Virus record (IMG/VR): IMGVR_UViG_3300027813_000012
Coordinates: 3,958-67,957 of that record
Length of the DNA: 64,000 nt
Source of the DNA: a virus
Taxonomy: Duplodnaviria; Caudoviricetes
Direction: 5' to 3' (one strand)
The notes beneath the pieces are model-generated. The model made no database searches. It was not told the DNA's origin and saw nothing but the letters and a program-made list of their open reading frames with translations. This document shows, piece by piece, positions 1 through 64,000 of this stretch; within the stretch, counting starts at the first letter, position 1, and every line of letters starts with the position of its first letter. The position numbers were made by a program, and so were the translations under genes.

Positions 1-725
1 AGCTCTTGTTTTAAGGCGTTACCAGCTTCATCAGCATCGACTGCTAAAATTATCTTAGTCTTATCTTCAAAGTAATCTATACACGTGTCTAGATAATCTA
101 AGTTGTTTGTGTTAAGTGTAGCACCGTTAGGTACCGACACCGCATTCTTTATACCAGCTTCGTGTAAAGCTAATACATCCATTTCACCCTCAACAATCAC
201 ACAAGAATCATAACCAACTAAACTATTAATATTAAAAAATACTTTTTCGGCTCCTTTAAATAACTTAAAGTTTTTCCTGCCGTCTCTATATTTAATATTA
301 ATGAGTTGATCACCCATCATATAATTGAATTTAATTGTGTTCTCGGATTTCCCTGTTTGTGGCATAAACTCAGGACCCTCACTGACGTTACAGTCAGTAA
401 GAGTTTTCTGAGTAATACCTCTTGTTAAAAACCAATCTACAACTTTGCTACTTGGAGCTTTATACTCAACCGTCTCTGGCCTCATATAAACCTTTTCACT
501 AGCGCCTTTACGTTGGTACGTATGGAGCTGAAAACTAGTATTACAATTGTGACAAGTACCGAGACCCCGTTCCCAATCATAAGAAGCACATTTTGCTTTC
601 TGATTTTTGGGTTGTCTATCGTGTGAGCAAGAAGGGCAAATACCCTGAGTCTTACCAACGTCTAGACTATGTTGATTGAATTCGTCAATCAAAAATCCAT
701 TGATCTCTATTTCTTCTACCGTCAT
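1..725 (-). CDS. DNA primase-helicase (T7 gp4/Twinkle-like), N-terminal part; runs off window start
   Basis: Manual translation from ATG 725: MTVEEIEING..GICPSCSHDR..CHNC (Zn finger), IVEGEMDVLAL and ILAVDADEAG (TOPRIM). Not in ORF track because no stop in window. Confidence 0.9.
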   Translation of the reverse strand, partial: MTVEEIEINGFLIDEFNQHSLDVGKTQGICPSCSHDRQPKNQKAKCASYDWERGLGTCHNCNTSFQLHTYQRKGASEKVYMRPETVEYKAPSSKVVDWFLTRGITQKTLTDCNVSEGPEFMPQTGKSENTIKFNYMMGDQLINIKYRDGRKNFKLFKGAEKVFFNINSLVGYDSCVIVEGEMDVLALHEAGIKNAVSVPNGATLNTNNLDYLDTCIDYFEDKTKIILAVDADEAGNALKQE

Positions 726-743
726 TTAATTTAATTTAATTAT

Positions 744-833
744 TTATAATCCCTCTAAACAGTCTGGACATATATCTGAAAACAATAAGTCTTCTGGATC
801 AATGTCTTGTCCACACATTTCGCACTCACCCAT
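744..833 (-). CDS. 29-aa micro zinc-finger protein (CxxC-x14-CPxC)
   Basis: Manual translation MGECEMCGQDIDPEDLLFSDICPDCLEGL; start coupled to upstream stop (TAATG). Confidence 0.65.
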   Translation of the reverse strand: MGECEMCGQDIDPEDLLFSDICPDCLEGL

Positions 834-1147
834 TAAAAAGGTAGATCATCCGCGGGTGAAGGTGCTTGAGCTAGTTGTGGAGCTGCTTGCGCTCCTTCTC
901 TTGGTGCTGCGGCAACATTTTGGTCGTTTGTCCAAACCACTTTAACATTACCTAAGTAAACCTTTTCAACTTTAGCCTCTCTTTCTTCTTTGGACTGCTC
1001 AACTACAACTGGACCTTGATTTCCAAATTGGTCTAATTCATCGTTTATTGTAATTGTGATCGGTAAATACTTACCTTTCTTACCCATAAAGATCTTATCC
1101 TTTGGGATATTATTCAAGTTAATACTTGTTTTAATTATACTAGCCAT
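833..1147 (-). CDS. Single-stranded DNA-binding protein, Bacteroidota-phage type
   Basis: Low-complexity linker and C-terminal DDLPF tail; lies beside ERF and nuclease genes. Confidence 0.7.
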   Translation of the reverse strand: MASIIKTSINLNNIPKDKIFMGKKGKYLPITITINDELDQFGNQGPVVVEQSKEEREAKVEKVYLGNVKVVWTNDQNVAAAPREGAQAAPQLAQAPSPADDLPF

Positions 1148-1326
1148 TATACGTATTGATTAATTTGATTAAACATTCTAGACATCTGGTCCTTAGTGGC
1201 ACCTGATGACCTGCGTAGATTATCTACGGCTTTAACATGATTCTGATTTGTGTAAAAATTAGTGGTAGCTGTTTCAACTCCTGTTACACTACAGATTCTC
1301 GTCTCATTTTTTCTAGTTCTTTTCAT
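1147..1326 (-). CDS. Hypothetical protein (59 aa)
   Basis: Manual ORF MKRTRKNETRICSVTGVE..NQYV fills the gap; stop coupled to next ATG. Confidence 0.55.
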   Translation of the reverse strand: MKRTRKNETRICSVTGVETATTNFYTNQNHVKAVDNLRRSSGATKDQMSRMFNQINQYV

Positions 1327-1336
1327 TTAATTTAAT

Positions 1337-2068
1337 TTAAAGTGTTTTACTTATGAAATATTGTTTTGGGTCAAAACCCTCAGTGTCATAGAACAACTCA
1401 TAAGCGTCCATTGCTCTATTTACTTTATCTTTCCCAGATGCATAAAACTCATCTGAGCAGTCAAATATCCCTATTTGATGTGTCGTCTTGTCTATAACCA
1501 CAAATACCATATCATAACCAAATAGTTCTCTATAAACATAAGCTTGACTATCATAATTATATTTTGAGGCGCTCCATCTAAACTTAGATATGTCGCCTGT
1601 AGTTTTTAAATCAACAACAAGTTTGTCTTCATGATTAACAATATCAGCTTTTCCTTTCCACATATAATTACCTATTTTAGTAATTCCTGGAATTTCATAA
1701 TCAACCATACTAGGGTTAATTAATCCTTGGCATATATCATTATTCTTTACCTTCTCGGTCATCTTCTCTATCATATCAACCTCGTGTTGCAATAAACATA
1801 ATTCTCCACCTGACATCTCTTTGTATGCTTTAGTGTTTCTAGTTGTAGCTTCGATCACTTTATACTTCTTGAGCTTGTTTGGCTCTAGTATTGCTGTGTG
1901 AAAATAACCACCAACTAAAAATGCTGAAGTATTTTTCTGAGGTGCTCTATAATTTAAAGGGTTTGATAACAAAGTTCCAACGTCCGAGGAACTAAGATAC
2001 TTTCTTCCGAAGTCACCATAGTAATCCTCATCGTTTGATAACTTCTTTAAGACTTCTTTTTTATTCAT
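1337..2068 (-). CDS. PD-(D/E)XK exonuclease (RecE/ExoVIII-like)
   Basis: LSSSD, GGYFHTAILEP, KGKADIV..DLKTT, YDSQAYVY motifs. Confidence 0.85.
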   Translation of the reverse strand: MNKKEVLKKLSNDEDYYGDFGRKYLSSSDVGTLLSNPLNYRAPQKNTSAFLVGGYFHTAILEPNKLKKYKVIEATTRNTKAYKEMSGGELCLLQHEVDMIEKMTEKVKNNDICQGLINPSMVDYEIPGITKIGNYMWKGKADIVNHEDKLVVDLKTTGDISKFRWSASKYNYDSQAYVYRELFGYDMVFVVIDKTTHQIGIFDCSDEFYASGKDKVNRAMDAYELFYDTEGFDPKQYFISKTL

Positions 2069-2069
2069 A

Positions 2070-2588
2070 TTATAGTGTTAGTGCTTTCTCAATTGAATCG
2101 TTAATTTGGTATTTCTTTTTTATAGCAGCGATTGTTCCACCTGATTTAATATACTTTTTAGCTGCGGCCAAATCAAATTCTTTTGATACAGCTCCAGTTG
2201 GTGTATTAGTAGCATCACTATCTTGCGTATCATCAATAAGAAATAAATTACCTAATGCATACTTCTTAGCGTAAGATGATGCACTTCCAAATTGTTGAGG
2301 AGTTTGCATACCCTTTTGATTTAAGTCTACACCACATATTGCTTTGGCTTTTAACATTAAGCCTTTTTCATCGTGTATAGCAGCAGTCGCTTGTATTATA
2401 GGTATTGGTTCGTTTGTTAATAATTTCTCATTAACAGTAACCGTTACTTGATACTTGTTCAAAAATGGTTTTATTGCTTCGAGAATATCTTCGGCTGACC
2501 GAAAATAATACTTACCGAAAGAGTTAAACCTACTCTTTTTAGCTTTGAACTCAGTTTGAATTTGAGCTAATTTTGTTTGTAAAGTCAT
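2070..2588 (-). CDS. ERF-family ssDNA annealing protein
   Basis: SRFNSFGKYYFRSAEDI, QQFGSASSYAKKYALGNLFLIDD. Confidence 0.9.
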   Translation of the reverse strand: MTLQTKLAQIQTEFKAKKSRFNSFGKYYFRSAEDILEAIKPFLNKYQVTVTVNEKLLTNEPIPIIQATAAIHDEKGLMLKAKAICGVDLNQKGMQTPQQFGSASSYAKKYALGNLFLIDDTQDSDATNTPTGAVSKEFDLAAAKKYIKSGGTIAAIKKKYQINDSIEKALTL

Positions 2589-2604
2589 ATTTAATTGTTT
2601 TAGT

Positions 2605-2622
2605 CTATTATATAATTACACA
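2605..2622 (-). promoter_or_regulatory. Motif-2 copy (TGTRAYTAT-N4-5-TA) upstream of ERF gene
   Basis: TGTGTAATTATATAATAG; similar to 12182, 26811 and 45424, all intergenic. Confidence 0.4.
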
Positions 2623-2659
2623 ACGGTGAACACCATTTAACGTGTTTCCGCTCTATAAC

Positions 2660-3442
2660 TTAAAGATAATCAAGCACTTGCTCGTGATCGACGTTATCAA
2701 TAAGTTTTTGTACAGCTTGTCTTTTTAGCTGTGATACTCTAACGTAAGATGAACTGCCTTCTATTTTTAATTGGCTAGCTATTTCTTTTGCTGAATATTT
2801 TTCACTGTTTAAACCGTAACTCAATGTCAACACTTGGTATTCCCTTTCTGTTAGATGTCTTCTCAAAAGACTATCTAAATAAGCGTTTAATAATTGAACA
2901 TTGTATGGTTCTGATTTATCTGGTATTTGATGTGTCATATTCTCATCATCATTTGGCTTGTCATCTATACTCAGAAAAATAGAATTAAAAAACATTGAAA
3001 CCATTTTTTTATCTTTACCAAAGTTCCTACGTATTTCATTTAGCTTATGTTCAGGTATTCTCATGTCACCACGATTAATATCTATTGCTCTACGTATTTG
3101 TCCTCTTATTCGTTTAGATAAAAACGATTTTATTGTTTTTTCTTGATCTTCAGATGCCTTAAGCAGTAACATATCTAACCGATCTACTGCTTTAATTAAA
3201 CCTGAACTACCTTCTTGTATTAGGTCATTTATTGTCATAACACCAGAGGCTTGTTGTGTTGTGGAGAACTTCCTAGCTATATTTTCTACCAAAGGCAGAA
3301 ACATGGTTATGGCTTGTTCTTTGTTTAGATTAGTAAATTCGTTATTTTCTGCATCATCTTTAAGATGTGCTGGAAGAGCTCTTATAGATGCGGTGATGTC
3401 TTTCTTCCACCTAACATAATTTACAACGTTATATTTCTTCAT
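2660..3442 (-). CDS. Phage-encoded RNA polymerase sigma70-family factor
   Basis: Region 2 (LPLVENIARKF, DLIQEGSSGLIKAVDR, KRIRGQIRRAI) and region 4 HTH (LTEREYQVL..KEIA..RVSQLKRQAVQKL). Confidence 0.9.
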   Translation of the reverse strand: MKKYNVVNYVRWKKDITASIRALPAHLKDDAENNEFTNLNKEQAITMFLPLVENIARKFSTTQQASGVMTINDLIQEGSSGLIKAVDRLDMLLLKASEDQEKTIKSFLSKRIRGQIRRAIDINRGDMRIPEHKLNEIRRNFGKDKKMVSMFFNSIFLSIDDKPNDDENMTHQIPDKSEPYNVQLLNAYLDSLLRRHLTEREYQVLTLSYGLNSEKYSAKEIASQLKIEGSSSYVRVSQLKRQAVQKLIDNVDHEQVLDYL

Positions 3443-4037
3443 TTAGTAATGTTTTTTCTTGTTTTAAATCGTTACACATGTTTCTGTAAATTGTTCTTTG
3501 TGACACACCTAGTAGATTTGACATTAAACGAGTTGTTATTTTTTGATCCATGTGATTAATATCTAACATGCATTGATAAATCGTTTCTTTATTTAGTTTG
3601 CTTCTACCTATTAACTGTCCTACAATTTTTAACTTACCACTCAAGTCTAATCCTGAGTAATCTTTGAAAATTACCTTACGTAATTTATTGGAAGGCGGTT
3701 CGCCACCCTGTCTAATAACGTCTTTTATCATGCCATTTAATATTATGTCTTTGATAAAAAATGTTACAAAACCATTATCTTTATTAGCTATATATTTACA
3801 TAAAGCTGTAAAGTTTGATTCTTCTTCGTTTAAATAATACAAAACTAAGAAGTGCCACTTTAAAGATTTATAAGTAGTTATCTTAGCCTTACTGTTAAAT
3901 AAATGGTAGCATTCATATGTACCATTCTCGTAATAAGAATAGTCTTCTGTATCTATAGTAGGTGTATCACTAATAGGATCTCTTCTATATACGATACGCT
4001 TATCATTTAACCATTGTATTCTTCTTTGTTGTGACAT
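3429..4037 (-). CDS. Hypothetical DNA-binding protein with C-terminal HTH
   Basis: C-terminal ITTRLMSNLLGVSQRTIYRNM HTH-like pattern. Confidence 0.55.
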   Translation of the reverse strand: MSQQRRIQWLNDKRIVYRRDPISDTPTIDTEDYSYYENGTYECYHLFNSKAKITTYKSLKWHFLVLYYLNEEESNFTALCKYIANKDNGFVTFFIKDIILNGMIKDVIRQGGEPPSNKLRKVIFKDYSGLDLSGKLKIVGQLIGRSKLNKETIYQCMLDINHMDQKITTRLMSNLLGVSQRTIYRNMCNDLKQEKTLLNEEI

Positions 4038-4177
4038 TAGCCCGTTACTATTAAGTCTTTAGAGGCTGTTGTCATGGTACTTGGTTTTAAGGTTGAAAAA
4101 ATAATACTATTATTTTTAGGTACCACATAATGGGATCTTCCAAGTTTAATAAATTTGTTTTTTAATGTTTTAGTCAT
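4037..4177 (-). CDS. Hypothetical protein (46 aa)
   Basis: Manual ORF MTKTLKNKFIKLGRSH..LIVTG; TAATG coupling. Confidence 0.4.
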   Translation of the reverse strand: MTKTLKNKFIKLGRSHYVVPKNNSIIFSTLKPSTMTTASKDLIVTG

Positions 4178-4526
4178 TGCTTATGCGGCTATTTATGATT
4201 GTTATTTTTACGTTATTCCATTTCCCTCCTTTTACGTTTTTATTAACTAGGAAGTCTATTCTATTAGTCCATCTTTTATTCATTCTGTCTTCTACAGTCC
4301 ATTCGCCATCTAACTGTCCTGCTCCTTCAACGCAAACTCTAGTACCAAACACAAAGCCGTGTTGTTCTAGATCTCTAGATACCGCTATCCAGCGGTGACC
4401 TTGAGGATTAGCCTCATTAATAGTTTTTAATGAAGCTGTGGTTAAATAGTCCGCGTTAGTTTGAGCAGGATCAGCATGGTATATTGTCGCTGTAACCAAC
4501 AGTATTTTCAATGTATTTAGTATCAT
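4170..4526 (-). CDS. 3D (Asp-Asp-Asp) domain protein, MltA/RlpA-like
   Basis: ATIYH..TTAS..WIAVSRDL..FGTRV..VEDRM..RIDF; hydrophobic N-terminus. Confidence 0.75.
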   Translation of the reverse strand: MILNTLKILLVTATIYHADPAQTNADYLTTASLKTINEANPQGHRWIAVSRDLEQHGFVFGTRVCVEGAGQLDGEWTVEDRMNKRWTNRIDFLVNKNVKGGKWNNVKITIINSRISND

Positions 4527-4986
4527 ATATTGTTTCTTTGTGATGCGCTATGTTTTTCTTTTCGTGTACGTAGTATAGCCAGTATGCGTGTATAGCACTT
4601 TCACGCTTGTATTCATCAGGCATACACTGAGGAGGTTCTGTAAAACCAGTGTGTAATATACCATCAGGGTATTTAGCTAGTGGTTCTTTACATTTAGTAA
4701 TTGATAAATGTGTTTTACCATATCGTTTAGTGTATTCATCACCTAAAGCTAGCATGTGATAATATAACCACAAGTAATTACTAGCGCTTTGTCTAACCCA
4801 CCTTGTAGATGGGTGATTGACATGAGCTTTTTTATAAGGCACCCATTCAGTTTCATAGTCAAGACCATGACAATGGTGTGCCGTACAAAGCATTTGAGCT
4901 GATTCTAAGATCATCTTGACAACGTGTTTGTTGTATTGTACCTGTGCAGCTTTAACTGGGTCTTTATCTAAATAAAATATATTCAT
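4471..4986 (-). CDS. Pyrimidine-dimer DNA glycosylase (DenV-like family)
   Basis: MNIFYLD..KHVVKMILESAQMLCTAH, HVNHPSTRW, PPQCMPDEYK. Confidence 0.8.
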   Translation of the reverse strand: MNIFYLDKDPVKAAQVQYNKHVVKMILESAQMLCTAHHCHGLDYETEWVPYKKAHVNHPSTRWVRQSASNYLWLYYHMLALGDEYTKRYGKTHLSITKCKEPLAKYPDGILHTGFTEPPQCMPDEYKRESAIHAYWLYYVHEKKNIAHHKETIYDTKYIENTVGYSDNIPC

Positions 4987-5093
4987 CTGTATCTAGTTTT
5001 GTCTACTCTATTATAATGTTGATCAAGTAGCATGTTGGCAATCTCCATGCTGATCATATTATCGTTGTATAATTGCCACACTAATTTACTCAT
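4983..5093 (-). CDS. Hypothetical protein (36 aa)
   Basis: Manual ORF MSKLVWQLYNDNMISMEIANMLLDQHYNRVDKTRYR; ATGA coupling. Confidence 0.45.
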   Translation of the reverse strand: MSKLVWQLYNDNMISMEIANMLLDQHYNRVDKTRYR

Positions 5094-5205
5094 AGCTTTC
5101 AGATCTATTAGGGTCGTCACGGCATTCAGGGCATATATCACAAAAATTGTGTTCATCTTCTGTCATAGTTTCTTTACAGAAGGCACATTTATATATATCA
5201 TTCAT
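5086..5205 (-). CDS. 39-aa micro zinc-finger protein (CxxC-x14-CPxC)
   Basis: Manual translation MNDIYKCAFCKETMTEDEHNFCDICPECRDDPNRSESYE. Confidence 0.65.
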   Translation of the reverse strand: MNDIYKCAFCKETMTEDEHNFCDICPECRDDPNRSESYE

Positions 5206-6040
5206 AGTTACGAATAGTTTTAAACATTGGATGTCTGTAACTACCATATTGAGTACGTTCGAAATATGTAAACGTAGCTCTTTGACCTATGTAGTCATGA
5301 ATGTTGTTAAGTATATCTGCTAAGTCTTTGTAGTTGTAGCCTTTACCAGGAGGACAACCAAACTTATTACCGTCGTCATCTTGCATAAAGAATTTGCCAA
5401 GAGTACCTTCACGCTTGCCTTTACCTTCTTCATAGCCAACAATTAGAGCTTCAGTATCATGAAAGTCTTTAAACTTTTGCAAGTTATAAGAACGTTTACG
5501 TTGATATGGACCATCTAAACGCAGTATAGAGCCTTCGTAGCCATCAGCTAAATTTCTAGAATGATAAACTCTAGCATCATCCATTCTTAATACTAGGTTT
5601 GTTTGCACATATTTAACACAGTAAGAGTAAAAATCACTACAAACAAGATTATTCATACGTATACCATAACTGTCTTCAGTATTTGCGTAGTCATAACAAT
5701 GAAATTGTACTAATTCTTTTGAATCTAGCCTATCAGAGTCAGTCGGTTTTTGTTTTCTGACTAATGATATGATCTTTTCGAAATTGTCTCTTAGATCATG
5801 ATTATACAACTCACCGTCTAGTATCATGTCAGGGTTTAAGTCAAATGAAGGTTTTAAGTCTTCTAGTATATGAGCTATATTCAGCCAAGGTTTACCTGTA
5901 CGTGAATAAGCATATACGTTACCTTTGTCATCGAGTTGAATTACGCACCTAACGCCATCTAGCTTAGGTTGTATAAATACATTCTCGGACCAGTCGACAG
6001 GTTTTTTGTCTACTTTGTATGCGAGCATTGGTTTAATCAT
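5198..6040 (-). CDS. ATP-dependent DNA ligase
   Basis: QPKLDGVR (motif I), ILDGELY, GYEGSILR, LQKFKDF. Confidence 0.95.
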   Translation of the reverse strand: MIKPMLAYKVDKKPVDWSENVFIQPKLDGVRCVIQLDDKGNVYAYSRTGKPWLNIAHILEDLKPSFDLNPDMILDGELYNHDLRDNFEKIISLVRKQKPTDSDRLDSKELVQFHCYDYANTEDSYGIRMNNLVCSDFYSYCVKYVQTNLVLRMDDARVYHSRNLADGYEGSILRLDGPYQRKRSYNLQKFKDFHDTEALIVGYEEGKGKREGTLGKFFMQDDDGNKFGCPPGKGYNYKDLADILNNIHDYIGQRATFTYFERTQYGSYRHPMFKTIRNYE

Positions 6041-6054
6041 ATTGTTTTTATTTA

Positions 6055-6088
6055 TTATATTATCGAATTGTGTTCGTATTTTGTTTGT
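6055..6088 (-). promoter_or_regulatory. Motif-1 copy 1 (TACGA-N7-nCGATWAT), probable phage promoter
   Basis: ACAAACAAAA-TACGA-ACACAAT-TCGATAATATAA just upstream of ligase. Confidence 0.75.
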
Positions 6089-6090
6089 TT

Positions 6091-6384
6091 TTAAAGCTTA
6101 TCTAACTTGTTTTGTATAATTTCTAGCTTTCTTTTTATTATTGCCGCCTTCATATACTCTTCTTTTTCTTCATATAAAGACAACAAAGTCATTAACCTTG
6201 CTAGTTCAGATATAAAAAACTCTTCATCAGTCTCTTTAAATGGGACATAGCCTCTTAACAGCTCGTCTACACTCATAGGACTAACGGCGTGAACTTCGTT
6301 TTTCATTCTAAGCAGTAGTTTGTCCATTATTAATTCTGTAATTGTTTCTAAATACTCCTCGGTGAAATCCTCGTTATCCGTCAT
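6091..6384 (-). CDS. Hypothetical acidic protein
   Basis: ORF track; fits packed minus-strand block. Confidence 0.6.
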   Translation of the reverse strand: MTDNEDFTEEYLETITELIMDKLLLRMKNEVHAVSPMSVDELLRGYVPFKETDEEFFISELARLMTLLSLYEEKEEYMKAAIIKRKLEIIQNKLDKL

Positions 6385-6850
6385 AGTTAATTTTTAGTTT
6401 TTTATCCCAATCCGTATAGTCTGCGTCTGGGTATTCGTCTTTTTTAAACTTTGTAAGTAATTTGTCAGCCAATCCAACGAACACACAAGTGTGCGTGTAG
6501 TTGTTATATATACTAACCCAAGGTTCGTGCATTGATTTTGTCCATATAATATAAGTGTAGTTAACATCAATTTCAATATTACTAGGATACAAGTATTGAC
6601 TGTCATAGTGGAAATCGTGCACTAGCTGTGCTGATACCCTACTGGGATCACTTAATTTCCAACCCTCACCTTTCTTATGCTCTATCCAGTTGGCTAACTC
6701 AACACCTCTCCACGAAGGATAACCATCGTGGTGCAGGTACATGTTAACATAACTTTTGTTTTTAACCTCTTCTGGGTTACAGGCGAATCCTTCTTGTTGG
6801 TATTCCGCCCATTCTCTGTCTATCACTAGTACGTTTGCTCTTGTGCTCAT
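6374..6850 (-). CDS. Hypothetical phage protein with YxHxDGYP motif
   Basis: NMYLHHDGYPSWRG, a motif recurrent in phage early proteins. Confidence 0.6.
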   Translation of the reverse strand: MSTRANVLVIDREWAEYQQEGFACNPEEVKNKSYVNMYLHHDGYPSWRGVELANWIEHKKGEGWKLSDPSRVSAQLVHDFHYDSQYLYPSNIEIDVNYTYIIWTKSMHEPWVSIYNNYTHTCVFVGLADKLLTKFKKDEYPDADYTDWDKKLKINYDG

Positions 6851-6854
6851 AATT

Positions 6855-7148
6855 TTAATCTAATAGTTTCATGAAAGCTTTTGGGTTGGCTTCTCTAAAC
6901 CAGTCCATTGCTTTGTCTTTTTCTTTTGATAGTCTGTTGACTATGTTGTCCATAACTTCGTGCTGATAGTTCTGCTCTATGGTATATGTTGCTCCCATAA
7001 TGAAGTCATACATGCTACATTCTGGGCCAGTTAACTCGCAACTTTCACCCGTGAATGGATTTTCTACTGTTTCGGGATTATCGTACCACGAACCATTGAA
7101 CCATGAAGGTTTCTCTTGACTAATCTTCATCTTCTTCGTATTTGTCAT
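6855..7148 (-). CDS. Hypothetical protein (start 7148 or 7130)
   Basis: ORF track trimmed to plausible start; VENPFTGESCEL. Confidence 0.55.
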   Translation of the reverse strand: MTNTKKMKISQEKPSWFNGSWYDNPETVENPFTGESCELTGPECSMYDFIMGATYTIEQNYQHEVMDNIVNRLSKEKDKAMDWFREANPKAFMKLLD

Positions 7149-7590
7149 ATCCTCCAGATGCTTCAAGTAGTTCATTTTTCTTATCTTCAAAACACCTAGC
7201 ATAGTGGTTGTCGTAACACAGAGTGAATCCATATTCTATTTCTGATTCCATTTCTTCAGCTATATATGGGTCAATCCAAACTTTACCTCCGGCTTTCATA
7301 GCGTCTATAGATCTATCCATAAACTCTTGAGTGTTGGAGTAATACCAAACATCACTGTCCCATACCACTCTTCCTTCGTGGTTGTCAGTCACTATGTATA
7401 AATCATAGCTGTCTGCTGTATTTTCAGTATACACTATAAGGTCTTCATCTCCATCAGCCCAATCATTTATGATATTAAAACCAGCATCCCAGACTTCTAG
7501 CATAACCTCTTGTGCTTTCGATGGCACAACTTCGTTGAGTAAACCCTCTTTTTTAAGCTCTTTTATTACTTTTTCTTTTGTTAGCATCAT
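7120..7590 (-). CDS. Hypothetical acidic protein
   Basis: ORF track. Confidence 0.6.
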   Translation of the reverse strand: MMLTKEKVIKELKKEGLLNEVVPSKAQEVMLEVWDAGFNIINDWADGDEDLIVYTENTADSYDLYIVTDNHEGRVVWDSDVWYYSNTQEFMDRSIDAMKAGGKVWIDPYIAEEMESEIEYGFTLCYDNHYARCFEDKKNELLEASGGYDKYEEDED

Positions 7591-7591
7591 T

Positions 7592-7831
7592 TTAATAATC
7601 TTTATCTATTATGTTAGTTCCATAAGCTACTGAATCGTAGCTGTATTCTCTTACGTTACCATAAGTATATAGACATCTTATTTGGTCTATAGTTAGTTCC
7701 CACCATCCGTCTGAGCTCATTAGCACATACTTTAGTTTTTTAGCACTACTGTATTGTCTAGCGCTTGCTCTTAGTTCTGACTTTACCTCTGGTAAAAGTC
7801 TGTCGAAAATTGATTTTGTTTTGTATTTCAT
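7592..7831 (-). CDS. Hypothetical protein (start MKYKTKSIF)
   Basis: Longer track ORF overlaps tRNA-Gly; ATG 7831 follows a motif-1 copy. Confidence 0.65.
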   Translation of the reverse strand: MKYKTKSIFDRLLPEVKSELRASARQYSSAKKLKYVLMSSDGWWELTIDQIRCLYTYGNVREYSYDSVAYGTNIIDKDY

Positions 7832-7833
7832 AT

Positions 7834-7868
7834 TTATATAATCGTTTTGATTTCGTATTTTGTTTGTA
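7834..7868 (-). promoter_or_regulatory. Motif-1 copy 2
   Basis: TACAAACAAAA-TACGA-AATCAAA-ACGATTATATAA. Confidence 0.75.
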
Positions 7869-7878
7869 ATTCTGTTTG

Positions 7879-7951
7879 AGCGAAAAGTGGGACTCGAACC
7901 CACAACATTCACCTTGGAAGGGTGATGCTCTACCAATTGAGCTATTTTCGC
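7879..7951 (-). tRNA. tRNA-Gly(TCC)
   Basis: GCGAAAA/TTTTCGC acceptor, TCACC-CTTCCAA-GGTGA anticodon arm, GTGGG-TTCGAGT-CCCAC T arm, U73; CCA not encoded. Confidence 0.95.
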
Positions 7952-7957
7952 TGTTAG

Positions 7958-8031
7958 GTGCGCCAGGAGGATTCGAACCTCCGACCTCTAGGTTATGAGC
8001 CTAGCGAGCTGACCATCTGCTCTACAGCGCA
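7958..8031 (-). tRNA. tRNA-Met(CAT), initiator-like D arm
   Basis: CTAGG-CTCATAA-CCTAG anticodon arm, GAGC/GCTC D stem (A11:U24), GGAGG-TTCGAAT-CCTCC T arm. Confidence 0.9.
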
Positions 8032-8037
8032 ATAAGT

Positions 8038-8115
8038 TACCGGTTGTCACTACGACTGGCTTTGTACAAAAGAACCTTAAGGAAGCCAAGGCGTCGATTT
8101 ACTGTTAAACCGGTA
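8038..8115 (-). ncRNA. 78-nt structured element B in RNA array
   Basis: Nested stems TACCGGTT/AACCGGTA, CGAC/GTCG, TGGCTT/AAGCCA; no ORF. Confidence 0.55.
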
Positions 8116-8120
8116 TTTAG

Positions 8121-8213
8121 TGGAAGTGGGCGGAATCGAACCGCCGTTTTGAAACATTCCTGAGTTCATAACGATCCCTCACCAGTTCAGTTTCAACTTA
8201 CCTTATCACTCCC
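8121..8213 (-). ncRNA. 93-nt tmRNA-like tRNA-like domain (Ala identity) with no mRNA-like region
   Basis: GGGAGTG/CACTTCC acceptor with G3:U70 and A73, stemless D-loop, TTGAAAC/GTTTCAA helix, 3-nt linker, GGCGG-TTCGATT-CCGCC T arm. Confidence 0.7.
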
Positions 8214-8216
8214 TTT

Positions 8217-8294
8217 TCGAGGTGCCAGTCGCGGACCGGTACTAACTAGTATTATGCTTTATCCGCGCTTTTGACCAGTATGCCGCCACCTCGA
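8217..8294 (-). ncRNA. 78-nt structured element A in RNA array
   Basis: Nested stems TCGAGGTG/CACCTCGA, CTGGTC/GACTGG, GCGGA/TCCGC, TACT/AGTA; no ORF. Confidence 0.55.
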
Positions 8295-8338
8295 TTGCTA
8301 GCTATTCAGTTATGTGTAGTGCAATACTACCTGTTAAC

Positions 8339-8509
8339 CTACTCGTCTAGCGTATTTTTATTATATAGCCTCACAGCTTCTCTAATATCTTCTATATTAT
8401 AGTCTATTAGTATTCTATATGCTTTTTTGTTTGGTGCATGAGTATGTAAAACCTCTTTATGTTCATTTTCTTCTTGCATTTCAAACCATTTTTTTACTGA
8501 ATCACTCAT
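8339..8509 (-). CDS. Hypothetical protein (56 aa)
   Basis: Manual ORF MSDSVKKWFEMQEENEH..NTLDE. Confidence 0.5.
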   Translation of the reverse strand: MSDSVKKWFEMQEENEHKEVLHTHAPNKKAYRILIDYNIEDIREAVRLYNKNTLDE

Positions 8510-8513
8510 GTTT

Positions 8514-8714
8514 TTATAATTTAAATTGTGAGGCGAGCTTACTGACGACCAATTGCATCATATAACTATGAGCGTCGTTGTAGTCAATTGTTCCTGCTAA
8601 TAAATCTATAGCATCATCGCCAGTTAATGCCCACTCACACGTTTTGTATAAGTTTTGTATTGTTTCTTCAGTAGCTTTATCTACTAATACATCAAATTCT
8701 TTTGTTTTACTCAT
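8514..8714 (-). CDS. Hypothetical protein
   Basis: ORF track. Confidence 0.55.
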   Translation of the reverse strand: MSKTKEFDVLVDKATEETIQNLYKTCEWALTGDDAIDLLAGTIDYNDAHSYMMQLVVSKLASQFKL

Positions 8715-8716
8715 AA

Positions 8717-8944
8717 TTATCTTATTCTGCCTAAATTAGTGCCATAACCTCGACGCTCGGTTAGCTTACGTATACGTTTCGCCTGTTGCTTGGTAGTTAT
8801 CTGAATGGTATTACCGGTTTTGTGGTAAGTAATACTGACACAGCCATATGGTTGAGTAGTACTACATTCGACGCAAGAGGTATAACCTAGTGCTAACCGA
8901 CCTTGAGGTATTATATTGTTACATTTACATTTTTTCATACACAT
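8717..8944 (-). CDS. DksA/TraR-like C4 zinc-finger protein
   Basis: CKCNNIIPQGRLALGYTSCVEC resembles the C..C...IP..RL.....C..C pattern. Confidence 0.55.
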   Translation of the reverse strand: MCMKKCKCNNIIPQGRLALGYTSCVECSTTQPYGCVSITYHKTGNTIQITTKQQAKRIRKLTERRGYGTNLGRIR

Positions 8945-8947
8945 ATA

Positions 8948-9391
8948 TTATCGTGCTGTATTCGTATTTATTTTGTAATTCCTTAAATAAAATTCTAACA
9001 TAAATTTAAGTCTCGCCATACCACTATATATTTTAGCTCTTGATATAGTAGTGTATTTTCTAGTTATAGTCTTGTTGTTTTCTAAAAATACGTACCTTTT
9101 CTCGCGTTTGTACGTTGGGTTTAGTTGATAATTAGAATAGCAAGAATTCTGATTTCTTACATAACCTGACTCAAAACAAGCAAGTCTTAACTTGTTTACA
9201 TCATAAGCTAGAACACCATATACTTTTCTAGGTCTTCTTGAAGGTACAGGGAATTCAAATTCTCTTGTGCCATTTTTAGCTTGACGCTGTGTTGTTACTT
9301 CTTTAATGTTATGCTCGATTAGTAATGCTCTTGCAAAAGAGTCTTCTAACATTTGTTGTTCTTGTTTCCAAGTGTATTTAATTGTACTCAT
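8948..9391 (-). CDS. Hypothetical basic protein
   Basis: ORF track. Confidence 0.6.
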   Translation of the reverse strand: MSTIKYTWKQEQQMLEDSFARALLIEHNIKEVTTQRQAKNGTREFEFPVPSRRPRKVYGVLAYDVNKLRLACFESGYVRNQNSCYSNYQLNPTYKREKRYVFLENNKTITRKYTTISRAKIYSGMARLKFMLEFYLRNYKINTNTAR

Positions 9392-9597
9392 ATTTCTTTT
9401 AATTGATTTTTAGGTGCATATTTGTTCCACTGAGTCACTATTTCGTCAGTCCAACCAGTTTTGTTTAGTTGCTTGTTAATCAAAGCTCTTTCTGATCTAC
9501 CATTTTTCCATGCTCTGTGATCGTCACTGTATTCGTAAGTGAAATCATGGTGTTGTATCATTTCTGATAACGTTAATTCATCGAAGTATTTAGGCAT
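9388..9597 (-). CDS. Hypothetical protein (HDFTYEYSDD motif)
   Basis: ORF track; coupled overlap. Confidence 0.6.
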   Translation of the reverse strand: MPKYFDELTLSEMIQHHDFTYEYSDDHRAWKNGRSERALINKQLNKTGWTDEIVTQWNKYAPKNQLKEI

Positions 9598-9730
9598 AGT
9601 AGTGATTGTTTATTTTATAGTAAGAAGAATATTCTTTTACGTATGGTATTCTAGTGACTACTTTGTCACCAAGTTTAATATTTTGAGGTTCGTCAAATAT
9701 ATTATAAGTTAATATTTTAAATGTTTTCAT
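9590..9730 (-). CDS. Hypothetical protein (46 aa)
   Basis: Manual ORF MKTFKNINLYNFDEPQ.. directly after a motif-1 copy. Confidence 0.5.
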   Translation of the reverse strand: MKTFKILTYNIFDEPQNIKLGDKVVTRIPYVKEYSSYYKINNHYYA

Positions 9731-9738
9731 AATGTTTA

Positions 9739-9773
9739 TTATATTATCGGTTAGTTGTCGTATTTTGTTTGTA
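9739..9773 (-). promoter_or_regulatory. Motif-1 copy 3
   Basis: TACAAACAAAA-TACGA-CAACTAA-CCGATAATATAA. Confidence 0.75.
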
Positions 9774-10332
9774 AAATAGCATTGATTCTAACGTATTATT
9801 GTTATATCTCAACCAATATTGTCTTTCTATAGCTTCTATCTGCTTAGAATTGATACTAAGTATCTTCTTGTGTTTAAATTTTCTCATAAGTAATATCTGT
9901 TTAGATAGTCAGTCATCGCTTGATTTATTTCTTGATTAGTCATTTTATTATACATAGCTCGCTAATAGTTTTATTAGTTCAACGTATGATAAATCACCGT
10001 CTATATACATAGTGAAGTAGTCATTATTATCATTCATTGTTTTCTATATTTAGGATTTCTTATTAATTCTTTAACTATCGCCACTTGTTCTTCTTCAGTA
10101 CACGTAGCGAAGCCGAACTCGCCGAATAGTTCCTCAGCGATTTTGTTCATGTTGTTTAAAGTACACATATTAAAATCCGTAGTGACTTGTTGCACCGTTT
10201 AAAAGGTGAGTTATTACTGATACTAGTCCCACCACAAACATTGCTGATAGTGTTCCTATCCATATTTTGACTACTGTTGATAGTAGTTGATGTGTGAATT
10301 TTCTTGTTGCTTTATTGCTCATAGTTATTTAT

Positions 10333-10554
10333 TTATTTAATTAGTATTGTTTGTAGGTTTAGTTCATCAGGATTAGTGATGGTATATTTAATATTATTCA
10401 TATCGAGTATGTATATTGTTTGTATAAAGTTACAAGTGTATTCAAAGAGTATAAATTTATAGTCTGAGTTGAATATTTCAGGTTGATCTTCTTGATCTTC
10501 CATATAATGAATTTCTTCATTTGGTAGTAGTTGTTGTAGATTTTTATAAGTCAT
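10333..10554 (-). CDS. Hypothetical early protein
   Basis: ORF track; start follows a motif-1 copy. Confidence 0.6.
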   Translation of the reverse strand: MTYKNLQQLLPNEEIHYMEDQEDQPEIFNSDYKFILFEYTCNFIQTIYILDMNNIKYTITNPDELNLQTILIK

Positions 10555-10559
10555 ATATA

Positions 10560-10593
10560 CATATTATCGACTAGTTGTCGTATTTATTTTGTT
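10560..10593 (-). promoter_or_regulatory. Motif-1 copy 4
   Basis: AACAAAATAAA-TACGA-CAACTAG-TCGATAATATG. Confidence 0.7.
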
Positions 10594-10787
10594 AGTTTAG
10601 TTATAATTTCTTCATGTAGATAATCGCTTATCTCTTCATTATACTTATCTTTACACATAGTTTCATCATATGGAAACTGTACTTTAAGAATATCTACTAT
10701 TATATTATTTACTTGGTTTAGTAAGTGAAAAGGTAGAGTATGTTTGTTGTGGAAGTAGTTACTATCTCCTTTATAAGTATGTTTCAT
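10584..10787 (-). CDS. Hypothetical early protein
   Basis: ORF track. Confidence 0.55.
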   Translation of the reverse strand: MKHTYKGDSNYFHNKHTLPFHLLNQVNNIIVDILKVQFPYDETMCKDKYNEEISDYLHEEIITKLTK

Positions 10788-11232
10788 ATTATTATTTATT
10801 AGTTGATTTGTAAAATTCTATTCTGTTTAAGACATCTTGTCTAGTTATTTCACCATCCATTTGTTTACCAATGTAGTGAGTCATATCGATTTCTTTGCCA
10901 TTAGGGCATTTTAAAGTATATATCATATTATTATTATTTAGTTTATTAGTTTAGATTTTCCATAAAGTTTTCGTATAGACTTTCAATATACACTTTATCA
11001 TTTGATTCTTCTTTGTTTAATTCATGAAGTGATAAGAATTTATTCCATTTCTCATAATTCACAAAACATTCTTTGATTAATTCTTTCATATTAGTGGAAT
11101 TCATTGTAGATTGATAGAACTTCTCTTTGTTCTGATTTAGTTAATTGGAAGACATTTTTCTCTGGAAATAGTCTGAGCGCAATTCTTATTAGTGCGGATT
11201 GATTATACATATTATTATATTTATTTTATTAG

Positions 11233-11273
11233 TTGACATAGTGAGAATCGAACTCACATAAACCATTATGTCA
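11233..11273 (-). ncRNA. 41-nt mini tRNA-like RNA (acceptor stem + T arm only)
   Basis: TGACATA-ATGGTTTAT-GTGAG-TTCGATT-CTCAC-TATGTCA-A: perfect 7-bp and 5-bp stems, canonical T loop. Confidence 0.65.
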
Positions 11274-11279
11274 TAAGTA

Positions 11280-11369
11280 TTCAACTGTATTTAGAGTGTA
11301 GAGAATACTGAACGCACACTTATGTTCAACTTTATTTATAGTGTAGAGAACTTTTAACACACACTTTTG
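11280..11369. repeat. Imperfect 45-nt tandem duplication, each unit with an AGTGT/ACACT stem
   Basis: ttcaactgtatttagagtgtagagaa..cacacttatg versus ttcaactttatttatagtgtagagaa..cacacttttg. Confidence 0.75.
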
Positions 11370-11416
11370 TTTCACTCAGTCCAGAAATCGTGGAGTGACT
11401 CACCGCTTTAATTAGT

Positions 11417-11644
11417 TTACACTAACTCTTTACCTCTTACTACTAATGGTATATTATTAGTTGCAGTGTAAGATTTGTACTTTAACCAACATGGTAAGTT
11501 AGTTAGAGTGTCTTTCATTATAGAGAAGACTTTGTCGTGATTGTACACAATTTTGTCACCTTTTTTGTTAGTGAATTCAAACGTTACATTTTTTCCGATT
11601 AGTGATTGTCTTACGACGAATCTTTTAGTTAATTGATTACTCAT
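11417..11644 (-). CDS. Hypothetical protein, first gene of leftward unit
   Basis: ORF track; downstream of motif-1 copies 5 and 6. Confidence 0.65.
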   Translation of the reverse strand: MSNQLTKRFVVRQSLIGKNVTFEFTNKKGDKIVYNHDKVFSIMKDTLTNLPCWLKYKSYTATNNIPLVVRGKELV

Positions 11645-11698
11645 AGTTATTATATTTATTTATTAATTATTTACTTATTTGTTTATTTGTAGTTACAT

Positions 11699-11733
11699 AT
11701 ATATAATCGAAGACTGTTCGTATTTGGTATGTA
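11699..11733 (-). promoter_or_regulatory. Motif-1 copy 5
   Basis: TACATACCAAA-TACGA-ACAGTCT-TCGATTATATAT. Confidence 0.75.
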
Positions 11734-11870
11734 AAAGTAGTAGATTTGTTTAGTTGTTAGTTTAAGTTAGTATGTTCTGCGCTATGTGTCACTGTGTCAT
11801 GACTATATGTCATTAGTATTATAGTATATCGTAGTGAGTTTGTCATTGTAGTATCTTGTATTGGTTACAT

Positions 11871-11905
11871 ATATATAATCGATGTGAGCTCGTATCTTCT
11901 ATGTA
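11871..11905 (-). promoter_or_regulatory. Motif-1 copy 6
   Basis: TACATAGAAGA-TACGA-GCTCACA-TCGATTATATAT. Confidence 0.75.
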
Positions 11906-11970
11906 AAACGTGAAATGTTAATAGTAAAATACGAATGAGATAGTTTAGTTATACGTTCAACATCGAGTAC

Positions 11971-12004
11971 TACTGAGGGAATACGATGGGGAATCGATAA
12001 TATG
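11971..12004 (+). promoter_or_regulatory. Motif-1 copy 7, opposite orientation (faces structural arm)
   Basis: TACTGAGGGAA-TACGA-TGGGGAA-TCGATAATATG. Confidence 0.65.
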
Positions 12005-12217
12005 GGTGGGCCCGGCGAAATGGATTCAACTTCCCAAAATGGCGGTGGTGGCTAGGGGAGGGGGGCAATGCTACCTCTAATTACATCTTATGTTTTTTAA
12101 AAAAGGGTGACATTAGGTAGTAAAGATATACTAGTAAGGGGCAAGTGTCACTATATATTATAGTAAATAAATAAAATAGCATGTGATTATTCTAGTATAC
12201 AATAAGATACATAGACT

Positions 12218-12460
12218 ATGGCAAAGCAAGTATTATCGGCAAGAGCTAAGTTAGCTAAGAAGAAAAGAGATTTAGCAGCGGCAAATACCGATAGAAGAAA
12301 AGCTATGCGTGCTGAGAACCAAAGAAGAAGAAGAGCAGCTTTAAAGGCTGGTACAGTTATAGCTGGTAAAGACTGGGATCACAAAACCCATTCATTTGTC
12401 ACTATTGCTAAAAACAGAGGATCATTCGGTAAAGGTACTAAGAACGAGAGAAACGCATAA
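12218..12460 (+). CDS. Small basic protein, possibly a degenerate HNH-like protein
   Basis: RAENQRRRRAALKAG..GKDWDHK..VTIAKNRG resembles phage ..GKDVDH..S..NR proteins. Confidence 0.45.
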   Translation: MAKQVLSARAKLAKKKRDLAAANTDRRKAMRAENQRRRRAALKAGTVIAGKDWDHKTHSFVTIAKNRGSFGKGTKNERNA

Positions 12461-12481
12461 TAACCAATCAAATAAAATTTA

Positions 12482-14053
12482 ATGGAATTCAATAACCCTA
12501 GTGAGATTGTAAAAGATCTCTATTTTGGCAGCGATGCTAAACAAAAAATAATAAAAGGAGTTGAGAAGCTAGCGAGAGCAGTTAAATCAACCCTAGGAGC
12601 TTCAGGTAAGTGTGTCATCTATGAAGATGGTCTTGGGAAACCAGTGATCACAAAGGATGGGGTAACAGTAGCAGACAGTGTAGTTTTGCTAGACCCAGTG
12701 GAAAACATAGGTGCTACATTGATTAAAGAAGCATCGAAAAATACAGTGAGAGAAGCAGGTGATGGTACAACTACAGCTATCGTACTTGCTGAAGCATTAT
12801 TAAAAGAAGTCAATAACCCAGAGTATTCCAACGAGAGTATAAGAGATATAAAGAACGGAATTGAATCAGGTTATAAAAAGGTTGTGGAATACCTCTCTAA
12901 ACATTCCAAGGCAGTTGCTGGTGATCAGCTCAGTTCAGTTTCAGCTATTAGCTGTAACAACGATAAAGAACTTGGGGATATTATCGCAAAAGCTTATGAA
13001 AAAGTAGGAAAAGATGGTGTCGTCTTAATGGACGAAAGTGAAACGGATGAAACATTTACAGAGATAGTAGATGGCGTACAATTTGATAGTGGCCTAATGT
13101 CACAGCATTTTGCTACAAATAAAGATAAACAAATATGCGAACTAGAAAATCCATATGTTTTATTGGTTTCCTCACCTATACCTAATATACGTAAGATACA
13201 AAGTATATTAGAACATGTTATAAAAACCCGTAGACCTTTACTTATTATAGCTGAAGTAGAACAACAAGTAAAGTCGGCGCTTTTAATGAATAAAGTTAAG
13301 GGTAATATAAACGTTAACATTATAGATCCTCCAGGATTTGGCGGAAGTAAAGATGATACAATAGAAGATTTAGCATTTTTAACCGGTGCTAAAGTAATTA
13401 ATGAAGAGCTAGGAGACGATTTAGATCTGATCCAGCCGGATTGTTTAGGTGAAGTAGTGAAATCTGTCACAAGTAGCAGAACTACAGTCCTTACAACCGG
13501 TGTTGAAGCTGAAGATCTAAAAGAAAGAATTCTAGACGTTAAGAAGAAGATTAAGAAAGAGAAGGTTCCTTATTTTAAGAGAAGATTACAAGACAGATTA
13601 GCCATGTTATCCGGCTCTGTTGGTATAATTCACGTAGGAGCTGATTCTAAGGTTGAATTAAAGGAAAAGAAAGATAGGGTCGAAGATGCTATCTACGCAG
13701 TTAAGGCTGCTTTGCAAGAAGGTATTGTACCAGGCGGTGGAGTTGCCCTTTTAAATGCTGCTTCTTTACAAACTGCTGATAATATCGGTCAAAAGATCCT
13801 GTTTAAGGCGCTTTCGTCACCATATGAAACAATTCTAGACAATGCTGGGTTGCAAAACGTAGTATTACACGAAGGAATAGGTTATGGTATTGACGTAACC
13901 ACTGGAAAAGAGGTTGATATGATAAAAACTGGTATAATTGACCCAGTACTAGTAACAAAGACAGCGCTAAAGAATGCAGTTAGCGTCGTGTCTACTATAA
14001 TTTCTGCAGATTGTGTAATCTCTAACATAAGAATTCCACATGCAAGCAGTTAA
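12482..14053 (+). CDS. groEL: Chaperonin GroEL (phage-encoded)
   Basis: VKSTLGASG, ITKDGVTVA, AGDGTTTA, GIVPGGGVAL, GIIDPVLVTKTALKNAVSV; no GGM tail. Confidence 0.97.
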   Translation: MEFNNPSEIVKDLYFGSDAKQKIIKGVEKLARAVKSTLGASGKCVIYEDGLGKPVITKDGVTVADSVVLLDPVENIGATLIKEASKNTVREAGDGTTTAIVLAEALLKEVNNPEYSNESIRDIKNGIESGYKKVVEYLSKHSKAVAGDQLSSVSAISCNNDKELGDIIAKAYEKVGKDGVVLMDESETDETFTEIVDGVQFDSGLMSQHFATNKDKQICELENPYVLLVSSPIPNIRKIQSILEHVIKTRRPLLIIAEVEQQVKSALLMNKVKGNINVNIIDPPGFGGSKDDTIEDLAFLTGAKVINEELGDDLDLIQPDCLGEVVKSVTSSRTTVLTTGVEAEDLKERILDVKKKIKKEKVPYFKRRLQDRLAMLSGSVGIIHVGADSKVELKEKKDRVEDAIYAVKAALQEGIVPGGGVALLNAASLQTADNIGQKILFKALSSPYETILDNAGLQNVVLHEGIGYGIDVTTGKEVDMIKTGIIDPVLVTKTALKNAVSVVSTIISADCVISNIRIPHASS

Positions 14054-14297
14054 TTATTACTTAGTGGTCGAAAAGATCAAAGAAGAACCTAGAACCGTCG
14101 GAGGGTTGATCCTAACAGAGAAACTTGACGAAGAAAATAGGTATATAAAAGCAACGGTCATATCTAAAGGTAATTTAGTAGAAGGTATAGATGACAAAAG
14201 CATCGTATACTACGATAAACACGCTGGACACGGTGTTCGGTGGAAAGAAAAACTTTTACAAGTTATAAAGATACAGGATGTAGTTTTAGTAGAATGA
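14040..14297 (+). CDS. groES: Co-chaperonin GroES
   Basis: RTVGGLIL mobile loop, ATVISKGNLV, YDKHAG; follows groEL. Confidence 0.85.
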   Translation: MQAVNYYLVVEKIKEEPRTVGGLILTEKLDEENRYIKATVISKGNLVEGIDDKSIVYYDKHAGHGVRWKEKLLQVIKIQDVVLVE

Positions 14298-14734
14298 AAC
14301 TAACCCCTGGTGATTTAAGAGAAATAGGATTATTTAAGTATTACAGGCTCGTTAGGAAATGGGCCTGTAAAACTTATGGGCTAAATGATGCAGATTTAGA
14401 ACTTTTAGTCTATTTAGATTGCAAATCACGATTTACACGTAATAGCTTTATAGATGGCTCTTACACTTACAGCTGGGATAAAACCCGCTGGGAACGACTC
14501 AGGAAAAAAGGCTGGATCGAGGTATGGAGACACAGAAACCGCACTACAATCAAATATAGTATATACAAAACATCATTTAAATGTTCTCAACTCATATCAC
14601 GTATATACAGAATCCTATTAGGGGAGGAAGATATTCCCACATCAGAAAGAAACATATTTTTTAACAATAAGTCATATACAGATAAAGTTTACAATAAAGC
14701 TATAGATGACATGATCAAAGACAAAAACAGGTAA
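14294..14734 (+). CDS. Winged-helix DNA-binding protein
   Basis: Start ATGA-coupled to groES; LNDADLELLVYL..WERLRKKGWIEVW. Confidence 0.55.
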   Translation: MKLTPGDLREIGLFKYYRLVRKWACKTYGLNDADLELLVYLDCKSRFTRNSFIDGSYTYSWDKTRWERLRKKGWIEVWRHRNRTTIKYSIYKTSFKCSQLISRIYRILLGEEDIPTSERNIFFNNKSYTDKVYNKAIDDMIKDKNR

Positions 14735-14736
14735 CC

Positions 14737-15063
14737 ATGGGAAAACCAGGAAAAGCAGCTAGTAATATATTCCAAACAGAAGGAATAAAAAATTCACCAG
14801 AAAAAGGTAGGTATTCAGATCCTCAAATAGAAGGACTAGGATCACCATATGCTCAAACTGGAGAAGTTACTCCAAAAAATGCATTTCAAAGAAACGCTGT
14901 AAAAAGTGAAGGTGAAGGTATTTTTAGTAAGATTACTGATGCATTTAAAAGAAACGCTTTAAAAGGAGATGGTAAAACTCACGAAGAAGCTGAAAAAGAA
15001 GTAAACCCACCCTCTTCAAACAAACAATGTGGATGTGGGAAAAAGAAGTGTAACTGTGGGTAA
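14737..15063 (+). CDS. Hypothetical protein with Cys-rich C-terminus
   Basis: ORF track; ends CGCGKKKCNCG. Confidence 0.55.
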   Translation: MGKPGKAASNIFQTEGIKNSPEKGRYSDPQIEGLGSPYAQTGEVTPKNAFQRNAVKSEGEGIFSKITDAFKRNALKGDGKTHEEAEKEVNPPSSNKQCGCGKKKCNCG

Positions 15064-15994
15064 CATTATAAATAGAGTAAAAGCTAGGACACAAGGTGGG
15101 GTATTTCCACCTAATCAAGAAGTAACTATGAATGCTGATGGTAGTGGTGGACCTGTATCTTTTAATAAACAAGTAGGTCCTCCTCCTCAAGTTTCTATGA
15201 CAACTGGTGTTAATATAGGTAAGAAAATCTATGATAACTACGATAAAATTTCAGATTACGGTCACATGGCACTAGATGGTTTAGGTATGATACCAGCTGT
15301 TGGTGTTATAGCTGATGGTATAAATGCAGCTTGGTACAGCGGAGAAGCTGCTACTGGATTGGGCCCTAATTCTAGTGCAGATTCTGCTATGTATGCAGGA
15401 ATATCTGCAGCAGCAATGGTACCAGGTATAGGAATGGGTGCTACAGCTGCTAAATATGGTACAAAAGGATTCAAAGCATTAAAGCCAAACAATCTAAAGA
15501 AAAACCTATTAATGGATGTTGGTGATATTGTTAAAAATAAAAGTTTAAAAGGATTTAAACCTAATAAAACAGATATTCTCTTTGGTGGCGCAGGTGTAGT
15601 AACGAGTGGTATGGATATTGCAAACACAGACTACGACAAACCTAAGGTACAAGAAGATGTATCTAAACTAGATGACTCGCCAAAAGCTGTATTAGAAAGT
15701 GAACGTAAAGGTGATGAAGCTATAAATGATCCTATGAGCTCTGGTAAAACAAAGTCATGGTCAAAAGGTTATAGTGATTATAAAACAGGTGGAGGTAAAG
15801 GATCTTTATCTGATTTCAAAAATGAAGCTAATGACTGGTGGAGCAGTGCTGCTGGTCAAAAACATGCTAAGGATAAAAATATAAAACATAGAATATCAAG
15901 TCCGAGTAAACAAAGATTTATAGGTGGTGTTGCATCATCTGGTCGATCTAATAGCAAGTCTTTTAATAAACCACCATTTAACGGAAAATATTAA
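15029..15994 (+). CDS. Protein with pre-toxin TG-like motif
   Basis: LDGLGMIPAVGVIADGINAAWY..E..AAAMVPGIG..KYGTK. Confidence 0.6.
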   Translation: MDVGKRSVTVGNIINRVKARTQGGVFPPNQEVTMNADGSGGPVSFNKQVGPPPQVSMTTGVNIGKKIYDNYDKISDYGHMALDGLGMIPAVGVIADGINAAWYSGEAATGLGPNSSADSAMYAGISAAAMVPGIGMGATAAKYGTKGFKALKPNNLKKNLLMDVGDIVKNKSLKGFKPNKTDILFGGAGVVTSGMDIANTDYDKPKVQEDVSKLDDSPKAVLESERKGDEAINDPMSSGKTKSWSKGYSDYKTGGGKGSLSDFKNEANDWWSSAAGQKHAKDKNIKHRISSPSKQRFIGGVASSGRSNSKSFNKPPFNGKY

Positions 15995-16428
15995 TGAGCT
16001 TTAAAATGAAACAAAAAGGGGAATTATTTGGCATAAGACAATTTGTCAATGGTAATATCCCTGTTTTTAATAAACCCCTAGAAGACGGCGTTGTTGCTGA
16101 AGCAAATAGGGACAATACTATATTTGTAAATGAAAATGCACCAGATTCATTATTAAGTAAAAATCTTACTCTTGAAGAAGAAACTGAGCATCTACTACAA
16201 ATGAAAAGAGGGAATCAATATACTAAAACTCATATCATTGAAAACACACCAAGTGAGTTTAATGTGTTTAAAAGAGAGGGTAATATGATGATACCTATAA
16301 CTAAATCAGCTGGAACCAAACCAATGCAAGAGGGAGATCCTAACGCATCTTGGGAGGTAGAAGCAAAGGCTAACGCTAAAAACAATAAGAACAATGTACA
16401 AGACATGGTTTCAAAGACAGAAAGCTAG
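15994..16428 (+). CDS. Zincin-like protein with degenerate HExxH
   Basis: GVVAEANRDNTIFVN..EEETEHLLQMKRG..EGDPNASWEVEA. Confidence 0.45.
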   Translation: MSFKMKQKGELFGIRQFVNGNIPVFNKPLEDGVVAEANRDNTIFVNENAPDSLLSKNLTLEEETEHLLQMKRGNQYTKTHIIENTPSEFNVFKREGNMMIPITKSAGTKPMQEGDPNASWEVEAKANAKNNKNNVQDMVSKTES

Positions 16429-16717
16429 TTCACCCTTTAAAGCGTCGGCTATGCTAATACATAATGCCGGTAAAATGGGTTCAGGTGTTCCTATAGCTGA
16501 TTCAGCTATTGACATGAAACCTAAGTCTCAGCAAAAAACTGAAATAAACAAACCACCTAATCCTTCAGCTGGAGAAGAGGGTGAGAATACAGACGTTGCT
16601 AGTTTACAAGCTTTAGAAGCTCAACTTGCAGCAGCTCCAGAAGAGAAAAAACAAGAAATCCAAGACCAAATAACCGAACTAAAGACTAGAATGGCAATTA
16701 AAAATTTAGAAAAATAA
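16394..16717 (+). CDS. Hypothetical protein
   Basis: ORF track; C-terminal coiled-coil pattern. Confidence 0.5.
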   Translation: MYKTWFQRQKASSPFKASAMLIHNAGKMGSGVPIADSAIDMKPKSQQKTEINKPPNPSAGEEGENTDVASLQALEAQLAAAPEEKKQEIQDQITELKTRMAIKNLEK

Positions 16718-16719
16718 TT

Positions 16720-18570
16720 ATGGCAACACCAATAACACAAAGGGTAAAATCCGCATTCCCTCAAAATGATGAAAATAAAATTGTAGCAAATCAAGGTAAA
16801 TTAGGTTTTAACCTAGAAAATAAAGTTGCAGAGGTACAGAAAAACATACCGCTAGTAGAAGCTAGTGAGGGTAAGGTTACTGGTCAAATGGCGGGTGACA
16901 AAATGTCTGATGACGATTGGAATAAGTATTTAGCTCAAGAGTCACCAGAAAGAAAAGCAGAAAGGTTACAACAACAAACCGATGCTGGTGTTAGAGAAGG
17001 TGTTGTTACTCAAGGTGAAGCAGATACTCAAAATGCTGCAAATGTTGCGGAGGAACCTAAAGAATACGGTAATTTTAAACCTATTGAATTAGAAAACGAA
17101 TATCAAACTAACCAAAGTAGGTCTGAAGCAATGAATCAGGTCAGAAGAAATAGATCTCTTCAAAGAAATATTAAAAGAGAAAACAACAAAGCTAGAAGAG
17201 GTTTAAATAAAGCAGCAAGAAAAGGAGATTTAACTGAACAACAAACGAAAGACTTAAAATATTATAACGATAATAGGTATACCTCTGGATCAGGTGGTAA
17301 TGCTAAAAGAGATGCTAATGGTAATATAATTGGTAGTAATCTTGAAAACGCTATAGGTGATCTTAACCAGGGTATTGGTGATCAAACGAAAATATCTGGC
17401 GGAAACTTAAACTCTCAAGCAAACAGAGATAGGTTGGAACAAGAGGGTATAATTACAGGTGATGGAACATCTGGCACAACAACACAAACAGGAGACATCG
17501 AAACAGTTGAAACAGTTGAAACAATGAACCAACAAAAATCATCATATAAACAAAAACCATATAGTGGTTTTCAACAAAACCCTAAGTCACCTAAGAAACA
17601 AGCAGAGCTTTTAGATCAAGCAGGTAAAAAACTTGGTAACGTAAGCAAAACAGGTAGTTTTTCTAAGGTTAGTTCCGCAGTAGGTCCTGTGAATATGGGT
17701 AACGCTCCTAAAGTAAGTGGTGGAACTAAATTATTAAACAAAGGTAAAAAAGTTTTAGGCTCGCTACCAAATAAAGGTAAAGCTGGTTTAGTCAAAAAAG
17801 TAGGTCTTGGGCTATTGGGTCTTGCTGGTGCTGTTGGATTGGTTGGCGGAGCAAAAAGAATATTATCCTCTGACGGCGGAGATGATACACCTCCACCACC
17901 AGAAATTACACCTACTAAAACAAGTAAATCATACGATCAAGCTTATCAAGATAGAGATAGAAAGACATATGGTCATATGAATAAATCTAACTATGTAAAA
18001 GAAGCTAAAAGACAGAATGATGTATTTGGCAAAACAGGTAAATGGGATTATAAGAATGCTCCTAAAGATCCAGGACCAGCGGGTAACACATTAAAATCAC
18101 AACCTATAGTTAAAGTTGGTGGTGGGAGTGAAATAAAAGCTCAACCTCTTCTAAATAAAGTTGCACCAGTAGCTGCACCAGTATCCGCACCTATTGATAA
18201 CAAACAGAAAAAAGCTATTAAGAAAATAGGTAAACTAGAAGGTAGAAATCAAACTTCAAAACGTGATATTAGAATAGCTAAACAAAAAGATAAAGCTGCT
18301 GGATTAAGCAGGAAACAAGTTAAAGCTAATAAGTTAACTAGAAAGTCTGGTGGAACAGTTCCTTCAGCTGGATCTTCAGCTGGATCTTCTTCAACAGTTA
18401 CTATGCCAAGAGTAATGAACAGTGCACAATACAACCAAGCTAAGAACTTAGGTGGTGGTAGTGCTATAGACGCTGTTAAAAGCGGTGCTGTTACTATTGA
18501 GAGTAGAGAGAATGAACTTAAAGCAGCTACTGGATTCAAACAAAAAGGTTGGAAAGGTTTCCAAAAATAA
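16720..18570 (+). CDS. Low-complexity protein, acidic N-half and basic C-half (possible internal virion protein)
   Basis: ORF track, 616 aa, G/K/Q/N-rich. Confidence 0.55.
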   Translation: MATPITQRVKSAFPQNDENKIVANQGKLGFNLENKVAEVQKNIPLVEASEGKVTGQMAGDKMSDDDWNKYLAQESPERKAERLQQQTDAGVREGVVTQGEADTQNAANVAEEPKEYGNFKPIELENEYQTNQSRSEAMNQVRRNRSLQRNIKRENNKARRGLNKAARKGDLTEQQTKDLKYYNDNRYTSGSGGNAKRDANGNIIGSNLENAIGDLNQGIGDQTKISGGNLNSQANRDRLEQEGIITGDGTSGTTTQTGDIETVETVETMNQQKSSYKQKPYSGFQQNPKSPKKQAELLDQAGKKLGNVSKTGSFSKVSSAVGPVNMGNAPKVSGGTKLLNKGKKVLGSLPNKGKAGLVKKVGLGLLGLAGAVGLVGGAKRILSSDGGDDTPPPPEITPTKTSKSYDQAYQDRDRKTYGHMNKSNYVKEAKRQNDVFGKTGKWDYKNAPKDPGPAGNTLKSQPIVKVGGGSEIKAQPLLNKVAPVAAPVSAPIDNKQKKAIKKIGKLEGRNQTSKRDIRIAKQKDKAAGLSRKQVKANKLTRKSGGTVPSAGSSAGSSSTVTMPRVMNSAQYNQAKNLGGGSAIDAVKSGAVTIESRENELKAATGFKQKGWKGFQK

Positions 18571-18575
18571 AATAA

Positions 18576-19040
18576 ATGTCTAATAAAAAGAAGTTTTCAG
18601 AAACAAAAGTAGGTGGATTCCTATCTAAAGTCGCTCCAGGTTTATTTTCCACAATAGGGGATATATTGCCTAATAGCGGTGTTTTAGGTTTAGTGAAGGG
18701 TATTATATCCAAAGCAAGTCCTGAAGATTTACCACCTGAAGACAAAGAAACAGCTCTGAAACTACTAGAGCAGGATATGACTGAAATGCAGGAAGTATCA
18801 AAACGCTGGGTGTCGGATATGAAATCCGATTCTTGGCTCTCGAAAAACACACGTCCACTAACGTTAGTATTCTTAACAGTATCATGTGTTTTGTTGATAT
18901 TATTAGATAGCTTTGAAATACAGTTTACGGTTACTGAAGAATGGGTTGATTTATTAAAATCCTTACTAGTCACTGTTTATGTAGCTTATTTTGGTTCTCG
19001 AGGGGTAGAAAAATTTAAAACAATAAGTCAAAAAAAATAG
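18576..19040 (+). CDS. Holin (3TM / GTA-holin-like)
   Basis: EVSKRWVSDMKSDSWLSKNTRPLTLVFL..VYVAYFGSRGVEK. Confidence 0.75.
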   Translation: MSNKKKFSETKVGGFLSKVAPGLFSTIGDILPNSGVLGLVKGIISKASPEDLPPEDKETALKLLEQDMTEMQEVSKRWVSDMKSDSWLSKNTRPLTLVFLTVSCVLLILLDSFEIQFTVTEEWVDLLKSLLVTVYVAYFGSRGVEKFKTISQKK

Positions 19041-19041
19041 T

Positions 19042-19392
19042 ATGCCTAGAATTAGCAGTTTACAGAACGATAGTAGTTTAAGCGACGGGGACAGATTACT
19101 GGGAACTGATACGGATGGTTCTACAAAAAATTTCACGCTTGCGCAAATAAAAGAGTTCACAAATGGTGGAGCCACCGCGTATAAGCATCACCAAAACAAT
19201 GCGTCAACAACTTGGACGATAACACATAGTTTGAACCTCGAGGATTATTTGCCAATGGTAAATATAAAGCTATCGGGTGGTGGAACATTTAATAACATAC
19301 AGTCGCTAGGTGTAGTTACTTACATTACTAAAGATCAATTAAAAATAGACCTTGCTGATTCAGCGAGTGGATACGCATACTTAAAAGCTTAA
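19042..19392 (+). CDS. Tail-associated protein
   Basis: YKHHQNNASTTWTITHSL module; precedes tail fibre. Confidence 0.55.
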   Translation: MPRISSLQNDSSLSDGDRLLGTDTDGSTKNFTLAQIKEFTNGGATAYKHHQNNASTTWTITHSLNLEDYLPMVNIKLSGGGTFNNIQSLGVVTYITKDQLKIDLADSASGYAYLKA

Positions 19393-19423
19393 CATAATAA
19401 ATAATTTATAATAACTTAAAAAA

Positions 19424-21418
19424 ATGGCAATACCTATTCTCAATCACATGGACTTTAACAAGTCCGCGGAAATCCGAAACGTTCGGTTGCATAACCAAGC
19501 CTCGTCGGGCGTGTCAAGTCCTGGTACTGGCCAAATACTGTACGATTCTGGATCTGTAAAAATATACAATGGATCTGCTTGGCTAACGCTAGCATCTGGT
19601 GGTGGTACTAGAGCTGTATCACTTGACACTAACGGAGACGGAAGTGTAAACAACACATTAGAATTAAGTGAGACTCTAGTTCTTAAAAAAGGATCTGGTG
19701 TTTCTTTAGCAGAAGTTGGTGGTGTTGTTACAATATCCGCTACAGGATCACAATTAACAGGTGCCCAAGTAAAAGACTTTGCAGGGGCGATGTTTACAAG
19801 TAATACTGAAACTGGTATTACAGCAACGTATCAAGCTGCTGATGACACGGTAGATTTAGTTATTGGCGCTGGTGATATTGTTCACTCAATGCTTGCTGAC
19901 GATTCTGTCGACGCTGACAATTTAGCTTCAGACGCGGTTGTTACCGCTAGTATAGTTGATGCAAACGTTACTGTAGCAAAAATTGCAGATGACGCAGTAA
20001 CCGCTGCTAAACTTGCGGCTAGTGCAGTAGTAACAGCATCTATTGTAGATCTAAATGTTACCACGGCTAAAATAGCTGCTGACGCAATAACTGGCGCTAA
20101 AATCGCAGACGATGCTATCGATTCAGAGCATTATGTAGATGCTAGTATTGACAACGCACACTTAGCTGGTTCAATAACAAACGCTAAATTATCAAACTCT
20201 TCAATTACAATAGACGGTACCGCAATATCTTTAGGTGGTTCGGTAACTACAAACACTATTGCTAATACTGATATAGATGTCAATAACGCTAACTTACTAA
20301 CTAGACTTGCTGCTTTAGAATCAGCAGGCGGCGCAACTGATCAAAACATAGTAATAGGTACTGATTCAGGCGATACAATAGTTGTAACTGGTAACTTACA
20401 AGTTTCTGGTACTACCACTACGGTTAATTCAACCACGGTAAGTCTTGCTGATAACAACATAGTATTATCTAGTGGCAACAGTACAGCGGCTGTAATCAAC
20501 ACAGCTGGTATAACCTTAGAAGGTGGTTCTGGTTCTGATGTAACTTGGATGTGGAACTCATCTGGTACAGCTATGGAACTGAAATTAGGTTCCACACTAA
20601 CAGCTGCTAAGTTTGGAAATATAACAGGTACACTAGCAACCGTTTCACAACCTAACGTTACAGGTGTTGGAACAATTGGAACTGGTGTATGGCAAGGTAC
20701 GGCAATAGCAAGTGCATATATTGCTGCAGATGCAATTACGGGTGCTAAGATAGCGGATGACGCTGTTGATAGCGAACATATTGCTGCTGACAGTATTGAT
20801 ACGGAACACTACGCTGCTGGTTCAGTAGATGCTACCGCTTTAGCAAGTAACGCAGTAACTACTGTTAAAATAAATGCAGATGCAGTAACTAGTGCTAAGA
20901 TTGCTGATGACGCTATAGATTCAGAACACATAACTGATGGTTCGGTTGATAACGCTCACTTAGCTGGTTCAATCACTAATGCTAAACTTTCTAATAGTTC
21001 TATCACAATTGATGGTTCAGCAATATCTTTAGGAGGTTCTGTCACTACTAACAACACTCAACTAGCGTTTGCTTCAGCTGCAGAGGTTCAAGCAGGTACA
21101 AACACGGCAAAAGCTGTTAATCCTGATAAACTCGCCGCTAAATCAGTTCACGCTACAATTGACGTATCTGATTCAAATTTCACATCTAACTTATATGCTG
21201 AGATTAATCACGGTTTAGGTAGTGAGGATTTAATAGTTCAATTATTTGATTCTTCATCAAAAGAAACAGTATTCGCTGATATTGCTAGAACAGATAAAGA
21301 TAATTCAGCATCCACAGCTAAGATCAAAGTAACTTTTGCATCAGCTCCCGCGGCTGATATAGAGGTTGTTATTACATCAATACAAGGATCGTCAGCTGGA
21401 ACAGTTGCTTACGCTTAA
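19424..21418 (+). CDS. Tail fibre protein with DAVTxAKIA repeats
   Basis: Repeated AITGAKIADDAIDSEH units; VSGTTTTVNSTTV..DNNIVL segment; FASAAEVQAG. Confidence 0.8.
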   Translation: MAIPILNHMDFNKSAEIRNVRLHNQASSGVSSPGTGQILYDSGSVKIYNGSAWLTLASGGGTRAVSLDTNGDGSVNNTLELSETLVLKKGSGVSLAEVGGVVTISATGSQLTGAQVKDFAGAMFTSNTETGITATYQAADDTVDLVIGAGDIVHSMLADDSVDADNLASDAVVTASIVDANVTVAKIADDAVTAAKLAASAVVTASIVDLNVTTAKIAADAITGAKIADDAIDSEHYVDASIDNAHLAGSITNAKLSNSSITIDGTAISLGGSVTTNTIANTDIDVNNANLLTRLAALESAGGATDQNIVIGTDSGDTIVVTGNLQVSGTTTTVNSTTVSLADNNIVLSSGNSTAAVINTAGITLEGGSGSDVTWMWNSSGTAMELKLGSTLTAAKFGNITGTLATVSQPNVTGVGTIGTGVWQGTAIASAYIAADAITGAKIADDAVDSEHIAADSIDTEHYAAGSVDATALASNAVTTVKINADAVTSAKIADDAIDSEHITDGSVDNAHLAGSITNAKLSNSSITIDGSAISLGGSVTTNNTQLAFASAAEVQAGTNTAKAVNPDKLAAKSVHATIDVSDSNFTSNLYAEINHGLGSEDLIVQLFDSSSKETVFADIARTDKDNSASTAKIKVTFASAPAADIEVVITSIQGSSAGTVAYA

Positions 21419-21435
21419 TAATAACAATAAAATAC

Positions 21436-21455
21436 AGCGGTGCTTCGGTGCCGCT
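21436..21455 (+). terminator. Hairpin after tail fibre gene
   Basis: AGCGGTGC-TTCG-GTGCCGCT; weak U tract. Confidence 0.55.
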
Positions 21456-21478
21456 AGTATTAATTTAATATACACAAT

Positions 21479-21898
21479 ATGAGCTTGAAATTTTTATCTG
21501 ACATTGAAGTCGGAACAATTATAGAGGACATAGCTGCCGCGGTAAGTAGTGGAACAAATAACAGGAACCACGATATAGATTTTGCAAAGAGTCATGCTAA
21601 CTATACAGTAACCGCCGTTAATGCTGCTAGTAATAAAATTACCTTTAGTAATTTAGGTTCCACTATTGTTGGTAAACATGGTTCTATAATAATAACAAAC
21701 CCAAGCGCTGTAGGTTCTTATACGTGGCTAGGGTCGAGTGGTTTACCAGCTACAGCTTACACACCTGGTGGTCAACAAATAACTTTTGATACAACAGCTA
21801 GTAAAATAGCTATAATAACCTATTTTGTGATTGCATCAGATAAAGTATTAATTAACTACGCTGGGGCATTTTCTGCGTACGAACAAGCAACACCATAA
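21479..21898 (+). CDS. Tail-associated hypothetical protein
   Basis: ORF track; position among fibre genes. Confidence 0.5.
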   Translation: MSLKFLSDIEVGTIIEDIAAAVSSGTNNRNHDIDFAKSHANYTVTAVNAASNKITFSNLGSTIVGKHGSIIITNPSAVGSYTWLGSSGLPATAYTPGGQQITFDTTASKIAIITYFVIASDKVLINYAGAFSAYEQATP

Positions 21899-21901
21899 AC
21901 A

Positions 21902-24319
21902 ATGAGTTGGTTATGGAATAGAATAGATTTTTGGGGTACTTCTACACTAAAGAGTACGAGCAAGGTGACAACTAAATCAACTAGCACAACTAAGTCGACT
22001 AATACTGTGTTCAACACTAGTACATCAACATTAACGACTTACAATACAACTAAATCAACTAGCACAACAACTACGTTTGCTACAACTAAATCAACTAGCA
22101 CAACAACTACATTCGCTACGTCTAAAAACACAACAACTACTTTTAGCACCAATAAAAGCACTTCCACAACAACCGCTTTTTCAACCACAAGGCCTACAAC
22201 CACCACTTTTAACACGTCTCAATCTACAAACACTGTATATAACACTAGTACATCTACTGTTTATAATACTAGTAAAACAACAACCGTTTCCACGAGTAAG
22301 TCTACGACAACTACATTTAGTACGTCTAAAGATACAACAACCGCCTACACAACTACATTTGCTACAAGCAGGTCAACTAATACTATAACGATAACTCACT
22401 ACAACACCGCATACAACACAAGTACATCTACAACTAGAGCAACTAATACTATTTACACATCTACGTTTTCTACGAGTAAAAATACAACTACCACATTTAA
22501 CACTAGTCAAGTTACATCTAAAAACACAGCAACAACTTTTAGTACTAGTAAATCAACGTTGAAAGCAACTTCGAAAAATACAACAACCACTTATAATACA
22601 ACTTGGAATACTTTTTTAAGAAATACTATATCAACGCTTATAACAGCTTATAACACTAGTACTAATACAATAACGTCTTTCAATACTAGCCAAGTTACAT
22701 CTACGGCTTATACAACAACGTTTTCCACGAGTAAAAACACTACTACAACGTATAACACTAGTAAGTCTACAAATACCGTTTATAACACCTCTACCGCAAC
22801 AGTAACTACTTATACAACAACGTTTTCCACAAGTAAAGCTACAACGACTGCTTATAATACGTCTACAAATACAATTACCGCTTACAACACTAGTACTATA
22901 ACAAGCAAGAACACGACAACCGTTTGGAGCACAAGTAAAAATACTACCACAACTTATAATACGTCTACAACAACAGTAACTACTTATACGACAACTTGGA
23001 GTACAAGTAAGGCTACGTCAACTGTTTGGAGTACAAGTAAAGCTACGTTAACAACATACAACACATCTACAGCTACTTCAACTACTTACACTTCATATTT
23101 TAATACTAGTAAGAATACAACCACAACATACAACACTAGCAAAGCTACTTCAACCGCTTACACGACAACATATGGTACTTCTAAGAACACTACCACTACA
23201 TATAACACTAGCAAGAGTACGTTAACGACTTTCAATACTAGTCAATCCACTTCAACTACTTATACCTCATATTGGAACACTAGTAAAAATACTACAACGA
23301 CATATAACACTAGCAAGACCACTTCAACCGCCTATACAACAACATATGGTACCTCTAAGAATACAACAACAACGTATTCTACATCTAAGACCACGTCTAC
23401 AACTTTTCAAACTAGTATAGTAACCTCTAAGAACACCACTACGACGTATGCTACAAGTAAGAACACTACAACGACATACGCTACAAGTAAGAGCACATCT
23501 ACAACTTTTCAAACAAGTATAGTAACTTCTAAAAATACAACAACTACTTGGGGGACTAGTAAGTCTACTACCACGACTTTCGCTACTAGCCGAAACACAA
23601 CAACCACTTTCGCCACTAGCCAAAACACAACCACAACTTACAATACTAGTAAAAGTACGTCGGTTACAACAACTTTTAACACAACTGTTAGTACTAGTAA
23701 AAACACAACTACAAATTACAATACTACTTATTCAACTACTTTTAACACTACTTTCACAACAACATACTTAACAACATATAATACGGCGGCTGGAGTAATC
23801 TCAGCGCTTAGAAGCGATGCCTCTAACCAAATGGGTGCTTGTACTCAATTCTGTACCACAACGTTTTGGCACACCGGAAGTAGTTTTCCTCCTGCTCAAG
23901 GAAATTACGCTTATACAAATTCAGCCGGCACATCAGCTTTATCGGCTGCTTGGTATGGAATTGGATCAAGTTTTGGGGGAGCTTCGCATGCGATGAGAAC
24001 AGGTAGTGGTGCTTACATTCAAGCTGTTGATGTTTGTTCTGGCGGTGGTGGTGGTGGACCTTCTGACAGAAGATTGAAAAAGAATATAGAGTTTATGTAC
24101 ATATCACCGGAAGGGCATAATGTTTACTCTTTTGAATTTAAAAAAGACAAGCTTTACGGTAAAGATGTTAGTGGTGTATGGATGGGTTGTATGGCTGATG
24201 AATTAGAACACTTAGACGATGGTACTGTCTTGATAATGGGTGATGGGTTTAAGTTTGTTCAGTACGATAAAATTGATGTTGAATTTAAAAAATTAAAATC
24301 ATGTTTGACGAAAGCTTAA
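21902..24319 (+). CDS. Thr/Ser-rich repeat fibre protein with C-terminal tip domain and S74 intramolecular chaperone
   Basis: ~10-aa repeats (Y/F/W)NTSKNTTTT, Cys-bounded tip domain, GGGGGGP-SDRRLKKNI. Confidence 0.8.
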   Translation: MSWLWNRIDFWGTSTLKSTSKVTTKSTSTTKSTNTVFNTSTSTLTTYNTTKSTSTTTTFATTKSTSTTTTFATSKNTTTTFSTNKSTSTTTAFSTTRPTTTTFNTSQSTNTVYNTSTSTVYNTSKTTTVSTSKSTTTTFSTSKDTTTAYTTTFATSRSTNTITITHYNTAYNTSTSTTRATNTIYTSTFSTSKNTTTTFNTSQVTSKNTATTFSTSKSTLKATSKNTTTTYNTTWNTFLRNTISTLITAYNTSTNTITSFNTSQVTSTAYTTTFSTSKNTTTTYNTSKSTNTVYNTSTATVTTYTTTFSTSKATTTAYNTSTNTITAYNTSTITSKNTTTVWSTSKNTTTTYNTSTTTVTTYTTTWSTSKATSTVWSTSKATLTTYNTSTATSTTYTSYFNTSKNTTTTYNTSKATSTAYTTTYGTSKNTTTTYNTSKSTLTTFNTSQSTSTTYTSYWNTSKNTTTTYNTSKTTSTAYTTTYGTSKNTTTTYSTSKTTSTTFQTSIVTSKNTTTTYATSKNTTTTYATSKSTSTTFQTSIVTSKNTTTTWGTSKSTTTTFATSRNTTTTFATSQNTTTTYNTSKSTSVTTTFNTTVSTSKNTTTNYNTTYSTTFNTTFTTTYLTTYNTAAGVISALRSDASNQMGACTQFCTTTFWHTGSSFPPAQGNYAYTNSAGTSALSAAWYGIGSSFGGASHAMRTGSGAYIQAVDVCSGGGGGGPSDRRLKKNIEFMYISPEGHNVYSFEFKKDKLYGKDVSGVWMGCMADELEHLDDGTVLIMGDGFKFVQYDKIDVEFKKLKSCLTKA

Positions 24320-24876
24320 TACCAGTATACGATGGTACAGATTTCACCATAACCAAAGAGGAGGTCGTTGTGTCAGCATCCGAAGTTGATTGGGTTGTTA
24401 ATAAAGAAACTAAATCAATACTTCGCTATAAAGATGACCAATTTCACTTTTATTACAATGACGACACTTTAGGTAGGTTGCTTACTGGTGACTGCATTAC
24501 CTGTGGTTGGGATAGCAAAATAGCGGACTTATACAGCGGTTTAGCTTGGGGTGATATATTAGTCTTAGGTTTGGGCTTGGGTGTTTTACCAGAGTACATA
24601 AAAGTAAACAAAAACCCAACTTCTATTGATGTTATAGAGAGTGACAATGAGGTTATAACCGTTGTGGATTGGTTAAGTAGTGATATAAATGTTATAAATG
24701 CAAACGAGTTTACTTATACGCCAGTTAAAACGTATGATATAATAATATGTGAGCTTTGGGCTGAAAACACAGATATTACACAAGATCACAAAGATTCTTT
24801 ACTAGCTAATTACTCCAGTCATTTAAAAAGTGGTGGGGCTATTTTAATTCCAATTAACTCTGAAATACTAAGTTAG
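24301..24876 (+). CDS. Class I SAM-dependent methyltransferase-like protein (spermidine-synthase-like fold)
   Basis: GDILVLGLGLG, IDVIESD, YDIIICELW, HLKSGG. Confidence 0.75.
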   Translation: MFDESLIPVYDGTDFTITKEEVVVSASEVDWVVNKETKSILRYKDDQFHFYYNDDTLGRLLTGDCITCGWDSKIADLYSGLAWGDILVLGLGLGVLPEYIKVNKNPTSIDVIESDNEVITVVDWLSSDINVINANEFTYTPVKTYDIIICELWAENTDITQDHKDSLLANYSSHLKSGGAILIPINSEILS

Positions 24877-26796
24877 ATGCCAAATACTTCTAGGAACACT
24901 TCACGAAATACATCTAGATCTACTATTAGAAATACGTCTAATTCTACGTATAAAGCTACCTCAACGGTATTTAATACGATAAGATCTACAAGCCGTGTAA
25001 CAACTTGGACAACCACTTTTGCAACTAGTAAGTCTACTTCAACGTCTTGGAATACAAGTAAAGCAACCTCAACATCATGGCTTACTAGCAAAGCTACAAC
25101 AACCAGTTACAACACTAGCAAAGCTACTTCGACAACATACACATCGTATTGGAATACTAGTAAAAACACCACTACAACTTATAATACTAGCAAAGCCACA
25201 CTAACAACTTATAATACTAGCAAAGCTACTTCAACTACGTATACTTCGTATTGGAACACTAGCAAGAACACTACCACGACGTACAACACAAGTCATACCA
25301 CTTTAACTTCTTATAATACTAGTACTATAACAACTAAAGATACTACCACAACGTATAATACTAGTCATACCACTTTAACAACTTGGCAGACGAGTATCAT
25401 AACCAGTAAAAACACGACAACAACTTGGTCAACTAGTAAAAATACCACAACGACATATAATACAACTAAGAGTACTTTAACTTCCTACAACACATCGACA
25501 GTTACTACCAAAAATACAACGACTACGTATAACACTAGTAAAGCAACGTTAACAACTTGGCAGACGAGTATTGTGACTAGTAAGAACACGACTACAACGT
25601 TTAGTACTAGTAAGAATACGACTACAACGTTTAATACAAGTCAAAATACGACTACAACGTTTAATACTAGTCAAATAACAACAAAGAATACGACTACAAC
25701 TTACAATACTAGTAAAACAACATTAACAACATTTAACACTAGTCAAGCCACTTCAACTGCTTACACAACTACATTTGCTACAAGCAAATTAACTAGCGAA
25801 TCATCTAGCACGTCTAAGAGTACAACGACTACGTATAACACTAGTACAATAACTACTAAGTCTACTAATACAGTTGTTTCCACAAACAAAAACACAACTA
25901 CAACGTTTAATACTAGTAAAACAACGTTAACGACTTATAACACTAGTACTATAACAAGCAAGAATACTACTACAACTTGGGGTACTTCTAAATTAACTAA
26001 TACAGCTTTTGAGACTTCTAAAAATACGCTGTCTACAGGTCAAATTTATAGATCAACAAGCCAATCAACAAACACTATAACCATAACAGCTTACAATACT
26101 AGTACAACTACAACATACAATACTAGCACAACAACATCAACGTCATACACTACGACTTGGTCAACTAGTAAAGCTACATTAACGACTTACAATACGAGTA
26201 CTATTACCACTAAGGGTACAACAACAACTTTTAATACAGCATATAATACATCAACAGATACAGCTCACACCACAACCACTGTTTACACTACTACTTACAA
26301 TACTAGTACAATAACAAGTAAAACAACTATCACAACGTTTAACACGTCTAAATCTACAACTACAACATACAATACTAGTACAACAACTACTTACAATACT
26401 AGTACGTCAACAACTGTTTCAACAAATAAAAACACTACAACCGTTTGGTCAACTAGCAAAGATACTACGACAACGTTTAATACGTCTACAGCAACTTTAA
26501 CAACAACAACGTTTAATACGTCAACTAGTACGCTAACAACTTACAATACGAGTACATTAACTAATACGACCACGACATACAACACTAGCACGTTAACCAA
26601 CACGACTACAACATACAACACCAGTAAAAATACAACTACCACTTTTTCAACAAATAAAAACACAACAACGACGTTCAACACATCTACATCTTACACTACC
26701 ACTTACAACACTAGCACAAGCACTATAACGTCTTGGTATGAAGACGGTGGTAAACAAGGTCAACTAGGTGACAAGCCTTTTAGTGACGGTAGGTAG
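24877..26796 (+). CDS. Second Thr/Ser-rich repeat protein
   Basis: Same 10-aa repeat over nearly the whole 639 aa; no signal peptide. Confidence 0.8.
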   Translation: MPNTSRNTSRNTSRSTIRNTSNSTYKATSTVFNTIRSTSRVTTWTTTFATSKSTSTSWNTSKATSTSWLTSKATTTSYNTSKATSTTYTSYWNTSKNTTTTYNTSKATLTTYNTSKATSTTYTSYWNTSKNTTTTYNTSHTTLTSYNTSTITTKDTTTTYNTSHTTLTTWQTSIITSKNTTTTWSTSKNTTTTYNTTKSTLTSYNTSTVTTKNTTTTYNTSKATLTTWQTSIVTSKNTTTTFSTSKNTTTTFNTSQNTTTTFNTSQITTKNTTTTYNTSKTTLTTFNTSQATSTAYTTTFATSKLTSESSSTSKSTTTTYNTSTITTKSTNTVVSTNKNTTTTFNTSKTTLTTYNTSTITSKNTTTTWGTSKLTNTAFETSKNTLSTGQIYRSTSQSTNTITITAYNTSTTTTYNTSTTTSTSYTTTWSTSKATLTTYNTSTITTKGTTTTFNTAYNTSTDTAHTTTTVYTTTYNTSTITSKTTITTFNTSKSTTTTYNTSTTTTYNTSTSTTVSTNKNTTTVWSTSKDTTTTFNTSTATLTTTTFNTSTSTLTTYNTSTLTNTTTTYNTSTLTNTTTTYNTSKNTTTTFSTNKNTTTTFNTSTSYTTTYNTSTSTITSWYEDGGKQGQLGDKPFSDGR

Positions 26797-26849
26797 ATAA
26801 GTGTAAAAGCGTGTAACTATTATACTATTAAGAATTCAAATCAAATTAT

Positions 26850-27773
26850 ATGGAAATGTTTAACAAAAAGGAGCTAGAGAAAAGAATAGGTCCTCTAAAA
26901 AAGAATGACAAATTATACGATTTAGAACAGGTTGAAGGCTATGTTCTAAGAAAATGTCAGGAAGCAGGTTTAGAACACAGTTATGATGTTGTGGCCGAAG
27001 AAATGCCTTACTTTAAAACACTAGCTTATACCGAGTACGCGGGAAACTTTTATATGCAACCGCTAAACTTTATGATGCGTAACGAACAGATGGCGGACGC
27101 GTGGGCTGATAACATTAAGCAAAAAGACAGGGTCGATTACGTCTCTTACTTAGTAAAAAATGTTGTTGGTGATAATGCTAATAAATACAAAGGTAGACAA
27201 GAAGAGATTGATAAGTATCCAGCTAAAGACTATTTAGTAGTTTTACCTGGTTCTAACAAGCTAAGAGAAAACGTCTGCTTGAATAAACTTAAACATATTG
27301 TTAATAAACACGGTAACAACGTCTTATTTAAACCTCATCCAATAACCACCCATCAAATAATAGGTGAGTTAAAGGACTTTTTTGGTGAAGAAAACATTCT
27401 TCCTAAAAATGTAGACATGTATTATTATATGCAAAAGGCTAAAGGTGTTTATTCCACCCACATAAGTGAGAGTCCTTTATACGCGTCTGTTTTAGGTAAA
27501 AGTATAGAACCTGTAGATGTTTGGAACAATATACAAAGAGGGTCTTTTTATTGTATAAATAGTTTTTTATACTTTCATCAATCAAATATAAAGGATTATG
27601 TTAATAGAACATTCTCTAGTTATAAATCTGGAATCATAAACCCGGTTGTTGATAAAAATTGGAAAGAAAAAGTAGACAAGTATATGGAATATATTTGTAA
27701 AAAAAGAGAAGTTTATAAAAATTGGTTTATATCTGAACCTAAAAAAGAACAAAGAAAATTAGTAAAAACATAA
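26850..27773 (+). CDS. GT-B glycosyltransferase, KpsS/KpsC-like
   Basis: ANKY, YLVVLPGS, VLFKPHP, VYSTHISESPLYASVLGKSI (cf. VVTINSTVGFEALLLGKPV). Confidence 0.6.
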   Translation: MEMFNKKELEKRIGPLKKNDKLYDLEQVEGYVLRKCQEAGLEHSYDVVAEEMPYFKTLAYTEYAGNFYMQPLNFMMRNEQMADAWADNIKQKDRVDYVSYLVKNVVGDNANKYKGRQEEIDKYPAKDYLVVLPGSNKLRENVCLNKLKHIVNKHGNNVLFKPHPITTHQIIGELKDFFGEENILPKNVDMYYYMQKAKGVYSTHISESPLYASVLGKSIEPVDVWNNIQRGSFYCINSFLYFHQSNIKDYVNRTFSSYKSGIINPVVDKNWKEKVDKYMEYICKKREVYKNWFISEPKKEQRKLVKT

Positions 27774-27797
27774 CAATTAAATTAAATAAAATCAAAG

Positions 27798-28061
27798 ATG
27801 AAAAAATTAAAAGAACTAAAGCCTAAGAGTGTAACTCAAGAGGAATTAAAATTAATAAAAGGATTAATAAACGCTATCAATCAAGCTCAACTGCAAATTG
27901 GTAGTCTTGAGGTTCAAAAGAAAACATTAGTTGATCAGTGCTTTTTTGCCCAAGATAAATTAAACTCTAACAACTCTTTGCTTAAAGAAAAGTATGGTGA
28001 TGTTTCAGTTAATATTCAAGACGGGTCCTTAAAAACTATACCCAAAAATGAATCTAATTAG
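27798..28061 (+). CDS. Coiled-coil protein (possible fibre assembly helper)
   Basis: Heptad pattern; EKYGDVSVNIQDG. Confidence 0.5.
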   Translation: MKKLKELKPKSVTQEELKLIKGLINAINQAQLQIGSLEVQKKTLVDQCFFAQDKLNSNNSLLKEKYGDVSVNIQDGSLKTIPKNESN

Positions 28062-28266
28062 AAAGATTAGTATAGGTAAAGACTATAAAAACGAAGCTAT
28101 GCATTATGCAGTGGGGCAGGAAGTATACGGTGGCCACACTATTTGTGATATAATTGAAGAAGATAAAAAGTTCAGTATTTATATCATGAAGAATAAAGAA
28201 GTACTACCTTGGAAAGATTTCAATAAAAACATGGCAATAGCCGTGGAGTATAATTTAGAATATTAA
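28048..28266 (+). CDS. Hypothetical phage protein
   Basis: ORF track; coupled overlaps. Confidence 0.6.
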   Translation: MNLIRKISIGKDYKNEAMHYAVGQEVYGGHTICDIIEEDKKFSIYIMKNKEVLPWKDFNKNMAIAVEYNLEY

Positions 28267-28856
28267 TGCAGGGTTTATTTGACTTTGTAGTTAAACCAAA
28301 AGGATCAAGATATAATAACGTTAAGAAAATTGGAGATAAAGAGTTAATATTAAACTCAGAGATATTCAACCATCAATACGTTAATAGAGAAGCTGTTGTT
28401 GTTTCAACACCTAAAATAATACCAACTGATATAAAACCTGGTGATACAATTATAGTACATCATAATGTTTTTAGAAGATGGCATGACCAACAGGGTGTTG
28501 AAAGAAACAGTAGAGGCTACTTTAAAGAAAATAAGTATTTTGTTTCTATGGACCAGATATATTTATATCAAAATAAAGATGGTTGGTTCTCGCTACCAGA
28601 TTACTGCTTCGTAAAACCTATAGTATCAAAAGAGGATATGTGGGCTGAAGATAAAGAAAAACCATTAGTTGGTATTGTTAAGTATACAAACAAAAAACTA
28701 AGTTTAAAAAAAGGTGATCTAATAGGTTTCACACCTAACAGTGAATATGAGTTTATCATAGAAAAAGAAAGGCTTTATAGAGTTTTATCTAAATTTATTA
28801 CAATCAAATATGAATATCAAGGAGACGAAAAAGAATATAATCCTAGCTGGACATAA
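28266..28856 (+). CDS. Tandem GroES-like protein
   Basis: Two units: FVVKP..AVVVSTP..IKPGDTIIV and CFVKP..GIVKY..LKKGDLIGF. Confidence 0.55.
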   Translation: MQGLFDFVVKPKGSRYNNVKKIGDKELILNSEIFNHQYVNREAVVVSTPKIIPTDIKPGDTIIVHHNVFRRWHDQQGVERNSRGYFKENKYFVSMDQIYLYQNKDGWFSLPDYCFVKPIVSKEDMWAEDKEKPLVGIVKYTNKKLSLKKGDLIGFTPNSEYEFIIEKERLYRVLSKFITIKYEYQGDEKEYNPSWT

Positions 28857-29085
28857 AGCAGTTGAGGAATTAATAAAAGTTGCCAAAGAAGCTATAGTTG
28901 ATTCTGGTGAAGATATTACAGCAGACAGATTAAAAAATGCGGCAGCTACAAAAAAACTAGCTATTTTTGATGCGTTTGAAATTCTTAATAGAATTCAGGA
29001 CGAACAAGATATGTTAGATAACAAACCAAAGGAAGAGAAAAGAATAGAAGCTTTTGGAGGGTTTGCAGAAAAAAGATCTAAATAA
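28810..29085 (+). CDS. Putative terminase small subunit
   Basis: Small helical protein coupled to TerL. Confidence 0.5.
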   Translation: MNIKETKKNIILAGHKAVEELIKVAKEAIVDSGEDITADRLKNAAATKKLAIFDAFEILNRIQDEQDMLDNKPKEEKRIEAFGGFAEKRSK

Positions 29086-31289
29086 TGTACAACCAAACGT
29101 TGTATGAGGTTGTAGAACCTATAAAAATAAACACCATTAAGAGACTTAATAAGTCTAAAAAATGGGAATACGGTTACAATAAAGAACATGATTTAATTGT
29201 AATATCAAAAACTGGTCAAATAGGTGAGATATATAATATACAAAACCTAACAATAGCTTTACCAAAAGAAGATAAAGTCCATAAATTTGATAACGACACG
29301 TGGAAGGTAACTGAACAACCTCAACCACTGCAAAGAATAAAGACAATATTTGATTGGAAAGACTACCCGCAAGACTTTAAAGAGAAGCATGTAGATTACA
29401 TTGAGGATGAATTTAGAAAAAGAGATGACGGTTTTTGGTTTTATAATAAAGGCAAAGCAACATATATAACAGGGACACACTATATGTACTTACAGTGGTC
29501 TAAGATTGACGTAGGTCAACCGGATTTCAGAGAAGCTAATAGATTGTTCTATATTTTTTGGGAAGCTTGTAAGGCTGATAAAAGAGCATACGGTATGTGC
29601 TACTTGAAAAATAGAAGATCTGGTTTTTCTTTTATGGCTTCAGGCGAACTTGTTAATCAAGCAACAATATCAAGTGATTCTAGGTTTGGTATATTGTCTA
29701 AAACTGGACCAGATGCTAAAAAGATGTTCACAGACAAAGTTGTGCCAATATCAGTTAATTACCCGTTTTTTTTCAAACCAATCCAAGATGGTATGGATAG
29801 GCCAAAAACAGAGCTTGCGTATAGAGTGCCAGCATCTAAGTTGACTAGAAGGAAAATTGAACAAGGAAGCGATGGCGAAGAGTTAGATGGCTTAGATACA
29901 ACTATAGATTGGAAAAATACAGGTGACAACAGTTATGATGGTGAGAAGCTGAAACTATTAGCTCATGATGAAAGTGGTAAATGGGAGAGGCCTAACAATA
30001 TATTAAATAACTGGAGAGTTACAAAAACAACACTACGATTAGGTAGTAGAATTATAGGTAAGTGTATGATGGGATCAACATCGAACGCTTTAGACAAAGG
30101 AGGAGCAAACTTTAAAAAACTATTTAATGGATCTGATGTCACAAAAAGAAACAGAAATGGACAGACTAGCTCAGGATTATATTCTTTGTTTATACCTATG
30201 GAGTGGAATTACGAAGGATTCATTGATACTTATGGACACCCTGTCTTTGATACGCCGAAGGAAGAGGTTCAAGGACCTTACAATGACGTAATTGATACAG
30301 GAATTCTAGAACATTGGCAAAATGAAGCTGACGGATTAAAAAGTGATGGAGATGCTTTGAATGAGTTTTACAGACAGTTCCCAAGAACTACTGAGCACGC
30401 TTTTAGAGATGAAACACAAAACAGTATATTTAATTTAGCTAAAATATACGAGCAAATAGATTATAACGAAGAGCTAAATGCGCCACTAACGCAAGGTAAT
30501 TTTCAATGGGTTAATGGGGTTAAGGACGGAAAAGTTATATTTTATCCTGATAATAAAGGAAGGTTTAAAATTAGCTGGACACCTAAGATACACCAACAAA
30601 ATAACCATACTATTAAGAATGGTTTAAAATACCCAGGCAATGAACATATGGGTGCTTTTGGATGTGATAGTTATGACATATCAGGAACAGTGGATGGTAA
30701 AGGATCGAAAGGCGCTTTGCACGGTTTGACTAAGTTTAGCATGGAAGACTGTCCACCAGCTCACTTCTTCCTAGAGTATGTAGCTAGACCACAGACGGCT
30801 GAGATATTCTTTGAGGACGTTCTAATGGCTTTAGTATTTTACGGGATGCCTATATTAGCAGAGAACAATAAGCCCCGTCTATTATACTATTTGAGAAGAC
30901 GTGGTTATCGAGGTTATTCAATGAATAGACCGGACAAGATATGGAACAAACTATCTGTAGCAGAAAAAGAGGTTGGTGGAATTCCTAACTCAAGCGAAGA
31001 TATAAAGCAAGCTCACGCCGCAGCAATTGAAATGTACATACAAGATCACGTAGGTATGAAATCAGATGATACCCATGGTGATATGTATTTTTCAGAAACA
31101 CTACAAGATTGGGCTAAGTTTGACATAAACAATAGAACAAAATTTGATGCAGCAATAAGCTCTGGTTTGGCGGTAATGGCTTGTAATAGGCATCTTTACA
31201 GACCTAACGCAGAAATAAAAAGAGAAAAACTAAATATAAGTATATCTAAATATAAAAACCAAGGTGTGCGCTCTAAATTAATAGATTAA
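29085..31289 (+). CDS. terL: Terminase large subunit
   Basis: LKNRRSGFS (Walker A), LLAHDESGKW (Walker B), AFGCDSYD and KFDAAISSG nuclease motifs. Confidence 0.92.
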   Translation: MYNQTLYEVVEPIKINTIKRLNKSKKWEYGYNKEHDLIVISKTGQIGEIYNIQNLTIALPKEDKVHKFDNDTWKVTEQPQPLQRIKTIFDWKDYPQDFKEKHVDYIEDEFRKRDDGFWFYNKGKATYITGTHYMYLQWSKIDVGQPDFREANRLFYIFWEACKADKRAYGMCYLKNRRSGFSFMASGELVNQATISSDSRFGILSKTGPDAKKMFTDKVVPISVNYPFFFKPIQDGMDRPKTELAYRVPASKLTRRKIEQGSDGEELDGLDTTIDWKNTGDNSYDGEKLKLLAHDESGKWERPNNILNNWRVTKTTLRLGSRIIGKCMMGSTSNALDKGGANFKKLFNGSDVTKRNRNGQTSSGLYSLFIPMEWNYEGFIDTYGHPVFDTPKEEVQGPYNDVIDTGILEHWQNEADGLKSDGDALNEFYRQFPRTTEHAFRDETQNSIFNLAKIYEQIDYNEELNAPLTQGNFQWVNGVKDGKVIFYPDNKGRFKISWTPKIHQQNNHTIKNGLKYPGNEHMGAFGCDSYDISGTVDGKGSKGALHGLTKFSMEDCPPAHFFLEYVARPQTAEIFFEDVLMALVFYGMPILAENNKPRLLYYLRRRGYRGYSMNRPDKIWNKLSVAEKEVGGIPNSSEDIKQAHAAAIEMYIQDHVGMKSDDTHGDMYFSETLQDWAKFDINNRTKFDAAISSGLAVMACNRHLYRPNAEIKREKLNISISKYKNQGVRSKLID

Positions 31290-31293
31290 ACAA

Positions 31294-33693
31294 ATGGCAG
31301 AATCAATTACAAAAGGTTATTTCCCAAGTCAAGTCGTAAGCGACTCTGAGAAGGTCGGTCTTGACTATGGGTTAAAGGTTGCTAAAGCGATTGAACAAGA
31401 ATGGTTTCAACGTGATTCTGGAACTAATAGATTTTATAACAACCAAAGTGAGTTTCACAAACTAAAACTTTACGCAAGAGGAGAGCAGTCAATACAAAAA
31501 TATAAAGATGAATTATCTATAAACGGTGATCTATCTTACCTTAATTTAGACTGGAAACCAGTACCTATTATACCTAAATTTGTAGATATAGTGGTTAATG
31601 GTATGTCTGAAAGGATGTATGATATAAAAGCTTACTCTCAAGATCCATACGGAATGAGTAAAAGAACTCAATACATGGAGTCTATACTTAGAGATATAGA
31701 AACAAAAGAATTGATTGATTTTGCACAAGAGTCATTAGGTATATCTTTGCAAGAAAACGCACCAGAAACTTTACCTGATAGCGAAGAAGAATTAAGCCTT
31801 CACATGCAGCTTAGCTACAAGCAAGAGGTAGAAATTGCTAATGAACAGGCTATAGCTGTTATATTAGCTGGTAATAAATTTAATGAAACAAGAAAAAGAC
31901 TTTACTACGATCTAACCACCATAGGTATAGCTTGTGTTAAAGATAAATTTACTACATCAGAAGGTATAAAAGTTGAATACGTAGATCCTGCTAATATAGT
32001 TTACTCTTACACAGAGTCACCTTATTTTGAAGATTTATATTATGTTGGTGAAGTTAAGACAATACCTATAAACGAATTAAAAAAGGAATTTCCTGGTTTA
32101 ACTCAAGAAGACCTTGATAAGATAATAAAACAACCAAATCAAACCTCTCAATTTAGAGGGTCCACTCAAAACAATAGTAATGATAAAAATACAATAGATA
32201 TACTGTACTTTAACTACAAAACCTACATGAACGAGGTCTACAAGGTTAAGGATACTATGACTGGTGGTAGTAAGGTTATATTAAGAGATGATAATTTTGA
32301 TCCACCAATAAATGATATGGTTGGGGATTATGGTAAAATAGAAAGATCCCTTGAGGTTCTTTACGAAGGTGTATTGATATTAGGAACAGACAAATTACTT
32401 AAGTGGGAAATGTCTAAAAATATGATGAGACCTAAAAGTGATTACACTAAGGTTAAAATGAACTACAATATTGTAGCTCCTAGAATGTACAAAGGAAAGA
32501 TTGAGTCTTTAGTGAAACGAATTACTGGTTTTGCCGATATGATTCAAATAACTCACTTGAAGTTACAGCAAGTACTAAACAGGATGGTACCAGATGGTAT
32601 TTATTTAGACGCTGATGGATTAGCTGAAATAGATTTAGGTAACGGAACTAATTACAATCCACAAGAAGCTTTAAACATGTATTTCCAAACTGGTTCTGTT
32701 ATAGGTAGGTCGTTTACATCAGAGGGTGATATGAACCCAGGTAAAATACCTATACAAGAAATAACAACTGGATCTGGTGGAGGTAAAATACCTGTGCTGA
32801 TTCAAAACTACAACTATTACATGCAGATGATACGTGACACAACCGGGCTTAACGAAGCTAGGGACGGTAGCACACCTGATAGTAGGGCATTAGTTGGTGT
32901 ACAAAAATTAGCAGCAGCAAATTCAAACACTGCCACAAGACATATATTAGACTCTGGGTTATACCTTACAGCTGAAGTAGCTGATTCTATATCATTAAGA
33001 ATATCTGATATATTAGAGTACTCCCCAACAAAGGAAGCTTTTATACAAAAAATAGGTGGACACAACGTTGGCACGTTAGAAGATATAAGCTCTTTACATC
33101 TTTATGACTTCGGTATATTCTTAGATGTTTCACCAGATGAAGAAGAAAAAACATTGTTAGAGAATAACATACAGGTTGCTTTAGGTCAACAAATGATAGA
33201 TTTAGAAGATGCGATTGACTTAAGGGATATTAAAAATGTTAAACTAGCCAATCAATTGCTAAAAGTTAGAAGGAAAAAGAAAAGAGAAAGAGACGAACTT
33301 CTACAAACAAAAAATATAGAGACTCAAGCTAACGCAAACGCTCAAGCACAGAAGGTTGCTGCTGAGGCAGAAGTACAAAAGAATCAAGCTTTAATGGCAA
33401 GTACAATGCAGCTTGAAGAAGCTAAGATGATGCTAGAACAAAAGAAAATGATGGCTGAAGCTCAAATCAAAAAAGAACTTATGAATCATGAGTTTATGAT
33501 AAACATGAAGCTCAAAAACATGGAGCTTAATGTAAATAAGAGCAAAGAAACTGGCAAAGAAGACAGAAAAGATGAAAGAACTAGAATTCAAGCTAGTCAA
33601 CAATCTGAATTAATAGATCAAAGAAGTAACAATAAAGCGCCTAAAAAATTTGAGTCAGTGGGTAATGACAACTTAGGTGGAATAGAATTTTAA
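31294..33693 (+). CDS. Portal protein
   Basis: 799 aa after TerL; LNLDWKPVPIIPKFVDIVVNG; C-terminal coiled coil. Confidence 0.85.
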   Translation: MAESITKGYFPSQVVSDSEKVGLDYGLKVAKAIEQEWFQRDSGTNRFYNNQSEFHKLKLYARGEQSIQKYKDELSINGDLSYLNLDWKPVPIIPKFVDIVVNGMSERMYDIKAYSQDPYGMSKRTQYMESILRDIETKELIDFAQESLGISLQENAPETLPDSEEELSLHMQLSYKQEVEIANEQAIAVILAGNKFNETRKRLYYDLTTIGIACVKDKFTTSEGIKVEYVDPANIVYSYTESPYFEDLYYVGEVKTIPINELKKEFPGLTQEDLDKIIKQPNQTSQFRGSTQNNSNDKNTIDILYFNYKTYMNEVYKVKDTMTGGSKVILRDDNFDPPINDMVGDYGKIERSLEVLYEGVLILGTDKLLKWEMSKNMMRPKSDYTKVKMNYNIVAPRMYKGKIESLVKRITGFADMIQITHLKLQQVLNRMVPDGIYLDADGLAEIDLGNGTNYNPQEALNMYFQTGSVIGRSFTSEGDMNPGKIPIQEITTGSGGGKIPVLIQNYNYYMQMIRDTTGLNEARDGSTPDSRALVGVQKLAAANSNTATRHILDSGLYLTAEVADSISLRISDILEYSPTKEAFIQKIGGHNVGTLEDISSLHLYDFGIFLDVSPDEEEKTLLENNIQVALGQQMIDLEDAIDLRDIKNVKLANQLLKVRRKKKRERDELLQTKNIETQANANAQAQKVAAEAEVQKNQALMASTMQLEEAKMMLEQKKMMAEAQIKKELMNHEFMINMKLKNMELNVNKSKETGKEDRKDERTRIQASQQSELIDQRSNNKAPKKFESVGNDNLGGIEF

Positions 33694-33723
33694 CCCATAA
33701 CACTAATTATATAATATTATATC

Positions 33724-34947
33724 ATGGCAGAAAAAAAAGAACCGGTCCAAGAACCTGTTGTAAAACAAGAAGCGGCAATCAAAAGTAGCGAAGCTATTAC
33801 AGATGCTAAGATCGAAGCTCCTCTTAAAGAGGGTGGAGATATGAAAATTAAACCTACTAAACCTAAACAGTTAGCTAATAACGAAGCTGAAGAAGCAATT
33901 AAAATTGATTTATCTCAACAAAAAGAAGTGGTTGAAGAACCTGTTGTTGAAGAACCAGTTGCTAAGGTTGAAGAAGTAGTTGAAGAACCAGTAGCTGAAG
34001 AGGTTACGGAAGAACAACCAGTAGTTGAAGAGATTACAGACGAAAAAGTTGAAGAGCAAACAGAAGAACTACAAGAAAAAGTAGAAGAAGCTGTACAGGA
34101 AGCTCAAGACACGGCTGAACCATTACCAGAAAACATAAAAAAAGTTATAGACTTTATGAATGAGACTGGTGGAAGTCTAGAAGAGTATGTTAGGTTAAAT
34201 CAAGATTACTCTAAACAAGACGATAAATCTTTACTTAAAGAATACTACAAACAAACAAAAAGTCATCTAGACTCTGATGAGGTTGATTTCTTAATAGAAG
34301 ACAGCTATGATTACGACGAGGACGTCGATGACGAAAGAGACATTAAAAGAAAAAAGTTAGCACTTAAAGAGCAAGTTGCCAGTGCTAAAAACCACCTAGA
34401 CGGGTTAAAGTCTAAATATTACGAAGAGATCAAAGCTGGATCAAGACTAGATCCTGATCAAAAGAAAGCTGTAGATTTTTTCAACCGTTACAACGATGAA
34501 GTTAAAACATCAACAAAAGTAGCAGAGGAACAACAAACCACTTTTTTAAATAAGACTAATAAAGTCTTTAACGACCAGTTCAAAGGTTTTGAATATAAGG
34601 TTGGAGAAAAGAAATTCAGGTTTAATGTTAAAGATGGTGAACAAGTTAAGACACAACAGAGCGATCTTAATAACTTTGTCAAGAAGTTTCTTGATAAAAA
34701 CAATGTTATGAACGACGCAGAAGGTTATCACAAGTCTTTATTTACCGCCAACAACCCTGATGCTGTTGCCAAGCATTTTTACGAACAAGGTAAAGCAGAT
34801 GCTATCAAGGATAGTATAGCTAAATCAAAAAATATCAACATGGATCCTAGACAAGCACAGTCAAATGTGATTCCTACTTCCGGTTGGTCCGTAAAAGCTG
34901 TACCAGGTGACTCGGTGTCCGATTTCAAAGTTAAGATAAGAAAATAA
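33724..34947 (+). CDS. Putative capsid scaffolding protein
   Basis: Very acidic EEPV repeats; between portal and MCP. Confidence 0.65.
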   Translation: MAEKKEPVQEPVVKQEAAIKSSEAITDAKIEAPLKEGGDMKIKPTKPKQLANNEAEEAIKIDLSQQKEVVEEPVVEEPVAKVEEVVEEPVAEEVTEEQPVVEEITDEKVEEQTEELQEKVEEAVQEAQDTAEPLPENIKKVIDFMNETGGSLEEYVRLNQDYSKQDDKSLLKEYYKQTKSHLDSDEVDFLIEDSYDYDEDVDDERDIKRKKLALKEQVASAKNHLDGLKSKYYEEIKAGSRLDPDQKKAVDFFNRYNDEVKTSTKVAEEQQTTFLNKTNKVFNDQFKGFEYKVGEKKFRFNVKDGEQVKTQQSDLNNFVKKFLDKNNVMNDAEGYHKSLFTANNPDAVAKHFYEQGKADAIKDSIAKSKNINMDPRQAQSNVIPTSGWSVKAVPGDSVSDFKVKIRK

Positions 34948-34975
34948 ATTTAACTAACTTTAAAAATTAAAAATT

Positions 34976-36397
34976 ATGGCATTAGCTAGCTCGGGTGCCG
35001 CATTAGCGCACCTAACCCCGAGACCAAATAAAACATTGTTTGGCTCAAATTATTTATCAATCGCAGGCAACGATTTCAATTTCACAAAACAATTCCTACC
35101 GGAAGTTTATGAAAAAGAAGTTGAAAGATATGGAAACAGAACTATTTCTGGTTTCTTATCTATGGTCGGCGCTGAAATGCCTATGGCTTCTGACGAAGTT
35201 GTATGGTCTGAACAAGGTAGAATTCACGTAGCATACGACGATGTCGTAGGTACTGATGTTTCTGCAAATTTATTAACTTTTTCTGCTGCTCACCTTTTAA
35301 GCATTGGCGATACTATTATCGCAAGCAAAGGTGGTGCAACATTAAAATGTTACGTATCTGCTGTACCTAGTACAACTACAATTACTGCTCAACCTTACAC
35401 GGTTGCTGATATATCAAGTATCGGTGCTGATGGAGTTGCTGCTGTTAAAGTATTTGTATATGGTTCTGAGTATGCTAAAGGTTCTTCTGGAGCTGGAAAC
35501 AAAAAAGATGCAACTTTCACTTCTTTCTCGAATAAGCCAATTATTCTAAGAGACAAGTATAGCGTTAACGGTTCTGACACTGCTCAGATCGGTTGGGTTG
35601 AAGTTGCTACTGAAGCTGGTACATCTGGATACTTATGGTATCTAAAATCTGAGCACGAAGCAAGGATTAGATTCGAAGATCAATTAGAAATGGCTATGAT
35701 TGAAGCGGAAAAAGTTGCTGCGGCATCTGCAATTTCTGCAACAGGTATTTCTGGATCTGAAGGTTTATTCGCTGCAATCTCTTCAAGAGGATTAGTATAT
35801 AACAATGCTGATTTTGATGATGGTGTTTCAGGTGGTATCCACGTAGGTTTAGCTGAATTTGATGCTATCTTACAAGAACTTGACAAACAAGGATCTATTG
35901 AGGAAAACATGCTTTTCTTAGACAGAGCAACATCTCTATCTATTGACAACATGCTTGCTGCTCAAAATTCTTATGGTGCAGGTGGTTCTTCTTTTGGAGT
36001 ATTTAACAACTCTGAGGAAATGGCCTTAAATTTAGGATTTTCTGGTTTCAGAAGAGGTTCTTATGACTTCTACAAAACTGACTGGAAATACTTAAATGAT
36101 TCTACAACTAGGGGACTAGTATCTGATATTGAAGGTGTTATCGTTCCTGCTGGAACTTCAACAGTTTACGATCAGGTAATGGGTAAAAATATCCAAAGAC
36201 CATTCTTACACGTTAGATACAGAGCTTCTGAAGCTGACGATAGAAGAATGAAATCTTGGATTACAGGATCTGTAGGTGGAAACTATACAAGTGACGAAGA
36301 CGCGATGAACGTTCATTTCTTATCTGAGAGATGTTTATGTGTTCAAGCAGCTAACAACTTTGTATTGTTAAAATCTACTGATGGTGTCCAAGGATAA
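34976..36397 (+). CDS. Major capsid protein
   Basis: 473 aa; QFLPEVYEKEVERYGNR, FNNSEEMALNLGFSGF, FLSERCLCVQAANNF; followed by terminator. Confidence 0.85.
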   Translation: MALASSGAALAHLTPRPNKTLFGSNYLSIAGNDFNFTKQFLPEVYEKEVERYGNRTISGFLSMVGAEMPMASDEVVWSEQGRIHVAYDDVVGTDVSANLLTFSAAHLLSIGDTIIASKGGATLKCYVSAVPSTTTITAQPYTVADISSIGADGVAAVKVFVYGSEYAKGSSGAGNKKDATFTSFSNKPIILRDKYSVNGSDTAQIGWVEVATEAGTSGYLWYLKSEHEARIRFEDQLEMAMIEAEKVAAASAISATGISGSEGLFAAISSRGLVYNNADFDDGVSGGIHVGLAEFDAILQELDKQGSIEENMLFLDRATSLSIDNMLAAQNSYGAGGSSFGVFNNSEEMALNLGFSGFRRGSYDFYKTDWKYLNDSTTRGLVSDIEGVIVPAGTSTVYDQVMGKNIQRPFLHVRYRASEADDRRMKSWITGSVGGNYTSDEDAMNVHFLSERCLCVQAANNFVLLKSTDGVQG

Positions 36398-36415
36398 TCA
36401 ATAGTAATGTAATTC

Positions 36416-36453
36416 TTACCCTCGTTGTACTGACGGGGGTAATTATTACTTTT
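36416..36453 (+). terminator. Rho-independent terminator after MCP
   Basis: TTACCCTCGT-7 nt-ACGGGGGTAA followed by T-rich tract. Confidence 0.7.
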
Positions 36454-36478
36454 ATAAACTTTTTAATTATATTATATT

Positions 36479-37255
36479 ATGACAACAAAAACAATAATTC
36501 CAGGTGTACCAGAAGGTACCGCTTGGGAAATGAAAGATAGAGTTTACTATCTAACAACAAGAGAACAACCTTTAGTATTCTCTTTACCGTCCAAACATAC
36601 TCAAAGAAAACCATTGTTATGGTTTGATCCGGTAAAAGGTTATCAAAGAGAATTAAGACTCGCAACAAATCAACCATCACCTTTAGCCGATGAGCAAAAA
36701 GGTAATGCAACTCTAGGGCGAATAGTTTTTAGAGATGGAGCTTTAGCAGTTCCAAAAAGATTTCAATCTTTACAGAAAATGTTATCGATATTCCACCCAT
36801 TAAAAGGTGTTATATATCAAGAGCATGATGAAGTTGAGGTTGCTACATATGATTTAGAATATATGGAGCAAGAGATTGAAGCTTTAACTACAGCTAAAGA
36901 CCTAGAAATTGACATCATGGAAGGTATATTAAGAGTGGAAATTGGAAGTAAAGTTTCCAGTATGAGCTCTAAAGAAATAAAAAGAGACTTGTTATTATTC
37001 GCTAAGAATAATCCCACATTATTTCTAGACCTAGTCAAAGATGACAACGTTCAATTAAGAAACTTCGGAATAAAAGCAACAGAAGCTAACTTAATTAAGC
37101 TATCCCCTGACAACAGACAGTTTACGTGGGCTAGTAACGGTAGAAAACTTATGACAGTTCCTTTCGACGAGCATCCTTACACAGCGTTAGCTGCGTGGTT
37201 TCAAACTGATGAAGGTTTGGAAGTTTATGATAACTTAGAAAAAAGATTAAAATAA
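36479..37255 (+). CDS. Conserved structural/assembly protein downstream of MCP
   Basis: ORF track; synteny. Confidence 0.6.
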   Translation: MTTKTIIPGVPEGTAWEMKDRVYYLTTREQPLVFSLPSKHTQRKPLLWFDPVKGYQRELRLATNQPSPLADEQKGNATLGRIVFRDGALAVPKRFQSLQKMLSIFHPLKGVIYQEHDEVEVATYDLEYMEQEIEALTTAKDLEIDIMEGILRVEIGSKVSSMSSKEIKRDLLLFAKNNPTLFLDLVKDDNVQLRNFGIKATEANLIKLSPDNRQFTWASNGRKLMTVPFDEHPYTALAAWFQTDEGLEVYDNLEKRLK

Positions 37256-37271
37256 ATAATCACTTATAGAG

Positions 37272-37295
37272 GTAACCATCTCTCGGGGTGGTTGC
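37272..37295 (+). terminator. Hairpin, possible terminator
   Basis: GTAACCATC-TCTCGG-GGTGGTTGC. Confidence 0.5.
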
Positions 37296-37316
37296 TTACT
37301 ATAAATAAAAAATAAT

Positions 37317-38021
37317 ATGGCAGTTAATATAGACACAGTTTATCAAAGAGTTTTAGCAATAGCTAACAAAGAACAGAGAGGATTTATAACTCCACAGGAG
37401 TATAACCTATTTGCTAACCAAGCTCAAATGGACATATTCGAGCAATATTTTTATGATTTAGATCAATTTTTAAAGATGCCTGGAAACGATTCCACGTATG
37501 CTGATATGGTTGATATAATAAAAGAAAAGATAGATATATTCGAAAACTATAGAACAGCTATAACAATGAGTGGCACAGGCACAGGTTCTTTCCCGTCTGG
37601 TTACTATAGAATGGGTGAACTATATTATAATTGCCCATCATTAAGTAGGTATGTTGAGATTGAGAAAATCAATCAAAACGAGATACACCACATACAAAAC
37701 TCACCACTAACCAGTCCAAATTCGGAAATGCCCGTTTATGTACAAACAAGTGGAACAGCAATACAGACATATCCGACTATAACTTCCGGAGTTGTGTGTA
37801 ACTATATATCAAGACCTTCTTCTGTCAACTGGTCTGCTACGGTAGTTTTAGGGGAATCTTTATACAACGCAAATGCTTCTACAAACTTTCAACTACACGA
37901 TTCTGAAGAATCTGAATTAGTTATAAAAGTATTAGAGCTAGCTGGTATAACAATAAAAGACCCTCAACTTTACCCAATAGCCGCACAAGAGGAAGCGCAG
38001 AATGTACAACAAGAAAAATAA
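37317..38021 (+). CDS. Tail ring / head-tail adaptor protein
   Basis: VYQRVLAIANKEQRGFITPQEYNLFANQAQ; synteny. Confidence 0.6.
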   Translation: MAVNIDTVYQRVLAIANKEQRGFITPQEYNLFANQAQMDIFEQYFYDLDQFLKMPGNDSTYADMVDIIKEKIDIFENYRTAITMSGTGTGSFPSGYYRMGELYYNCPSLSRYVEIEKINQNEIHHIQNSPLTSPNSEMPVYVQTSGTAIQTYPTITSGVVCNYISRPSSVNWSATVVLGESLYNANASTNFQLHDSEESELVIKVLELAGITIKDPQLYPIAAQEEAQNVQQEK

Positions 38022-38027
38022 TATAAC

Positions 38028-39098
38028 ATGCCATTATTAACAGGAACACAAAGACAGTATTACGATAATAGTCAATCACTGGTTGCCACCGCTAATCAAA
38101 CAGCGTTTACATACGCTTTTTCACCTGCACCAGCAAATGAGGTTGATTTTAGTATTTTTATTGATGATGTACAAGTAAGTAGTGATTTATACTCCTACTC
38201 TAACAACGTTGTGACCTTTTCGTCAGGTAGAACAGTTGGAGAAGTGGTTGTTCTTAGGCAAATAACATCTGAAGAACAGTTAGGCAACTACCAATACATA
38301 AAAATAAACGATATTGTAAACAACTTTATAATAAACTATGTAGGTGAGGATAAGTTGATACCTAAGATAAAAAGAACCGACGTAGCTTTTCATATTCAAA
38401 GAGGAATACAAGAGCTTAGCTACGATACTTTAAATTCGGATAAATCTCAAGAAATAGAGATACCACCTTCGCTGAAAATGAAACTACCACATGATTATGT
38501 TAACTATGTTAAGTTAAGCTGGGTAGATACTTCCGGTGTGGAAAGAATAATATATAAAACTACTGACACTAGCAATCCTAATGCTTTGCTTCAAGATGTA
38601 AACTATGACTATATATTCTCTGGAGATGACAGCTTATTAACGTCAGGAGAATCAGAAACATGGGATAAATTCTCAGAACCACAAGTAGCAATAAATGAAA
38701 CAGATACTCCTCTTAATGCTGATATTGGTGAGGGAAGAAGATACGGTATATCACCTGAACACGCGCAGGGTAATGGAGTATACTTTATAGATAATGCGAA
38801 GGGATATATACACTTTAGCTCTGATCTTTGTAACAAAATAATAACTTTAAAATACATAAGTGACGGTTTAGGTACTACAGCAGATATGGTTGTACATAAA
38901 TTTGCTGAAGATGGTATATACAAATACACAGCACACGCTATTCTAGCATCTAGAACTATGGTACCAGAATATCTAGTGGCTAGATTTAAGAAAGAAAAAT
39001 TTGCAGCAATAAGAAAAGCTAAACTAAGATTAAGCAATATAAAATCTGCAGAGATTGCACAAGTTTTAAGGAACAAATCTAAAGTAATAAAACACTAA
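38028..39098 (+). CDS. Tail ring/tubular protein
   Basis: IQELSYDTL, LPHDYVNYVKLSW, LKYISDGL; synteny. Confidence 0.6.
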   Translation: MPLLTGTQRQYYDNSQSLVATANQTAFTYAFSPAPANEVDFSIFIDDVQVSSDLYSYSNNVVTFSSGRTVGEVVVLRQITSEEQLGNYQYIKINDIVNNFIINYVGEDKLIPKIKRTDVAFHIQRGIQELSYDTLNSDKSQEIEIPPSLKMKLPHDYVNYVKLSWVDTSGVERIIYKTTDTSNPNALLQDVNYDYIFSGDDSLLTSGESETWDKFSEPQVAINETDTPLNADIGEGRRYGISPEHAQGNGVYFIDNAKGYIHFSSDLCNKIITLKYISDGLGTTADMVVHKFAEDGIYKYTAHAILASRTMVPEYLVARFKKEKFAAIRKAKLRLSNIKSAEIAQVLRNKSKVIKH

Positions 39099-39101
39099 AA
39101 T

Positions 39102-42100
39102 ATGCCGGAGTTAAAACATCACTTTCGAGCAGGTAAGATGAATAAAGACCTGGACGATAGATTAGTGCCTAATGGAGAATATAGAGACGCACAGAACATA
39201 GAAATATCTACTTCTGAAAGTGACAACGTTGGTACTATTCAAAATGTTAGAGGAACTACTAGAATAAAAGGTAAGACTTATGACACTAACACCCAAGCTA
39301 TAACAGCTAACTGGTCCACTCATAGTTTTGGTTTAACTAATGCGGTTTGTATTGGTAGTGTACTAGATAACGAGAGTGATAAAATATATTGGTTTATAAA
39401 ATCAGACGAATCTGACTGTATCGCTGAATATGACGATATAAAAGGGATAATATCCCCAGTGCTAGTAGATACTTTGAGTATATTAAAGTTCACATCAAAT
39501 CAAATCATAACGGGTATTAATGTTATTGATGGTATGATCTTATGGACTGATGATATTACTGAACCCAAAAAAATCGATATAGAGATATTCAAATCTGGAT
39601 GCTCTACAAACTTCACAACCCACACAACGTTTCACGGTGTTAATTTCGCAGAGCATGATATAACGGTTGCTAAAAAAGCACCATTAACAGCTCCAACACT
39701 TACTATGTCTACATCGACTAGAGGTGGTAACGGGACTGGCACTGACTTTGTATTAGTAAGCAATTCAGTAGCTACGCTGTTCACTGATGCGGATGGAAAT
39801 GGAAAAGCATCTGGAACAGATGTAACGCTTAACTTTTCCCCAGCGCCTAACTTTCAAGTAGGGGATATGCTAACATTAACATCTACCTACGAAGATGGGG
39901 CATCGCTAACTAATTATGAAATTAAAGTAAGAGTACTAACTTTATCTAGCGGTAACCAAACTGCTACGTGTAAAATACAAAGTATACCTGTAGAGATAGT
40001 TTACGTTCCTTTAGTATGGGAGGTATTACTTAGTGAAGAAGGTCTATTGTTTGAAAAGAAACTAGTTAGATTTGGTTACAGGTGGAAATACACTAGTGGT
40101 GAGTATTCTACATTCTCCCCATTTAGTGAGTTAGCGTTTAAACCTTCTACTTTTGAGTATTTATCCTCTGATGGGTACAACGAAGGTATGATTAACAATC
40201 TTAGACAGTTAACTATAAATATAACAGATGCAAAACCCGCTGATGTAGACGAGGTTGATATATTATATAAAGAATCAAATAATAATTTGATCTACGTAGT
40301 AGACACTTTAAAGGAAAAACAAGACGGTACTTATGATGTATCTTACGATTTAGAATCTGAGATAATAGGAAAAGTCGTAGAGGCTAACCAAATGTTGAGA
40401 CCCTGGGATAACGTTCCAAGAAGAGCAAAAGCTCAAGAGGTGACAGCTAACAGGCTTATATACGCTAATTATCTACAGAACTACAATATACCTAGTTTTA
40501 ATACACCTGAAATATCAATGTCTATAGGGCAAAGCGCAATTACAACGGTTAAAGAGCCTGAACTTTCTATTAAGTCACTAAGAACGTATCAAGCTGGGGT
40601 TGTTTATGTGGACACTTATAACAGGCAGACACCGGTTTTTACAAGCAGTAAAGCTTCTAAACAAACAAGTAAGTCGTATTCTGATACGGTAAACAGCATT
40701 CAACTAACACTTAGTAACACCGCGCCAGATTGGGCGACACATTTTAAGTATTACATAAAAGAAACTTCTAATGAGTACTACAATCTATCTATGGATAGAT
40801 ATTATTTAGCAGAAGACGGTAACGTGTGGTTGAGTTTCCCTTCTTCAGAAAGAAACAAAATACAAGAAGATAGTTATCTTATACTAAAAAAACAACATGA
40901 TGCGGACACTTTTGTTGGTGTTAAAGCAAGGTATAAGGTTTTAGATATATCTAACGATCCACCGGATTTTATAAAACTGATTAAAAAAGCTATAGGTAAC
41001 GCCGATGGTACGACGCTAACTAGTGGGGTTAGTAGGCCACAAATTGGTTCTACTACCTTTAAATTCTTAGGACCTGACCCAGCTGATAGCCCAAGTTTTT
41101 CACAAGGTTTTACTTCTGACGGACTTATACAACTTAGTATTGCTGGATTAAAAACAGCTAAATACAATATAGTTAGTGGTGGTCCAACTGGAACCAAACA
41201 AGGTGAGATTGAGATATATTCTGTAACAATAGATGAACCGTTGCAGAGTGGTGAAGCCAGCCTAGATACACTAACAACGTCTGGTGGTCAAGCTTTCCAG
41301 ATAATATTATTTGAAGAAAAGTTTGCAAACAAACCAGAATTTTATGGTAGATTTTTCGCTAAAATAAATAGAGACTCTGCTTTTGACACTAACATAATAG
41401 CAACGTATCCAGACATTGAAGCCGAATATGGTATAACAAATAGTAGGTTTATAAATAGAAACGCTGTCAATACAGGACCTAATGACGGCAGACAAGCCGC
41501 TTCGTGGTATGACACTAGGTCAAAACACAATGATGTAGCCGAATCAAATAACGGTCACCCAGTTAATGGTAGAGATTATTTTACTTTTCACTGGACAGCT
41601 TCACCTAAAAGTGGTAGTAAAGATTTTGATAAATCAAATAGTATAAATTCATTTTTAAAAGGTATAAAAGAGGCTGGAACTCTATTTAGGTTTAAATCTG
41701 AAGATGGTACGATTGGTGAAGTATACAAAGTTACTGGTTCTGAAATCACATACACGTATAGAAGAAATGGTAGAAAAAAATTAGCTAGTAGCAAAAGAAG
41801 AAGCTACAAGATAACGTTTGAGCATGCTACAAATCTTACGCCCTACGAAGATGTATTTGTTTATTCTTCTGGCACGGGAACTACTGTAGATGAAATTCAA
41901 CTACTAGAAAAAGTACTTGATGGAGATAACGAACTACTAACTTCTAACAACCCAGCTATATGGGAGACAGAACCCAAAGAAGCTGTTGATTTAGATTTGT
42001 ATTACGAAACAGGTAACACGTTACCTATATCTGAACACGGTACAACACACACTATTCCTTTTAAGAATTGTTATTCATTTGGCAACGGTGTAGAGTCTAA

Positions 42101-45095
42101 TAGAATGAGAGATGATTATAATGCTGTTCAGATCGATAAAGGTGTTAAAGTGTCTACGGTATTAGCAGAACAATATAAAGAAGACCACAAGAAAAATGGA
42201 TTAATATACTCTGGTATATTTAATTCAACTAGTGGTATAAATAGATTTAACCAATTTATACAGGGAGAACAAATAACTAAGGATATAAACCCACACTACG
42301 GCAGTATACAAAAATTACATGCTAGAAATACTGATCTTATAACTTTTTGTGAAGACAAGGTTATAAAAATACTAGCCAACAAAGATGCTTTGTATAATGC
42401 TGATGGGAACCCAAATTTAACCGCTACAAACAGAGTGTTAGGTCAATCTATACCTTTCATAGGTGAATACGGAATATCTAAAAATCCAGAATCATTTGCA
42501 TCGTATGCCTATAGAGTTTACTTTGCAGATAAAAATAGAGGGGCTATATTAAGACTGTCTAGAGATGGTTTAACACCTATATCAGATGTAGGTATGAAAG
42601 ATTTCTTTAAAGACATCTTACCAACCTCTACTTTAATACAGGGTAGTTATGATGATAGTAAAGGCTTATATAACTTATCGCTAAGTGCTAACACGTTGTC
42701 TTTTGATGAAAAAGTCGGTGGATGGACTAGTTTCAAATCTTTTGTTCCAGAAGAGGCTGTATCTTTAAACAATGTATATTACAGTATTAAGAATGGTGAC
42801 ATTTGGTCACACACAAACACTAAAAGAAATAGATTCTATGATACGTCTGTTTCAGAAAACGATACAACTAAATTCTATAATTCATCTGTTACTTTATTAG
42901 TTAATGATCAGGCTGATAGTATAAAGGGTTTTCAAACCATAAACTACAGTGGCTCTAGGTCAAGAAAATATACTAAAGATTATGATGCTGGCAACAGTTA
43001 CGCTAGTCCTACCGAAACATTCACGCCGGGTTGGTTTTGTGAAAGTGTTGTAACTGATGAACAAAACGGAGCGATTAGTGAGTTTATAGAGAAAGAAGGT
43101 AGGTGGTACAATTACATTAAAGGCGATACCACTACTTTAGCTAACCTAGACTCACATGAATTCACGGTTCAAGGTATTGGTAATTTAACAGCTATATCAG
43201 GTGATACCAGTCCAGATGATAAAACAGTAACACTTAGTTTAACTGGTGTTGCAAACACAACAAGTGATGCGTTTGTTTTTGATGTAACACCCGGTACAGA
43301 GATACATAGCGCTTTAACTACAACTACAATAACAATAACACCTAACACTGGTAATACTTTAACCGCTGGTGATTTAAGCGTAAGTTCAACTGGTAGTTAT
43401 GTTGATAGTGTTACTTTTGCACAAAGTGGAGTTAACGTAGTCGCAACAATAAACTTTACTGACGGTGTTAACATGACGGCGGGAAATTTAACAATTGCTT
43501 TAGCCGTAACTGGTGACGGGCTTTTGAAGAATTATTTACTTAATGACTTGTCGTTAAAAACCAACACAGATAGTAATATAACAGTAGCAAATACTTACTC
43601 TGGTTCTAGTAACGCAACAGCTGAACCACTGGCTAGTAAAACAGGAATACCAGCCGCATACTTATCAAACCCTACGGTAGCTACAAAAACATTTACTTTA
43701 GCTAGTAATTTTGTATTCACCGCAGCCCCTGGTTTTTATATTGAATCTCAAGACACTAACACAGAGAGTTTTTATACAATAACTTTCCAAGACACAGATG
43801 TTAACAACGCTAATATAACTATAGGGTCAGGCGGTAAAGTACTAGCTGACGTGGTTAAAAGAGTATATACTATAAAATATACATTTCCAGCTCAAGAAAC
43901 AACTGGAGACGTTATAATATTCAACGCTAAATCAACTGCTACCGATGTAGCTCAAAGCAATGAGATAACAGGATACAGAGTAGCTGGATCTCCAACAGCA
44001 TCAAGATTCGCGTCAACTAAAGATATAGCTATTTACGGTAAGGCAGGTGCAACATTTAGCTTTAAGCTAAAAATAGATTCTACCGCTGACACGTATTGGG
44101 CTGGTTCTGCTTTTAGTAGTGCGTCAAGCATAACACTTACAATCCCTTCTAATGGAGTGTATATTATCACTGTTCCTTTTTACGATACATCTACAACTAA
44201 AAATTACGTCTTTACAATAGCATCTATCCCTCCAACCTTATCGTTGGCTATCCCGCTCATAGGTAACATATACAATACAGCAACACCTCCAGTGGTTCAA
44301 AACCCTTTCACGATTAGTCAATACGCTGACGTGGTGCTAACTTTAAATGCAGAAAGTGCACATGGTGGTGATTTTACAATAACATCTTCAAATATAACTA
44401 AAACTTACCAAGCGCTTGGTTTCCCTGTTGAAACATCTAGTTTCTTTGTAGCCGCTTTATCTTTAACAGGTACAGCAACTGGAAATATAACTAAAACAAG
44501 GGATCCTGAGTTAACCGATTTTAGCAACTACAACTCCAATGGTTTTGATTGGGATTTTGATTTAACCTCTGTTGTAATAGATAACTCAACAAGTCCTAAA
44601 GGAGTAACCATAACTGGTAATGCTTTTATTGAACAGTACGGAACCGCTAGCACAACATCCGGTTTGGATTTAGATGATTTTCTATCTGTCGCAGGTGGAG
44701 CTTCAGGTGGAACATTAATCTACCAACCAGCAATTACTGGATCTGGAGGGTATATAATAACGCAATTTGGTACTTACAATGATGGTACTTATAGTCAAAC
44801 TGGAACAAAATTTATTGATATTGGTGTTGCTAGTGGAACTAACATAAGTGGAACTGGTGTGATATATGGTAACTTCTACGGTAATAGTCTTCAAGAGATA
44901 ACATTGTCTGTGTCGGCAGCATCATCATCGTGTTTTCATACTTCTACTAACTTAGCAATAAGTAAAACAAGTATTGTTGGTTCAGGGTCTAGTCAAGATC
45001 TACACTACACTTGGACCGCTCAAACAGACGAAGTAATAGACTCATCTTCATTAACTGTATTTACAGTTGCTGTGGCTTTATATAACGAACCTTAA
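39102..45095 (+). CDS. Tail stabilization/nozzle protein (P22 gp10-like) with C-terminal extension
   Basis: GKMNKDLDDRLVPNGEYRDAQNI, VESNRMRDDYN, GEYGISKNPESFA, EKEGRWYNYIKG, then ~650 aa of beta-rich sequence. Confidence 0.75.
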   Translation: MPELKHHFRAGKMNKDLDDRLVPNGEYRDAQNIEISTSESDNVGTIQNVRGTTRIKGKTYDTNTQAITANWSTHSFGLTNAVCIGSVLDNESDKIYWFIKSDESDCIAEYDDIKGIISPVLVDTLSILKFTSNQIITGINVIDGMILWTDDITEPKKIDIEIFKSGCSTNFTTHTTFHGVNFAEHDITVAKKAPLTAPTLTMSTSTRGGNGTGTDFVLVSNSVATLFTDADGNGKASGTDVTLNFSPAPNFQVGDMLTLTSTYEDGASLTNYEIKVRVLTLSSGNQTATCKIQSIPVEIVYVPLVWEVLLSEEGLLFEKKLVRFGYRWKYTSGEYSTFSPFSELAFKPSTFEYLSSDGYNEGMINNLRQLTINITDAKPADVDEVDILYKESNNNLIYVVDTLKEKQDGTYDVSYDLESEIIGKVVEANQMLRPWDNVPRRAKAQEVTANRLIYANYLQNYNIPSFNTPEISMSIGQSAITTVKEPELSIKSLRTYQAGVVYVDTYNRQTPVFTSSKASKQTSKSYSDTVNSIQLTLSNTAPDWATHFKYYIKETSNEYYNLSMDRYYLAEDGNVWLSFPSSERNKIQEDSYLILKKQHDADTFVGVKARYKVLDISNDPPDFIKLIKKAIGNADGTTLTSGVSRPQIGSTTFKFLGPDPADSPSFSQGFTSDGLIQLSIAGLKTAKYNIVSGGPTGTKQGEIEIYSVTIDEPLQSGEASLDTLTTSGGQAFQIILFEEKFANKPEFYGRFFAKINRDSAFDTNIIATYPDIEAEYGITNSRFINRNAVNTGPNDGRQAASWYDTRSKHNDVAESNNGHPVNGRDYFTFHWTASPKSGSKDFDKSNSINSFLKGIKEAGTLFRFKSEDGTIGEVYKVTGSEITYTYRRNGRKKLASSKRRSYKITFEHATNLTPYEDVFVYSSGTGTTVDEIQLLEKVLDGDNELLTSNNPAIWETEPKEAVDLDLYYETGNTLPISEHGTTHTIPFKNCYSFGNGVESNRMRDDYNAVQIDKGVKVSTVLAEQYKEDHKKNGLIYSGIFNSTSGINRFNQFIQGEQITKDINPHYGSIQKLHARNTDLITFCEDKVIKILANKDALYNADGNPNLTATNRVLGQSIPFIGEYGISKNPESFASYAYRVYFADKNRGAILRLSRDGLTPISDVGMKDFFKDILPTSTLIQGSYDDSKGLYNLSLSANTLSFDEKVGGWTSFKSFVPEEAVSLNNVYYSIKNGDIWSHTNTKRNRFYDTSVSENDTTKFYNSSVTLLVNDQADSIKGFQTINYSGSRSRKYTKDYDAGNSYASPTETFTPGWFCESVVTDEQNGAISEFIEKEGRWYNYIKGDTTTLANLDSHEFTVQGIGNLTAISGDTSPDDKTVTLSLTGVANTTSDAFVFDVTPGTEIHSALTTTTITITPNTGNTLTAGDLSVSSTGSYVDSVTFAQSGVNVVATINFTDGVNMTAGNLTIALAVTGDGLLKNYLLNDLSLKTNTDSNITVANTYSGSSNATAEPLASKTGIPAAYLSNPTVATKTFTLASNFVFTAAPGFYIESQDTNTESFYTITFQDTDVNNANITIGSGGKVLADVVKRVYTIKYTFPAQETTGDVIIFNAKSTATDVAQSNEITGYRVAGSPTASRFASTKDIAIYGKAGATFSFKLKIDSTADTYWAGSAFSSASSITLTIPSNGVYIITVPFYDTSTTKNYVFTIASIPPTLSLAIPLIGNIYNTATPPVVQNPFTISQYADVVLTLNAESAHGGDFTITSSNITKTYQALGFPVETSSFFVAALSLTGTATGNITKTRDPELTDFSNYNSNGFDWDFDLTSVVIDNSTSPKGVTITGNAFIEQYGTASTTSGLDLDDFLSVAGGASGGTLIYQPAITGSGGYIITQFGTYNDGTYSQTGTKFIDIGVASGTNISGTGVIYGNFYGNSLQEITLSVSAASSSCFHTSTNLAISKTSIVGSGSSQDLHYTWTAQTDEVIDSSSLTVFTVAVALYNEP

Positions 45096-45105
45096 TAGAT
45101 AAAAC

Positions 45106-45423
45106 ATGCCTAACATAACAATGACTTTTCCAAACGTAAACGCATCTGTGCAGGTTGGTGACTTAGTTTATTATCAAACATCATCAGGGGTTATAACTCA
45201 AATGGGTGATTGTACAGCTGTGACAGGGACAACTGTTAGTTGCTTTATAAGTGGCACTACCACTAGACCTACTAGTAATGATTTTGTGCTATTTGGAAAA
45301 AACAACACGAGCAATACCTCTGCATTAAGAGGTTATTTTGCAAAAGTAAAAATGACTAACGACGAGACTACAACGTGTGAGCTTTACACAGTTGGCTCAG
45401 AAGTATTTGAAAGTAGTAAATAA
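45106..45423 (+). CDS. Hypothetical tail-associated protein
   Basis: NASVQVGDLVYY..LRGYFAKVKM. Confidence 0.55.
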   Translation: MPNITMTFPNVNASVQVGDLVYYQTSSGVITQMGDCTAVTGTTVSCFISGTTTRPTSNDFVLFGKNNTSNTSALRGYFAKVKMTNDETTTCELYTVGSEVFESSK

Positions 45424-45460
45424 TGTGTAATTATAATAATAACTTAATAAATAAAATAAT

Positions 45461-46132
45461 ATGATAGGAGCAGCAATGGGTGCAGCGCAAGGCATCATCG
45501 GCGGTCTTACTGGTATAGCTGGTGGAATAATTGGTGGAGGAAAAAGAAAGAGAGAACAAAGAGAAGCCCAAAATGAATTCAACACTAACAAGGCGAGATA
45601 CGAAAACCTTGATACAACTAATTTAGCCGCTAATTCACAAAACGCGTTTGAAGATCTTACGGTCAACACACAAGCCGCTGATTTCGCAGGACAACAACAG
45701 CAACAGGCTTTGTCTAACACCATGGGTACTATGCAGGGCGCAGCGGGTGGAAGCGGTATTGCGGCGTTAGCACAAGCTATGGCCGGTCAACAATCACAAA
45801 ATTTACAACAAGCTTCAGCTAGTATAGGTCAACAAGAGAGTCAAAACGCTATGAAAGCCGCACAAGGGGACATGACGGTACAAAGTATGGAGCTGCAAGG
45901 CGCACAACAATCGAGAGCTGCTGAATTAGATAAAACAGAAACATTGCTTGGTATGTCACAGCAAAGACTTGGTGCTGCTAACCAAGCTAGAGACAAAGCA
46001 ACACAATCTTTAGTGTCTGGTGTGGGTAGTTTCGCTGGTGGTGTTGGTGCTGCTGCCGCTGCGGGAGGAAAAATGGATGGTGGAGGCGATGGCAGCTTTT
46101 TAACTGACGTAACTAAAGGATTAGGATTTTAA
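45461..46132 (+). CDS. Internal virion/ejection protein
   Basis: G/A/Q-rich with GG-rich hydrophobic N-terminus. Confidence 0.65.
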   Translation: MIGAAMGAAQGIIGGLTGIAGGIIGGGKRKREQREAQNEFNTNKARYENLDTTNLAANSQNAFEDLTVNTQAADFAGQQQQQALSNTMGTMQGAAGGSGIAALAQAMAGQQSQNLQQASASIGQQESQNAMKAAQGDMTVQSMELQGAQQSRAAELDKTETLLGMSQQRLGAANQARDKATQSLVSGVGSFAGGVGAAAAAGGKMDGGGDGSFLTDVTKGLGF

Positions 46133-46142
46133 ATAAAAAAAC

Positions 46143-47342
46143 ATGGCAAATCAAAACTTAATTAAAGGAGCATATATGGGTCCGCAAAACGCGGGTATAG
46201 CTGACTTATACTTAAATAGCATAGCTAAAAAGCAAGGTAGAGGACCAGGAAGATATGGTGGTAATATACCTGTACCTTATAAAAACATGCAACAGTACTT
46301 AAATAAAAAAGTAGATAGTTATATAGATAATCTACCCGCTGGGTATGAAGTCGAGAAGCTTCCCTCTGGTATGAGAAACGGTGTTACTAATTGGTCTAAA
46401 GATTTGCAAATACAAGCTGGCAATCACGCTAGGTTAATGAAAAAAACAAAACCAGGTTCACCTCAGTTTATTAATGCTAGGAATGAGTTCCAAAATATAA
46501 AAAACCAATTTAAAAACATAAGTACTAATTTAGATCAGTTTAAAGCTGCTAAAACAGAGTTTCTACAAGATTACGATTCCAAAACAATATCGGAAGGTGT
46601 AGATACAGATAGGTTAAAACTATTATATTCAACCGATACTTATAACTATAGCTTAGTCAATGGTCAGTTACAATTTCAACTACCTGACGGTAGCATGGTA
46701 GATGGTAACAAACTACCTAAGTATTTTAACAAAAATTCTGATGGTGCTAACAAACTATTACAGTTAAACGAATCTTCTTATAAATCAGGCGGACAATGGG
46801 ATAGTTATACTAAATCAATGTACGAAAGAAAAGTTAACAATATAGTACAGGAAAAAGGTAGGGAAGGTTTACTATCCCTAGCTACAGATACTTTCTTAGA
46901 CGCACCTATAATAGCAAAGGACCACCCTAACAGTTGGTTATTGCAAGAAGAAAACCACGAACAGCTCCAGCAGTATGTTGTGGATCAATATGTGCAAGGT
47001 ATGGAATCGGCCGCTGGTCAAGGTTATCAAAAGAAACAATCAAAAACATCAACAGGTGGCGGTGGATCATCTAAGTACAGCGCTAACATTAGTAACCCTG
47101 ACCAATACTTTAGTAATGATAAAATAATGGATATTAAAGATGAACTTGGCCCATCAAGCAATCATTCTATTGAAGCTGGTGAAGACGGTATATATGAGTT
47201 AAAAATTAATAAGCCAGGTTCTGCTCCGTGGAAACAAGTCATTGACATGAAAGATCCAAAAGCAGCCGAACGATCAAGAAAAATCTACAACCAATGGTTG
47301 GGAAGCATATCATCATCTAGTATAGATCCAGCAAACTTATAA
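46143..47342 (+). CDS. Putative ejection protein
   Basis: Position in ejection cluster. Confidence 0.5.
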   Translation: MANQNLIKGAYMGPQNAGIADLYLNSIAKKQGRGPGRYGGNIPVPYKNMQQYLNKKVDSYIDNLPAGYEVEKLPSGMRNGVTNWSKDLQIQAGNHARLMKKTKPGSPQFINARNEFQNIKNQFKNISTNLDQFKAAKTEFLQDYDSKTISEGVDTDRLKLLYSTDTYNYSLVNGQLQFQLPDGSMVDGNKLPKYFNKNSDGANKLLQLNESSYKSGGQWDSYTKSMYERKVNNIVQEKGREGLLSLATDTFLDAPIIAKDHPNSWLLQEENHEQLQQYVVDQYVQGMESAAGQGYQKKQSKTSTGGGGSSKYSANISNPDQYFSNDKIMDIKDELGPSSNHSIEAGEDGIYELKINKPGSAPWKQVIDMKDPKAAERSRKIYNQWLGSISSSSIDPANL

Positions 47343-47343
47343 T

Positions 47344-50300
47344 ATGGAAGAACTTTATAGACAACTATACGGTAAATATAGTCCAGGTCTAAGTGAAGAA
47401 GAGTTGAACACTAAAATTCAATTTGCTTCTGACCAAGATCCAGAGGAATGGGTCAATGCTTTTTATCAGAAGTACACAGGCTCAGGTCCGAGCGAAGAAC
47501 AATCAAACTACATATCGAATTACGTGTCTGAGAATAAATCATCTACTGATTTAGTTCAACTGCCTAGCGAAGCTGAACCTAGTTGGATGCAAAAATTATT
47601 TGGTCAATCTGACCTTAGAGACGACCAAGCTACTGTAGGTGAATTTGAAGGCGAATCGTTTGATCTGTTAATAGATCCTAGTAAATATACTAAAAAAGAT
47701 TTAGAAGCTTATGTTAAACTCAGAGATGAGTATAACAAGGTGGGTCCTAGTAAAGACATGGAATTGTATAGTAAAAATTATGAGGAAAACTTAAAACAAT
47801 ACGGGGAGGAACCCTCAAATCTTCAAGAGATGTGGGCTGGTTTAAAGGCTGTTGGCAGTACTGTTTCACTTAAAAATCCATTTGGAGCTATAGATGATAT
47901 AGCAGTTGATTCATTTTTAAGACCAGTAAGAGTAATGTATGGTTCTGAGCAAGTTGAAAAAGTTATTGGAGGTGCTACTGTCGCGGCGGGTGCATCTAAA
48001 AAAGGTAACTTTAAAGGGAGAGTTCTTCGAGGTTTAGGTGGTGGTTGGGCCGTCGCTCAAGGCTCTGGTGATTCAGCTTTACAATTACATACTTTGATAG
48101 CAGAAGAGTTAGGTGATGATTACACCGCAGAACAATTAGAATCTTTGTTAGGTGATGAAGAGGCATTTATGAAAATGAGAAGATCTGCTGCAATTAAAGG
48201 TGGAACAACAGCTTTGGTAGATTTTGCATTTATGAAACTAAGCATGGGCGCTGGTAAAGGTATTAACAGGTCTTTAGCAAGAGCAAAAGTACCTGGGTTT
48301 GTAAGAAAACCAGCTGCTGTTATAGGTGCTATGCAAGTAGAAGGTGTTGGTGGAGCTACCGCTGAAGGCGCTGGTCAAGTTTTTACTAACCTAAGTGAGC
48401 AAGAAAGAAAAACAGGTGAAATGGATCTTGGCAAGGCAATTAAAGATGTTGATGGTGGTGAGCTAGTTATGGAATATTTTGCGGAACAATTATTTGGTGG
48501 AGCAACTGGTGTAGCTGGTGTAATGAAAGGTGTTGGCAAGTATAATATAAATGGTAAAGATCATAACGAATCTGATTTTAGAGCTATAGTGGATGGTATG
48601 ACTGATGAGGATATAGCTAAAATATCTTTTGATGTTAAGAATGATGATGGTACCGCTGATCTATTAGAACAAAGAAGAAAAGATGGTTTTATAAAAAACA
48701 ACTTAGATACTAGGGTTACTGAAGAGGGTGATAGAACAAAACTTTTTGAATTAGAAAAAGAATTACAAGAGTTAGAATCAAAGGGATCTGTAACACAATC
48801 TCAAAAAAATGAAATAAGTAATAAAAAATCTGAAATAAAAGATATAACTAACACTTATTTTGAAAAAAATAAAGGTTTAGAAGAGAATAAACAAACCACA
48901 AACCAACAAGTATTAAAAAAAGCAGTTGGATCAGACATAGCTGAGGCTATGGGCGGTAAACAGGAGGTGCTTCAATATGATGAAGTTGTAGAAAGATATG
49001 GAGAAAAAGCTGGTAGGCAAGCTGGTTTTATAGATCCTAAAACTGGTAAAGTTATTGTTAATAAAACCGTAGCAATTGACGCTAAAGGTAATCTTAATGT
49101 TGCTGGTCATGAATTTATACATCAAGCATTAAACGCTAGGTTAAATGGAAAAGACAAACAAGCTAGTCAAGCTGCGCAGAAAGCTATAGAAAGCTTTAAG
49201 CAAAAAATGGCTAAAGACAACGCGGATATTCATGCGATGGTTTTAGATAATTTCAAGAAACTAAACTACAAACCTGAAGAAGTCTCTGGGGTAAACGCAG
49301 ATGAATATTTAGCTCAACTATCAGATTTAATGTCTAAAGATAAAAATATAGCTAGAAAAATACAAGGTAAAGGTAGAATAGAATCTTTTATAGATAGTGT
49401 TAAAGATCTTATATCAGATACGTTAGGCATACCAAAAGCAGAGCTTAACTTTGAAACGGCAGATGACGTTACAAACTTCATGATAGCTCATAACAAAGCT
49501 TTTAGTAACAAAAAAGCAGACACAAGATTTAGAAAGTTTACTAGTGAACAACTAGCCTCAACAGGTAAAAGAAAATTTAGTAAAGTAAATTTAGACCAAG
49601 GTGATGGTACTTTAGAGAACAAGATAAACGCGTTAACATTAGGTGCAAAAACAAAAGTTGAGTTTCAAGGTCCAAAAGGTGGTTTTGGAACAGTGTATGA
49701 AGCTATAGTGCTTGGTGATCTTGATAGGTTAATAACAAACGTTAATAATACACAGAAAGATTTAATTAGAGAAGAGCTAGGCATAAGGCTTGCTGGTAGG
49801 CCAAAATCAGCAAAGAAAATAGCAGAACTAGAAGCAAAAGGTATGACAGAAGAGGAAATAGCCGCTGGTTATGATCCTGCTAAAGCAACTTTGTATAAGT
49901 GGTTTGGTAGTAACATAGCTCAATCAAAAATGGTTGCTAATAAAGCTTTATTTAAAGACAGTGAAAATAAAGGACCTAGTTTAGACGAAGCTAAGAAGAA
50001 TGCTGAAGGCGATTCATTTGCTACTCAAATAGAAGATACCACAGAGCTGTCACCTGAAGAAATAACAGATTTAAACTTAGCTAAAGAAAGAAAAACAAAA
50101 GCCGCACCTAAAAAAGCTAAAGAAACGTTAAGAAGAAAAATGGGCTTTGAAAGAAACGGTGATGCTCATAATACGATTAAAAATGGTGTAAAGAGAAATG
50201 TATTAAGAAATTTAGTTATCACAAGAAGAGCATTAAAAGAAGATGTAGCTACTGGCAAGTACAAGAAAGGTGATAAAATCACCGAAGCTGTAGATATTAC

Positions 50301-53300
50301 TGATTTAAGATGGCAAAAAGAACTAGGTAGGAACTTAGGTATAGATCTTCAAAATTTAATGATGGAGAGAATGGGTAGATCTGCTAAGGATTACGTTACG
50401 TTTTTAGATCAGTTTATTGAAGAGTCGTTTGCAATGATGGACCAAAACGCGATAAACAATAGGTTTGCCGGTTTAGTCGTTAAAGTTGTTAATAAGCAGA
50501 ATTCAGAAATGTCTGCGCTTGATATGAAGGTTAAAAGTAAAACAGCTGGAAATGCATTGTTTGAAAAAAGAGTAAAAACTAAAGAAGAATTAATAGAGTA
50601 CTTCTTAGTAAGAGGTAGAAAAAATAGTTTAGCACAAGTGTTGGGTAATGAGTTTGCGTATGACGCCACTATGGAAGTATTGTTAGAAAGTGACATGTTG
50701 TCTAAAGCTGAAAACGCATTAGTTAATAAGTCTGGCTTAAAAGGCCAAGCTTTAATAAGTTTGATAGCTAAACAAATAAACAGGGATCCAGGTCTTAAAT
50801 TTAGTAAAGTATTAACTCAATCTGAAAAAGATCAAGTTAGACAAGTAGCTCCATTAATACAAGAATACTTAAAGGGTTTCGCAATAACCAATCAAACTGT
50901 TATAGACGCTTTAACGAAAGCGCTACCTGATTTAAATGAAAAATCAATAAAAGGTTTCGCTAAAGAACTACTTAACCCAGTAAGAAGATATTTAGACACT
51001 GAACTTAAGAAAAAAGGTATAATAACTAAAAATGTAGACTTTGCAACTTTCGCTTTTGAATCTATAAATTTAGCTATAAAATCTGTTGAAGTTAAGATTA
51101 ATAAGCTAACTGGAAACAAAATTCCTTTCACTGATTTGTTTAAAGATGCAAATGAACAAGCTATAACTAGGTCCGCGGTTAAGAATTACTTTAAAGATTC
51201 TATGACTGAGACTAAAATGGTTGATGGAAAAGAAGTTAAAGTACCAATTACAGATCCTGCTAAAAGAGCAAAAATTCTCCACGCATTAATGCGTCATAAA
51301 GCTCACAATACTACTGGTGGTAAAAGATTCCAAGAAAGATACCAATCATTCAGTAGCGCTAAGGATTTTTATGATAACACTTTTGGTTTTATACCAGGTG
51401 TAACAGTCGTTGGCTCTAAGACAGCTGGAGGAATGTCTTACGCTATATATGACGGTGGAGTTAAGGTTAAGTTTCCACCAGCTTTAGCACAGTCAAGCAA
51501 AGAGATGATAAAGGGGAAACCACGTAATATTTCTAGAGCAACTTGGGAGGTTAGATATGAAAAATGGAAAAACGCAGCACAAGAAAATTTTGATGAAGTT
51601 AATAGGTATTTAGCCTACATAGCTAAAACAGAATCTTCAAGTACACAAGCGATGATGTCTATGTCTATGAAACAAGGTATGAAATCAATGTTGAAAGCAG
51701 CCGCTAGAGTTGAGTATTATTTTGAAGGAAACTATAAAGGGGAACTTATGTTTGAGCATATGGTACCTACTGAAAAAGCATTATTTGATTTATTCAGTTT
51801 CCATAAGGGTAATAAAAAATATAGCCTAGAACAGATACAAGAACAATATGTTGTTGCTATCATCCCAAAAACAATGGATAATAACATGAATGTTATTTTT
51901 AGACAAGATAGGTTAGCTTCTTTTGACTACGCTAAGGATAACGCTAGTTTGTTGTACTACAACCCTGCTACTTTTGGTTTTACAAATATGTATGCCATGA
52001 AGTCGCTTAGTGGTAAAGGAGAGGTTATGGGTAAACAATGGTCTGGTTTTAAGGGAAGTATAAATAGTCTAGCTAACAGAAAAGCACTAAACACACTCGC
52101 TAAAATAAACGATATAAGAAACATGTACTCTAGGCTTAAACCACCGGTTGAAAAAGGCATGAGTGTATTTGATTTTGACGATACTCTAGCTCAATCAAAT
52201 AGTAAGGTTTTAGTCACTGCTCCTGATGGTTCAACTAAAAAGATAAACGCAACTGAGTTTGCTTTAGAATCAGCTGATCTTGAAGCTGCTGGAGCAACGT
52301 TCGACTTTTCGCAGTTCAACAAAGTTATAGATGGTAAAAAAGGACCATTTTTTAATTTAGCTGAACAGATACAGGGTAAATTTGGTAATAAAAATATATT
52401 TATACTAACAGCAAGACCACAAGAAGCTGCATATTCAATACATGCTTTTCTGAAAGGTTTAGGGTTAGATATACCTATAGACAATATAACTGGCTTAGAA
52501 GATGGTAAAGCATCAGCTAAAGCTGATTGGGTTATAGATAAAGTGGCAGATGGTTATAATAACATATTGTTTGCTGATGATGCTATAAAAAATGTAAAAG
52601 CTGTAAAAGAGGTATTAGAAATTGCTGATGTTAAAAGTGACGTTAGGCAAGCTAAAATGAAGTTTAGTAAAACGCTGGATGAGAATTTCAATAATATACT
52701 AGAGAAAAAATCTGGTATTAATAAAAATGAAGAATTTAGTAAGGCATCTGGTAAAGCAGCTGGTATAGGTAAAGGTAAGTATAAGTTTTGGATGCCACCT
52801 TCTGCTGAAGATTTTTTAGGTTTAATGTACAATATATTACCAGCTGGTAAAGCAGGTGAAATATCTTTAAAATTCTTAAACCAAGCACTAATAGACCCTT
52901 ACTGGGCAGGTGTGAAATCGCTTAATGCTGCCAAGCAAGCTTTAGGAAATGATTTTTCTGCTTTAAAGAAAAGGTTTCCAAAAGCATTTAAATCATTATT
53001 AAAAGATGTTGGTCACAAGCAGTATTCAAATGAACAAGCTATAAGAGTTTATTTATGGAACAAAGCTGGATTTAAAGTACCAGGTATGTCTCAGGTGGAC
53101 GTAGACACTTTATCTGGTATAGTTAGAAATAACAATAATATGAGAGGTTTTGCTGATATTGTTGGTGCAACAACTAATTTAAAAGAAGGTTATGTAAAAC
53201 CTAACGACGATTGGGTTGCTGGTACTATAGCTTATGATTACTTCACTATAGCTCAAAAAACAAATAGAAAAAAATTCCTCGCTGGTTGGGTAGATGCTAA

Positions 53301-54717
53301 AAATGAAATATTTTCTGAGAAGAATCTTAACAAAATAGAAGCCATATACGGTGAAGATTACAGAAGTGCTTTAGAAGATATAATCTGGAGAATGGAAAAC
53401 GGTACAAACAGAACCACCGGTAAAAACAAAATGGTTAATGCTTGGATGAACTGGGTTAACAACTCTGTTGGAGCTATTATGTTCTTTAACAGTAGGTCAG
53501 CCGTTCTACAAACAATATCTATGATTAACTTTATAAACTGGAGTGATAACAATCCACTAAAAGCGGGTATGGCTTTTGCTAATCAAAAGCAATTCTGGTC
53601 TGATTTTAGTATGATATTTAATTCAGACATGTTAAAACAAAGAAGATCTGGATTACAAAGTGATGTTAATGAGGCTGAAATAGCTCAGGCTGTTGCTGGT
53701 AAAACAGATAAGGCTTCTGCTGCTATATCTTATTTATTGAAAAAAGGTTTCTTACCCACACAGATGGCGGATAGTTTCGCTATATCAATGGGTGGAGCTA
53801 GTTTCTTTAGAAATAGATTCAACACATATAAGAGCCAAGGCATGACAGATATGCAAGCTAAAGAAAAAGCTTTTACTGATTTTGCAAAAACATCTGAAGA
53901 ATCTCAACAATCTGCTGACCCTGCTTTAATATCACAACAACAGGCTGGACCGCTTGGTAGACTGATACTTGCGTTTCAAAACACACCGATGCAGTATGCT
54001 AGGTTAATTAAAAAAGCGGTATTAGACATTAAATATGGTCGAGGAGATGTAAAGACTAATATATCCAAAATTCTATATTACGGTGTGATACAGAATATAA
54101 TATTTTCCACGTTACAATCTGGTTTATTTGCTTTAGCGTTTGATGATGAAGAAGATGAAAAGTTAACTCAGAAATTAGAAGATAAAAAGCTAAGAGCTTT
54201 AAACACATCGCTTGATAGTTTACTTAGAGGTGGTGGTGTTTACGGAGCTGCGATATCTACTATTAAAAACATGATACTACAGTTTAATAAACAAAATGAC
54301 AAAGGTTACCGAGCAGATCACGCGTATACCATGATAGAGGCTATAAACTTATCTCCGCCAATAGGTAGTAAGGCAAGAAAAATATACTCAGCTACACAAA
54401 CTTATAAATTCAACAAGAAGATAATACCTGGAATGGGTATGAGCATAAATAACCCAGCTTACTTATTATTTGGTAATTTAGTATCAGCTGCAACAAACAT
54501 ACCTTTAGACAGAGCTATAATGAAGTTAAACAACTTAAGAGCCGCTACTGATTCGCAGAACCAAGCTTGGCAAAGAGTTGCTACGTTCTTAGGTTGGAAT
54601 ACTTGGGATGTTGGGGTTAAGAACACCGCTGTTGAAGAAGCTAAAGCTAAAGGTAAAAGTAAAAGTAAATCAAAAAGTAACAAGGATATACAAAGACTAT
54701 TAAACAAAAGAAAATAA
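47344..54717 (+). CDS. Large (2457 aa) ejection/polyvalent protein with HExxH and HAD domains
   Basis: GHEFIHQAL near 49105; VFDFDDTL..ILTARP..FADDAIKNV at about 52160-52600; helical C-terminus. Confidence 0.75.
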   Translation: MEELYRQLYGKYSPGLSEEELNTKIQFASDQDPEEWVNAFYQKYTGSGPSEEQSNYISNYVSENKSSTDLVQLPSEAEPSWMQKLFGQSDLRDDQATVGEFEGESFDLLIDPSKYTKKDLEAYVKLRDEYNKVGPSKDMELYSKNYEENLKQYGEEPSNLQEMWAGLKAVGSTVSLKNPFGAIDDIAVDSFLRPVRVMYGSEQVEKVIGGATVAAGASKKGNFKGRVLRGLGGGWAVAQGSGDSALQLHTLIAEELGDDYTAEQLESLLGDEEAFMKMRRSAAIKGGTTALVDFAFMKLSMGAGKGINRSLARAKVPGFVRKPAAVIGAMQVEGVGGATAEGAGQVFTNLSEQERKTGEMDLGKAIKDVDGGELVMEYFAEQLFGGATGVAGVMKGVGKYNINGKDHNESDFRAIVDGMTDEDIAKISFDVKNDDGTADLLEQRRKDGFIKNNLDTRVTEEGDRTKLFELEKELQELESKGSVTQSQKNEISNKKSEIKDITNTYFEKNKGLEENKQTTNQQVLKKAVGSDIAEAMGGKQEVLQYDEVVERYGEKAGRQAGFIDPKTGKVIVNKTVAIDAKGNLNVAGHEFIHQALNARLNGKDKQASQAAQKAIESFKQKMAKDNADIHAMVLDNFKKLNYKPEEVSGVNADEYLAQLSDLMSKDKNIARKIQGKGRIESFIDSVKDLISDTLGIPKAELNFETADDVTNFMIAHNKAFSNKKADTRFRKFTSEQLASTGKRKFSKVNLDQGDGTLENKINALTLGAKTKVEFQGPKGGFGTVYEAIVLGDLDRLITNVNNTQKDLIREELGIRLAGRPKSAKKIAELEAKGMTEEEIAAGYDPAKATLYKWFGSNIAQSKMVANKALFKDSENKGPSLDEAKKNAEGDSFATQIEDTTELSPEEITDLNLAKERKTKAAPKKAKETLRRKMGFERNGDAHNTIKNGVKRNVLRNLVITRRALKEDVATGKYKKGDKITEAVDITDLRWQKELGRNLGIDLQNLMMERMGRSAKDYVTFLDQFIEESFAMMDQNAINNRFAGLVVKVVNKQNSEMSALDMKVKSKTAGNALFEKRVKTKEELIEYFLVRGRKNSLAQVLGNEFAYDATMEVLLESDMLSKAENALVNKSGLKGQALISLIAKQINRDPGLKFSKVLTQSEKDQVRQVAPLIQEYLKGFAITNQTVIDALTKALPDLNEKSIKGFAKELLNPVRRYLDTELKKKGIITKNVDFATFAFESINLAIKSVEVKINKLTGNKIPFTDLFKDANEQAITRSAVKNYFKDSMTETKMVDGKEVKVPITDPAKRAKILHALMRHKAHNTTGGKRFQERYQSFSSAKDFYDNTFGFIPGVTVVGSKTAGGMSYAIYDGGVKVKFPPALAQSSKEMIKGKPRNISRATWEVRYEKWKNAAQENFDEVNRYLAYIAKTESSSTQAMMSMSMKQGMKSMLKAAARVEYYFEGNYKGELMFEHMVPTEKALFDLFSFHKGNKKYSLEQIQEQYVVAIIPKTMDNNMNVIFRQDRLASFDYAKDNASLLYYNPATFGFTNMYAMKSLSGKGEVMGKQWSGFKGSINSLANRKALNTLAKINDIRNMYSRLKPPVEKGMSVFDFDDTLAQSNSKVLVTAPDGSTKKINATEFALESADLEAAGATFDFSQFNKVIDGKKGPFFNLAEQIQGKFGNKNIFILTARPQEAAYSIHAFLKGLGLDIPIDNITGLEDGKASAKADWVIDKVADGYNNILFADDAIKNVKAVKEVLEIADVKSDVRQAKMKFSKTLDENFNNILEKKSGINKNEEFSKASGKAAGIGKGKYKFWMPPSAEDFLGLMYNILPAGKAGEISLKFLNQALIDPYWAGVKSLNAAKQALGNDFSALKKRFPKAFKSLLKDVGHKQYSNEQAIRVYLWNKAGFKVPGMSQVDVDTLSGIVRNNNNMRGFADIVGATTNLKEGYVKPNDDWVAGTIAYDYFTIAQKTNRKKFLAGWVDAKNEIFSEKNLNKIEAIYGEDYRSALEDIIWRMENGTNRTTGKNKMVNAWMNWVNNSVGAIMFFNSRSAVLQTISMINFINWSDNNPLKAGMAFANQKQFWSDFSMIFNSDMLKQRRSGLQSDVNEAEIAQAVAGKTDKASAAISYLLKKGFLPTQMADSFAISMGGASFFRNRFNTYKSQGMTDMQAKEKAFTDFAKTSEESQQSADPALISQQQAGPLGRLILAFQNTPMQYARLIKKAVLDIKYGRGDVKTNISKILYYGVIQNIIFSTLQSGLFALAFDDEEDEKLTQKLEDKKLRALNTSLDSLLRGGGVYGAAISTIKNMILQFNKQNDKGYRADHAYTMIEAINLSPPIGSKARKIYSATQTYKFNKKIIPGMGMSINNPAYLLFGNLVSAATNIPLDRAIMKLNNLRAATDSQNQAWQRVATFLGWNTWDVGVKNTAVEEAKAKGKSKSKSKSNKDIQRLLNKRK

Positions 54718-54718
54718 T

Positions 54719-55897
54719 ATGAAACAACTACTAGTTATTGTAGCTTTACTACTATCAACAAACCTAAGTGCGCAATTATTTAAAAACTTGTACAAAGACT
54801 TTTTAAAGAATGGTACTTTTTACGCAGCTGGAGATATAAGTAACTCTGTTGAAGCTACTGAAGAAACCTTCTTTATTAGAACTAATCCAGATGGAAGTTT
54901 GTACTCTATACCAGAAGTGGTTGACATGACACCCGAATATCCGTTTGATTTTAGATATGGAATTGGTATTAGAAAATTAGCTAGATTTGATTATGAATTA
55001 AAACCTAAGAACTTCTATGATGGGACAGAGAATCAATTAGCCTTCTCCGCTCCAACATCGGCTTTTAAAGGTTTAGAATATCAGATCCATTTTGAGAAAG
55101 AGAGATATATGGGTGAGGATTTTAAAAATCACCATTTCTTTTTAAAACACACGGGCAAGTATCATATAGCGAAAATAACTAGCAGAGAGGTTGGAAAGAT
55201 AAACCTAAATTATAACTCAGCTGAACTAAGAGCAAGATTACCCATAGGTAATAAATTCTCTATATCTGCAGGGGCTATTGCTAGGGGACACGAAAGAGCA
55301 TATGGCTACAACCCAATTGAGATCTGGTTAAATGAAACCAACGCGGAAGGCCAAGCTGTTAACCCTTGGTATAGTTTGGGGTACACTAACGGGTACACTG
55401 ACCACTATACCGAATATACAGATTATAATACAGGCGCTGTGAGTTATGATTGGATATGGAAAGATTCTGATGGAGCTATAGTAGCTCACACTGATCTTGA
55501 GTTTAGAGAGCTTTGTATGCCTCATATGATGAACGAATATAATAGAGAACAGTGGGGACTTCTTGATCCTTGGATTGAAATTGCACCAATAATAGGCTTT
55601 GATTTTTATCATTATAAAAATAACTTTTGGTTACATACTTACGCTAACTATATACTTCCAAAACATAAGTATCTTGCTGGGGATGAGAACTTCTCTTACT
55701 TAAATAGAAATAATTGGGGTAAGGGTGGTTTAATGCAAGATTCAAAACTAGAACAATGGGATGATTATTCAGCTGGATTAAATTTTGGTTGGAAGTTATC
55801 AAGTCACGTAGGGTTGTTCGTTGAAGGCGAGTATTCTAAGATGTGGGACAGTAAATTATTTCAGACTACTTTTGGTCTAAACTATACCTTTAAATAA
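54719..55897 (+). CDS. Secreted, probable outer-membrane beta-barrel protein
   Basis: Signal peptide ..NLSA|Q; aromatic-rich strands; C-terminal FGLNYTFK. Confidence 0.6.
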   Translation: MKQLLVIVALLLSTNLSAQLFKNLYKDFLKNGTFYAAGDISNSVEATEETFFIRTNPDGSLYSIPEVVDMTPEYPFDFRYGIGIRKLARFDYELKPKNFYDGTENQLAFSAPTSAFKGLEYQIHFEKERYMGEDFKNHHFFLKHTGKYHIAKITSREVGKINLNYNSAELRARLPIGNKFSISAGAIARGHERAYGYNPIEIWLNETNAEGQAVNPWYSLGYTNGYTDHYTEYTDYNTGAVSYDWIWKDSDGAIVAHTDLEFRELCMPHMMNEYNREQWGLLDPWIEIAPIIGFDFYHYKNNFWLHTYANYILPKHKYLAGDENFSYLNRNNWGKGGLMQDSKLEQWDDYSAGLNFGWKLSSHVGLFVEGEYSKMWDSKLFQTTFGLNYTFK

Positions 55898-55900
55898 AAC

Positions 55901-56221
55901 ATGGCAAAACAAATTAGCGGAGCAAACAAGATCGGAATTGACGTAGATGGCGATGGAATACCCGATGTATCTCTTTCATTAAAAACAATTGGCGCTATAG
56001 CGTTTGGCATAATTAGTATGGCTGGAATGTGGTTTACACTAAAAGCAGACATAGAATTGGCTAAAGAATTACCAACACCAACTATAGAGAGAATTGAGTA
56101 CGACCTTAAAGATGAGTTAATACGACAAACTATTATGGACACCCAAGAGGATGTCGATAATATATTAAACAAGCTTGATAAACTTGAAGAAAGATTATAT
56201 GAAATAACTAAAGATCTATAA
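55901..56221 (+). CDS. Membrane-anchored coiled-coil protein (spanin- or holin-like)
   Basis: One TM segment (IGAIAFGIISMAGMWF) then heptads. Confidence 0.45.
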   Translation: MAKQISGANKIGIDVDGDGIPDVSLSLKTIGAIAFGIISMAGMWFTLKADIELAKELPTPTIERIEYDLKDELIRQTIMDTQEDVDNILNKLDKLEERLYEITKDL

Positions 56222-56228
56222 AAAAACA

Positions 56229-56651
56229 ATGAAAACAATCAAATTTATTTTAATACTATTGATAAGCTTAAGCGCCACCGCTCAGATGGCTCAACCACCG
56301 GCAAACTTATGGATAACAGATGCTGATTTTGAGGATAAGATCAATGAAAGACAAGCTTTTGGTGATGACAATCACAAACCTGTTTTAATTGAGTTTTGGG
56401 CAGAGTTTAATAAAGACAACTGTTTCGAGGATTGGGACAAGGTTGAAGATGTTATATTTTATAGAGTAAACATAGCTTTAGCACCAAATACAAAGAAGAA
56501 ATATAGAGTTAGAATGCCACCTACTTTAATTATATTTAAAGATGGCTTAAAAACAAAAACCTGGAAAGCTGGTTTAGACTTACTAATACCAGTTGATTTA
56601 AAAAAAGTACAAGAAGCTATTGATGAAATTAATACAGCTTCTAAGTTCTGA
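56229..56651 (+). CDS. Secreted thioredoxin-fold protein lacking CxxC
   Basis: Signal ..SATA|Q; VLIEFWAEFN, PTLIIFKDG. Confidence 0.65.
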   Translation: MKTIKFILILLISLSATAQMAQPPANLWITDADFEDKINERQAFGDDNHKPVLIEFWAEFNKDNCFEDWDKVEDVIFYRVNIALAPNTKKKYRVRMPPTLIIFKDGLKTKTWKAGLDLLIPVDLKKVQEAIDEINTASKF

Positions 56652-56962
56652 GAATAATACTATTTATACTTGCTGTAATAACCGCGATCAATGCAAGTGC
56701 GCAGATAACACCGGATAAACAACTACATTATGCCGCTGGTGTAATTAGTGGTGCAGTTGGTTATGAATTGATATATAAAATAACAAAAGACAAAAAGAAA
56801 GCTAGATGGGGAGGGTTTGCAACGAGCATACTTGCCGGTACTTTGAAAGAAGTTATCGATTCCCAGCAATACGGTAATAGGTTTGATCCCGACGACTTAT
56901 TAGCAACCACTTTAGGTGGTATAACGATTGGGATAACAATTAAATTATTTGACAAAAGATGA
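56648..56962 (+). CDS. Membrane protein (YfiM/DUF2279-like), probable CTG start
   Basis: In-frame (M)RIILFILAVITAINASA|QITPDKQLHYAAG..GTLKEVID..DLLATTLGG. Confidence 0.6.
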   Translation: MRIILFILAVITAINASAQITPDKQLHYAAGVISGAVGYELIYKITKDKKKARWGGFATSILAGTLKEVIDSQQYGNRFDPDDLLATTLGGITIGITIKLFDKR

Positions 56963-57171
56963 AAAAAATATCAGAAATGTTTTGGGATTGGGTTATGAGT
57001 AAAACTACAGTAGACGAGAAAGCTGTAGCAACTTATAAAGAGATTAAAAAAAGATACAATCTAACGACTGCAGAACTTAAAGACATAAGTAAAGCTATCA
57101 AAGAGGTTGGTAATCAAATAGGGGACGTCGGAGGTGCTTTAAAAGGCAACGCGCGTAAAGGCAGGAAGTAA
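56959..57171 (+). CDS. Hypothetical protein
   Basis: ORF track; ATGA coupling. Confidence 0.55.
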   Translation: MKKISEMFWDWVMSKTTVDEKAVATYKEIKKRYNLTTAELKDISKAIKEVGNQIGDVGGALKGNARKGRK

Positions 57172-57172
57172 T

Positions 57173-57637
57173 ATGAAACTTTCAAAACACGTTAGTATTA
57201 AAGAAGGAGTGTATAGCATAACGGCGAAACGGCTGGGACTTGACAACTACCCTACTAGCGATCACATTATTAACATGGAGTTAATTTGTGAAAAAATCTT
57301 CGAACCACTAAGAAAAGCGGTTGGGGGTCCAATAAAAATAAACTCTTTTTATAGAGGCGAAAAACTTAACAAAGCTATCGGTGGGAGTAAAAGTTCTCAA
57401 CACTGTTCAGGCCAAGCTATGGATATTGATGATACATATTCCTACATGACCAACGCTGAAATGCATAGTTATATACGTAAGAACTTGTCTTTTGATCAAT
57501 TGATATGGGAGTTTGGAACTGATGATAACCCTAATTGGGTTCATGTTAGTTATGTGAGTGAAGAGGCTAACAGAAAAAGATGTCTGAAAGCTTATAGAAG
57601 CCCTGGGTCTAGATCGACTAGATACATGATAATGTAA
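57173..57637 (+). CDS. Endolysin, peptidase M15 family
   Basis: INSFYR..IGGSKSSQH..GQAMD, DQLIWE, WVHVS. Confidence 0.9.
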   Translation: MKLSKHVSIKEGVYSITAKRLGLDNYPTSDHIINMELICEKIFEPLRKAVGGPIKINSFYRGEKLNKAIGGSKSSQHCSGQAMDIDDTYSYMTNAEMHSYIRKNLSFDQLIWEFGTDDNPNWVHVSYVSEEANRKRCLKAYRSPGSRSTRYMIM

Positions 57638-57650
57638 TAAAATATAATAA

Positions 57651-58358
57651 ATGAAATTTGATAATATTGAACGTAGAATTTTTGTAGTAGCCTTTTTCTT
57701 AACTCTTTTAGTTATTTCTTTAGCTAGTTGTTCTAGCTACAGATTATCTACTTTAAATCACGAACCAACCGAGGTAGTCTACCTCAACATACCTAGTACA
57801 GTCAAAATAGACACACTAACTTATCGTCAGTTAAACTGGAAGATGAGAACTGATTTTACTTTTAGGTGGAACTTTGCTCAATACGCTAAAAACCAACCTT
57901 ACACTTGGTACATGTCTAACTACACTTTTAATATGTGGAGACCTTATAATTCGTTTGATGTATATTGGAATAGAGACGCGTTTTGGAACCATTGGGCTTT
58001 TGGTGTACCTAGCTGGAATTACTGGAACTATAATAATTATGGTTGGTTTGGTTTTAATAATTATCGGGAAGTATCTTATGTTAGTGGTAGAAGAGGTAGC
58101 GCTATGACTACACAAGATAGAAGAGGTATCGCAGCTATGATAGAAACTTCTAAACGTAAAAAAGTAACTGTTAGAAATACCAATTGGAATAACAATAGTA
58201 AACCAATTGTAAATAGTAACAATAACATTAGAGTTTATCAAAACCCTAATAATCCTATTATAAATAAACCACCTACTATAAATTACAATAACGCAGGTAG
58301 ATCATCAGTGAATGCAACTAAACCTGTATCTAAAGGTCCACCAAGAAAAAGAGACTAA
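57651..58358 (+). CDS. Lipoprotein, W/Y/N-rich
   Basis: Lipobox ISLAS|C after hydrophobic stretch. Confidence 0.65.
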   Translation: MKFDNIERRIFVVAFFLTLLVISLASCSSYRLSTLNHEPTEVVYLNIPSTVKIDTLTYRQLNWKMRTDFTFRWNFAQYAKNQPYTWYMSNYTFNMWRPYNSFDVYWNRDAFWNHWAFGVPSWNYWNYNNYGWFGFNNYREVSYVSGRRGSAMTTQDRRGIAAMIETSKRKKVTVRNTNWNNNSKPIVNSNNNIRVYQNPNNPIINKPPTINYNNAGRSSVNATKPVSKGPPRKRD

Positions 58359-59170
58359 AGATTAGTTTTTTGTGCTCTTGGTAAGATTTTTGATACCTTA
58401 GATTTCTTAGGTGCGGTCTTGGTAAGCTTTTCATTTGTCATCCACCCATCATATTCTATCTCTTTTATTTTAAGATCACTTAGGACATGCCATTTAAGCA
58501 TCCCTTTTCTTTCTAGGTAAGAAACATACTGTTGTTCCATATTTCTATCGTGGGCTGATCTATTTAATATATAAACTGGCAAATGCCAACTATGAGGAGG
58601 AGAAGCACTTATTCTACCTCTCTTATCCTTCCCTAAAACATCACCAACACTTTTAGCAAAGAAATCAAAACCTACTAAGTCTATACTTGCGTAGGTTTTT
58701 ACTTTTTGTATAAACCATAATATGGTTAAAAATCCAGCGCTAGGCCTAAACTCACTAGGATTATACATGTCTTTATCGAAAGTCATCATGACCTCAGCAA
58801 TCTCTTCATCGGTATACATTTGAGTGTATTCCATTCCTTCAGGTAAACGATCCTCAATTATCCAATCTTTCAGTCTAAAGTTACCTCTACATCTATTTAG
58901 CAAGATTTGCACATCTTTAAATATACCGGTCTCAAAGTCTTCTCTTCTATTGTTGTAGCACGGTGACCTAAATTGGCCCGTAACCCATATGTCTACCCTA
59001 GAGCCTAGTGATTTTTCTTGTTCTGGCGTAGCTAGTATAGCTCTACCGAATCTAACAACAATATCATACTTGTCTATTTCCTTAGCCAGCTTGTGGTGCA
59101 TTATCTCTACAGAGTTCCCTACGAATACTATAGATTTACCCCTTACAAGCTCTTGTATGTCTCTAACCAT
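58355..59170 (-). CDS. GT29-like (sialyltransferase-like) glycosyltransferase
   Basis: Sialylmotif-like L (IVFVGNS..EIDKYDIVVRF), S (PSAGFL), 3 (LVGFDFF), VS (HDRNME). Confidence 0.75.
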   Translation of the reverse strand: MVRDIQELVRGKSIVFVGNSVEIMHHKLAKEIDKYDIVVRFGRAILATPEQEKSLGSRVDIWVTGQFRSPCYNNRREDFETGIFKDVQILLNRCRGNFRLKDWIIEDRLPEGMEYTQMYTDEEIAEVMMTFDKDMYNPSEFRPSAGFLTILWFIQKVKTYASIDLVGFDFFAKSVGDVLGKDKRGRISASPPHSWHLPVYILNRSAHDRNMEQQYVSYLERKGMLKWHVLSDLKIKEIEYDGWMTNEKLTKTAPKKSKVSKILPRAQKTNL

Positions 59171-59793
59171 TCCTCTGCATATTTTCCAGGTTTATTGTAA
59201 GCGTCAAATAAAGGTGTTCCGTTAGTGTAGTGTAATGCTCTGGCTTTATCTGCGTTGTGGTATCCAACTAAACAATTGTATCTACTTGGTAAGTCAAAAA
59301 TATCATTATCATTAATGAATTTAAACTCATGAAGTTGAGATGGGGTTGCGTTGTCTAGGTATTCTTTTGAAAGTTTATTCTTAAACTCTTTGTTATTAAA
59401 TATCATTAAAGAGCTCCAGTTTTTCTTTGGATAAGACTTATTCTGTATGCCATCCATTTTAATATCTCTAGGTACATAATCTTTATGTTTAACTAAAGCC
59501 ATGCTTTTCTTTAGGTATCTTCTCATTTCATTAGGATCGCATTTCCATAAAAAGTCATTATCACAGAACATTGCCGTACCTTGATAATTACAAATCATTG
59601 GTACATAGAACCTAGTAAATGAAAACTCTGTTGATTCTCCTTCTACATCTTTTCTACCATACAATCCATGTTTTTTTAAATGCTCTTTATCTAACCAAGT
59701 TATGTCAGCGTCTGGTTGATATTTCCTAATAGACGCTTCACAGACTTTTGTGACGTCTTTAAATCTCGAATCGTGTCCAATAAATATTCTCAT
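59143..59793 (-). CDS. GT-A glycosyltransferase (GT8-like)
   Basis: IFIGHD, STEFSFTRF, FCDND (DxD), KNWSSLMIFN, LHYTNGTP. Confidence 0.8.
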   Translation of the reverse strand: MRIFIGHDSRFKDVTKVCEASIRKYQPDADITWLDKEHLKKHGLYGRKDVEGESTEFSFTRFYVPMICNYQGTAMFCDNDFLWKCDPNEMRRYLKKSMALVKHKDYVPRDIKMDGIQNKSYPKKNWSSLMIFNNKEFKNKLSKEYLDNATPSQLHEFKFINDNDIFDLPSRYNCLVGYHNADKARALHYTNGTPLFDAYNKPGKYAEEWLETYKSL

Positions 59794-60335
59794 AATTTTT
59801 GTTTTTTAGTTGCTACAAAATATAAAGCTCCTTTGTTTGATGATACTTCAAGAAAATTCCAATATTTTCCAAGTTTTAAAAGCCACCAAGGGGATTTTTG
59901 TATTGTTAAATGTAAGTTAGTGTGATTAGGGAAAGCACCTTTAGCTGGTGTTAAAGCTATACTTTGAACTGTAAAGTTATTTGTTTTGTCATAAATATGT
60001 TTTATAACATTGTCTACTAAGTCTGGCTCAACGTGCTCCATCACGTCAAAACACACACTAGCATCACAAGCTGGTGGGTCATGGTCAAAACCCTCTCTTC
60101 CTGGCTCGTATTCATGAACATCAAAGCCTAAATCATCCCCGTGCTCCCATAGAAAAGACCTCTTTAAGTCACCGCTACCACAACCATAATCTAATATGGA
60201 TTTTGATTTAGATAGCTTCATGTATTTATATATTTTATCTTCGTGTCCTCTTACCGCTCCACCCCATTTGCTATTTATTTTACCGTGTTTTTTTTGGAGC
60301 ATTTCTTTATACTCTTTAGATACTAGGTTTTCCAT
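59790..60335 (-). CDS. Class I SAM-dependent methyltransferase
   Basis: ILDYGCGSG, CFDVMEHV; start trimmed to MENLV. Confidence 0.85.
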   Translation of the reverse strand: MENLVSKEYKEMLQKKHGKINSKWGGAVRGHEDKIYKYMKLSKSKSILDYGCGSGDLKRSFLWEHGDDLGFDVHEYEPGREGFDHDPPACDASVCFDVMEHVEPDLVDNVIKHIYDKTNNFTVQSIALTPAKGAFPNHTNLHLTIQKSPWWLLKLGKYWNFLEVSSNKGALYFVATKKQKL

Positions 60336-60339
60336 TTGT

Positions 60340-60684
60340 TTATATTTTTGTTCCTGATGATTTACGTTTAATGTCGTCGTGATTAAACTCTGCCCAGTAC
60401 AGTTCAAAAGCAACTCCAGGCATTACACCCTCAAATTGATGGTACTTACCTGGTTTAACCATAGTGAAGTCACCAGCTTTTAGTATTGTCTCATCTACAA
60501 GGCCCTGGTCATCTTGCCATACTCTTATTATCATCTCTCCTGATTCTACAAAAAATCCATTCCATTTGAATTTATGTTCGTGTTCAGAGCATTTATACCC
60601 AGCGTTAAACTCTATTCTGTGAAATTCTAAAACTCCATTTTTGTGGATCATCTCTGTTCCACCCCATATTTTACCTGCTTTCAT
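60340..60684 (-). CDS. Cupin protein (sugar isomerase-like)
   Basis: CSEHEH..FFVESG..GKYHQF. Confidence 0.75.
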   Translation of the reverse strand: MKAGKIWGGTEMIHKNGVLEFHRIEFNAGYKCSEHEHKFKWNGFFVESGEMIIRVWQDDQGLVDETILKAGDFTMVKPGKYHQFEGVMPGVAFELYWAEFNHDDIKRKSSGTKI

Positions 60685-60686
60685 AA

Positions 60687-61493
60687 TTATATTCCGTTTT
60701 TAAAGTAAGGAGTTTTCCATTTTTGAGAATTTATTGGAAACCTAACTGATTTGATTATTTTTTTAATTGTTTTAGTAGGGTTGAAGTCAAACCATTCCGC
60801 TCTCTTGTTGTCCTTTAGGGATGATATTTTAAATGCTTCTAGTGATTGCTTGTCTTTATTAGAAAAATGAATACTACATAAAATCCTTGGACCTATCGCA
60901 TCAACTTTATGATACTGGTATTGCGGTATGTATAGCATATCACCTTCGTCTAACGTAAACTCTTCTAATATTGTTTCAGGTTTATCAGGTATAGACTCCT
61001 TGTATATAGTCCATTTAACTTTGCCTTTCGTATGAAACAAAAAGTTTTCTGTAGCATCACCATGAGCCGGGTAACTTTTAGATCCAGCTGAAGGAGATGC
61101 ATAAACATTCACTTGGCCTTGTTTAAAGTATCTTTCAAATTCAAAGCACATATCTACGAGATCTTTATTTTCATACTCTGCAAATGGTATAACAAAGCTT
61201 TTACCCTTGCTCCAAAGATTCGCTATTTTATTTTTACTAAGTATTTCGGTTTTATCCTTGCCACTTCTAGATTTGTCTAAACAAAATTTACCATCCTTGT
61301 CGTCGTAATCTATTACTTGTAATGACTTAACAAAGGGGTATCTATTTATATAATCACTCAAGTTGTCGAAAGTGAACAAATTTTTGAATTTATTTCTTCT
61401 AAGTATTAAGTGTTTTTTGCCCCAGTACTCTTTAAAAAATGTTTGCACTGGAACTGGATCTAATATTTCTTCTAATGTTATTTTATTTTTCAT
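60687..61493 (-). CDS. JmjC/cupin-4 2OG-Fe(II) hydroxylase (YcfD/NO66-like)
   Basis: FFKEYWGKKHLIL, VNVYASP..AHGD, LDEGDMLYIP..YHKV. Confidence 0.85.
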   Translation of the reverse strand: MKNKITLEEILDPVPVQTFFKEYWGKKHLILRRNKFKNLFTFDNLSDYINRYPFVKSLQVIDYDDKDGKFCLDKSRSGKDKTEILSKNKIANLWSKGKSFVIPFAEYENKDLVDMCFEFERYFKQGQVNVYASPSAGSKSYPAHGDATENFLFHTKGKVKWTIYKESIPDKPETILEEFTLDEGDMLYIPQYQYHKVDAIGPRILCSIHFSNKDKQSLEAFKISSLKDNKRAEWFDFNPTKTIKKIIKSVRFPINSQKWKTPYFKNGI

Positions 61494-61520
61494 TATTTAA
61501 TTTATGTGTATCAATTATAA

Positions 61521-63242
61521 CTACCCGTCACAACTCAAACAGTCCTCGTCCATAGCTGCTTTAGCTATATCACCTCTAAGAACCGATTCAGTCCTCATGT
61601 AATACAAAGTCTTAACGCCTTTTTTCCAAGCATCTAAATGAACCTTGTTTATAAACTTAGGTTCTGCTTCAGATGGGAAAGCTAGATTAAGGCTAACAGA
61701 TTGGTCAACATATTGTTGTCTTATACCCGCTTGGTTAATTAGCTCTAGCTGATTGATTTCTTTGAAAGTTCTGAAGACTTCTTTGAGCGGTATGTCGTGA
61801 TCGCCCAATGTAATTTTCTCTAATGCTTTGACGTCCTGCACCGAGCCCTCGTCCTTTAAGATCTGGTCCCATATTTTTTTATTATTTAAATTATTATCTG
61901 TTAATACCTTTTCAAGAGTTGGGTTTTTACGTATGAACGTACCTTTTGCTGATTGATCCGTGAATACATTAGCAGCCCAAGGTTCTATTCCTGGTGATAT
62001 ATTTCCGCTAAGCTTACTATTACTAACAGTGGGAGCAATAGCACGCAAGTGAGTGTTACGCATACCAGTACCAACACACCATAAAGGCTCACCATAAGCC
62101 TCAGCAAGAGCCATTGAAGCCCTTTCGCTTTCAATTTTGATTTGACTAAATATTCTTCTTGTTTCATATTGTGATAATAAACCTTCAAATGGAAGGGATT
62201 TTTGTTGTAAGTATGTATGCCATCCTAAAACGCCTAACCCTAAAGCTCTACCTTTTTCAGCAGATCTTATGGCGTTTTCAAATCCTTTTAAACCTTTAGC
62301 TCTTTGTATGAACTCCTCCATGACACCGTCTAAAAAGAATATACTATCGTATATAAGATTAGTGTGCTTCCATTCATCATACTTAGCTAGGTTTAGACTA
62401 GACAAACAACACACAAAGCTATGGCTTTCATCCGTGTGTAGTGTAATCTCAGAACATATGTTGGTCATATAAACCTTCAAAGCGTTCTCCTTGTAAGCTA
62501 CGGGGTTATTCTTATTGACATTACCTTTAAACATAATGTAAGGTTCTCCAGTTGCTTTACGCTTCTGTAGTAGCTTACCCCATTTTCTTCTAGCAACCTT
62601 ATCTCCAGCCGTGAGTTTTCTCATAAACTTATCACCAATAACCGCACACTGATGTAGGTTTAATGATTGTCTATTTATATCACCCTTAGGCTCTCTTATA
62701 TCGATCCAGTCTTCAAAATCAGCATGTTCGATGTTTAGATTAACTGATGCTGCACCTCTTCTAACTGATCCTTGATTTGTTGCTAGTATCGTTGAGTCAT
62801 ATATTTTACAAAAAGGAACAACACCATCTGATGTACCGTTCCCAGTTATCTTAGCTCCAGCTGGTCTAATTTGATTAATTCCAATTCCAACTCCTCCTCC
62901 GTGTTTAGCTAGTAGCATCATCTCTAGGTTTTTTGTGCCTATATCGGATATACTATCCGCAACATCTATTCCAAAACAACTTATTGGTAAACCTCTGTCC
63001 GTACCTGTGTTAGAGAGCACGGGAGAGGCTAAACATAACCAGCCATTCCATATATACTCAAAAAATTTATCAGCCATCTCAGGACGATCTAATCGTCTGG
63101 CGACTGTTTTAGCTACTCTAACATAAGCTTCTCTTGGAGTTTCATCTGCTAACAAGTATCCACCTTGTATTGTTTTTTTGTAAACATCAGAATCTGCCCA
63201 ACTTGGGTAGTCCTGTCCTTTTATCCATCTATTACTCCACAT
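61521..63242 (-). CDS. nrdA: Ribonucleotide reductase class Ia alpha subunit (no ATP cone)
   Basis: LASPVL, ISCF, TNICSEI, CCLSSLNL, AIAPT, KTLYY, C-terminal CLSCDG. Confidence 0.95.
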   Translation of the reverse strand: MWSNRWIKGQDYPSWADSDVYKKTIQGGYLLADETPREAYVRVAKTVARRLDRPEMADKFFEYIWNGWLCLASPVLSNTGTDRGLPISCFGIDVADSISDIGTKNLEMMLLAKHGGGVGIGINQIRPAGAKITGNGTSDGVVPFCKIYDSTILATNQGSVRRGAASVNLNIEHADFEDWIDIREPKGDINRQSLNLHQCAVIGDKFMRKLTAGDKVARRKWGKLLQKRKATGEPYIMFKGNVNKNNPVAYKENALKVYMTNICSEITLHTDESHSFVCCLSSLNLAKYDEWKHTNLIYDSIFFLDGVMEEFIQRAKGLKGFENAIRSAEKGRALGLGVLGWHTYLQQKSLPFEGLLSQYETRRIFSQIKIESERASMALAEAYGEPLWCVGTGMRNTHLRAIAPTVSNSKLSGNISPGIEPWAANVFTDQSAKGTFIRKNPTLEKVLTDNNLNNKKIWDQILKDEGSVQDVKALEKITLGDHDIPLKEVFRTFKEINQLELINQAGIRQQYVDQSVSLNLAFPSEAEPKFINKVHLDAWKKGVKTLYYMRTESVLRGDIAKAAMDEDCLSCDG

Positions 63243-63243
63243 T

Positions 63244-63501
63244 TTATATTAATTTTATTAAGTGATTTATCCAAGCCATTAGGCCATTTACGTTTAATAC
63301 TACTAAGTTCCATTGCTTACGAGATGCTGTTTGAATCATAACACATATAAAACCCGCTATGTATAGCATCGGCTCTAATGTCCATTGAGCAGCGATTAAA
63401 AATCCAGCACCCATATAACCAATTCTTGAGGCAATCTTCTGCCATGATGTTAACTTATTCGTATAAGCTAACATCTTTATTATATATTCTTTACTTACCA
63501 T
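63244..63501 (-). CDS. Small multi-pass membrane protein
   Basis: Three hydrophobic segments; between nrdB and nrdA. Confidence 0.55.
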   Translation of the reverse strand: MVSKEYIIKMLAYTNKLTSWQKIASRIGYMGAGFLIAAQWTLEPMLYIAGFICVMIQTASRKQWNLVVLNVNGLMAWINHLIKLI

Positions 63502-63998
63502 ACATCTTCAAAATCATCACCTTCATTCGCTTTACTATAGTCAGTTGACCTAATTGCGAAAAAATCAGTGTGAGTGTGACCCCCAGTAAGATGGTAGAAC
63601 CAATCCAAGTTAGCCGCTGCTTTTTCGTCAAACTTGAATATTTCTTTGTAACCGAGTTCAATAAGTTTTTCATTTGTTCTTTTTCTAATAAATTGCTTTA
63701 GGTCATAAGCTTTAATACCCTCTATGTCACCCATCTCAAACATCTTATCTATATACTTTTCTTCTAGCTCTACCATAGTTTTAGCAGCTGTGTATATATC
63801 TTCTTTACATGCTTCTAATAAGGTTTGATCCTCTTCACACATATGCCTAAATAATTGGCATCCCATTTTGCTGTGTAAACTTTCATCTCTTACACTCCAT
63901 TTCATTTGCTGTCCAATCCCTTTAAGTAGGTTGCGTAGCTGAAAGCTATAAAGTACAGCAAAGGCACTATAAAGGCTAACGCCTTCAGCAAAAGCGGA
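63495..63998 (-). CDS. nrdB: Ribonucleotide reductase beta subunit, C-terminal part; begins beyond window
   Basis: FAEGVSLYSAFAVL, SVRDESLH, HTDFFA. Confidence 0.93.
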   Translation of the reverse strand, partial: SAFAEGVSLYSAFAVLYSFQLRNLLKGIGQQMKWSVRDESLHSKMGCQLFRHMCEEDQTLLEACKEDIYTAAKTMVELEEKYIDKMFEMGDIEGIKAYDLKQFIRKRTNEKLIELGYKEIFKFDEKAAANLDWFYHLTGGHTHTDFFAIRSTDYSKANEGDDFEDVW

Positions 63999-64000
63999 GA

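Follow-up and report, generated by a model that had tools for sequence, protein, structure and literature searches.

Trans-translation is the main ribosome-rescue pathway of bacteria, and how phages deal with it has been little studied. The locus described here raises the question of whether a 93-nt stretch of phage DNA, in which the two ends of a tmRNA appear to be joined without the message between them, is an RNA gene in its own right, and what such a gene would do in the infected cell. The window, that is, the whole stretch of DNA analysed (64,000 nt; positions 3,958 to 67,957 of IMG/VR virus record IMGVR_UViG_3300027813_000012), covers most of a 67,957-nt record rated as complete by CheckV, with a GC content of about 35%. 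Matches of its large terminase were confined to phages of Flavobacterium, Cellulophaga, Tenacibaculum and Maribacter and one uncultured record, and the host is therefore probably a marine member of Flavobacteriia; GroEL and an ATP-dependent ligase are among the other products of this genome. Coordinates of all features are those of the window and are collected in Table 1.

Table 1. Coordinates of the mini-tmRNA, its parts and the neighbouring RNA modules
Feature	Position	Strand	Description or evidence
mini-tmRNA (TLD-only tmRNA-like RNA)	8121..8213	minus	93 nt; sequence, fold, RF00023, covariation
Acceptor 5' strand	8213-8207	minus	GGGAGUG
D-loop	8206-8197	minus	no stem, 10 nt, contains GG
Closing helix P2	8196-8190 with 8155-8149	minus	7 bp, UUGAAAC/GUUUCAA
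Nucleotides enclosed by P2	8189-8156	minus	34 nt
Hairpin element in P2 loop	8156..8189	minus	34 nt, 19-nt loop core at 8162-8180; recurrence in other contexts
Linker	8148-8146	minus	AAC, 3 nt
T arm	8145-8129	minus	GGCGG-UUCGAUU-CCGCC
Acceptor 3' strand	8128-8122	minus	CACUUCC, giving G3:U70
Discriminator	8121	minus	A73
3' trailer	8118..8120	minus	CUA, in place of CCA
Module A	8295..8345	minus	helix and internal loop, small variable hairpin; coding/non-coding shift, helix covaries by eye
Module B	8214..8294	minus	81-nt H-type pseudoknot, 5' leader abutting G1 of the mini-tmRNA; alignment covariation
Module D	8032..8117	minus	structured spacer RNA between mini-tmRNA and tRNA-Met; conservation, compensatory changes by eye
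tRNA-Met (CAU)	7957..8031	minus	directly downstream; ARAGORN, Rfam
tRNA-Gly (UCC)	7878..7951	minus	last gene of the RNA cluster; ARAGORN, Rfam

Anatomy and detection of the tRNA-like domain

The 93-nt element, here called mini-tmRNA, is a tmRNA-type tRNA-like domain (TLD) with the alanine identity set and without a tag-coding part. Every feature listed by the first-pass annotation of the sequence was found on the minus strand, and unconstrained folding of 8121-8213 returned exactly this structure at -27.7 kcal/mol, with a z score (-1.9) that is modest taken alone. All features of the TLD in RF00023 are present (7-bp acceptor with G3:U70, stemless D-loop with GG, T arm and A73), and the assignment of alanine identity was borne out by the retention of G3:U70 and A73 across four acceptor classes of relatives. 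It had also been claimed that tag, anticodon and pseudoknots are lacking, which agrees with the 34 nt enclosed by P2: no anticodon arm, pseudoknot or tag frame was found within the 93 nt, the mRNA-like domain (resume codon, tag frame and stop codon) is absent, no tag was found by ARAGORN, and the PK1-PK4 pseudoknot ring is missing from the P2 loop, with about 273 positions of RF00023 deleted in the alignment. The pseudoknot nearby, module B, lies outside the gene, 5' of G1. The anticodon arm and D stem of an ordinary tRNA-Ala were not found, and neither ARAGORN nor the Rfam tRNA model made a call. Since the trailer reads CUA and not CCA, the CCA end must be added after processing. The D-loop, of the type designated class 1, is without the UUUUGAC-type motif found in 20 class-Bacteroidia tmRNAs, which makes its affinity for SmpB uncertain.

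The search with ARAGORN and Infernal that had been proposed with the annotation gave a divided result. At a permissive threshold, RF00023 aligned globally to the element with 37.1 bits, where the gathering score is 47; E was 4e-13 for a search of 1 kb and 6.5e-15 per genome, and model positions 1-20 and 340-374 were aligned at high posterior probability. Within the clan it ranked above the tRNA model, and relatives of the element scored 33-40 bits. ARAGORN, and Rfam at the gathering threshold, did not see the element and reported only the two adjoining tRNAs, so that the TLD-only class escapes standard annotation. A covariance model built from the relatives gave 81.9 bits and a single copy in the 67,957-nt genome, a score that is partly circular because the window copy was included in the seed alignment. 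A two-piece (permuted) tmRNA (RF04321 and relatives) was rejected, as the gene order is not permuted; the sole RF04321 match (24.1 bits, E = 0.01) came from a spurious pairing of the T arm of the mini-tmRNA with that of tRNA-Gly.

The marine family and its known counterparts

Relatives were collected by exact-pattern scans of uncultured marine viral contigs. A pattern for both TLD halves retrieved 7 loci, and the 5' 17-mer alone 30 viral loci, 28 of which carry the same 3' half although the pattern did not demand it. A second class (GGGCGUG/CACGUCC, with a different T stem) was reached via a neighbouring motif in 92 further stretches, a third acceptor form (UGGCAUG/CAUGUCA) was found in L167, and L270, L277 and L286 contributed a fourth class (GGGGGUG/CACCUCC), which has the canonical UGGUUUUGAC D-loop known from class-Bacteroidia tmRNAs. 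Together with the class of the window (GGGAGUG), the collection comprised 114 copies of 68-185 nt, with 99 unique sequences, plus the fourth class in its three additional contigs. In marine metagenomes of nine studies, 60% or more of the words sampled from the locus were present. By blastn, no copy was found in GenBank phages, and the family model gave no match in three relatives known from culture or assembly, Elemovirus, Callevirus phi38:1 and MW202828.

Compensating changes separate the classes at 1:72, 4:69, 5:68 and several T-stem pairs, while G3:U70 and A73 are fixed. The collecting filter itself had demanded G3:U70, and a recount was hence made by 3' sequence alone, in which G3 was present in 81 of the 82 distinct class-2 3' halves and A3 in one. 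The sole exception belongs to a tandem of mini-TLDs (L128, ~80-160, plus strand), whose upstream copy, directly 5' of a class-1 copy, has the acceptor strand GGACGUG with a Watson-Crick A3-U70 pair and has lost the alanine determinant. The covariation in homologous phage loci that the first-pass annotation had named as a check was found in P2, with double changes at 7/7 pairs (47 cells) and a score of 0.225 against 0.069 in shuffles; none of 500 shuffles scored as high, and no slid register came near. These figures are from the alignment-based count, used because constrained single-sequence folds placed the P2 register inconsistently across the family. CTA starts the trailer in 104/114 copies, no class encodes CCA, and no member has an anticodon arm. 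Natural variation thus marks the key nucleotides, with G3:U70, A73, the T arm and the D-loop fixed, the helix covarying and the loop free for cargo.

No full-length tmRNA sibling was found at the same spot in 124 related loci; the sole tmRNA call by ARAGORN among them is a spurious frame. A recent deletion from a full-length gene at this spot was accordingly rejected, and the description of the element as a tmRNA with its tag region deleted did not hold, the 34 enclosed nucleotides being a conserved hairpin and not a scar. The homologues are conserved copies and reveal neither a decayed tRNA nor a full tmRNA, two of the findings that had been named as fatal to the annotation. Judged by these substitution patterns, the mini-tmRNA is a conserved RNA gene under selection for the tmRNA-type fold and alanine identity. 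A further tRNA-like element, ~118 nt long, was noticed in L004 (~10250-10370, plus strand) and L121 (~2640-2750, plus strand), with a normal T arm and an A/U-rich acceptor (UAACUAG/CUAGUUA), on which ARAGORN makes no call.

The form had been thought new to phages, which proved incorrect, because 'Mycobacterium phage DS6A (TLD only)' is already listed by Hudson, Lau and Williams (PMC4131195) and appears in the tmRNA database paper of 2025 (PMC11915505); its entry in the tmRNA Website is tmID 11587. According to the former authors, a molecule similar to it strongly inhibits tmRNA, perhaps by titration of SmpB, and in the database paper the DS6A form is reported to have inhibited the endogenous tmRNA of E. 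coli; both papers cite Mao et al. 2009 for the DS6A RNA. We located the element at NC_023744 28478-28560 (plus strand; 83 nt), where it is unannotated in the RefSeq record. Both RNAs are phage-encoded, of about 80-90 nt, and consist of a complete TLD with a G3:U70 acceptor, a stemless D-loop, a single closing helix, a T arm, A73 and a CUA trailer, without a tag frame, and both score under the RF00023 gathering threshold (43.2 bits for DS6A vs 37.1) and are missed by routine annotation. Beyond the TLD plan no sequence relationship exists between DS6A and the marine family, and the host phylum is another. DS6A keeps the canonical UCGAC motif in its D-loop, unlike the class-1 D-loop of the window, whereas the marine family has at least four acceptor classes, lengths of 68-185 nt, swappable loop hairpins and, as an associated module, a pseudoknot leader. 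The experiment in E. coli concerns DS6A; the marine family is known here from its sequences. The marine TLD-only family is therefore a large, unannotated and elaborated version of an already known kind of phage RNA, which adds an environmentally widespread group, from phages whose nearest cultured relatives infect marine Flavobacteriia, to a single published phage case.

Two other groups of tmRNAs bear on its interpretation. Genes for tmRNAs without a coding sequence occur in jakobid mitochondria (RF02544) and two plastids (Mallomonadaceae), where SmpB is kept as well and the RNAs probably assist in dealing with incomplete mRNAs (PMC11915505). They are likewise TLD only and without a tag frame; they differ in being ~65 nt long, in being cellular or organellar genes that serve their own ribosomes, and in having no loop cargo, and the SmpB partner of the mini-tmRNA would be that of the host and not its own. 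Full-length phage tmRNAs are known from phi38:1 and Calle and from the mycobacteriophage Bxz1 group, and two-piece forms from Melnitz and pelagimyophages (PMC8776804, PMC9004378). The full-length forms, of about 360 nt, contain pseudoknots and a tag frame, and their scores exceed the Rfam threshold, none of which applies to the mini-tmRNA. That of Cellulophaga phage phi38:1 (KC821614 26803-27164, minus strand; 362 nt, 87.6 bits) has a CUAA trailer, as in the window, and this phage infects Flavobacteriia and has related terminase and GroEL (PMC8776804, PMC9004378). Full-length and tag-less forms thus both occur among phages of Flavobacteriia.

The RNA island and the inserts in the P2 loop

The mini-tmRNA lies in an RNA island of 468 nt (7878-8345), in which module A, module B, the mini-tmRNA, module D, tRNA-Met and tRNA-Gly follow one another almost without spacers. 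Module B, for which no match was found in Rfam, was present in 43 viral contigs by its exact core pattern (e.g. L002, L003, L145-L169), some copies being 107-192 nt long through an inserted variable hairpin. In alignment A2 (32 sequences), 92.8% of the cells were paired and 10 pairs had double changes, with a covariation of 0.283 against 0.124 in shuffles and 0/500 shuffles as high. Its 3' end falls exactly at G1 of the mini-tmRNA or of tRNA-Met, depending on the phage, and neither module A nor module B was found within 450 nt upstream in 53/98 mini-tmRNA copies. Module B is therefore a separate leader-type module and not part of a composite tmRNA. Such a composite of message, pseudoknot and TLD (modules A and B and the TLD) had been prompted by a short stop-rich stretch in module A and by an Infernal truncated-mode match of module B to the tmRNA pseudoknot region (L002, 19 bits), and was rejected as the general case on the same two observations; in addition, substitutions in module A that look like codon changes are matched across a helix, and a 5' extension on the acceptor end would be sterically unlikely.

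Module A has a closing helix that covaries by eye (without a formal count), two conserved stop-rich single-stranded stretches and a slot for a variable hairpin (L005, L008, L111, L117, L119, L127). At its 5' edge it runs into the stop codon of ORF 8339-8509. The first 12 nt of the module form the final codons of the upstream ORF in some phages, whereas in others the stop codon precedes them, which points to conservation at the RNA or DNA level. In many relatives (including L005, L008, L003 and L111-L130), a conserved ORF of ~60 aa with four cysteines (CxC...CxxC, zinc-ribbon-like) terminates shortly upstream of module A; in the window, its place is taken by the 56-aa ORF 8339-8509, common to L110, L118 and L125. 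Module D is 87-94% identical in 13 other loci, shows compensatory changes against L002 by eye, and has related sequence (parts) within the mini-tmRNA loop in L153, L223 and L225. tRNA-Met, called in 52/124 related loci, is by far the commonest tRNA beside mini-tmRNAs. It has initiator-like traits in the window and in L003 (1334-1406, minus strand), namely A11:U24 and a weak U1-A72, with three G-C pairs next to the anticodon loop in L003 and two in the window. The island is a source of undescribed structured RNAs, among them a new covarying pseudoknot and mobile hairpin modules.

The 34 nt enclosed by P2 are a conserved hairpin element in their own right, and this looks new. All 34 nt recur unchanged within a class-2 mini-tmRNA (L218) and, away from any TLD, in L205, L227 and L231, and L235 matches at 33/34 positions. 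The 19-nt core has a single copy in the window and was matched exactly in 33 viral contigs, on differing covarying stems that include the variable hairpin of module A. Among the 99 unique mini-tmRNAs, 55 unrelated interior types were counted, the smallest of about 25 nt, and 7 types are common to both TLD classes. This sharing between classes and contexts indicates that interchangeable structured inserts dock in the P2 loop. The TLD may partly serve as a scaffold, or else the hairpins may be mobile and settle in tolerant loops, and the conservation of these hairpins hints that the payload, and not the TLD alone, is under selection. A 14-nt motif starting with GGAAGUG was seen in many variable hairpins (L005, L110, L111, L113, L155, L171, L195, L205); by pairing with the class-1 acceptor 3' strand it could take the place of the 5' strand, and in L171 ARAGORN mistakes it for a tag.

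Proposed role and competing explanations

We give an even chance to the proposal that the mini-tmRNA is a functional phage gene, a tag-less TLD-only homologue of tmRNA that competes with the trans-translation of the host. It joins the anatomy, conservation, covariation and lack of a tag frame observed here with charging, SmpB binding and inhibition as known from DS6A and tmRNA biochemistry. The RNA would be transcribed along with the neighbouring small ORFs and RNA modules; no convincing sigma-70 promoter or terminator of its own was found by a scan that does not cover Bacteroidota promoters. One RNA-library contig spans 8058-8308, with the whole mini-tmRNA and both flanks, and may be DNA carry-over; these contigs have low depth, and 8121-8190 was covered in 1/4 runs. 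Host RNase P would cut at G1 and a 3' endonuclease behind A73, and the CCA end would be supplied by the CCA-adding enzyme of the host; encoded CCA was present in 2/20 sampled class-Bacteroidia tmRNA genes. No gene for SmpB, a GGQ release factor, a CCA-adding enzyme or a tyrosine integrase was found in the CheckV-complete genome. Host AlaRS would then alanylate the RNA through G3:U70 and A73, and host SmpB and EF-Tu would bind it as the TLD of a tmRNA. In the current model, an Ala-TLD-SmpB unit enters the A site (PMC3929946). Having no message, the mini-tmRNA cannot direct tagging, and it would draw SmpB, AlaRS, EF-Tu and stalled ribosomes away from host tmRNA, with the outcome that trans-translation is blunted and phage proteins are less often tagged for proteolysis. 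The tmRNA-type anatomy, selection for alanine identity, P2 covariation, family size, host dependence and the DS6A precedent are in favour of competition; the class-1 D-loop off the host consensus, a 3' half that is not typical of Bacteroidia and the conserved loop contents speak against a simple decoy, and the full tmRNA of phi38:1 suggests that phages of this group can also profit from supplying trans-translation instead of blocking it.

The main rival to competition is productive rescue without a tag, in which the alanyl mini-tmRNA and host SmpB would enter stalled ribosomes and accept the nascent chain, and a host factor would resolve the complex without a degradation tag, so that phage proteins from broken mRNAs are freed and ribosomes recycled. 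A role as decoy or in tag-less rescue is what the literature proposes for DS6A, the sole published phage example. The anatomy and identity set fit rescue equally well, the organellar forms that persist with SmpB provide a parallel (PMC11915505), and the full tmRNA kept by phi38:1-like relatives suggests that rescue capacity is useful; yet this genome has no release factor or ArfB-like GGQ gene, so that release after transfer would hang on some host activity, and the DS6A form is reported as an inhibitor in the passage cited above. We regard tag-less rescue as possible, if unlikely. In MALAT1 mascRNA and engineered tRNA scaffolds, RNA that is joined to a tRNA-like fold or placed within it is processed by RNase P and stabilised, and the TLD of the mini-tmRNA might similarly serve as a scaffold or punctuation element, mainly providing RNase P and 3'-end processing sites and stability, with the loop hairpins and modules as the functional parts, for example as protein binding sites or decoys. 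The recurrence of the 34-nt insert in the other TLD class and as free-standing hairpins, the 19-nt core on different covarying stems, the 7 shared interior types, module D inside the TLD loop of other phages, and the near absence of spacers, with module B before either mini-tmRNA or tRNA-Met, would all be expected of a scaffold. Processing, however, requires neither the G3:U70 wobble and A73 retained over four acceptor classes nor a tmRNA-type D-loop, and most copies are without module A or B upstream. To our knowledge, tRNA-like processing or scaffold elements (mascRNA, engineered) do not keep an aminoacylation identity set, and we know of no natural phage example with swappable inserts in a tRNA-like scaffold. 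We judge the scaffold explanation improbable; it and competition are not mutually exclusive.

Two further explanations have less in their favour. A role as decoy, either for an anti-phage system of the host that recognises or cuts acceptor/T-arm modules of tmRNA or tRNA or for another tRNA-binding host factor, would be in keeping with a tRNA-like RNA in a phage early region beside tRNAs; it appears very improbable, as no defence or counter-defence gene was identified adjacent to the mini-tmRNA, and the known anticodon nucleases would have no target in an RNA without an anticodon loop. That the element is a relic, left by the decay of a tRNA-Ala or tmRNA or as an attP site after integration at ssrA, we hardly credit at all. 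Integration at ssrA, with the 3' end of that gene carried along, is common among phages, and the 3' 27 nt of the mini-tmRNA equal the 3' end of the tmRNA gene in two Bacteroidales metagenome-assembled genomes; against a relic, both acceptor strands are present, P2 covaries, more than 110 copies are conserved, there is no tyrosine integrase, and no mini form was found among 100 cellular loci sharing the 3' 22-mer. An attP or ssrA fragment was rejected on the acceptor strands, the covarying helix and the missing integrase, and a decayed tRNA on the conservation pattern. Descent as a copy of the host TLD was likewise unsupported: the 3' 22-mer was exact in 1/401 sampled class-Bacteroidia genomes, so that the mini-tmRNA is not a copy of a typical host TLD, and the acceptor stems of 20 sampled class-Bacteroidia tmRNAs differ from its own.

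A further reading concerns the loop contents. The mini-tmRNA and modules A and B may be RNA scaffolds that display a shared, recombining repertoire of hairpins, with an alanylatable TLD delivering or anchoring its cargo (here the 34-nt element) at SmpB, EF-Tu or stalled ribosomes; the message of tmRNA would then have been replaced by exchangeable RNA modules and not merely lost. This reading is speculative, and we consider it rather unlikely. The members of the family are ready constructs for asking whether phages block, bypass or re-use the tmRNA-SmpB system. Two short features of the cargo in the window were also recorded: on the minus strand, the 19-nt core contains a Shine-Dalgarno-like GAGGG followed after six bases by AUG, and UUAUGA within it and the anticodon loop of the neighbouring tRNA-Met(CAU) are complementary.

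Follow-up and report, generated by a model that had tools for sequence, protein, structure and literature searches.

A conserved mimic of the upper tRNA half lies between genes of related marine phages and may act as a transcript-processing signal

Introduction

What is the role of a small RNA fold that imitates only the upper half of a tRNA and lies between two phage genes? The question is raised by a locus in a 64,000-nucleotide stretch of viral DNA, referred to below as the window, which corresponds to bases 3958-67957 of an IMG/VR record of 67,957 bases (IMGVR_UViG_3300027813_000012) rated complete by CheckV. The RNA fold of 44 bases copies the upper tRNA half only and is found between phage early genes. 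It had been proposed, from the sequence of the window, to be a processing signal for an early transcript or a decoy RNA. Minihelices consisting of an acceptor stem and a T arm are model substrates of RNase P, RNase Z, the CCA-adding enzyme, and EF-Tu, two coaxial helices and a T loop being sufficient in vitro.

Rightward genes start at 12.2 kb and include a GroEL-type chaperonin gene (12482-14053, plus strand; product about 41% identical to its best matches in phage records) and structural genes. Leftward from 11.6 kb, the minus strand carries many small ORFs, a mini-tmRNA-like gene, genes for tRNA-Met and tRNA-Gly, and genes encoding a DNA ligase, a DenV-like glycosylase, a sigma-70-family factor (2660-3442, minus strand), an ERF recombinase, and a primase. 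A JmjC/cupin-domain protein is encoded at positions 60687-61493 of the minus strand. No close cultured phage relative was found by megablast of positions 10800-11700 or by tblastn of a structural protein against 50,697 phage records. Among 30 ORFs scanned with Pfam, a set that covers part of the many small ORFs, none encoded a tRNA-processing enzyme, SmpB, or an RNA ligase.

Results

Fold of the element

The minihelix is encoded by the minus strand, as are the neighbouring genes, and extends from position 11273 to position 11234, followed by an unpaired A (11233) and CUA. The 5' strand of the acceptor-like stem, UGACAUA (11273-11267), pairs perfectly with the 3' strand, UAUGUCA (11240-11234), an assignment based on the sequence, RNAfold, and covariation. 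The stem leads into a linker of 9 nucleotides, AUGGUUUAU (11266-11258), which contains UGG, with GG at 11264-11263. The T arm (11257-11241) comprises the stem GUGAG/CUCAC (11257-11253 with 11245-11241) and the loop UUCGAUU (11252-11246), which is closed by a G-C pair. The unpaired A is discriminator-like and precedes the trailer CUA (11232-11230). The minihelix thereby has the components of a tRNA top half, namely an acceptor with an unpaired discriminator and a 7-nucleotide UUCRANN T loop closed by the equivalent of G53-C61. The structure predicted by RNAfold was identical, with the same two helices (-10.6 kcal/mol, 68% of the ensemble, z = -2.1), in agreement with the 7-bp acceptor-like stem, T arm, 9-nucleotide TGG-containing linker, and A-CTA 3' context that the original prediction had placed at 11233-11273. 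The prediction had mentioned neither the minus strand nor two features described below, a conserved pseudoknot upstream and the lack of conservation of the seventh acceptor pair.

Only 9 nucleotides separate the acceptor and T stems, leaving no room for a D or an anticodon stem. The absence of both stems had been predicted, and two programs agreed: ARAGORN made no call at the minihelix, which has no cloverleaf, and the Rfam tRNA model (RF00005) aligned to the acceptor, the T arm, and the discriminator with deletion of the D and anticodon arms (20.9 bits for a gathering score of 29). The Rfam tmRNA model (RF00023) gave no match to the minihelix at E values up to 10. Over the whole window, ARAGORN and Rfam at the gathering score reported tRNA-Gly and tRNA-Met only, and a permissive Rfam search added only the sub-threshold tRNA match and chance matches. 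A strict pattern requiring seven of seven acceptor pairs, five of five T-stem pairs, a TTCRANN loop, and a linker shorter than 20 nucleotides was present once in the window, for 0.08 sites expected (200 shuffles). Over 834 kb of related loci, the same pattern retrieved members of the family only.

Conservation and covariation

Eighty relatives were fetched through GroEL (66-79% identical). A Python scan followed by a search with a covariance model (R1), derived from alignment A2, identified the minihelix in 21 of the 80 relatives, at 22 sites that are all on the strand opposite GroEL. A further 61 stretches, nearly all from contigs 40-70 kb in length, were obtained by scanning IMG/VR with a 25-base pattern for the linker and T arm; a loose pattern returned 701 mostly spurious matches and was dropped. 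In total, the covariance model recognized 79 copies, 53 of them distinct, in 60-70-kb contigs of related uncultured marine phages. Complete relatives harbor one strong copy, and a few harbor two on the same strand. Alignments A1 and A2 were built by MAFFT without structural information, and the acceptor stem was part of no query pattern. Alignment A2 took the place of A1, which included the flanks and was out of register at the 3' strand.

About 19 different acceptor stems were found, each with an exact complement; their 5' strands include UGACAU, AGACAU, UGAAGU, AGUCAC, UGUAGU, GGUAAU, AAAGCA, GAGAUA, and UCUCUU. The compensatory changes that the original prediction had suggested looking for were thus present, 11 of the 12 pairs changing on both sides among the 53 distinct sequences, in alignments that were fitted to the model and in which the second collection had a common T arm, loop, and UGGUU linker fixed by the design of the pattern. 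In the same sequences, 92.8% of the cells were paired, as compared with at most 55% when the partner was slid by one to three columns. None of 500 shuffles reached the observed values for percentage of paired cells, cells changed on both sides, pair types, or covariation score, and a smaller set agreed; the number of pairs changed on both sides was reached by one shuffle in 500. The T stem was paired in 98% of the cells, and the closing G-C pair was present in 52 of the 53 sequences. The perfect 7-bp stem that had been predicted is therefore correct for the window but not for the family, in which the conserved acceptor-like stem has 6 bp; the seventh pair of the window (A11267-U11240) is found in only 15 of the 53 sequences. 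Because the changes in the acceptor stem are compensatory, two small ORFs that overlap the minihelix (11189-11284 and 11271-11375) were not accepted as genes.

These data bear on the possibility that the minihelix is what remains of a tRNA gene in decay, or that it acts at the level of DNA, for example as an origin, an attachment site, or a promoter hairpin. A remnant could account for the weak Rfam tRNA match (20.9 bits) and for the presence, in an unrelated contig (L085), of the same linker and T arm within a longer, tRNA-sized element. However, 53 distinct copies maintain their pairing by compensatory changes across phages whose GroEL proteins are only 66-79% identical. A full tRNA beside the gene that precedes the minihelix, which would be expected if the minihelix were the product of a deletion, was detected by ARAGORN in none of the 40 GroEL-clade loci examined, and a scan of all loci found none at this place. 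The strand specificity of both the G-U pairs and the T-loop orientation is difficult to reconcile with a DNA-level signal. Covariation therefore largely refutes both versions of this explanation, which we regard as highly improbable. The family is a real and strongly conserved mimic of the tRNA top half and elbow, unannotated by Rfam and by tRNA finders, and the proposal that the minihelix is a functional acceptor and T-arm mimic, as opposed to a chance hairpin or a remnant, holds.

Several related elements depart from the common form. Five loci (L013, L017, L027, L051, and L068) have a GGUAG/CUACC stem and no cloverleaf, with a linker of 20-27 nucleotides in four of them and a shorter one in L068. 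Contig L085, which is 104 kb long and carries about 20 tRNA genes, contains two non-canonical tRNA-like genes (8980-9065 and 9158-9225, plus strand), neither of which was called by ARAGORN. One of them, located within a tRNA cluster, combines the linker and T arm of the minihelix with a separation of 49 nucleotides between the acceptor strand and the T stem, and the other appears to be devoid of an anticodon arm. The L085 element that shares this linker and T arm hints at the evolutionary source of the minihelix. One 70.7-kb record (G001, the record of locus L006) has the same minihelix at 5729-5776 and 69420-69467, 63.7 kb apart, probably reflecting a terminal redundancy of about 7 kb or the assembly of a concatemer.

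tRNA-specific positions and the 3' trailer

The near-invariant positions of the family are the T loop UUCGAUU, its closing G-C pair, the GG of the linker, and an unpaired nucleotide followed by C-(U/A)-A. The linker is unpaired and contains 9-13 nucleotides. Its GG dinucleotide did not vary in alignments A2 and A3, where neither the linker nor the T arm and its loop had been fixed beforehand, nor in A4, in which the search pattern imposed GG on the 61 new loci. The tRNA elbow is formed by docking of two D-loop nucleotides, G18 and G19, on the T loop. By analogy, the linker GG (11264-11263) can be read as the counterpart of G18-G19, and a linker reduced to UGG would be expected for an elbow mimic, as in the tRNA-like domain (TLD) of tmRNA.

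The nucleotides following the acceptor stem were compared with those of tRNA genes. In the 51 complete distinct rows of the family, the unpaired nucleotide (A, rarely U) is followed by C (51/51), U or A (51/51), and A (49/51). Among the 35 distinct tRNA genes identified by ARAGORN in the fetched loci, which come from the window and from loci L034, L085, and L088-L136, with 20 of the 35 from the unrelated contig L085, the discriminator is followed by C in all 35, by U or A in 34, and then by A in 30. None of these 35 phage tRNA genes encodes CCA. We estimated from base frequencies that C-W-A occurs by chance at about 4% of sites. Within the window, the discriminator and trailer are A-CUA for the mini-tmRNA-like gene, C-CUA for tRNA-Met, and U-CAA for tRNA-Gly. 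The 3' context shared with the mini-tmRNA, which had been noted previously, was thus recovered, the tmRNA-like match (8213-8118) ending in A-CUA. Since the minihelix has its trailer in common with the mini-tmRNA and with tRNA genes, whose products have to pass through the tRNA maturation machinery, a shared 3' maturation is indicated, and C-(U/A)-A looks like a lineage-wide 3' processing signature.

The mini-tmRNA-like gene (8118-8213, minus strand, 96 nucleotides) scored 37.1 bits with the Rfam tmRNA model, whose gathering score is 47. Its features are G3-U70, an A discriminator, the trailer CUA, a P2-like stem, and a hairpin, and no obvious tag reading frame was seen in it. The RNA may be larger because both flanks (8032-8117 and 8214-8340) are G+C-rich and full of nested inverted repeats.

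The similarity of the minihelix to tmRNA suggests a function in trans, in which the released minihelix would act early as a decoy titrating SmpB, EF-Tu, the CCA-adding enzyme, or a defence enzyme that attacks acceptor ends. The architecture of the minihelix, with an acceptor, a D-loop analogue containing GG without a D stem, a T arm, and an A discriminator, is that of the tmRNA TLD. The near-invariance of the linker and T arm, together with an acceptor stem that is free to vary, fits a partner that reads the elbow side. Two reports (PMC4131195, PMC11915505; Mao et al., 2009, as cited there) state that tmRNA is strongly inhibited by an RNA consisting of little more than the TLD, whether or not this RNA can be charged, perhaps through titration of SmpB, and that the genome of mycobacteriophage DS6A contains a gene of this type. 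Nonetheless, the minihelix has neither a P2 helix nor G3-U70, and the phage already possesses the latter pair in its separate mini-tmRNA-like gene. Position 3-70 of the family is U-A in 28 sequences, A-U in 22, including the window, and G-C in 2, but never the G-U pair of alanine identity. The absence of G3-U70, of P2, and of a match to the tmRNA model indicates that the minihelix is not a tmRNA, although a decoy action resembling that of the TLD might remain.

A conserved pseudoknot upstream

An H-type pseudoknot of about 45 nucleotides ends 0-6 nucleotides before the minihelix in 37 of 71 distinct contexts; stem 1 occurs in 18 variants and stem 2 in 15. The window contains two copies in tandem on the minus strand. 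In the copy adjacent to the minihelix (11276-11320), stem 1 is formed by 11320-11315 and 11300-11295, stem 2 by 11309-11303 and 11282-11276, and an A-rich loop 3 extends from 11294 to 11283; two nucleotides (11275-11274) separate this pseudoknot from the minihelix. In the other copy (11324-11365), the stem 1 hairpin (11365-11360 with 11345-11340) is predicted and stem 2 has only 4 bp.

Six pairs of stem 2 are common to the sequences, and 96.6% of their cells were paired in an alignment made by MAFFT without structural information (A5), versus at most 56% after sliding. Three of these pairs change on both sides, and none of 500 shuffles reached the observed percentage of paired cells or the covariation score. 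The 45 G-U cells of stem 2 would be mismatches on the other strand, and the fold is therefore that of RNA from the gene strand. Stem 1 was aligned inconsistently by MAFFT, and its support consists of complementary variants and per-sequence shuffles (0-6 of 100 reaching the score). Nested folding of the pseudoknot region of the window was no more stable than that of shuffled sequences (z of +0.3 and +0.7), so that the evidence for the pseudoknot, which we consider moderately supported, is comparative. Second copies of the minihelix located elsewhere in the operon have no pseudoknot, and the window has a pseudoknot copy without a minihelix. Since each occurs without the other, the two structures are separable modules.

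Two other interpretations of the pseudoknot region were rejected. A pistol-ribozyme-like structure would involve pairing of the trailer with loop 3, which holds for the window (AGU with ACU) and fails in the relatives. A preQ1-type riboswitch found no support in Rfam, and searches of positions 11200-11430 with the models for pistol, twister, preQ1, and other ribozymes and riboswitch pseudoknots gave no match at E values up to 10.

Position of the minihelix in the operon

The first ORF of the leftward operon, gene 1 (11417-11644, minus strand), encodes a conserved protein of 75 residues, and the minihelix starts 143 nucleotides past its stop codon. Sixteen residues, including one Cys and an H-D pair, are invariant among relatives of the protein, which matched no Pfam or PHROG family. 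Its AlphaFold model is confident (pLDDT of 89.6); Foldseek found no PDB match at E values up to 0.001, and the best VIA-align Z score was 2.7. The next ORF (11091-11210, minus strand, 39 residues) starts with an ATG located 19 nucleotides past the CUA trailer and is not conserved among relatives.

Homologues of gene 1 were present in 36 sequences (35 loci and the window). The minihelix follows gene 1 in 22 of these (21 loci and the window), and a long-linker variant or a related tRNA-like element does so in L013, L017, L027, L029, and L051. In L056 and L079, the slot is occupied by a strong hairpin followed by a U tract, resembling an intrinsic terminator, and in L061 and L063 the next promoter-like motif follows at once. 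The tRNA-like element of L027 lies within an 11-bp stem that is itself followed by a U tract. The presence of a hairpin and U tract in the same slot (L056, L079, and L027) indicates that the gene-1 message acquires its 3' end in this slot.

The slot shared with intrinsic terminators, as well as the 11-bp stem and U tract of L027, could also mean that the minihelix is a structural hairpin that replaces a terminator or blocks exonucleases at the 3' end without any involvement of tRNA enzymes. However, no U tract follows the minihelix of the window, whose tail is ACUAAUAAAA, no terminator-like site was found between 9000 and 12500, and a stability of -10.6 kcal/mol is weak for a barrier. Such a function would also leave the invariant T loop, the GG, and the N-C-(U/A)-A trailer unexplained: a plain hairpin does not need UUCGAUU, its closing G-C pair, the GG, or the trailer, and the near-invariance of these elements counts for a reading by tRNA enzymes. 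A purely structural role is in our opinion quite improbable. The same slot affects the assessment of the decoy. A position directly past the first gene of the operon would suit an RNA that acts early, but the minihelix is located apart from the tRNA and tmRNA cluster and is bound to a slot of the mRNA in which terminators also occur. Taking these arguments together with those derived from tmRNA, we consider a decoy function unlikely as an explanation of the minihelix, although it is compatible with processing.

The minihelix is intergenic in all 73 contexts analyzed and co-oriented with the genes, at a median distance of 76 nucleotides from the preceding stop codon and 23 nucleotides from the next ATG. 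Proximity to this ATG, which lies past an A/U-rich spacer, might be taken to suggest a cis-acting element of the 5' untranslated region of the next gene, such as a translation enhancer, a standby site, or a 5' stabiliser. Three observations make this very unlikely: the downstream gene differs between relatives, the minihelix tracks gene 1 and not gene 2, and a promoter-like motif intervenes before the next gene in 6 contexts (at 6-12 nucleotides in five of them and 113 nucleotides in one).

This promoter-like motif, ATACGA-N9-CGATWAT, occurs 8 times in the window, for 0.09 copies expected, and is also abundant in relatives. It does not resemble a standard pair of -35 and -10 boxes. On the minus strand, seven copies between 6059 and 11895 precede groups of small ORFs, and the eighth copy is on the plus strand (11981-12001). 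The nearest copy upstream from gene 1 (11703-11723, minus strand) is its candidate promoter. The motif is probably the early promoter or an operator of this phage group. Reading its copies as candidate early promoters makes it plausible that the minihelix lies, as predicted, inside the early region. The A+T-rich divergent region between the two operons contains a G+C-rich island of about 100 nucleotides with runs of C and G (11970-12080), which overlaps the plus-strand copy of the motif and may be another structured RNA or a regulatory site.

The stretch is contained in 20 public sequencing runs from 14 studies, six of these runs being metatranscriptomes. Assembled metatranscriptome contigs from four runs cover gene 1 and much of the operon, bearing in mind that contigs cannot show RNA ends, strand, or absence. 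With the same reservation as to ends and absence, nothing covered 11097-11253 and one contig of 151 nucleotides ended at 11272.

Discussion

A tentative model for processing of the early transcript

We propose, with a confidence slightly short of even, that the minihelix mimics the tRNA elbow in order to recruit RNase P, 3' trimming activity, and the CCA-adding enzyme, thereby punctuating the early transcript. From the structure of the minihelix, its conservation, its placement, and its tRNA-like trailer, we infer each of the enzymatic steps that follow. The minihelix would be made within the leftward polycistronic transcript and would be treated as a pre-tRNA by the tRNA end-processing enzymes of the host. 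RNase P would cut at its 5' edge, approximately between 11274 and 11273. The 3' side would be trimmed at or just past the unpaired A (11233), and the end would be completed by the CCA-adding enzyme, as would be the case for the tRNAs of the phage. The cut would part the gene-1 mRNA from the message downstream. The 3' end newly created on the former, located in the pseudoknot or 2 nucleotides after it, would be shielded from 3' exonucleases, and the latter would keep a short A/U-rich leader. A tRNA-like RNA of about 41-44 nucleotides would be released. As far as the original prediction of a processing signal is concerned, the placement, the C-(U/A)-A trailer, and the occurrence of terminators in the same slot all fit. 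Location at a gene boundary on the sense strand is characteristic of t-elements and mascRNA and was observed in all 73 contexts.

Two features of the family complicate this model. Many members stack 6 and 5 bp, giving 11 bp versus the 12 bp of tRNA, and the nucleotide at position -1 is mostly A or C. Bacterial RNase P prefers U at this position. The efficiency and the site of cleavage are therefore uncertain; in addition, a pseudoknot so near the cut site could hinder RNase P. The strict conservation of the T stem and linker goes beyond what a mere cut site would obviously require, hinting at a partner that reads the mature RNA. The processing model can be extended to make the pseudoknot and minihelix the phage counterpart of the MALAT1-mascRNA module: a single RNase P cut would generate both a pseudoknot-locked, exonuclease-resistant 3' end and a CCA-tailed elbow mimic of about 44 nucleotides that would act in trans as a decoy, for instance against SmpB and trans-translation or against a defence system targeting tRNA acceptor ends. 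We judge this combined scheme distinctly unlikely.

If host tRNA enzymes do cut at the minihelix, tRNA punctuation would shape gene expression in a widespread group of marine phages by means of a signal of about 40 nucleotides. To our knowledge, this principle has so far been known from mitochondria and a few eukaryotic long non-coding RNAs. Such cutting would explain how mRNAs of differing stability arise from operons without terminators, and RNA engineering would gain from the minihelix a small processing tag of natural origin. Were the released RNA a decoy instead, it would represent a new kind of phage small RNA directed against the translation or defence machinery of the host. For annotators, the family would represent a new RNA class, absent from Rfam and unseen by ARAGORN. 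The shared C-(U/A)-A trailer provides a clue to the maturation of 3' ends in the host.

Comparison with known systems

Plant mitochondrial t-elements are tRNA-like structures found beside mRNA ends, where they are regarded as cis-acting signals for RNase P and/or RNase Z (Forner et al., 2007, PMC1920247). The phage minihelix likewise combines a tRNA-like structure with a boundary between messages of a polycistronic transcript and a proposed role as a cis-signal. The t-elements are organellar and mostly adopt fuller tRNA-like folds, and their transcript ends have been mapped, whereas the phage minihelix is limited to the top half. The D-loop-like GG linker and, in many cases, the upstream pseudoknot also set the minihelix apart from t-elements.

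In the MALAT1 and MEN-beta transcripts, according to two articles (PMC8457004, PMC11693755), RNase P generates the 3' end of the upstream RNA and frees a tRNA-like RNA, mascRNA or menRNA, that receives CCA. The phage locus shares with MALAT1 a tRNA-like fold directly downstream of a protecting structure, protection by the pseudoknot being presumed. The mascRNA is a cloverleaf derived from a eukaryotic nuclear long non-coding RNA, and the protector is a triple helix with an A-rich tract; the phage has an H-type pseudoknot.

The TLD-only tmRNA of DS6A, the only published parallel for a decoy of this kind, is an RNA reduced, like the minihelix, to an acceptor, a D-loop analogue without a D stem, and a T arm. 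In contrast to the DS6A RNA, the minihelix has no G3-U70, no P2 helix, and no match to the Rfam tmRNA model, and it is located between protein genes, outside the tRNA cluster. The mini-tmRNA-like gene of the window also resembles the TLD-only tmRNA reported for DS6A, which is devoid of a coding sequence.

The C4 RNA of phages P1 and P7 is a natural phage substrate of RNase P. Model minihelices and C4-type substrates are laboratory constructs or hairpins without an elbow, whereas the present family is natural, conserved, and equipped with a GG linker. The tRNA-like structures at the 3' ends of TYMV and TMV RNAs have upstream pseudoknots; their acceptor arm is itself pseudoknotted and aminoacylated, and they end the genome. 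These viral RNAs and the phage locus thus share a pseudoknot immediately 5' to a tRNA mimic that ends a message, but the acceptor of the phage is an ordinary stem and the element lies inside an operon. On the basis of these comparisons, we class the minihelix with tRNA-like processing elements and TLD-like RNAs.

What the first reader, a model, noticed from the sequence alone, without database searches (positions are those of the whole stretch)
21902..27773. Candidate phage 'mucin' glycoprotein module: T/S-rich fibre - MTase - T/S-rich protein - glycosyltransferase
Seen: two proteins (805 and 639 aa) made mostly of Thr/Ser/Asn with dozens of N-T-S/T sequons, no signal peptides, one ending in a tip domain plus S74 chaperone. 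They are interleaved with a methyltransferase and followed by a KpsS-like GT; more GTs lie at 58355-59793. Established: S74 domains mark trimeric virion fibres; host Bacteroidota O-glycosylation is periplasmic and uses D-(S/T)-x, which is rare in these repeats; virion glycosylation by phage GTs is known in some mycobacteriophages. Inference: the phage builds heavily glycosylated, possibly ulosonic-acid-capped, mucin-like fibres, for a glycan shield, capsule mimicry or adhesion to particles and gels.
Basis: partly seen in the sequence, partly recalled or inferred. Interest (0 to 1): 0.85.

Follow-up and report, generated by a model that had tools for sequence, protein, structure and literature searches.

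The report
Phage Thr-repeat fibre with dedicated glycosyltransferase
A marine phage encodes two long threonine-rich repeat proteins next to an enzyme shaped like bacterial Kdo/sialic-acid transferases, and this protein-enzyme pairing recurs in hundreds of phage contigs from unrelated phage types, so it is probably an undescribed system for sugar-coating phage fibres, though no modification has yet been observed.

Summary
The four ORFs are real. A (805 aa) and B (639 aa) are paralogues built from a 10-residue unit, x-T-x-x-x-T-x-T-x-aromatic. Thr at positions 2, 6 and 8 is 100% conserved here and 97-98% conserved in distant lineages. The repeats are proline-free and basic (pI 10), so 'mucin' is a poor label. 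A ends in a folded tip plus an S74-type chaperone (15 of 16 homologues hit PF13884; Ser-x4-Lys invariant).

The 307-aa protein X folds confidently (pLDDT 96). Its best matches are KpsC and WbbB, which are beta-Kdo transferases. It has an invariant K-x-H-P CMP-binding motif but lacks their QXXXD Asp nucleophile, so it belongs to a new family.

Of 206 testable X loci, 200 have a Thr/aromatic repeat ORF directly upstream, in all 14 X clusters (23-100% identity). All 51 testable loci picked by the repeat motif alone carry X. Cultured Caulobacter phages BL198 and Cr30 have the pair too.

The distal genes (58355-60413) lie beside X in other lineages, and KdsA follows X in 15 loci.

Best reading: cytoplasmic ulosonic-acid glycosylation of a fibre protein (confidence 0.5). 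Glycosylation and virion location are unproven. The two first-reader notes found in this scan are on this same window, not on other DNA.

The parts
19424..21418 (+). Tail-fibre gene (664 aa) upstream of the module; context
   Evidence: PHROG tail-fibre families phrog_892 (E 1e-37), phrog_21412 and phrog_28766. Conserved upstream of the module in related loci.
21479..21898 (+). p139, a small conserved protein always preceding A (124-489 aa in relatives; fused to the fibre gene in L036)
   Evidence: Synteny across IMG/VR loci. No family hit.
21902..23779 (+). A, repeat part (residues 1-626): conserved N-terminal motif MSWLWNRIDFW, then about 60 units of x-T-x-x-x-T-x-T-x-[FYW]
   Evidence: AF2 monomer pLDDT is 22-30 for the repeats.
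23780..24061 (+). A, tip domain (residues about 627-720): small beta-rich domain with conserved Cys, ending in a Gly run
   Evidence: AF2 pLDDT 82-92. Conserved in 15 related loci. No significant structural match.
24062..24319 (+). A, S74-type intramolecular chaperone (from Ser721 of S-D-R-R-L-K)
   Evidence: 15 of 16 homologues hit PF13884, best E 1e-6. Invariant Ser and Lys. Weak match to the MyRF ICA domain, Z 3.3, rmsd 2.3 A over 58 residues. The window's own copy scores only 15 bits.
24301..24876 (+). MT-like protein (191 aa), class-I SAM-methyltransferase-like; overlaps A's end by 19 nt and abuts B's start
   Evidence: Conserved between A and B in the window's lineage; replaced or accompanied by another MTase (VLECGFGMG motif, sometimes with a Hint-like extension) in variant loci.
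24877..26796 (+). B, second repeat protein (639 aa): N-terminus MPNTSR, all repeats, short conserved C-terminal motif WY..GQLG..PFSDGR, no globular domain
   Evidence: (about 68% nt identity to A).
26850..27773 (+). X, GT-B protein with KpsC/WbbB-like fold; invariant K161-x-H163-P164; S/T206; P-G-S-N in place of QXXXD
58355..59170 (-). GT29-like (sialyltransferase-like) protein, 271 aa; its homologues lie beside X in other lineages
59143..59793 (-). 216-aa protein, probable small GT-A (D78-N-D80); travels with the cassette
   Evidence: phrog_28018, unknown function. Atlas: viral 'glycosyltransferase' clusters at score 0.98, GT8 in 13-14% of members. DxD invariant. Homologues found in 29 loci, all with X. 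Weak GT8 hit in a homologue.
59790..60413 (-). Class-I methyltransferase (207 aa); a homologue follows the GT29-like gene next to X in L133 and L134

Best explanation
This is a conserved phage cassette. One or two long, basic, proline-free proteins built from a 10-residue unit (x-T-x-x-x-T-x-T-x-aromatic) are paired with a dedicated CMP-sugar-type GT-B transferase, X. The most likely mechanism is as follows. In the infected cell's cytoplasm, X uses a CMP-activated ulosonic acid (Kdo or a related acid). The host supplies the donor in this phage; in some other lineages a phage KdsA next to X boosts supply. X attaches the sugar to the repeat proteins, probably at the invariant Thr hydroxyls or on a primer sugar. 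This would give a basic fibre an acidic glycan coat. Protein A is a trimeric fibre with a small tip domain, whose folding is driven by a C-terminal S74 chaperone that then cuts itself off. B is a second repeat protein without a tip. The methyltransferase between A and B, together with the GT29-like, GT-A-like and MTase genes at 58.3-60.4 kb, are lineage-variable accessories that would extend or trim the modification. Shown here: gene structures, repeat architecture, folds, motifs, and the two-way gene association. Inferred: that the repeat protein is X's substrate, the identity of the donor sugar, the cytoplasmic timing, and the virion location.
For: (1) Two-way association. Of 206 testable X loci, 200 have a Thr-rich, aromatic-rich ORF ending within 400 nt upstream, in all 14 X clusters at 50% identity (X is 23-100% identical to the window's). 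All 51 testable loci chosen only by DNA encoding TTTTFNTS contain X, 47 of them adjacent. (2) The same pair follows the fibre gene in unrelated cultured phages: T7-like BL198 (gp046 then gp047) and T4-like Cr30 (gp254 then gp255). (3) X model pLDDT is 95.9. Foldseek's top hits are WbbB, KpsC and KrkA at E 1e-5. Independent VIA gives KpsC Z 10.7 over 225 residues, then WbbB 8.9 and a polysialyltransferase 8.6. (4) K161, H163 and P164 are invariant in 93 of 93 members and S/T206 in 93 of 93. The (K/R)XHP motif binds CMP in sialyl- and Kdo-transferases (PMC12887879). (5) A KdsA equivalog (395 bits against a cut-off of 242) lies directly after X in 15 loci. GT29-like genes (37 loci) and the 216-aa GT-like gene (29 loci) occur only in loci that also hold X. 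(6) Thr at unit positions 2, 6 and 8 is 97-100% conserved across lineages, which shows selection on specific hydroxyls or on a structural face. (7) The repeats have pI about 10 with almost no acidic residues, which complements acidic sugars. (8) S74 chaperone on A. Tight operon: 19-nt overlap, zero gap, then a 53-nt gap.
Against: There is no direct evidence of any modification or of virion incorporation. X lacks the QXXXD Asp nucleophile that defines its nearest structural relatives, so its chemistry and donor cannot simply be transferred from them. Known KpsC and WbbB acceptors are glycolipids and glycans, not proteins. The window's genome has no KdsA or CMP-sugar synthetase. Conserved adjacency could reflect co-assembly rather than an enzyme-substrate relation. 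The repeats gave no confident fold, so neither their structure nor the accessibility of the Thr residues is known. In this genome the distal GT-like genes sit among nucleotide-metabolism genes (RNR; a ThyS-like gene).
Confidence: 0.5

Rival explanations
1. The repeat proteins are unmodified, beta-structured fibre or decoration proteins. X, with the other GT-like genes, remodels a host surface glycan such as LPS core or capsule during infection, for example to block superinfection or to release progeny. The adjacency only reflects a shared host-range module.
For: The nearest structural relatives of X act on LPS and capsule glycolipids. GT genes beside tail-spike genes are known from seroconverting phages (own knowledge). 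The position-specific Thr/aromatic pattern on alternate residues looks structural.
Against: It does not explain why X is almost never found without a Thr-repeat ORF directly upstream (200 of 206) or why the repeats are never found without X (51 of 51), across 14 X lineages and three phage morphotypes. These are apparently lytic phages.
Confidence: 0.15
2. X is a non-catalytic or moonlighting assembly factor (chaperone) for the repeat fibre that has kept a GT-B shell. It would be analogous to the tail-fibre assembly genes that follow fibre genes.
For: Its position immediately after fibre genes is typical of fibre chaperones. X lacks the QXXXD nucleophile. B and most repeat proteins have no chaperone domain of their own.
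Against: K-x-H-P, S/T206, E207, D46, K112 and Y113 are 96-100% conserved over 93 diverse members, which is the signature of a ligand-binding active site. KdsA and other GT-like genes cluster with X.
Confidence: 0.1
3. The GT-like genes (certainly possible for the distal GT29-like, GT-A-like and MTase set; less likely for X) hypermodify phage DNA with sugars, including sugar acids, rather than modifying protein.
For: Phage GT clusters glycosylate cytosines, and one GT-B enzyme gave a Kdo-type adduct; such clusters can lie near structural genes (bioRxiv 10.1101/2023.12.21.572611). The window's genome has a ThyS-family gene. The distal cluster lies beside RNR and a 2OG-oxygenase.
Against: The complete BL198 genome has the repeat protein plus X but no ThyS-family gene. 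The oxygenase is JmjC_2 (the ribosomal-oxygenase type), not TET/JBP, and does not travel with the cassette. No C5-cytosine MTase is present. T4 beta-GT does not appear in the printed match lists of either fold search. This rival does not explain the link to the repeat proteins.
Confidence: 0.1
4. The repeats form a Thr-faced beta-solenoid that binds ice, gels or polysaccharide directly (an antifreeze-like or adhesin surface) and needs no glycan.
For: Regular T-x-T-x-aromatic pattern. An earlier first-reader note proposed this reading (e1-5947581).
Against: The AF2 monomer gives pLDDT 22-30 for the repeats. This reading does not explain the obligate partner enzyme. It is not exclusive of glycosylation.
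Confidence: 0.05

Closest known systems
Retaining beta-Kdo transferases KpsC/KpsS (GT107), WbbB (GT99), KrkA (GT140)
   Same: Best structural matches over nearly the whole protein. Shared (K/R)XHP CMP-binding motif and a phosphate-binding Ser at the same spacing. Kdo supply genes next to X in some lineages.
   Different: X has no QXXXD motif and no conserved Asp at that site; it has P-G-S-N instead. No Pfam Capsule_synth membership. X is phage-encoded, a stand-alone protein of about 300 aa, and is paired with a protein rather than with a glycolipid pathway.
Sialyltransferases and polysialyltransferases (GT29, GT38, GT52, GT80)
   Same: Same CMP-sugar motif class. 7 of 93 X-family members weakly hit PF07388. 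A polysialyltransferase scores Z 8.6. The distal 271-aa protein resembles GT29 ST3Gal-I.
   Different: Sequence similarity is marginal. The acceptor and the donor are unknown.
Dedicated cytoplasmic glycosyltransferase plus repeat-protein substrate pairs in bacteria: TibC/TibA and Aah/AIDA-I (heptose on Ser/Thr of 19-residue repeats), HMW1C/HMW1 (N-x-S/T), GtfA/B with serine-rich repeat adhesins (own knowledge, not tested here)
   Same: The logic of an adjacent dedicated GT and a long repetitive Ser/Thr-rich surface fibre modified before export or assembly.
   Different: Unrelated enzyme families and repeat units. Those are bacterial adhesins, not phage proteins.
Mycobacteriophage virion glycosylation by phage-encoded GTs (own knowledge; mentioned in papers listed)
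   Same: Phage GT genes proposed or shown to glycosylate the phage's own structural proteins.
   Different: Different GT families, substrates (capsid and tail-tube C-termini) and hosts. No periodic Thr repeat and no CMP-sugar-type enzyme.
S74 (intramolecular chaperone) fibres: K1F endosialidase, T5 pb1, MyRF ICA domain
   Same: C-terminal Ser-Lys autoproteolytic chaperone after a fibre tip.
   Different: The shaft here is a Thr/aromatic 10-residue repeat of unknown fold. Only A carries the chaperone.
Phage tail-protein methylation needed for adsorption (PMC13445384, abstract seen)
   Same: A precedent for methylation of phage fibre or tail proteins, relevant to the MTases (class I here; SET domain in L141) that accompany the repeats, which carry Lys or Arg at unit position 4.
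   Different: There the enzyme is host-encoded. No evidence here for the MTase's substrate.

Membership tests
Retaining beta-Kdo transferases (GT99/GT107/GT140) | Modified GT-B fold like KpsC/WbbB | tested here: met
   Foldseek E 1e-5, probability 1.0, TM 0.32-0.45. VIA: KpsC Z 10.7, rmsd 3.8 A, 225 residues aligned; WbbB Z 8.9.
Retaining beta-Kdo transferases (GT99/GT107/GT140) | (K/R)XHP CMP-binding motif | tested here: met
   K161, H163 and P164 present in 93 of 93 family members. Motif definition from PMC12887879.
Retaining beta-Kdo transferases (GT99/GT107/GT140) | QXXXD motif with absolutely conserved Asp nucleophile, about 34 residues before the His | tested here: not met
   No conserved Gln or Asp from H-45 to H-20. 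The strand end carries P133-G134 (91/93)-S135-N136 (90/93; Asp in 1).
Retaining beta-Kdo transferases (GT99/GT107/GT140) | Ser-Ser pair binding the CMP phosphate, about 44 residues after the His | tested here: inconclusive
   S/T206 in 93 of 93 members at H+43, but the next residue is Glu (89/93), not Ser.
Retaining beta-Kdo transferases (GT99/GT107/GT140) | Transfers Kdo from CMP-Kdo | not testable with these tools
   Indirect only: a KdsA equivalog lies adjacent to X in 15 loci.
Pfam Capsule_synth (PF05159) | Profile match above the curated cut-off | tested here: not met
   No hit for the window's X. 3 of 93 family members hit weakly (best E 0.006). The own-genome search was negative.
Peptidase_S74 (intramolecular chaperone) | Profile match PF13884 | tested here: inconclusive
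   The window's copy scores 15 bits against a cut-off of 22. 15 of 16 homologous C-termini match, best E 1e-6.
Peptidase_S74 (intramolecular chaperone) | Catalytic Ser with a Lys five residues downstream, at the start of the domain | tested here: met
   S-D-R-R-L-K; both Ser and Lys are invariant in 16 sequences. The dyad spacing itself is from own knowledge.
Peptidase_S74 (intramolecular chaperone) | Autocleavage and trimerisation | not testable with these tools
Class-I SAM methyltransferase (24301-24876) | Rossmann motif I (GxGxG) and a profile match | tested here: inconclusive
   L87-G90-L91-G94 invariant. Profile against BamL/BpumL E 0.006. Pfam MTS E 0.034, below cut-off. phrog_3820 E 8e-4.
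GT29 sialyltransferase (58355-59170) | Pfam PF00777 above cut-off; sialyl motifs | tested here: inconclusive
   Window copy 21.4 bits against 23. Homologue L152:8749-9531 (40% identical) scores 24.6 against 23. The family profile's three best PDB hits are sialyltransferases, best E 0.0011.
Mucin-type (PTS) domain | Pro/Thr/Ser-rich tandem repeats | tested here: not met
   Thr/Ser-rich, yes, but Pro is 0.2-0.3%, aromatics are 10-11%, pI is 10, and Thr is invariant at fixed positions.
Mucin-type (PTS) domain | Dense O-glycosylation | not testable with these tools
   Requires glycoproteomics.
Phage DNA sugar-hypermodification cluster | GT clustered with a 5-methylpyrimidine dioxygenase or a ThyS-like hydroxymethylase | tested here: inconclusive
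   A ThyS-family gene is present in the genome, outside the window. The Tet_JBP search is uninformative because the controls did not ring. No PF00145 MTase. BL198 has the core pair without ThyS.

The most novel reading that the evidence does not exclude
X founds a new glycosyltransferase family that transfers Kdo or another CMP-activated ulosonic acid directly onto threonines of a periodic repeat protein. That would be a protein O-ulosonylation system, widespread in marine and freshwater phages of several morphotypes. It would produce acidic glyco-fibres whose length (138 to more than 1970 aa) evolves rapidly by repeat gain and loss.
Probability: 0.35. Interest if true: 0.9.

Novelty: new variant of a known kind. 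Interest (0 to 1): 0.78.

Why it matters
If the reading is right, a large and abundant group of aquatic phages decorates its own fibres with acidic sugars. They would do so using an enzyme family absent from Pfam, NCBIfam and the annotated PHROGs. The group includes relatives of Flavobacterium and Cellulophaga podoviruses, T7-like and T4-like Caulobacter phages, and many uncultured lineages. This would extend phage virion glycosylation far beyond mycobacteriophages and add a new acceptor class (protein Thr) to the Kdo/sialyl-transferase superfamily. It would also give a handle on how phages tune adsorption, stickiness to marine gels, or evasion of host recognition. Even if glycosylation is wrong, the strict two-way pairing of a position-invariant 10-residue Thr repeat with one enzyme family is a clean, testable gene-function link. 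It can be tested directly in cultured Caulobacter phages.

Tried and rejected
- Complex prediction on three copies of A's C-terminal 267 residues returned 'no answer'. It is evidence neither for nor against trimerisation.
- Single-sequence and profile searches of the PDB for X, A's C-terminus and the 216-aa protein gave nothing significant. The X profile's top hit was KpsC at E 0.28, aligned on the KxHP and S..LGK segments.
- The fold search of A's tip domain gave no match with Z above 4.
- The AF2 monomer gave no confident structure for the repeats. The alignment was shallow and repeat registers are ambiguous, so this shows neither disorder nor a novel fold.
- Distant single X queries in IMG/VR found nothing. 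Two profiles were too diverse for the pattern scan.
- The KVP40 partial match lies in a non-structural context and was judged uninformative.
- The upstream-neighbour routine was faulty: it missed ORFs followed by extra stops. Its per-cluster counts are superseded.
- The atlas search for B returned only unannotated viral clusters.
- I could not obtain KpsC sequences for a profile-profile alignment (one search gave no loci). Equivalence of the QXXXD site therefore rests on motif spacing and predicted secondary structure.
- The N-glycosylation reading (HMW1C-type) is disfavoured because Asn at position 1 is only 53-58% conserved. No GT41 search was run.

Full report
**What is there**

The window is almost all of a 67,957-bp IMG/VR virus record rated 100% complete. 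Its large terminase is 45% identical to those of Flavobacterium 'elemo' and Cellulophaga podoviruses, and 61% identical to an uncultured freshwater phage.

They form a tight operon: A's end overlaps the MT-like gene by 19 nt, B starts at the base after the MT-like stop, and X follows 53 nt later. A and B are paralogues, about 68% identical at the DNA level over long stretches. The cultured elemo phage and the closest GenBank relative lack the whole module between the fibre gene and the GroES-like and terminase genes. The module is therefore accessory and sits at a variable spot.

**The repeats**

They are not simply T/S-rich. They consist of a 10-residue unit, x-T-x-x-x-T-x-T-x-[F/Y/W], with occasional 4- and 14-residue variants.
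- In 59 clean units from A and B, Thr at positions 2, 6 and 8 is 100% conserved. Position 3 is Ser (95%), position 4 is Lys (68%), and position 10 is always aromatic.
- In 1,196 units from distant lineages the same three Thr are 97-98% conserved.
- The conserved residues fall on even positions, which is one face of an extended strand.
- Aromatic gaps of exactly 10 make up 45-46% of all gaps, against 4% in shuffles.
- Sequons (43 and 55) are only modestly above composition, and the Asn is not conserved (53-58%).
- The repeats contain 0.2-0.3% Pro, have pI about 10, and have 44-45 basic against 2-9 acidic residues. All four Thr codons are used.

'Mucin-like' is therefore a poor description. An AF2 monomer model gave pLDDT 22-30 for the repeats, so their fold is unresolved.

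**The ends of A and B**

A begins with a short conserved motif (MSWLWNRIDFW). A similar motif opens the Thr-repeat proteins of distant lineages. A ends in a confidently folded small tip domain (pLDDT 82-92) and a tail that behaves as an S74 intramolecular chaperone. The window's copy is sub-threshold, but 15 of 16 homologues hit PF13884 (best E 1e-6), and the Ser and the Lys five residues later are invariant. B has no globular domain, only a short conserved C-terminal motif. In relatives both proteins range from about 500 to 1850 aa.

**The methyltransferase**

The 191-aa protein has an invariant motif I and weak matches to class-I SAM methyltransferases. In the window's lineage a methyltransferase always lies between A and B. 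Some loci carry a different, clearer MTase, sometimes with a weakly Hint-like C-terminal extension, and in those loci A ends in GGGC-x-RGC instead of tip plus S74. This gene is lineage-specific and not part of the universal core: only 8 of 78 repeat-selected loci carry it.

**X**

No curated family matches X. It belongs to a small family of stand-alone proteins of about 300 aa, with 254 clusters at 50% identity among 1.8 billion representatives. With a 93-sequence alignment AF2 gives pLDDT 95.9. Foldseek's top hits are all retaining beta-Kdo transferases (WbbB, KpsC, KrkA; E about 1e-5). The independent VIA search ranks KpsC first (Z 10.7, 225 residues), followed by the KpsC 2,7-transferase (Z 9.5), WbbB (Z 8.9) and a polysialyltransferase (Z 8.6).

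The KrkA paper (PMC12887879) defines the shared (K/R)XHP CMP-binding motif and the QXXXD Asp nucleophile. In X, K161, H163 and P164 are invariant (93/93) and S/T206 is universal. There is no QXXXD: the equivalent strand end carries P-G-S-N, with G134 in 91/93 and N136 in 90/93. The N-terminal domain has its own near-invariant D46, Y60, K112 and Y113. X is thus a CMP-sugar-type GT-B enzyme of a new family. It is not a mechanistic member of GT99, GT107 or GT140.

- Among 80 IMG/VR loci with close X homologues, every locus with upstream sequence has a T/S-rich ORF directly upstream, in the conserved order p139 - A - MT - B - X - small genes - GroES-like - TerL. That is one lineage.
- A metagenome scan with a mid-distance X profile gave 75 further loci. 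About 63 of about 72 have a Thr-rich, aromatic-periodic ORF ending just before X. Background ORFs have median Thr of 7% and a 95th percentile of 17%.
- Pooled and recounted: 200 of 206 testable loci, in all 14 X clusters at 50% identity, with X 23-100% identical to the window's.
- Conversely, 78 loci were picked only by DNA encoding TTTTFNTS. Of these, 72 have a Thr-rich aromatic ORF, 51 have at least 1 kb of downstream sequence, and all 51 carry X (47 adjacent). None lacks it.
- In cultured phages the pair follows the fibre gene in T7-like Caulobacter phage BL198 (gp046: 217 aa, T 27%, Y+F 14%; gp047 = X) and in T4-like Cr30 (gp254: T 20%, Y 19%; gp255 = X).
- In distant lineages the gene upstream of the repeat protein is always a large fibre-like gene.

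**The distal genes**

The 271-aa protein at 58355-59170 is 40% and 35% identical to genes lying directly after X in L152 and L133. One of those passes Pfam's GT29 cut-off. The family profile's three best PDB hits are sialyltransferases.
- Homologues of this protein occur in 37 held loci, all with X.
- Homologues of the neighbouring 216-aa protein occur in 29 loci, all with X. That protein has an invariant DxD and an atlas link to viral GT8-like clusters.
- The MTase at 59790-60413 follows the GT29-like gene in L133 and L134.
- A true KdsA equivalog lies immediately after X in 15 loci.
- The JmjC gene does not travel with the set.

The window's own genome has no KdsA or CMP-sugar synthetase. 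The system in this genome is therefore split between 21.9-27.8 kb and 58.3-60.4 kb, and it would rely on host CMP-sugar.

**Interpretation**

The obligate pairing, the active-site-like conservation in X, the CMP-sugar motif, the neighbouring Kdo synthase in some lineages and the basic, Thr-invariant repeat all fit one model. In that model, dedicated cytoplasmic glycosylation puts an ulosonic acid on a fibre protein. I give this 0.5.

Rivals:
- X acts on host glycans (0.15).
- X is a non-catalytic assembly factor (0.10).
- The GT-like genes modify DNA (0.10). This rival is real for the distal genes, because phage GTs can put a Kdo-type sugar on cytosine and this genome has a ThyS-family gene. 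It does not explain the repeat link, and BL198 has the core pair without ThyS.
- The repeats are an unglycosylated Thr-faced binding surface (0.05).

Nothing here shows modification or virion location.

**Novelty**

Literature searches found no description of this cassette. The general idea, phage GTs modifying virion proteins or a dedicated GT with a repeat-protein substrate, is known. The enzyme family, the repeat and the probable sugar class are new.

Noticed in passing
L030:6512-7558, L034:4572-5669, L043:7170-8216 (also L036, L046, L053, L056, L080): In a sub-lineage the gene between the two repeat proteins is a different class-I MTase (motif VLECGFGMG) fused to a C-terminal part with weak Intein_splicing/Hint similarity (E 0.01-0.05; 'VTGNHPM'). 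In the same loci protein A ends in GGGC-x-RGC instead of tip plus S74. L084 and L085 carry both MTases in tandem.
   Followed up: partly
G000:C1:2088-2564 (minus strand; outside the window, in the first 3.9 kb of the genome): Thymidylate-synthase-family gene (99 bits, covering profile positions 54-218) with one in-frame TGA reported. It could be ThyA or a pyrimidine hydroxymethylase, which is relevant to the DNA-modification rival.
   Followed up: no
window 60687-61493 (-): JmjC_2/Cupin_8 2OG-oxygenase (E 9e-14) between the MTase and ribonucleotide reductase. It has no homologue in any other cassette-bearing locus held, so it is probably unrelated to the system.
   Followed up: partly
L152:6964-8403 and neighbours (84.6-kb metagenome contig): KdsA is fused to an unassigned C-terminal half of about 215 aa. 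It is followed by a cupin, the GT29-like gene, a radical-SAM/SPASM protein, an SDR and the GT-A-like gene: a full sugar-tailoring cluster attached to a repeat protein of at least 1969 aa.
   Followed up: partly
L141:7738-8238 (also L140): A SET-domain protein (E 2.6e-9; a protein-lysine methyltransferase family, by own knowledge) lies 2.7 kb downstream of X. Together with the class-I MTases elsewhere, this hints that Lys or Arg at repeat position 4 may be methylated.
   Followed up: no
L122:2-2104: The fibre-like gene upstream of a 1269-aa Thr-repeat protein is collagen-like (G-x-x triplets: GIQGTQGIQGETG...).
   Followed up: no
L091:5098-6324 (BL198 gp045) and L092:4673-5620 (Cr30 gp253): The fibre proteins preceding the cassette in a T7-like and a T4-like Caulobacter phage end in similar C-termini (...VFFSGATP and ...AFFSGST). 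This suggests that the fibre tip, the Thr-rich protein and X move together as one host-range module.
   Followed up: no
L107-L111: In one X lineage a protein with an S74-like C-terminal helix (..YPQQIQYAMLKAIQEL..) is followed by a very short (96-104 aa) Thr-rich ORF and then X. This is the smallest version of the cassette seen.
   Followed up: partly
window 22001-24000: Strong negative GC skew (-0.39) over gene A, a by-product of ACN Thr codons. It could mislead skew-based origin calls.
   Followed up: no
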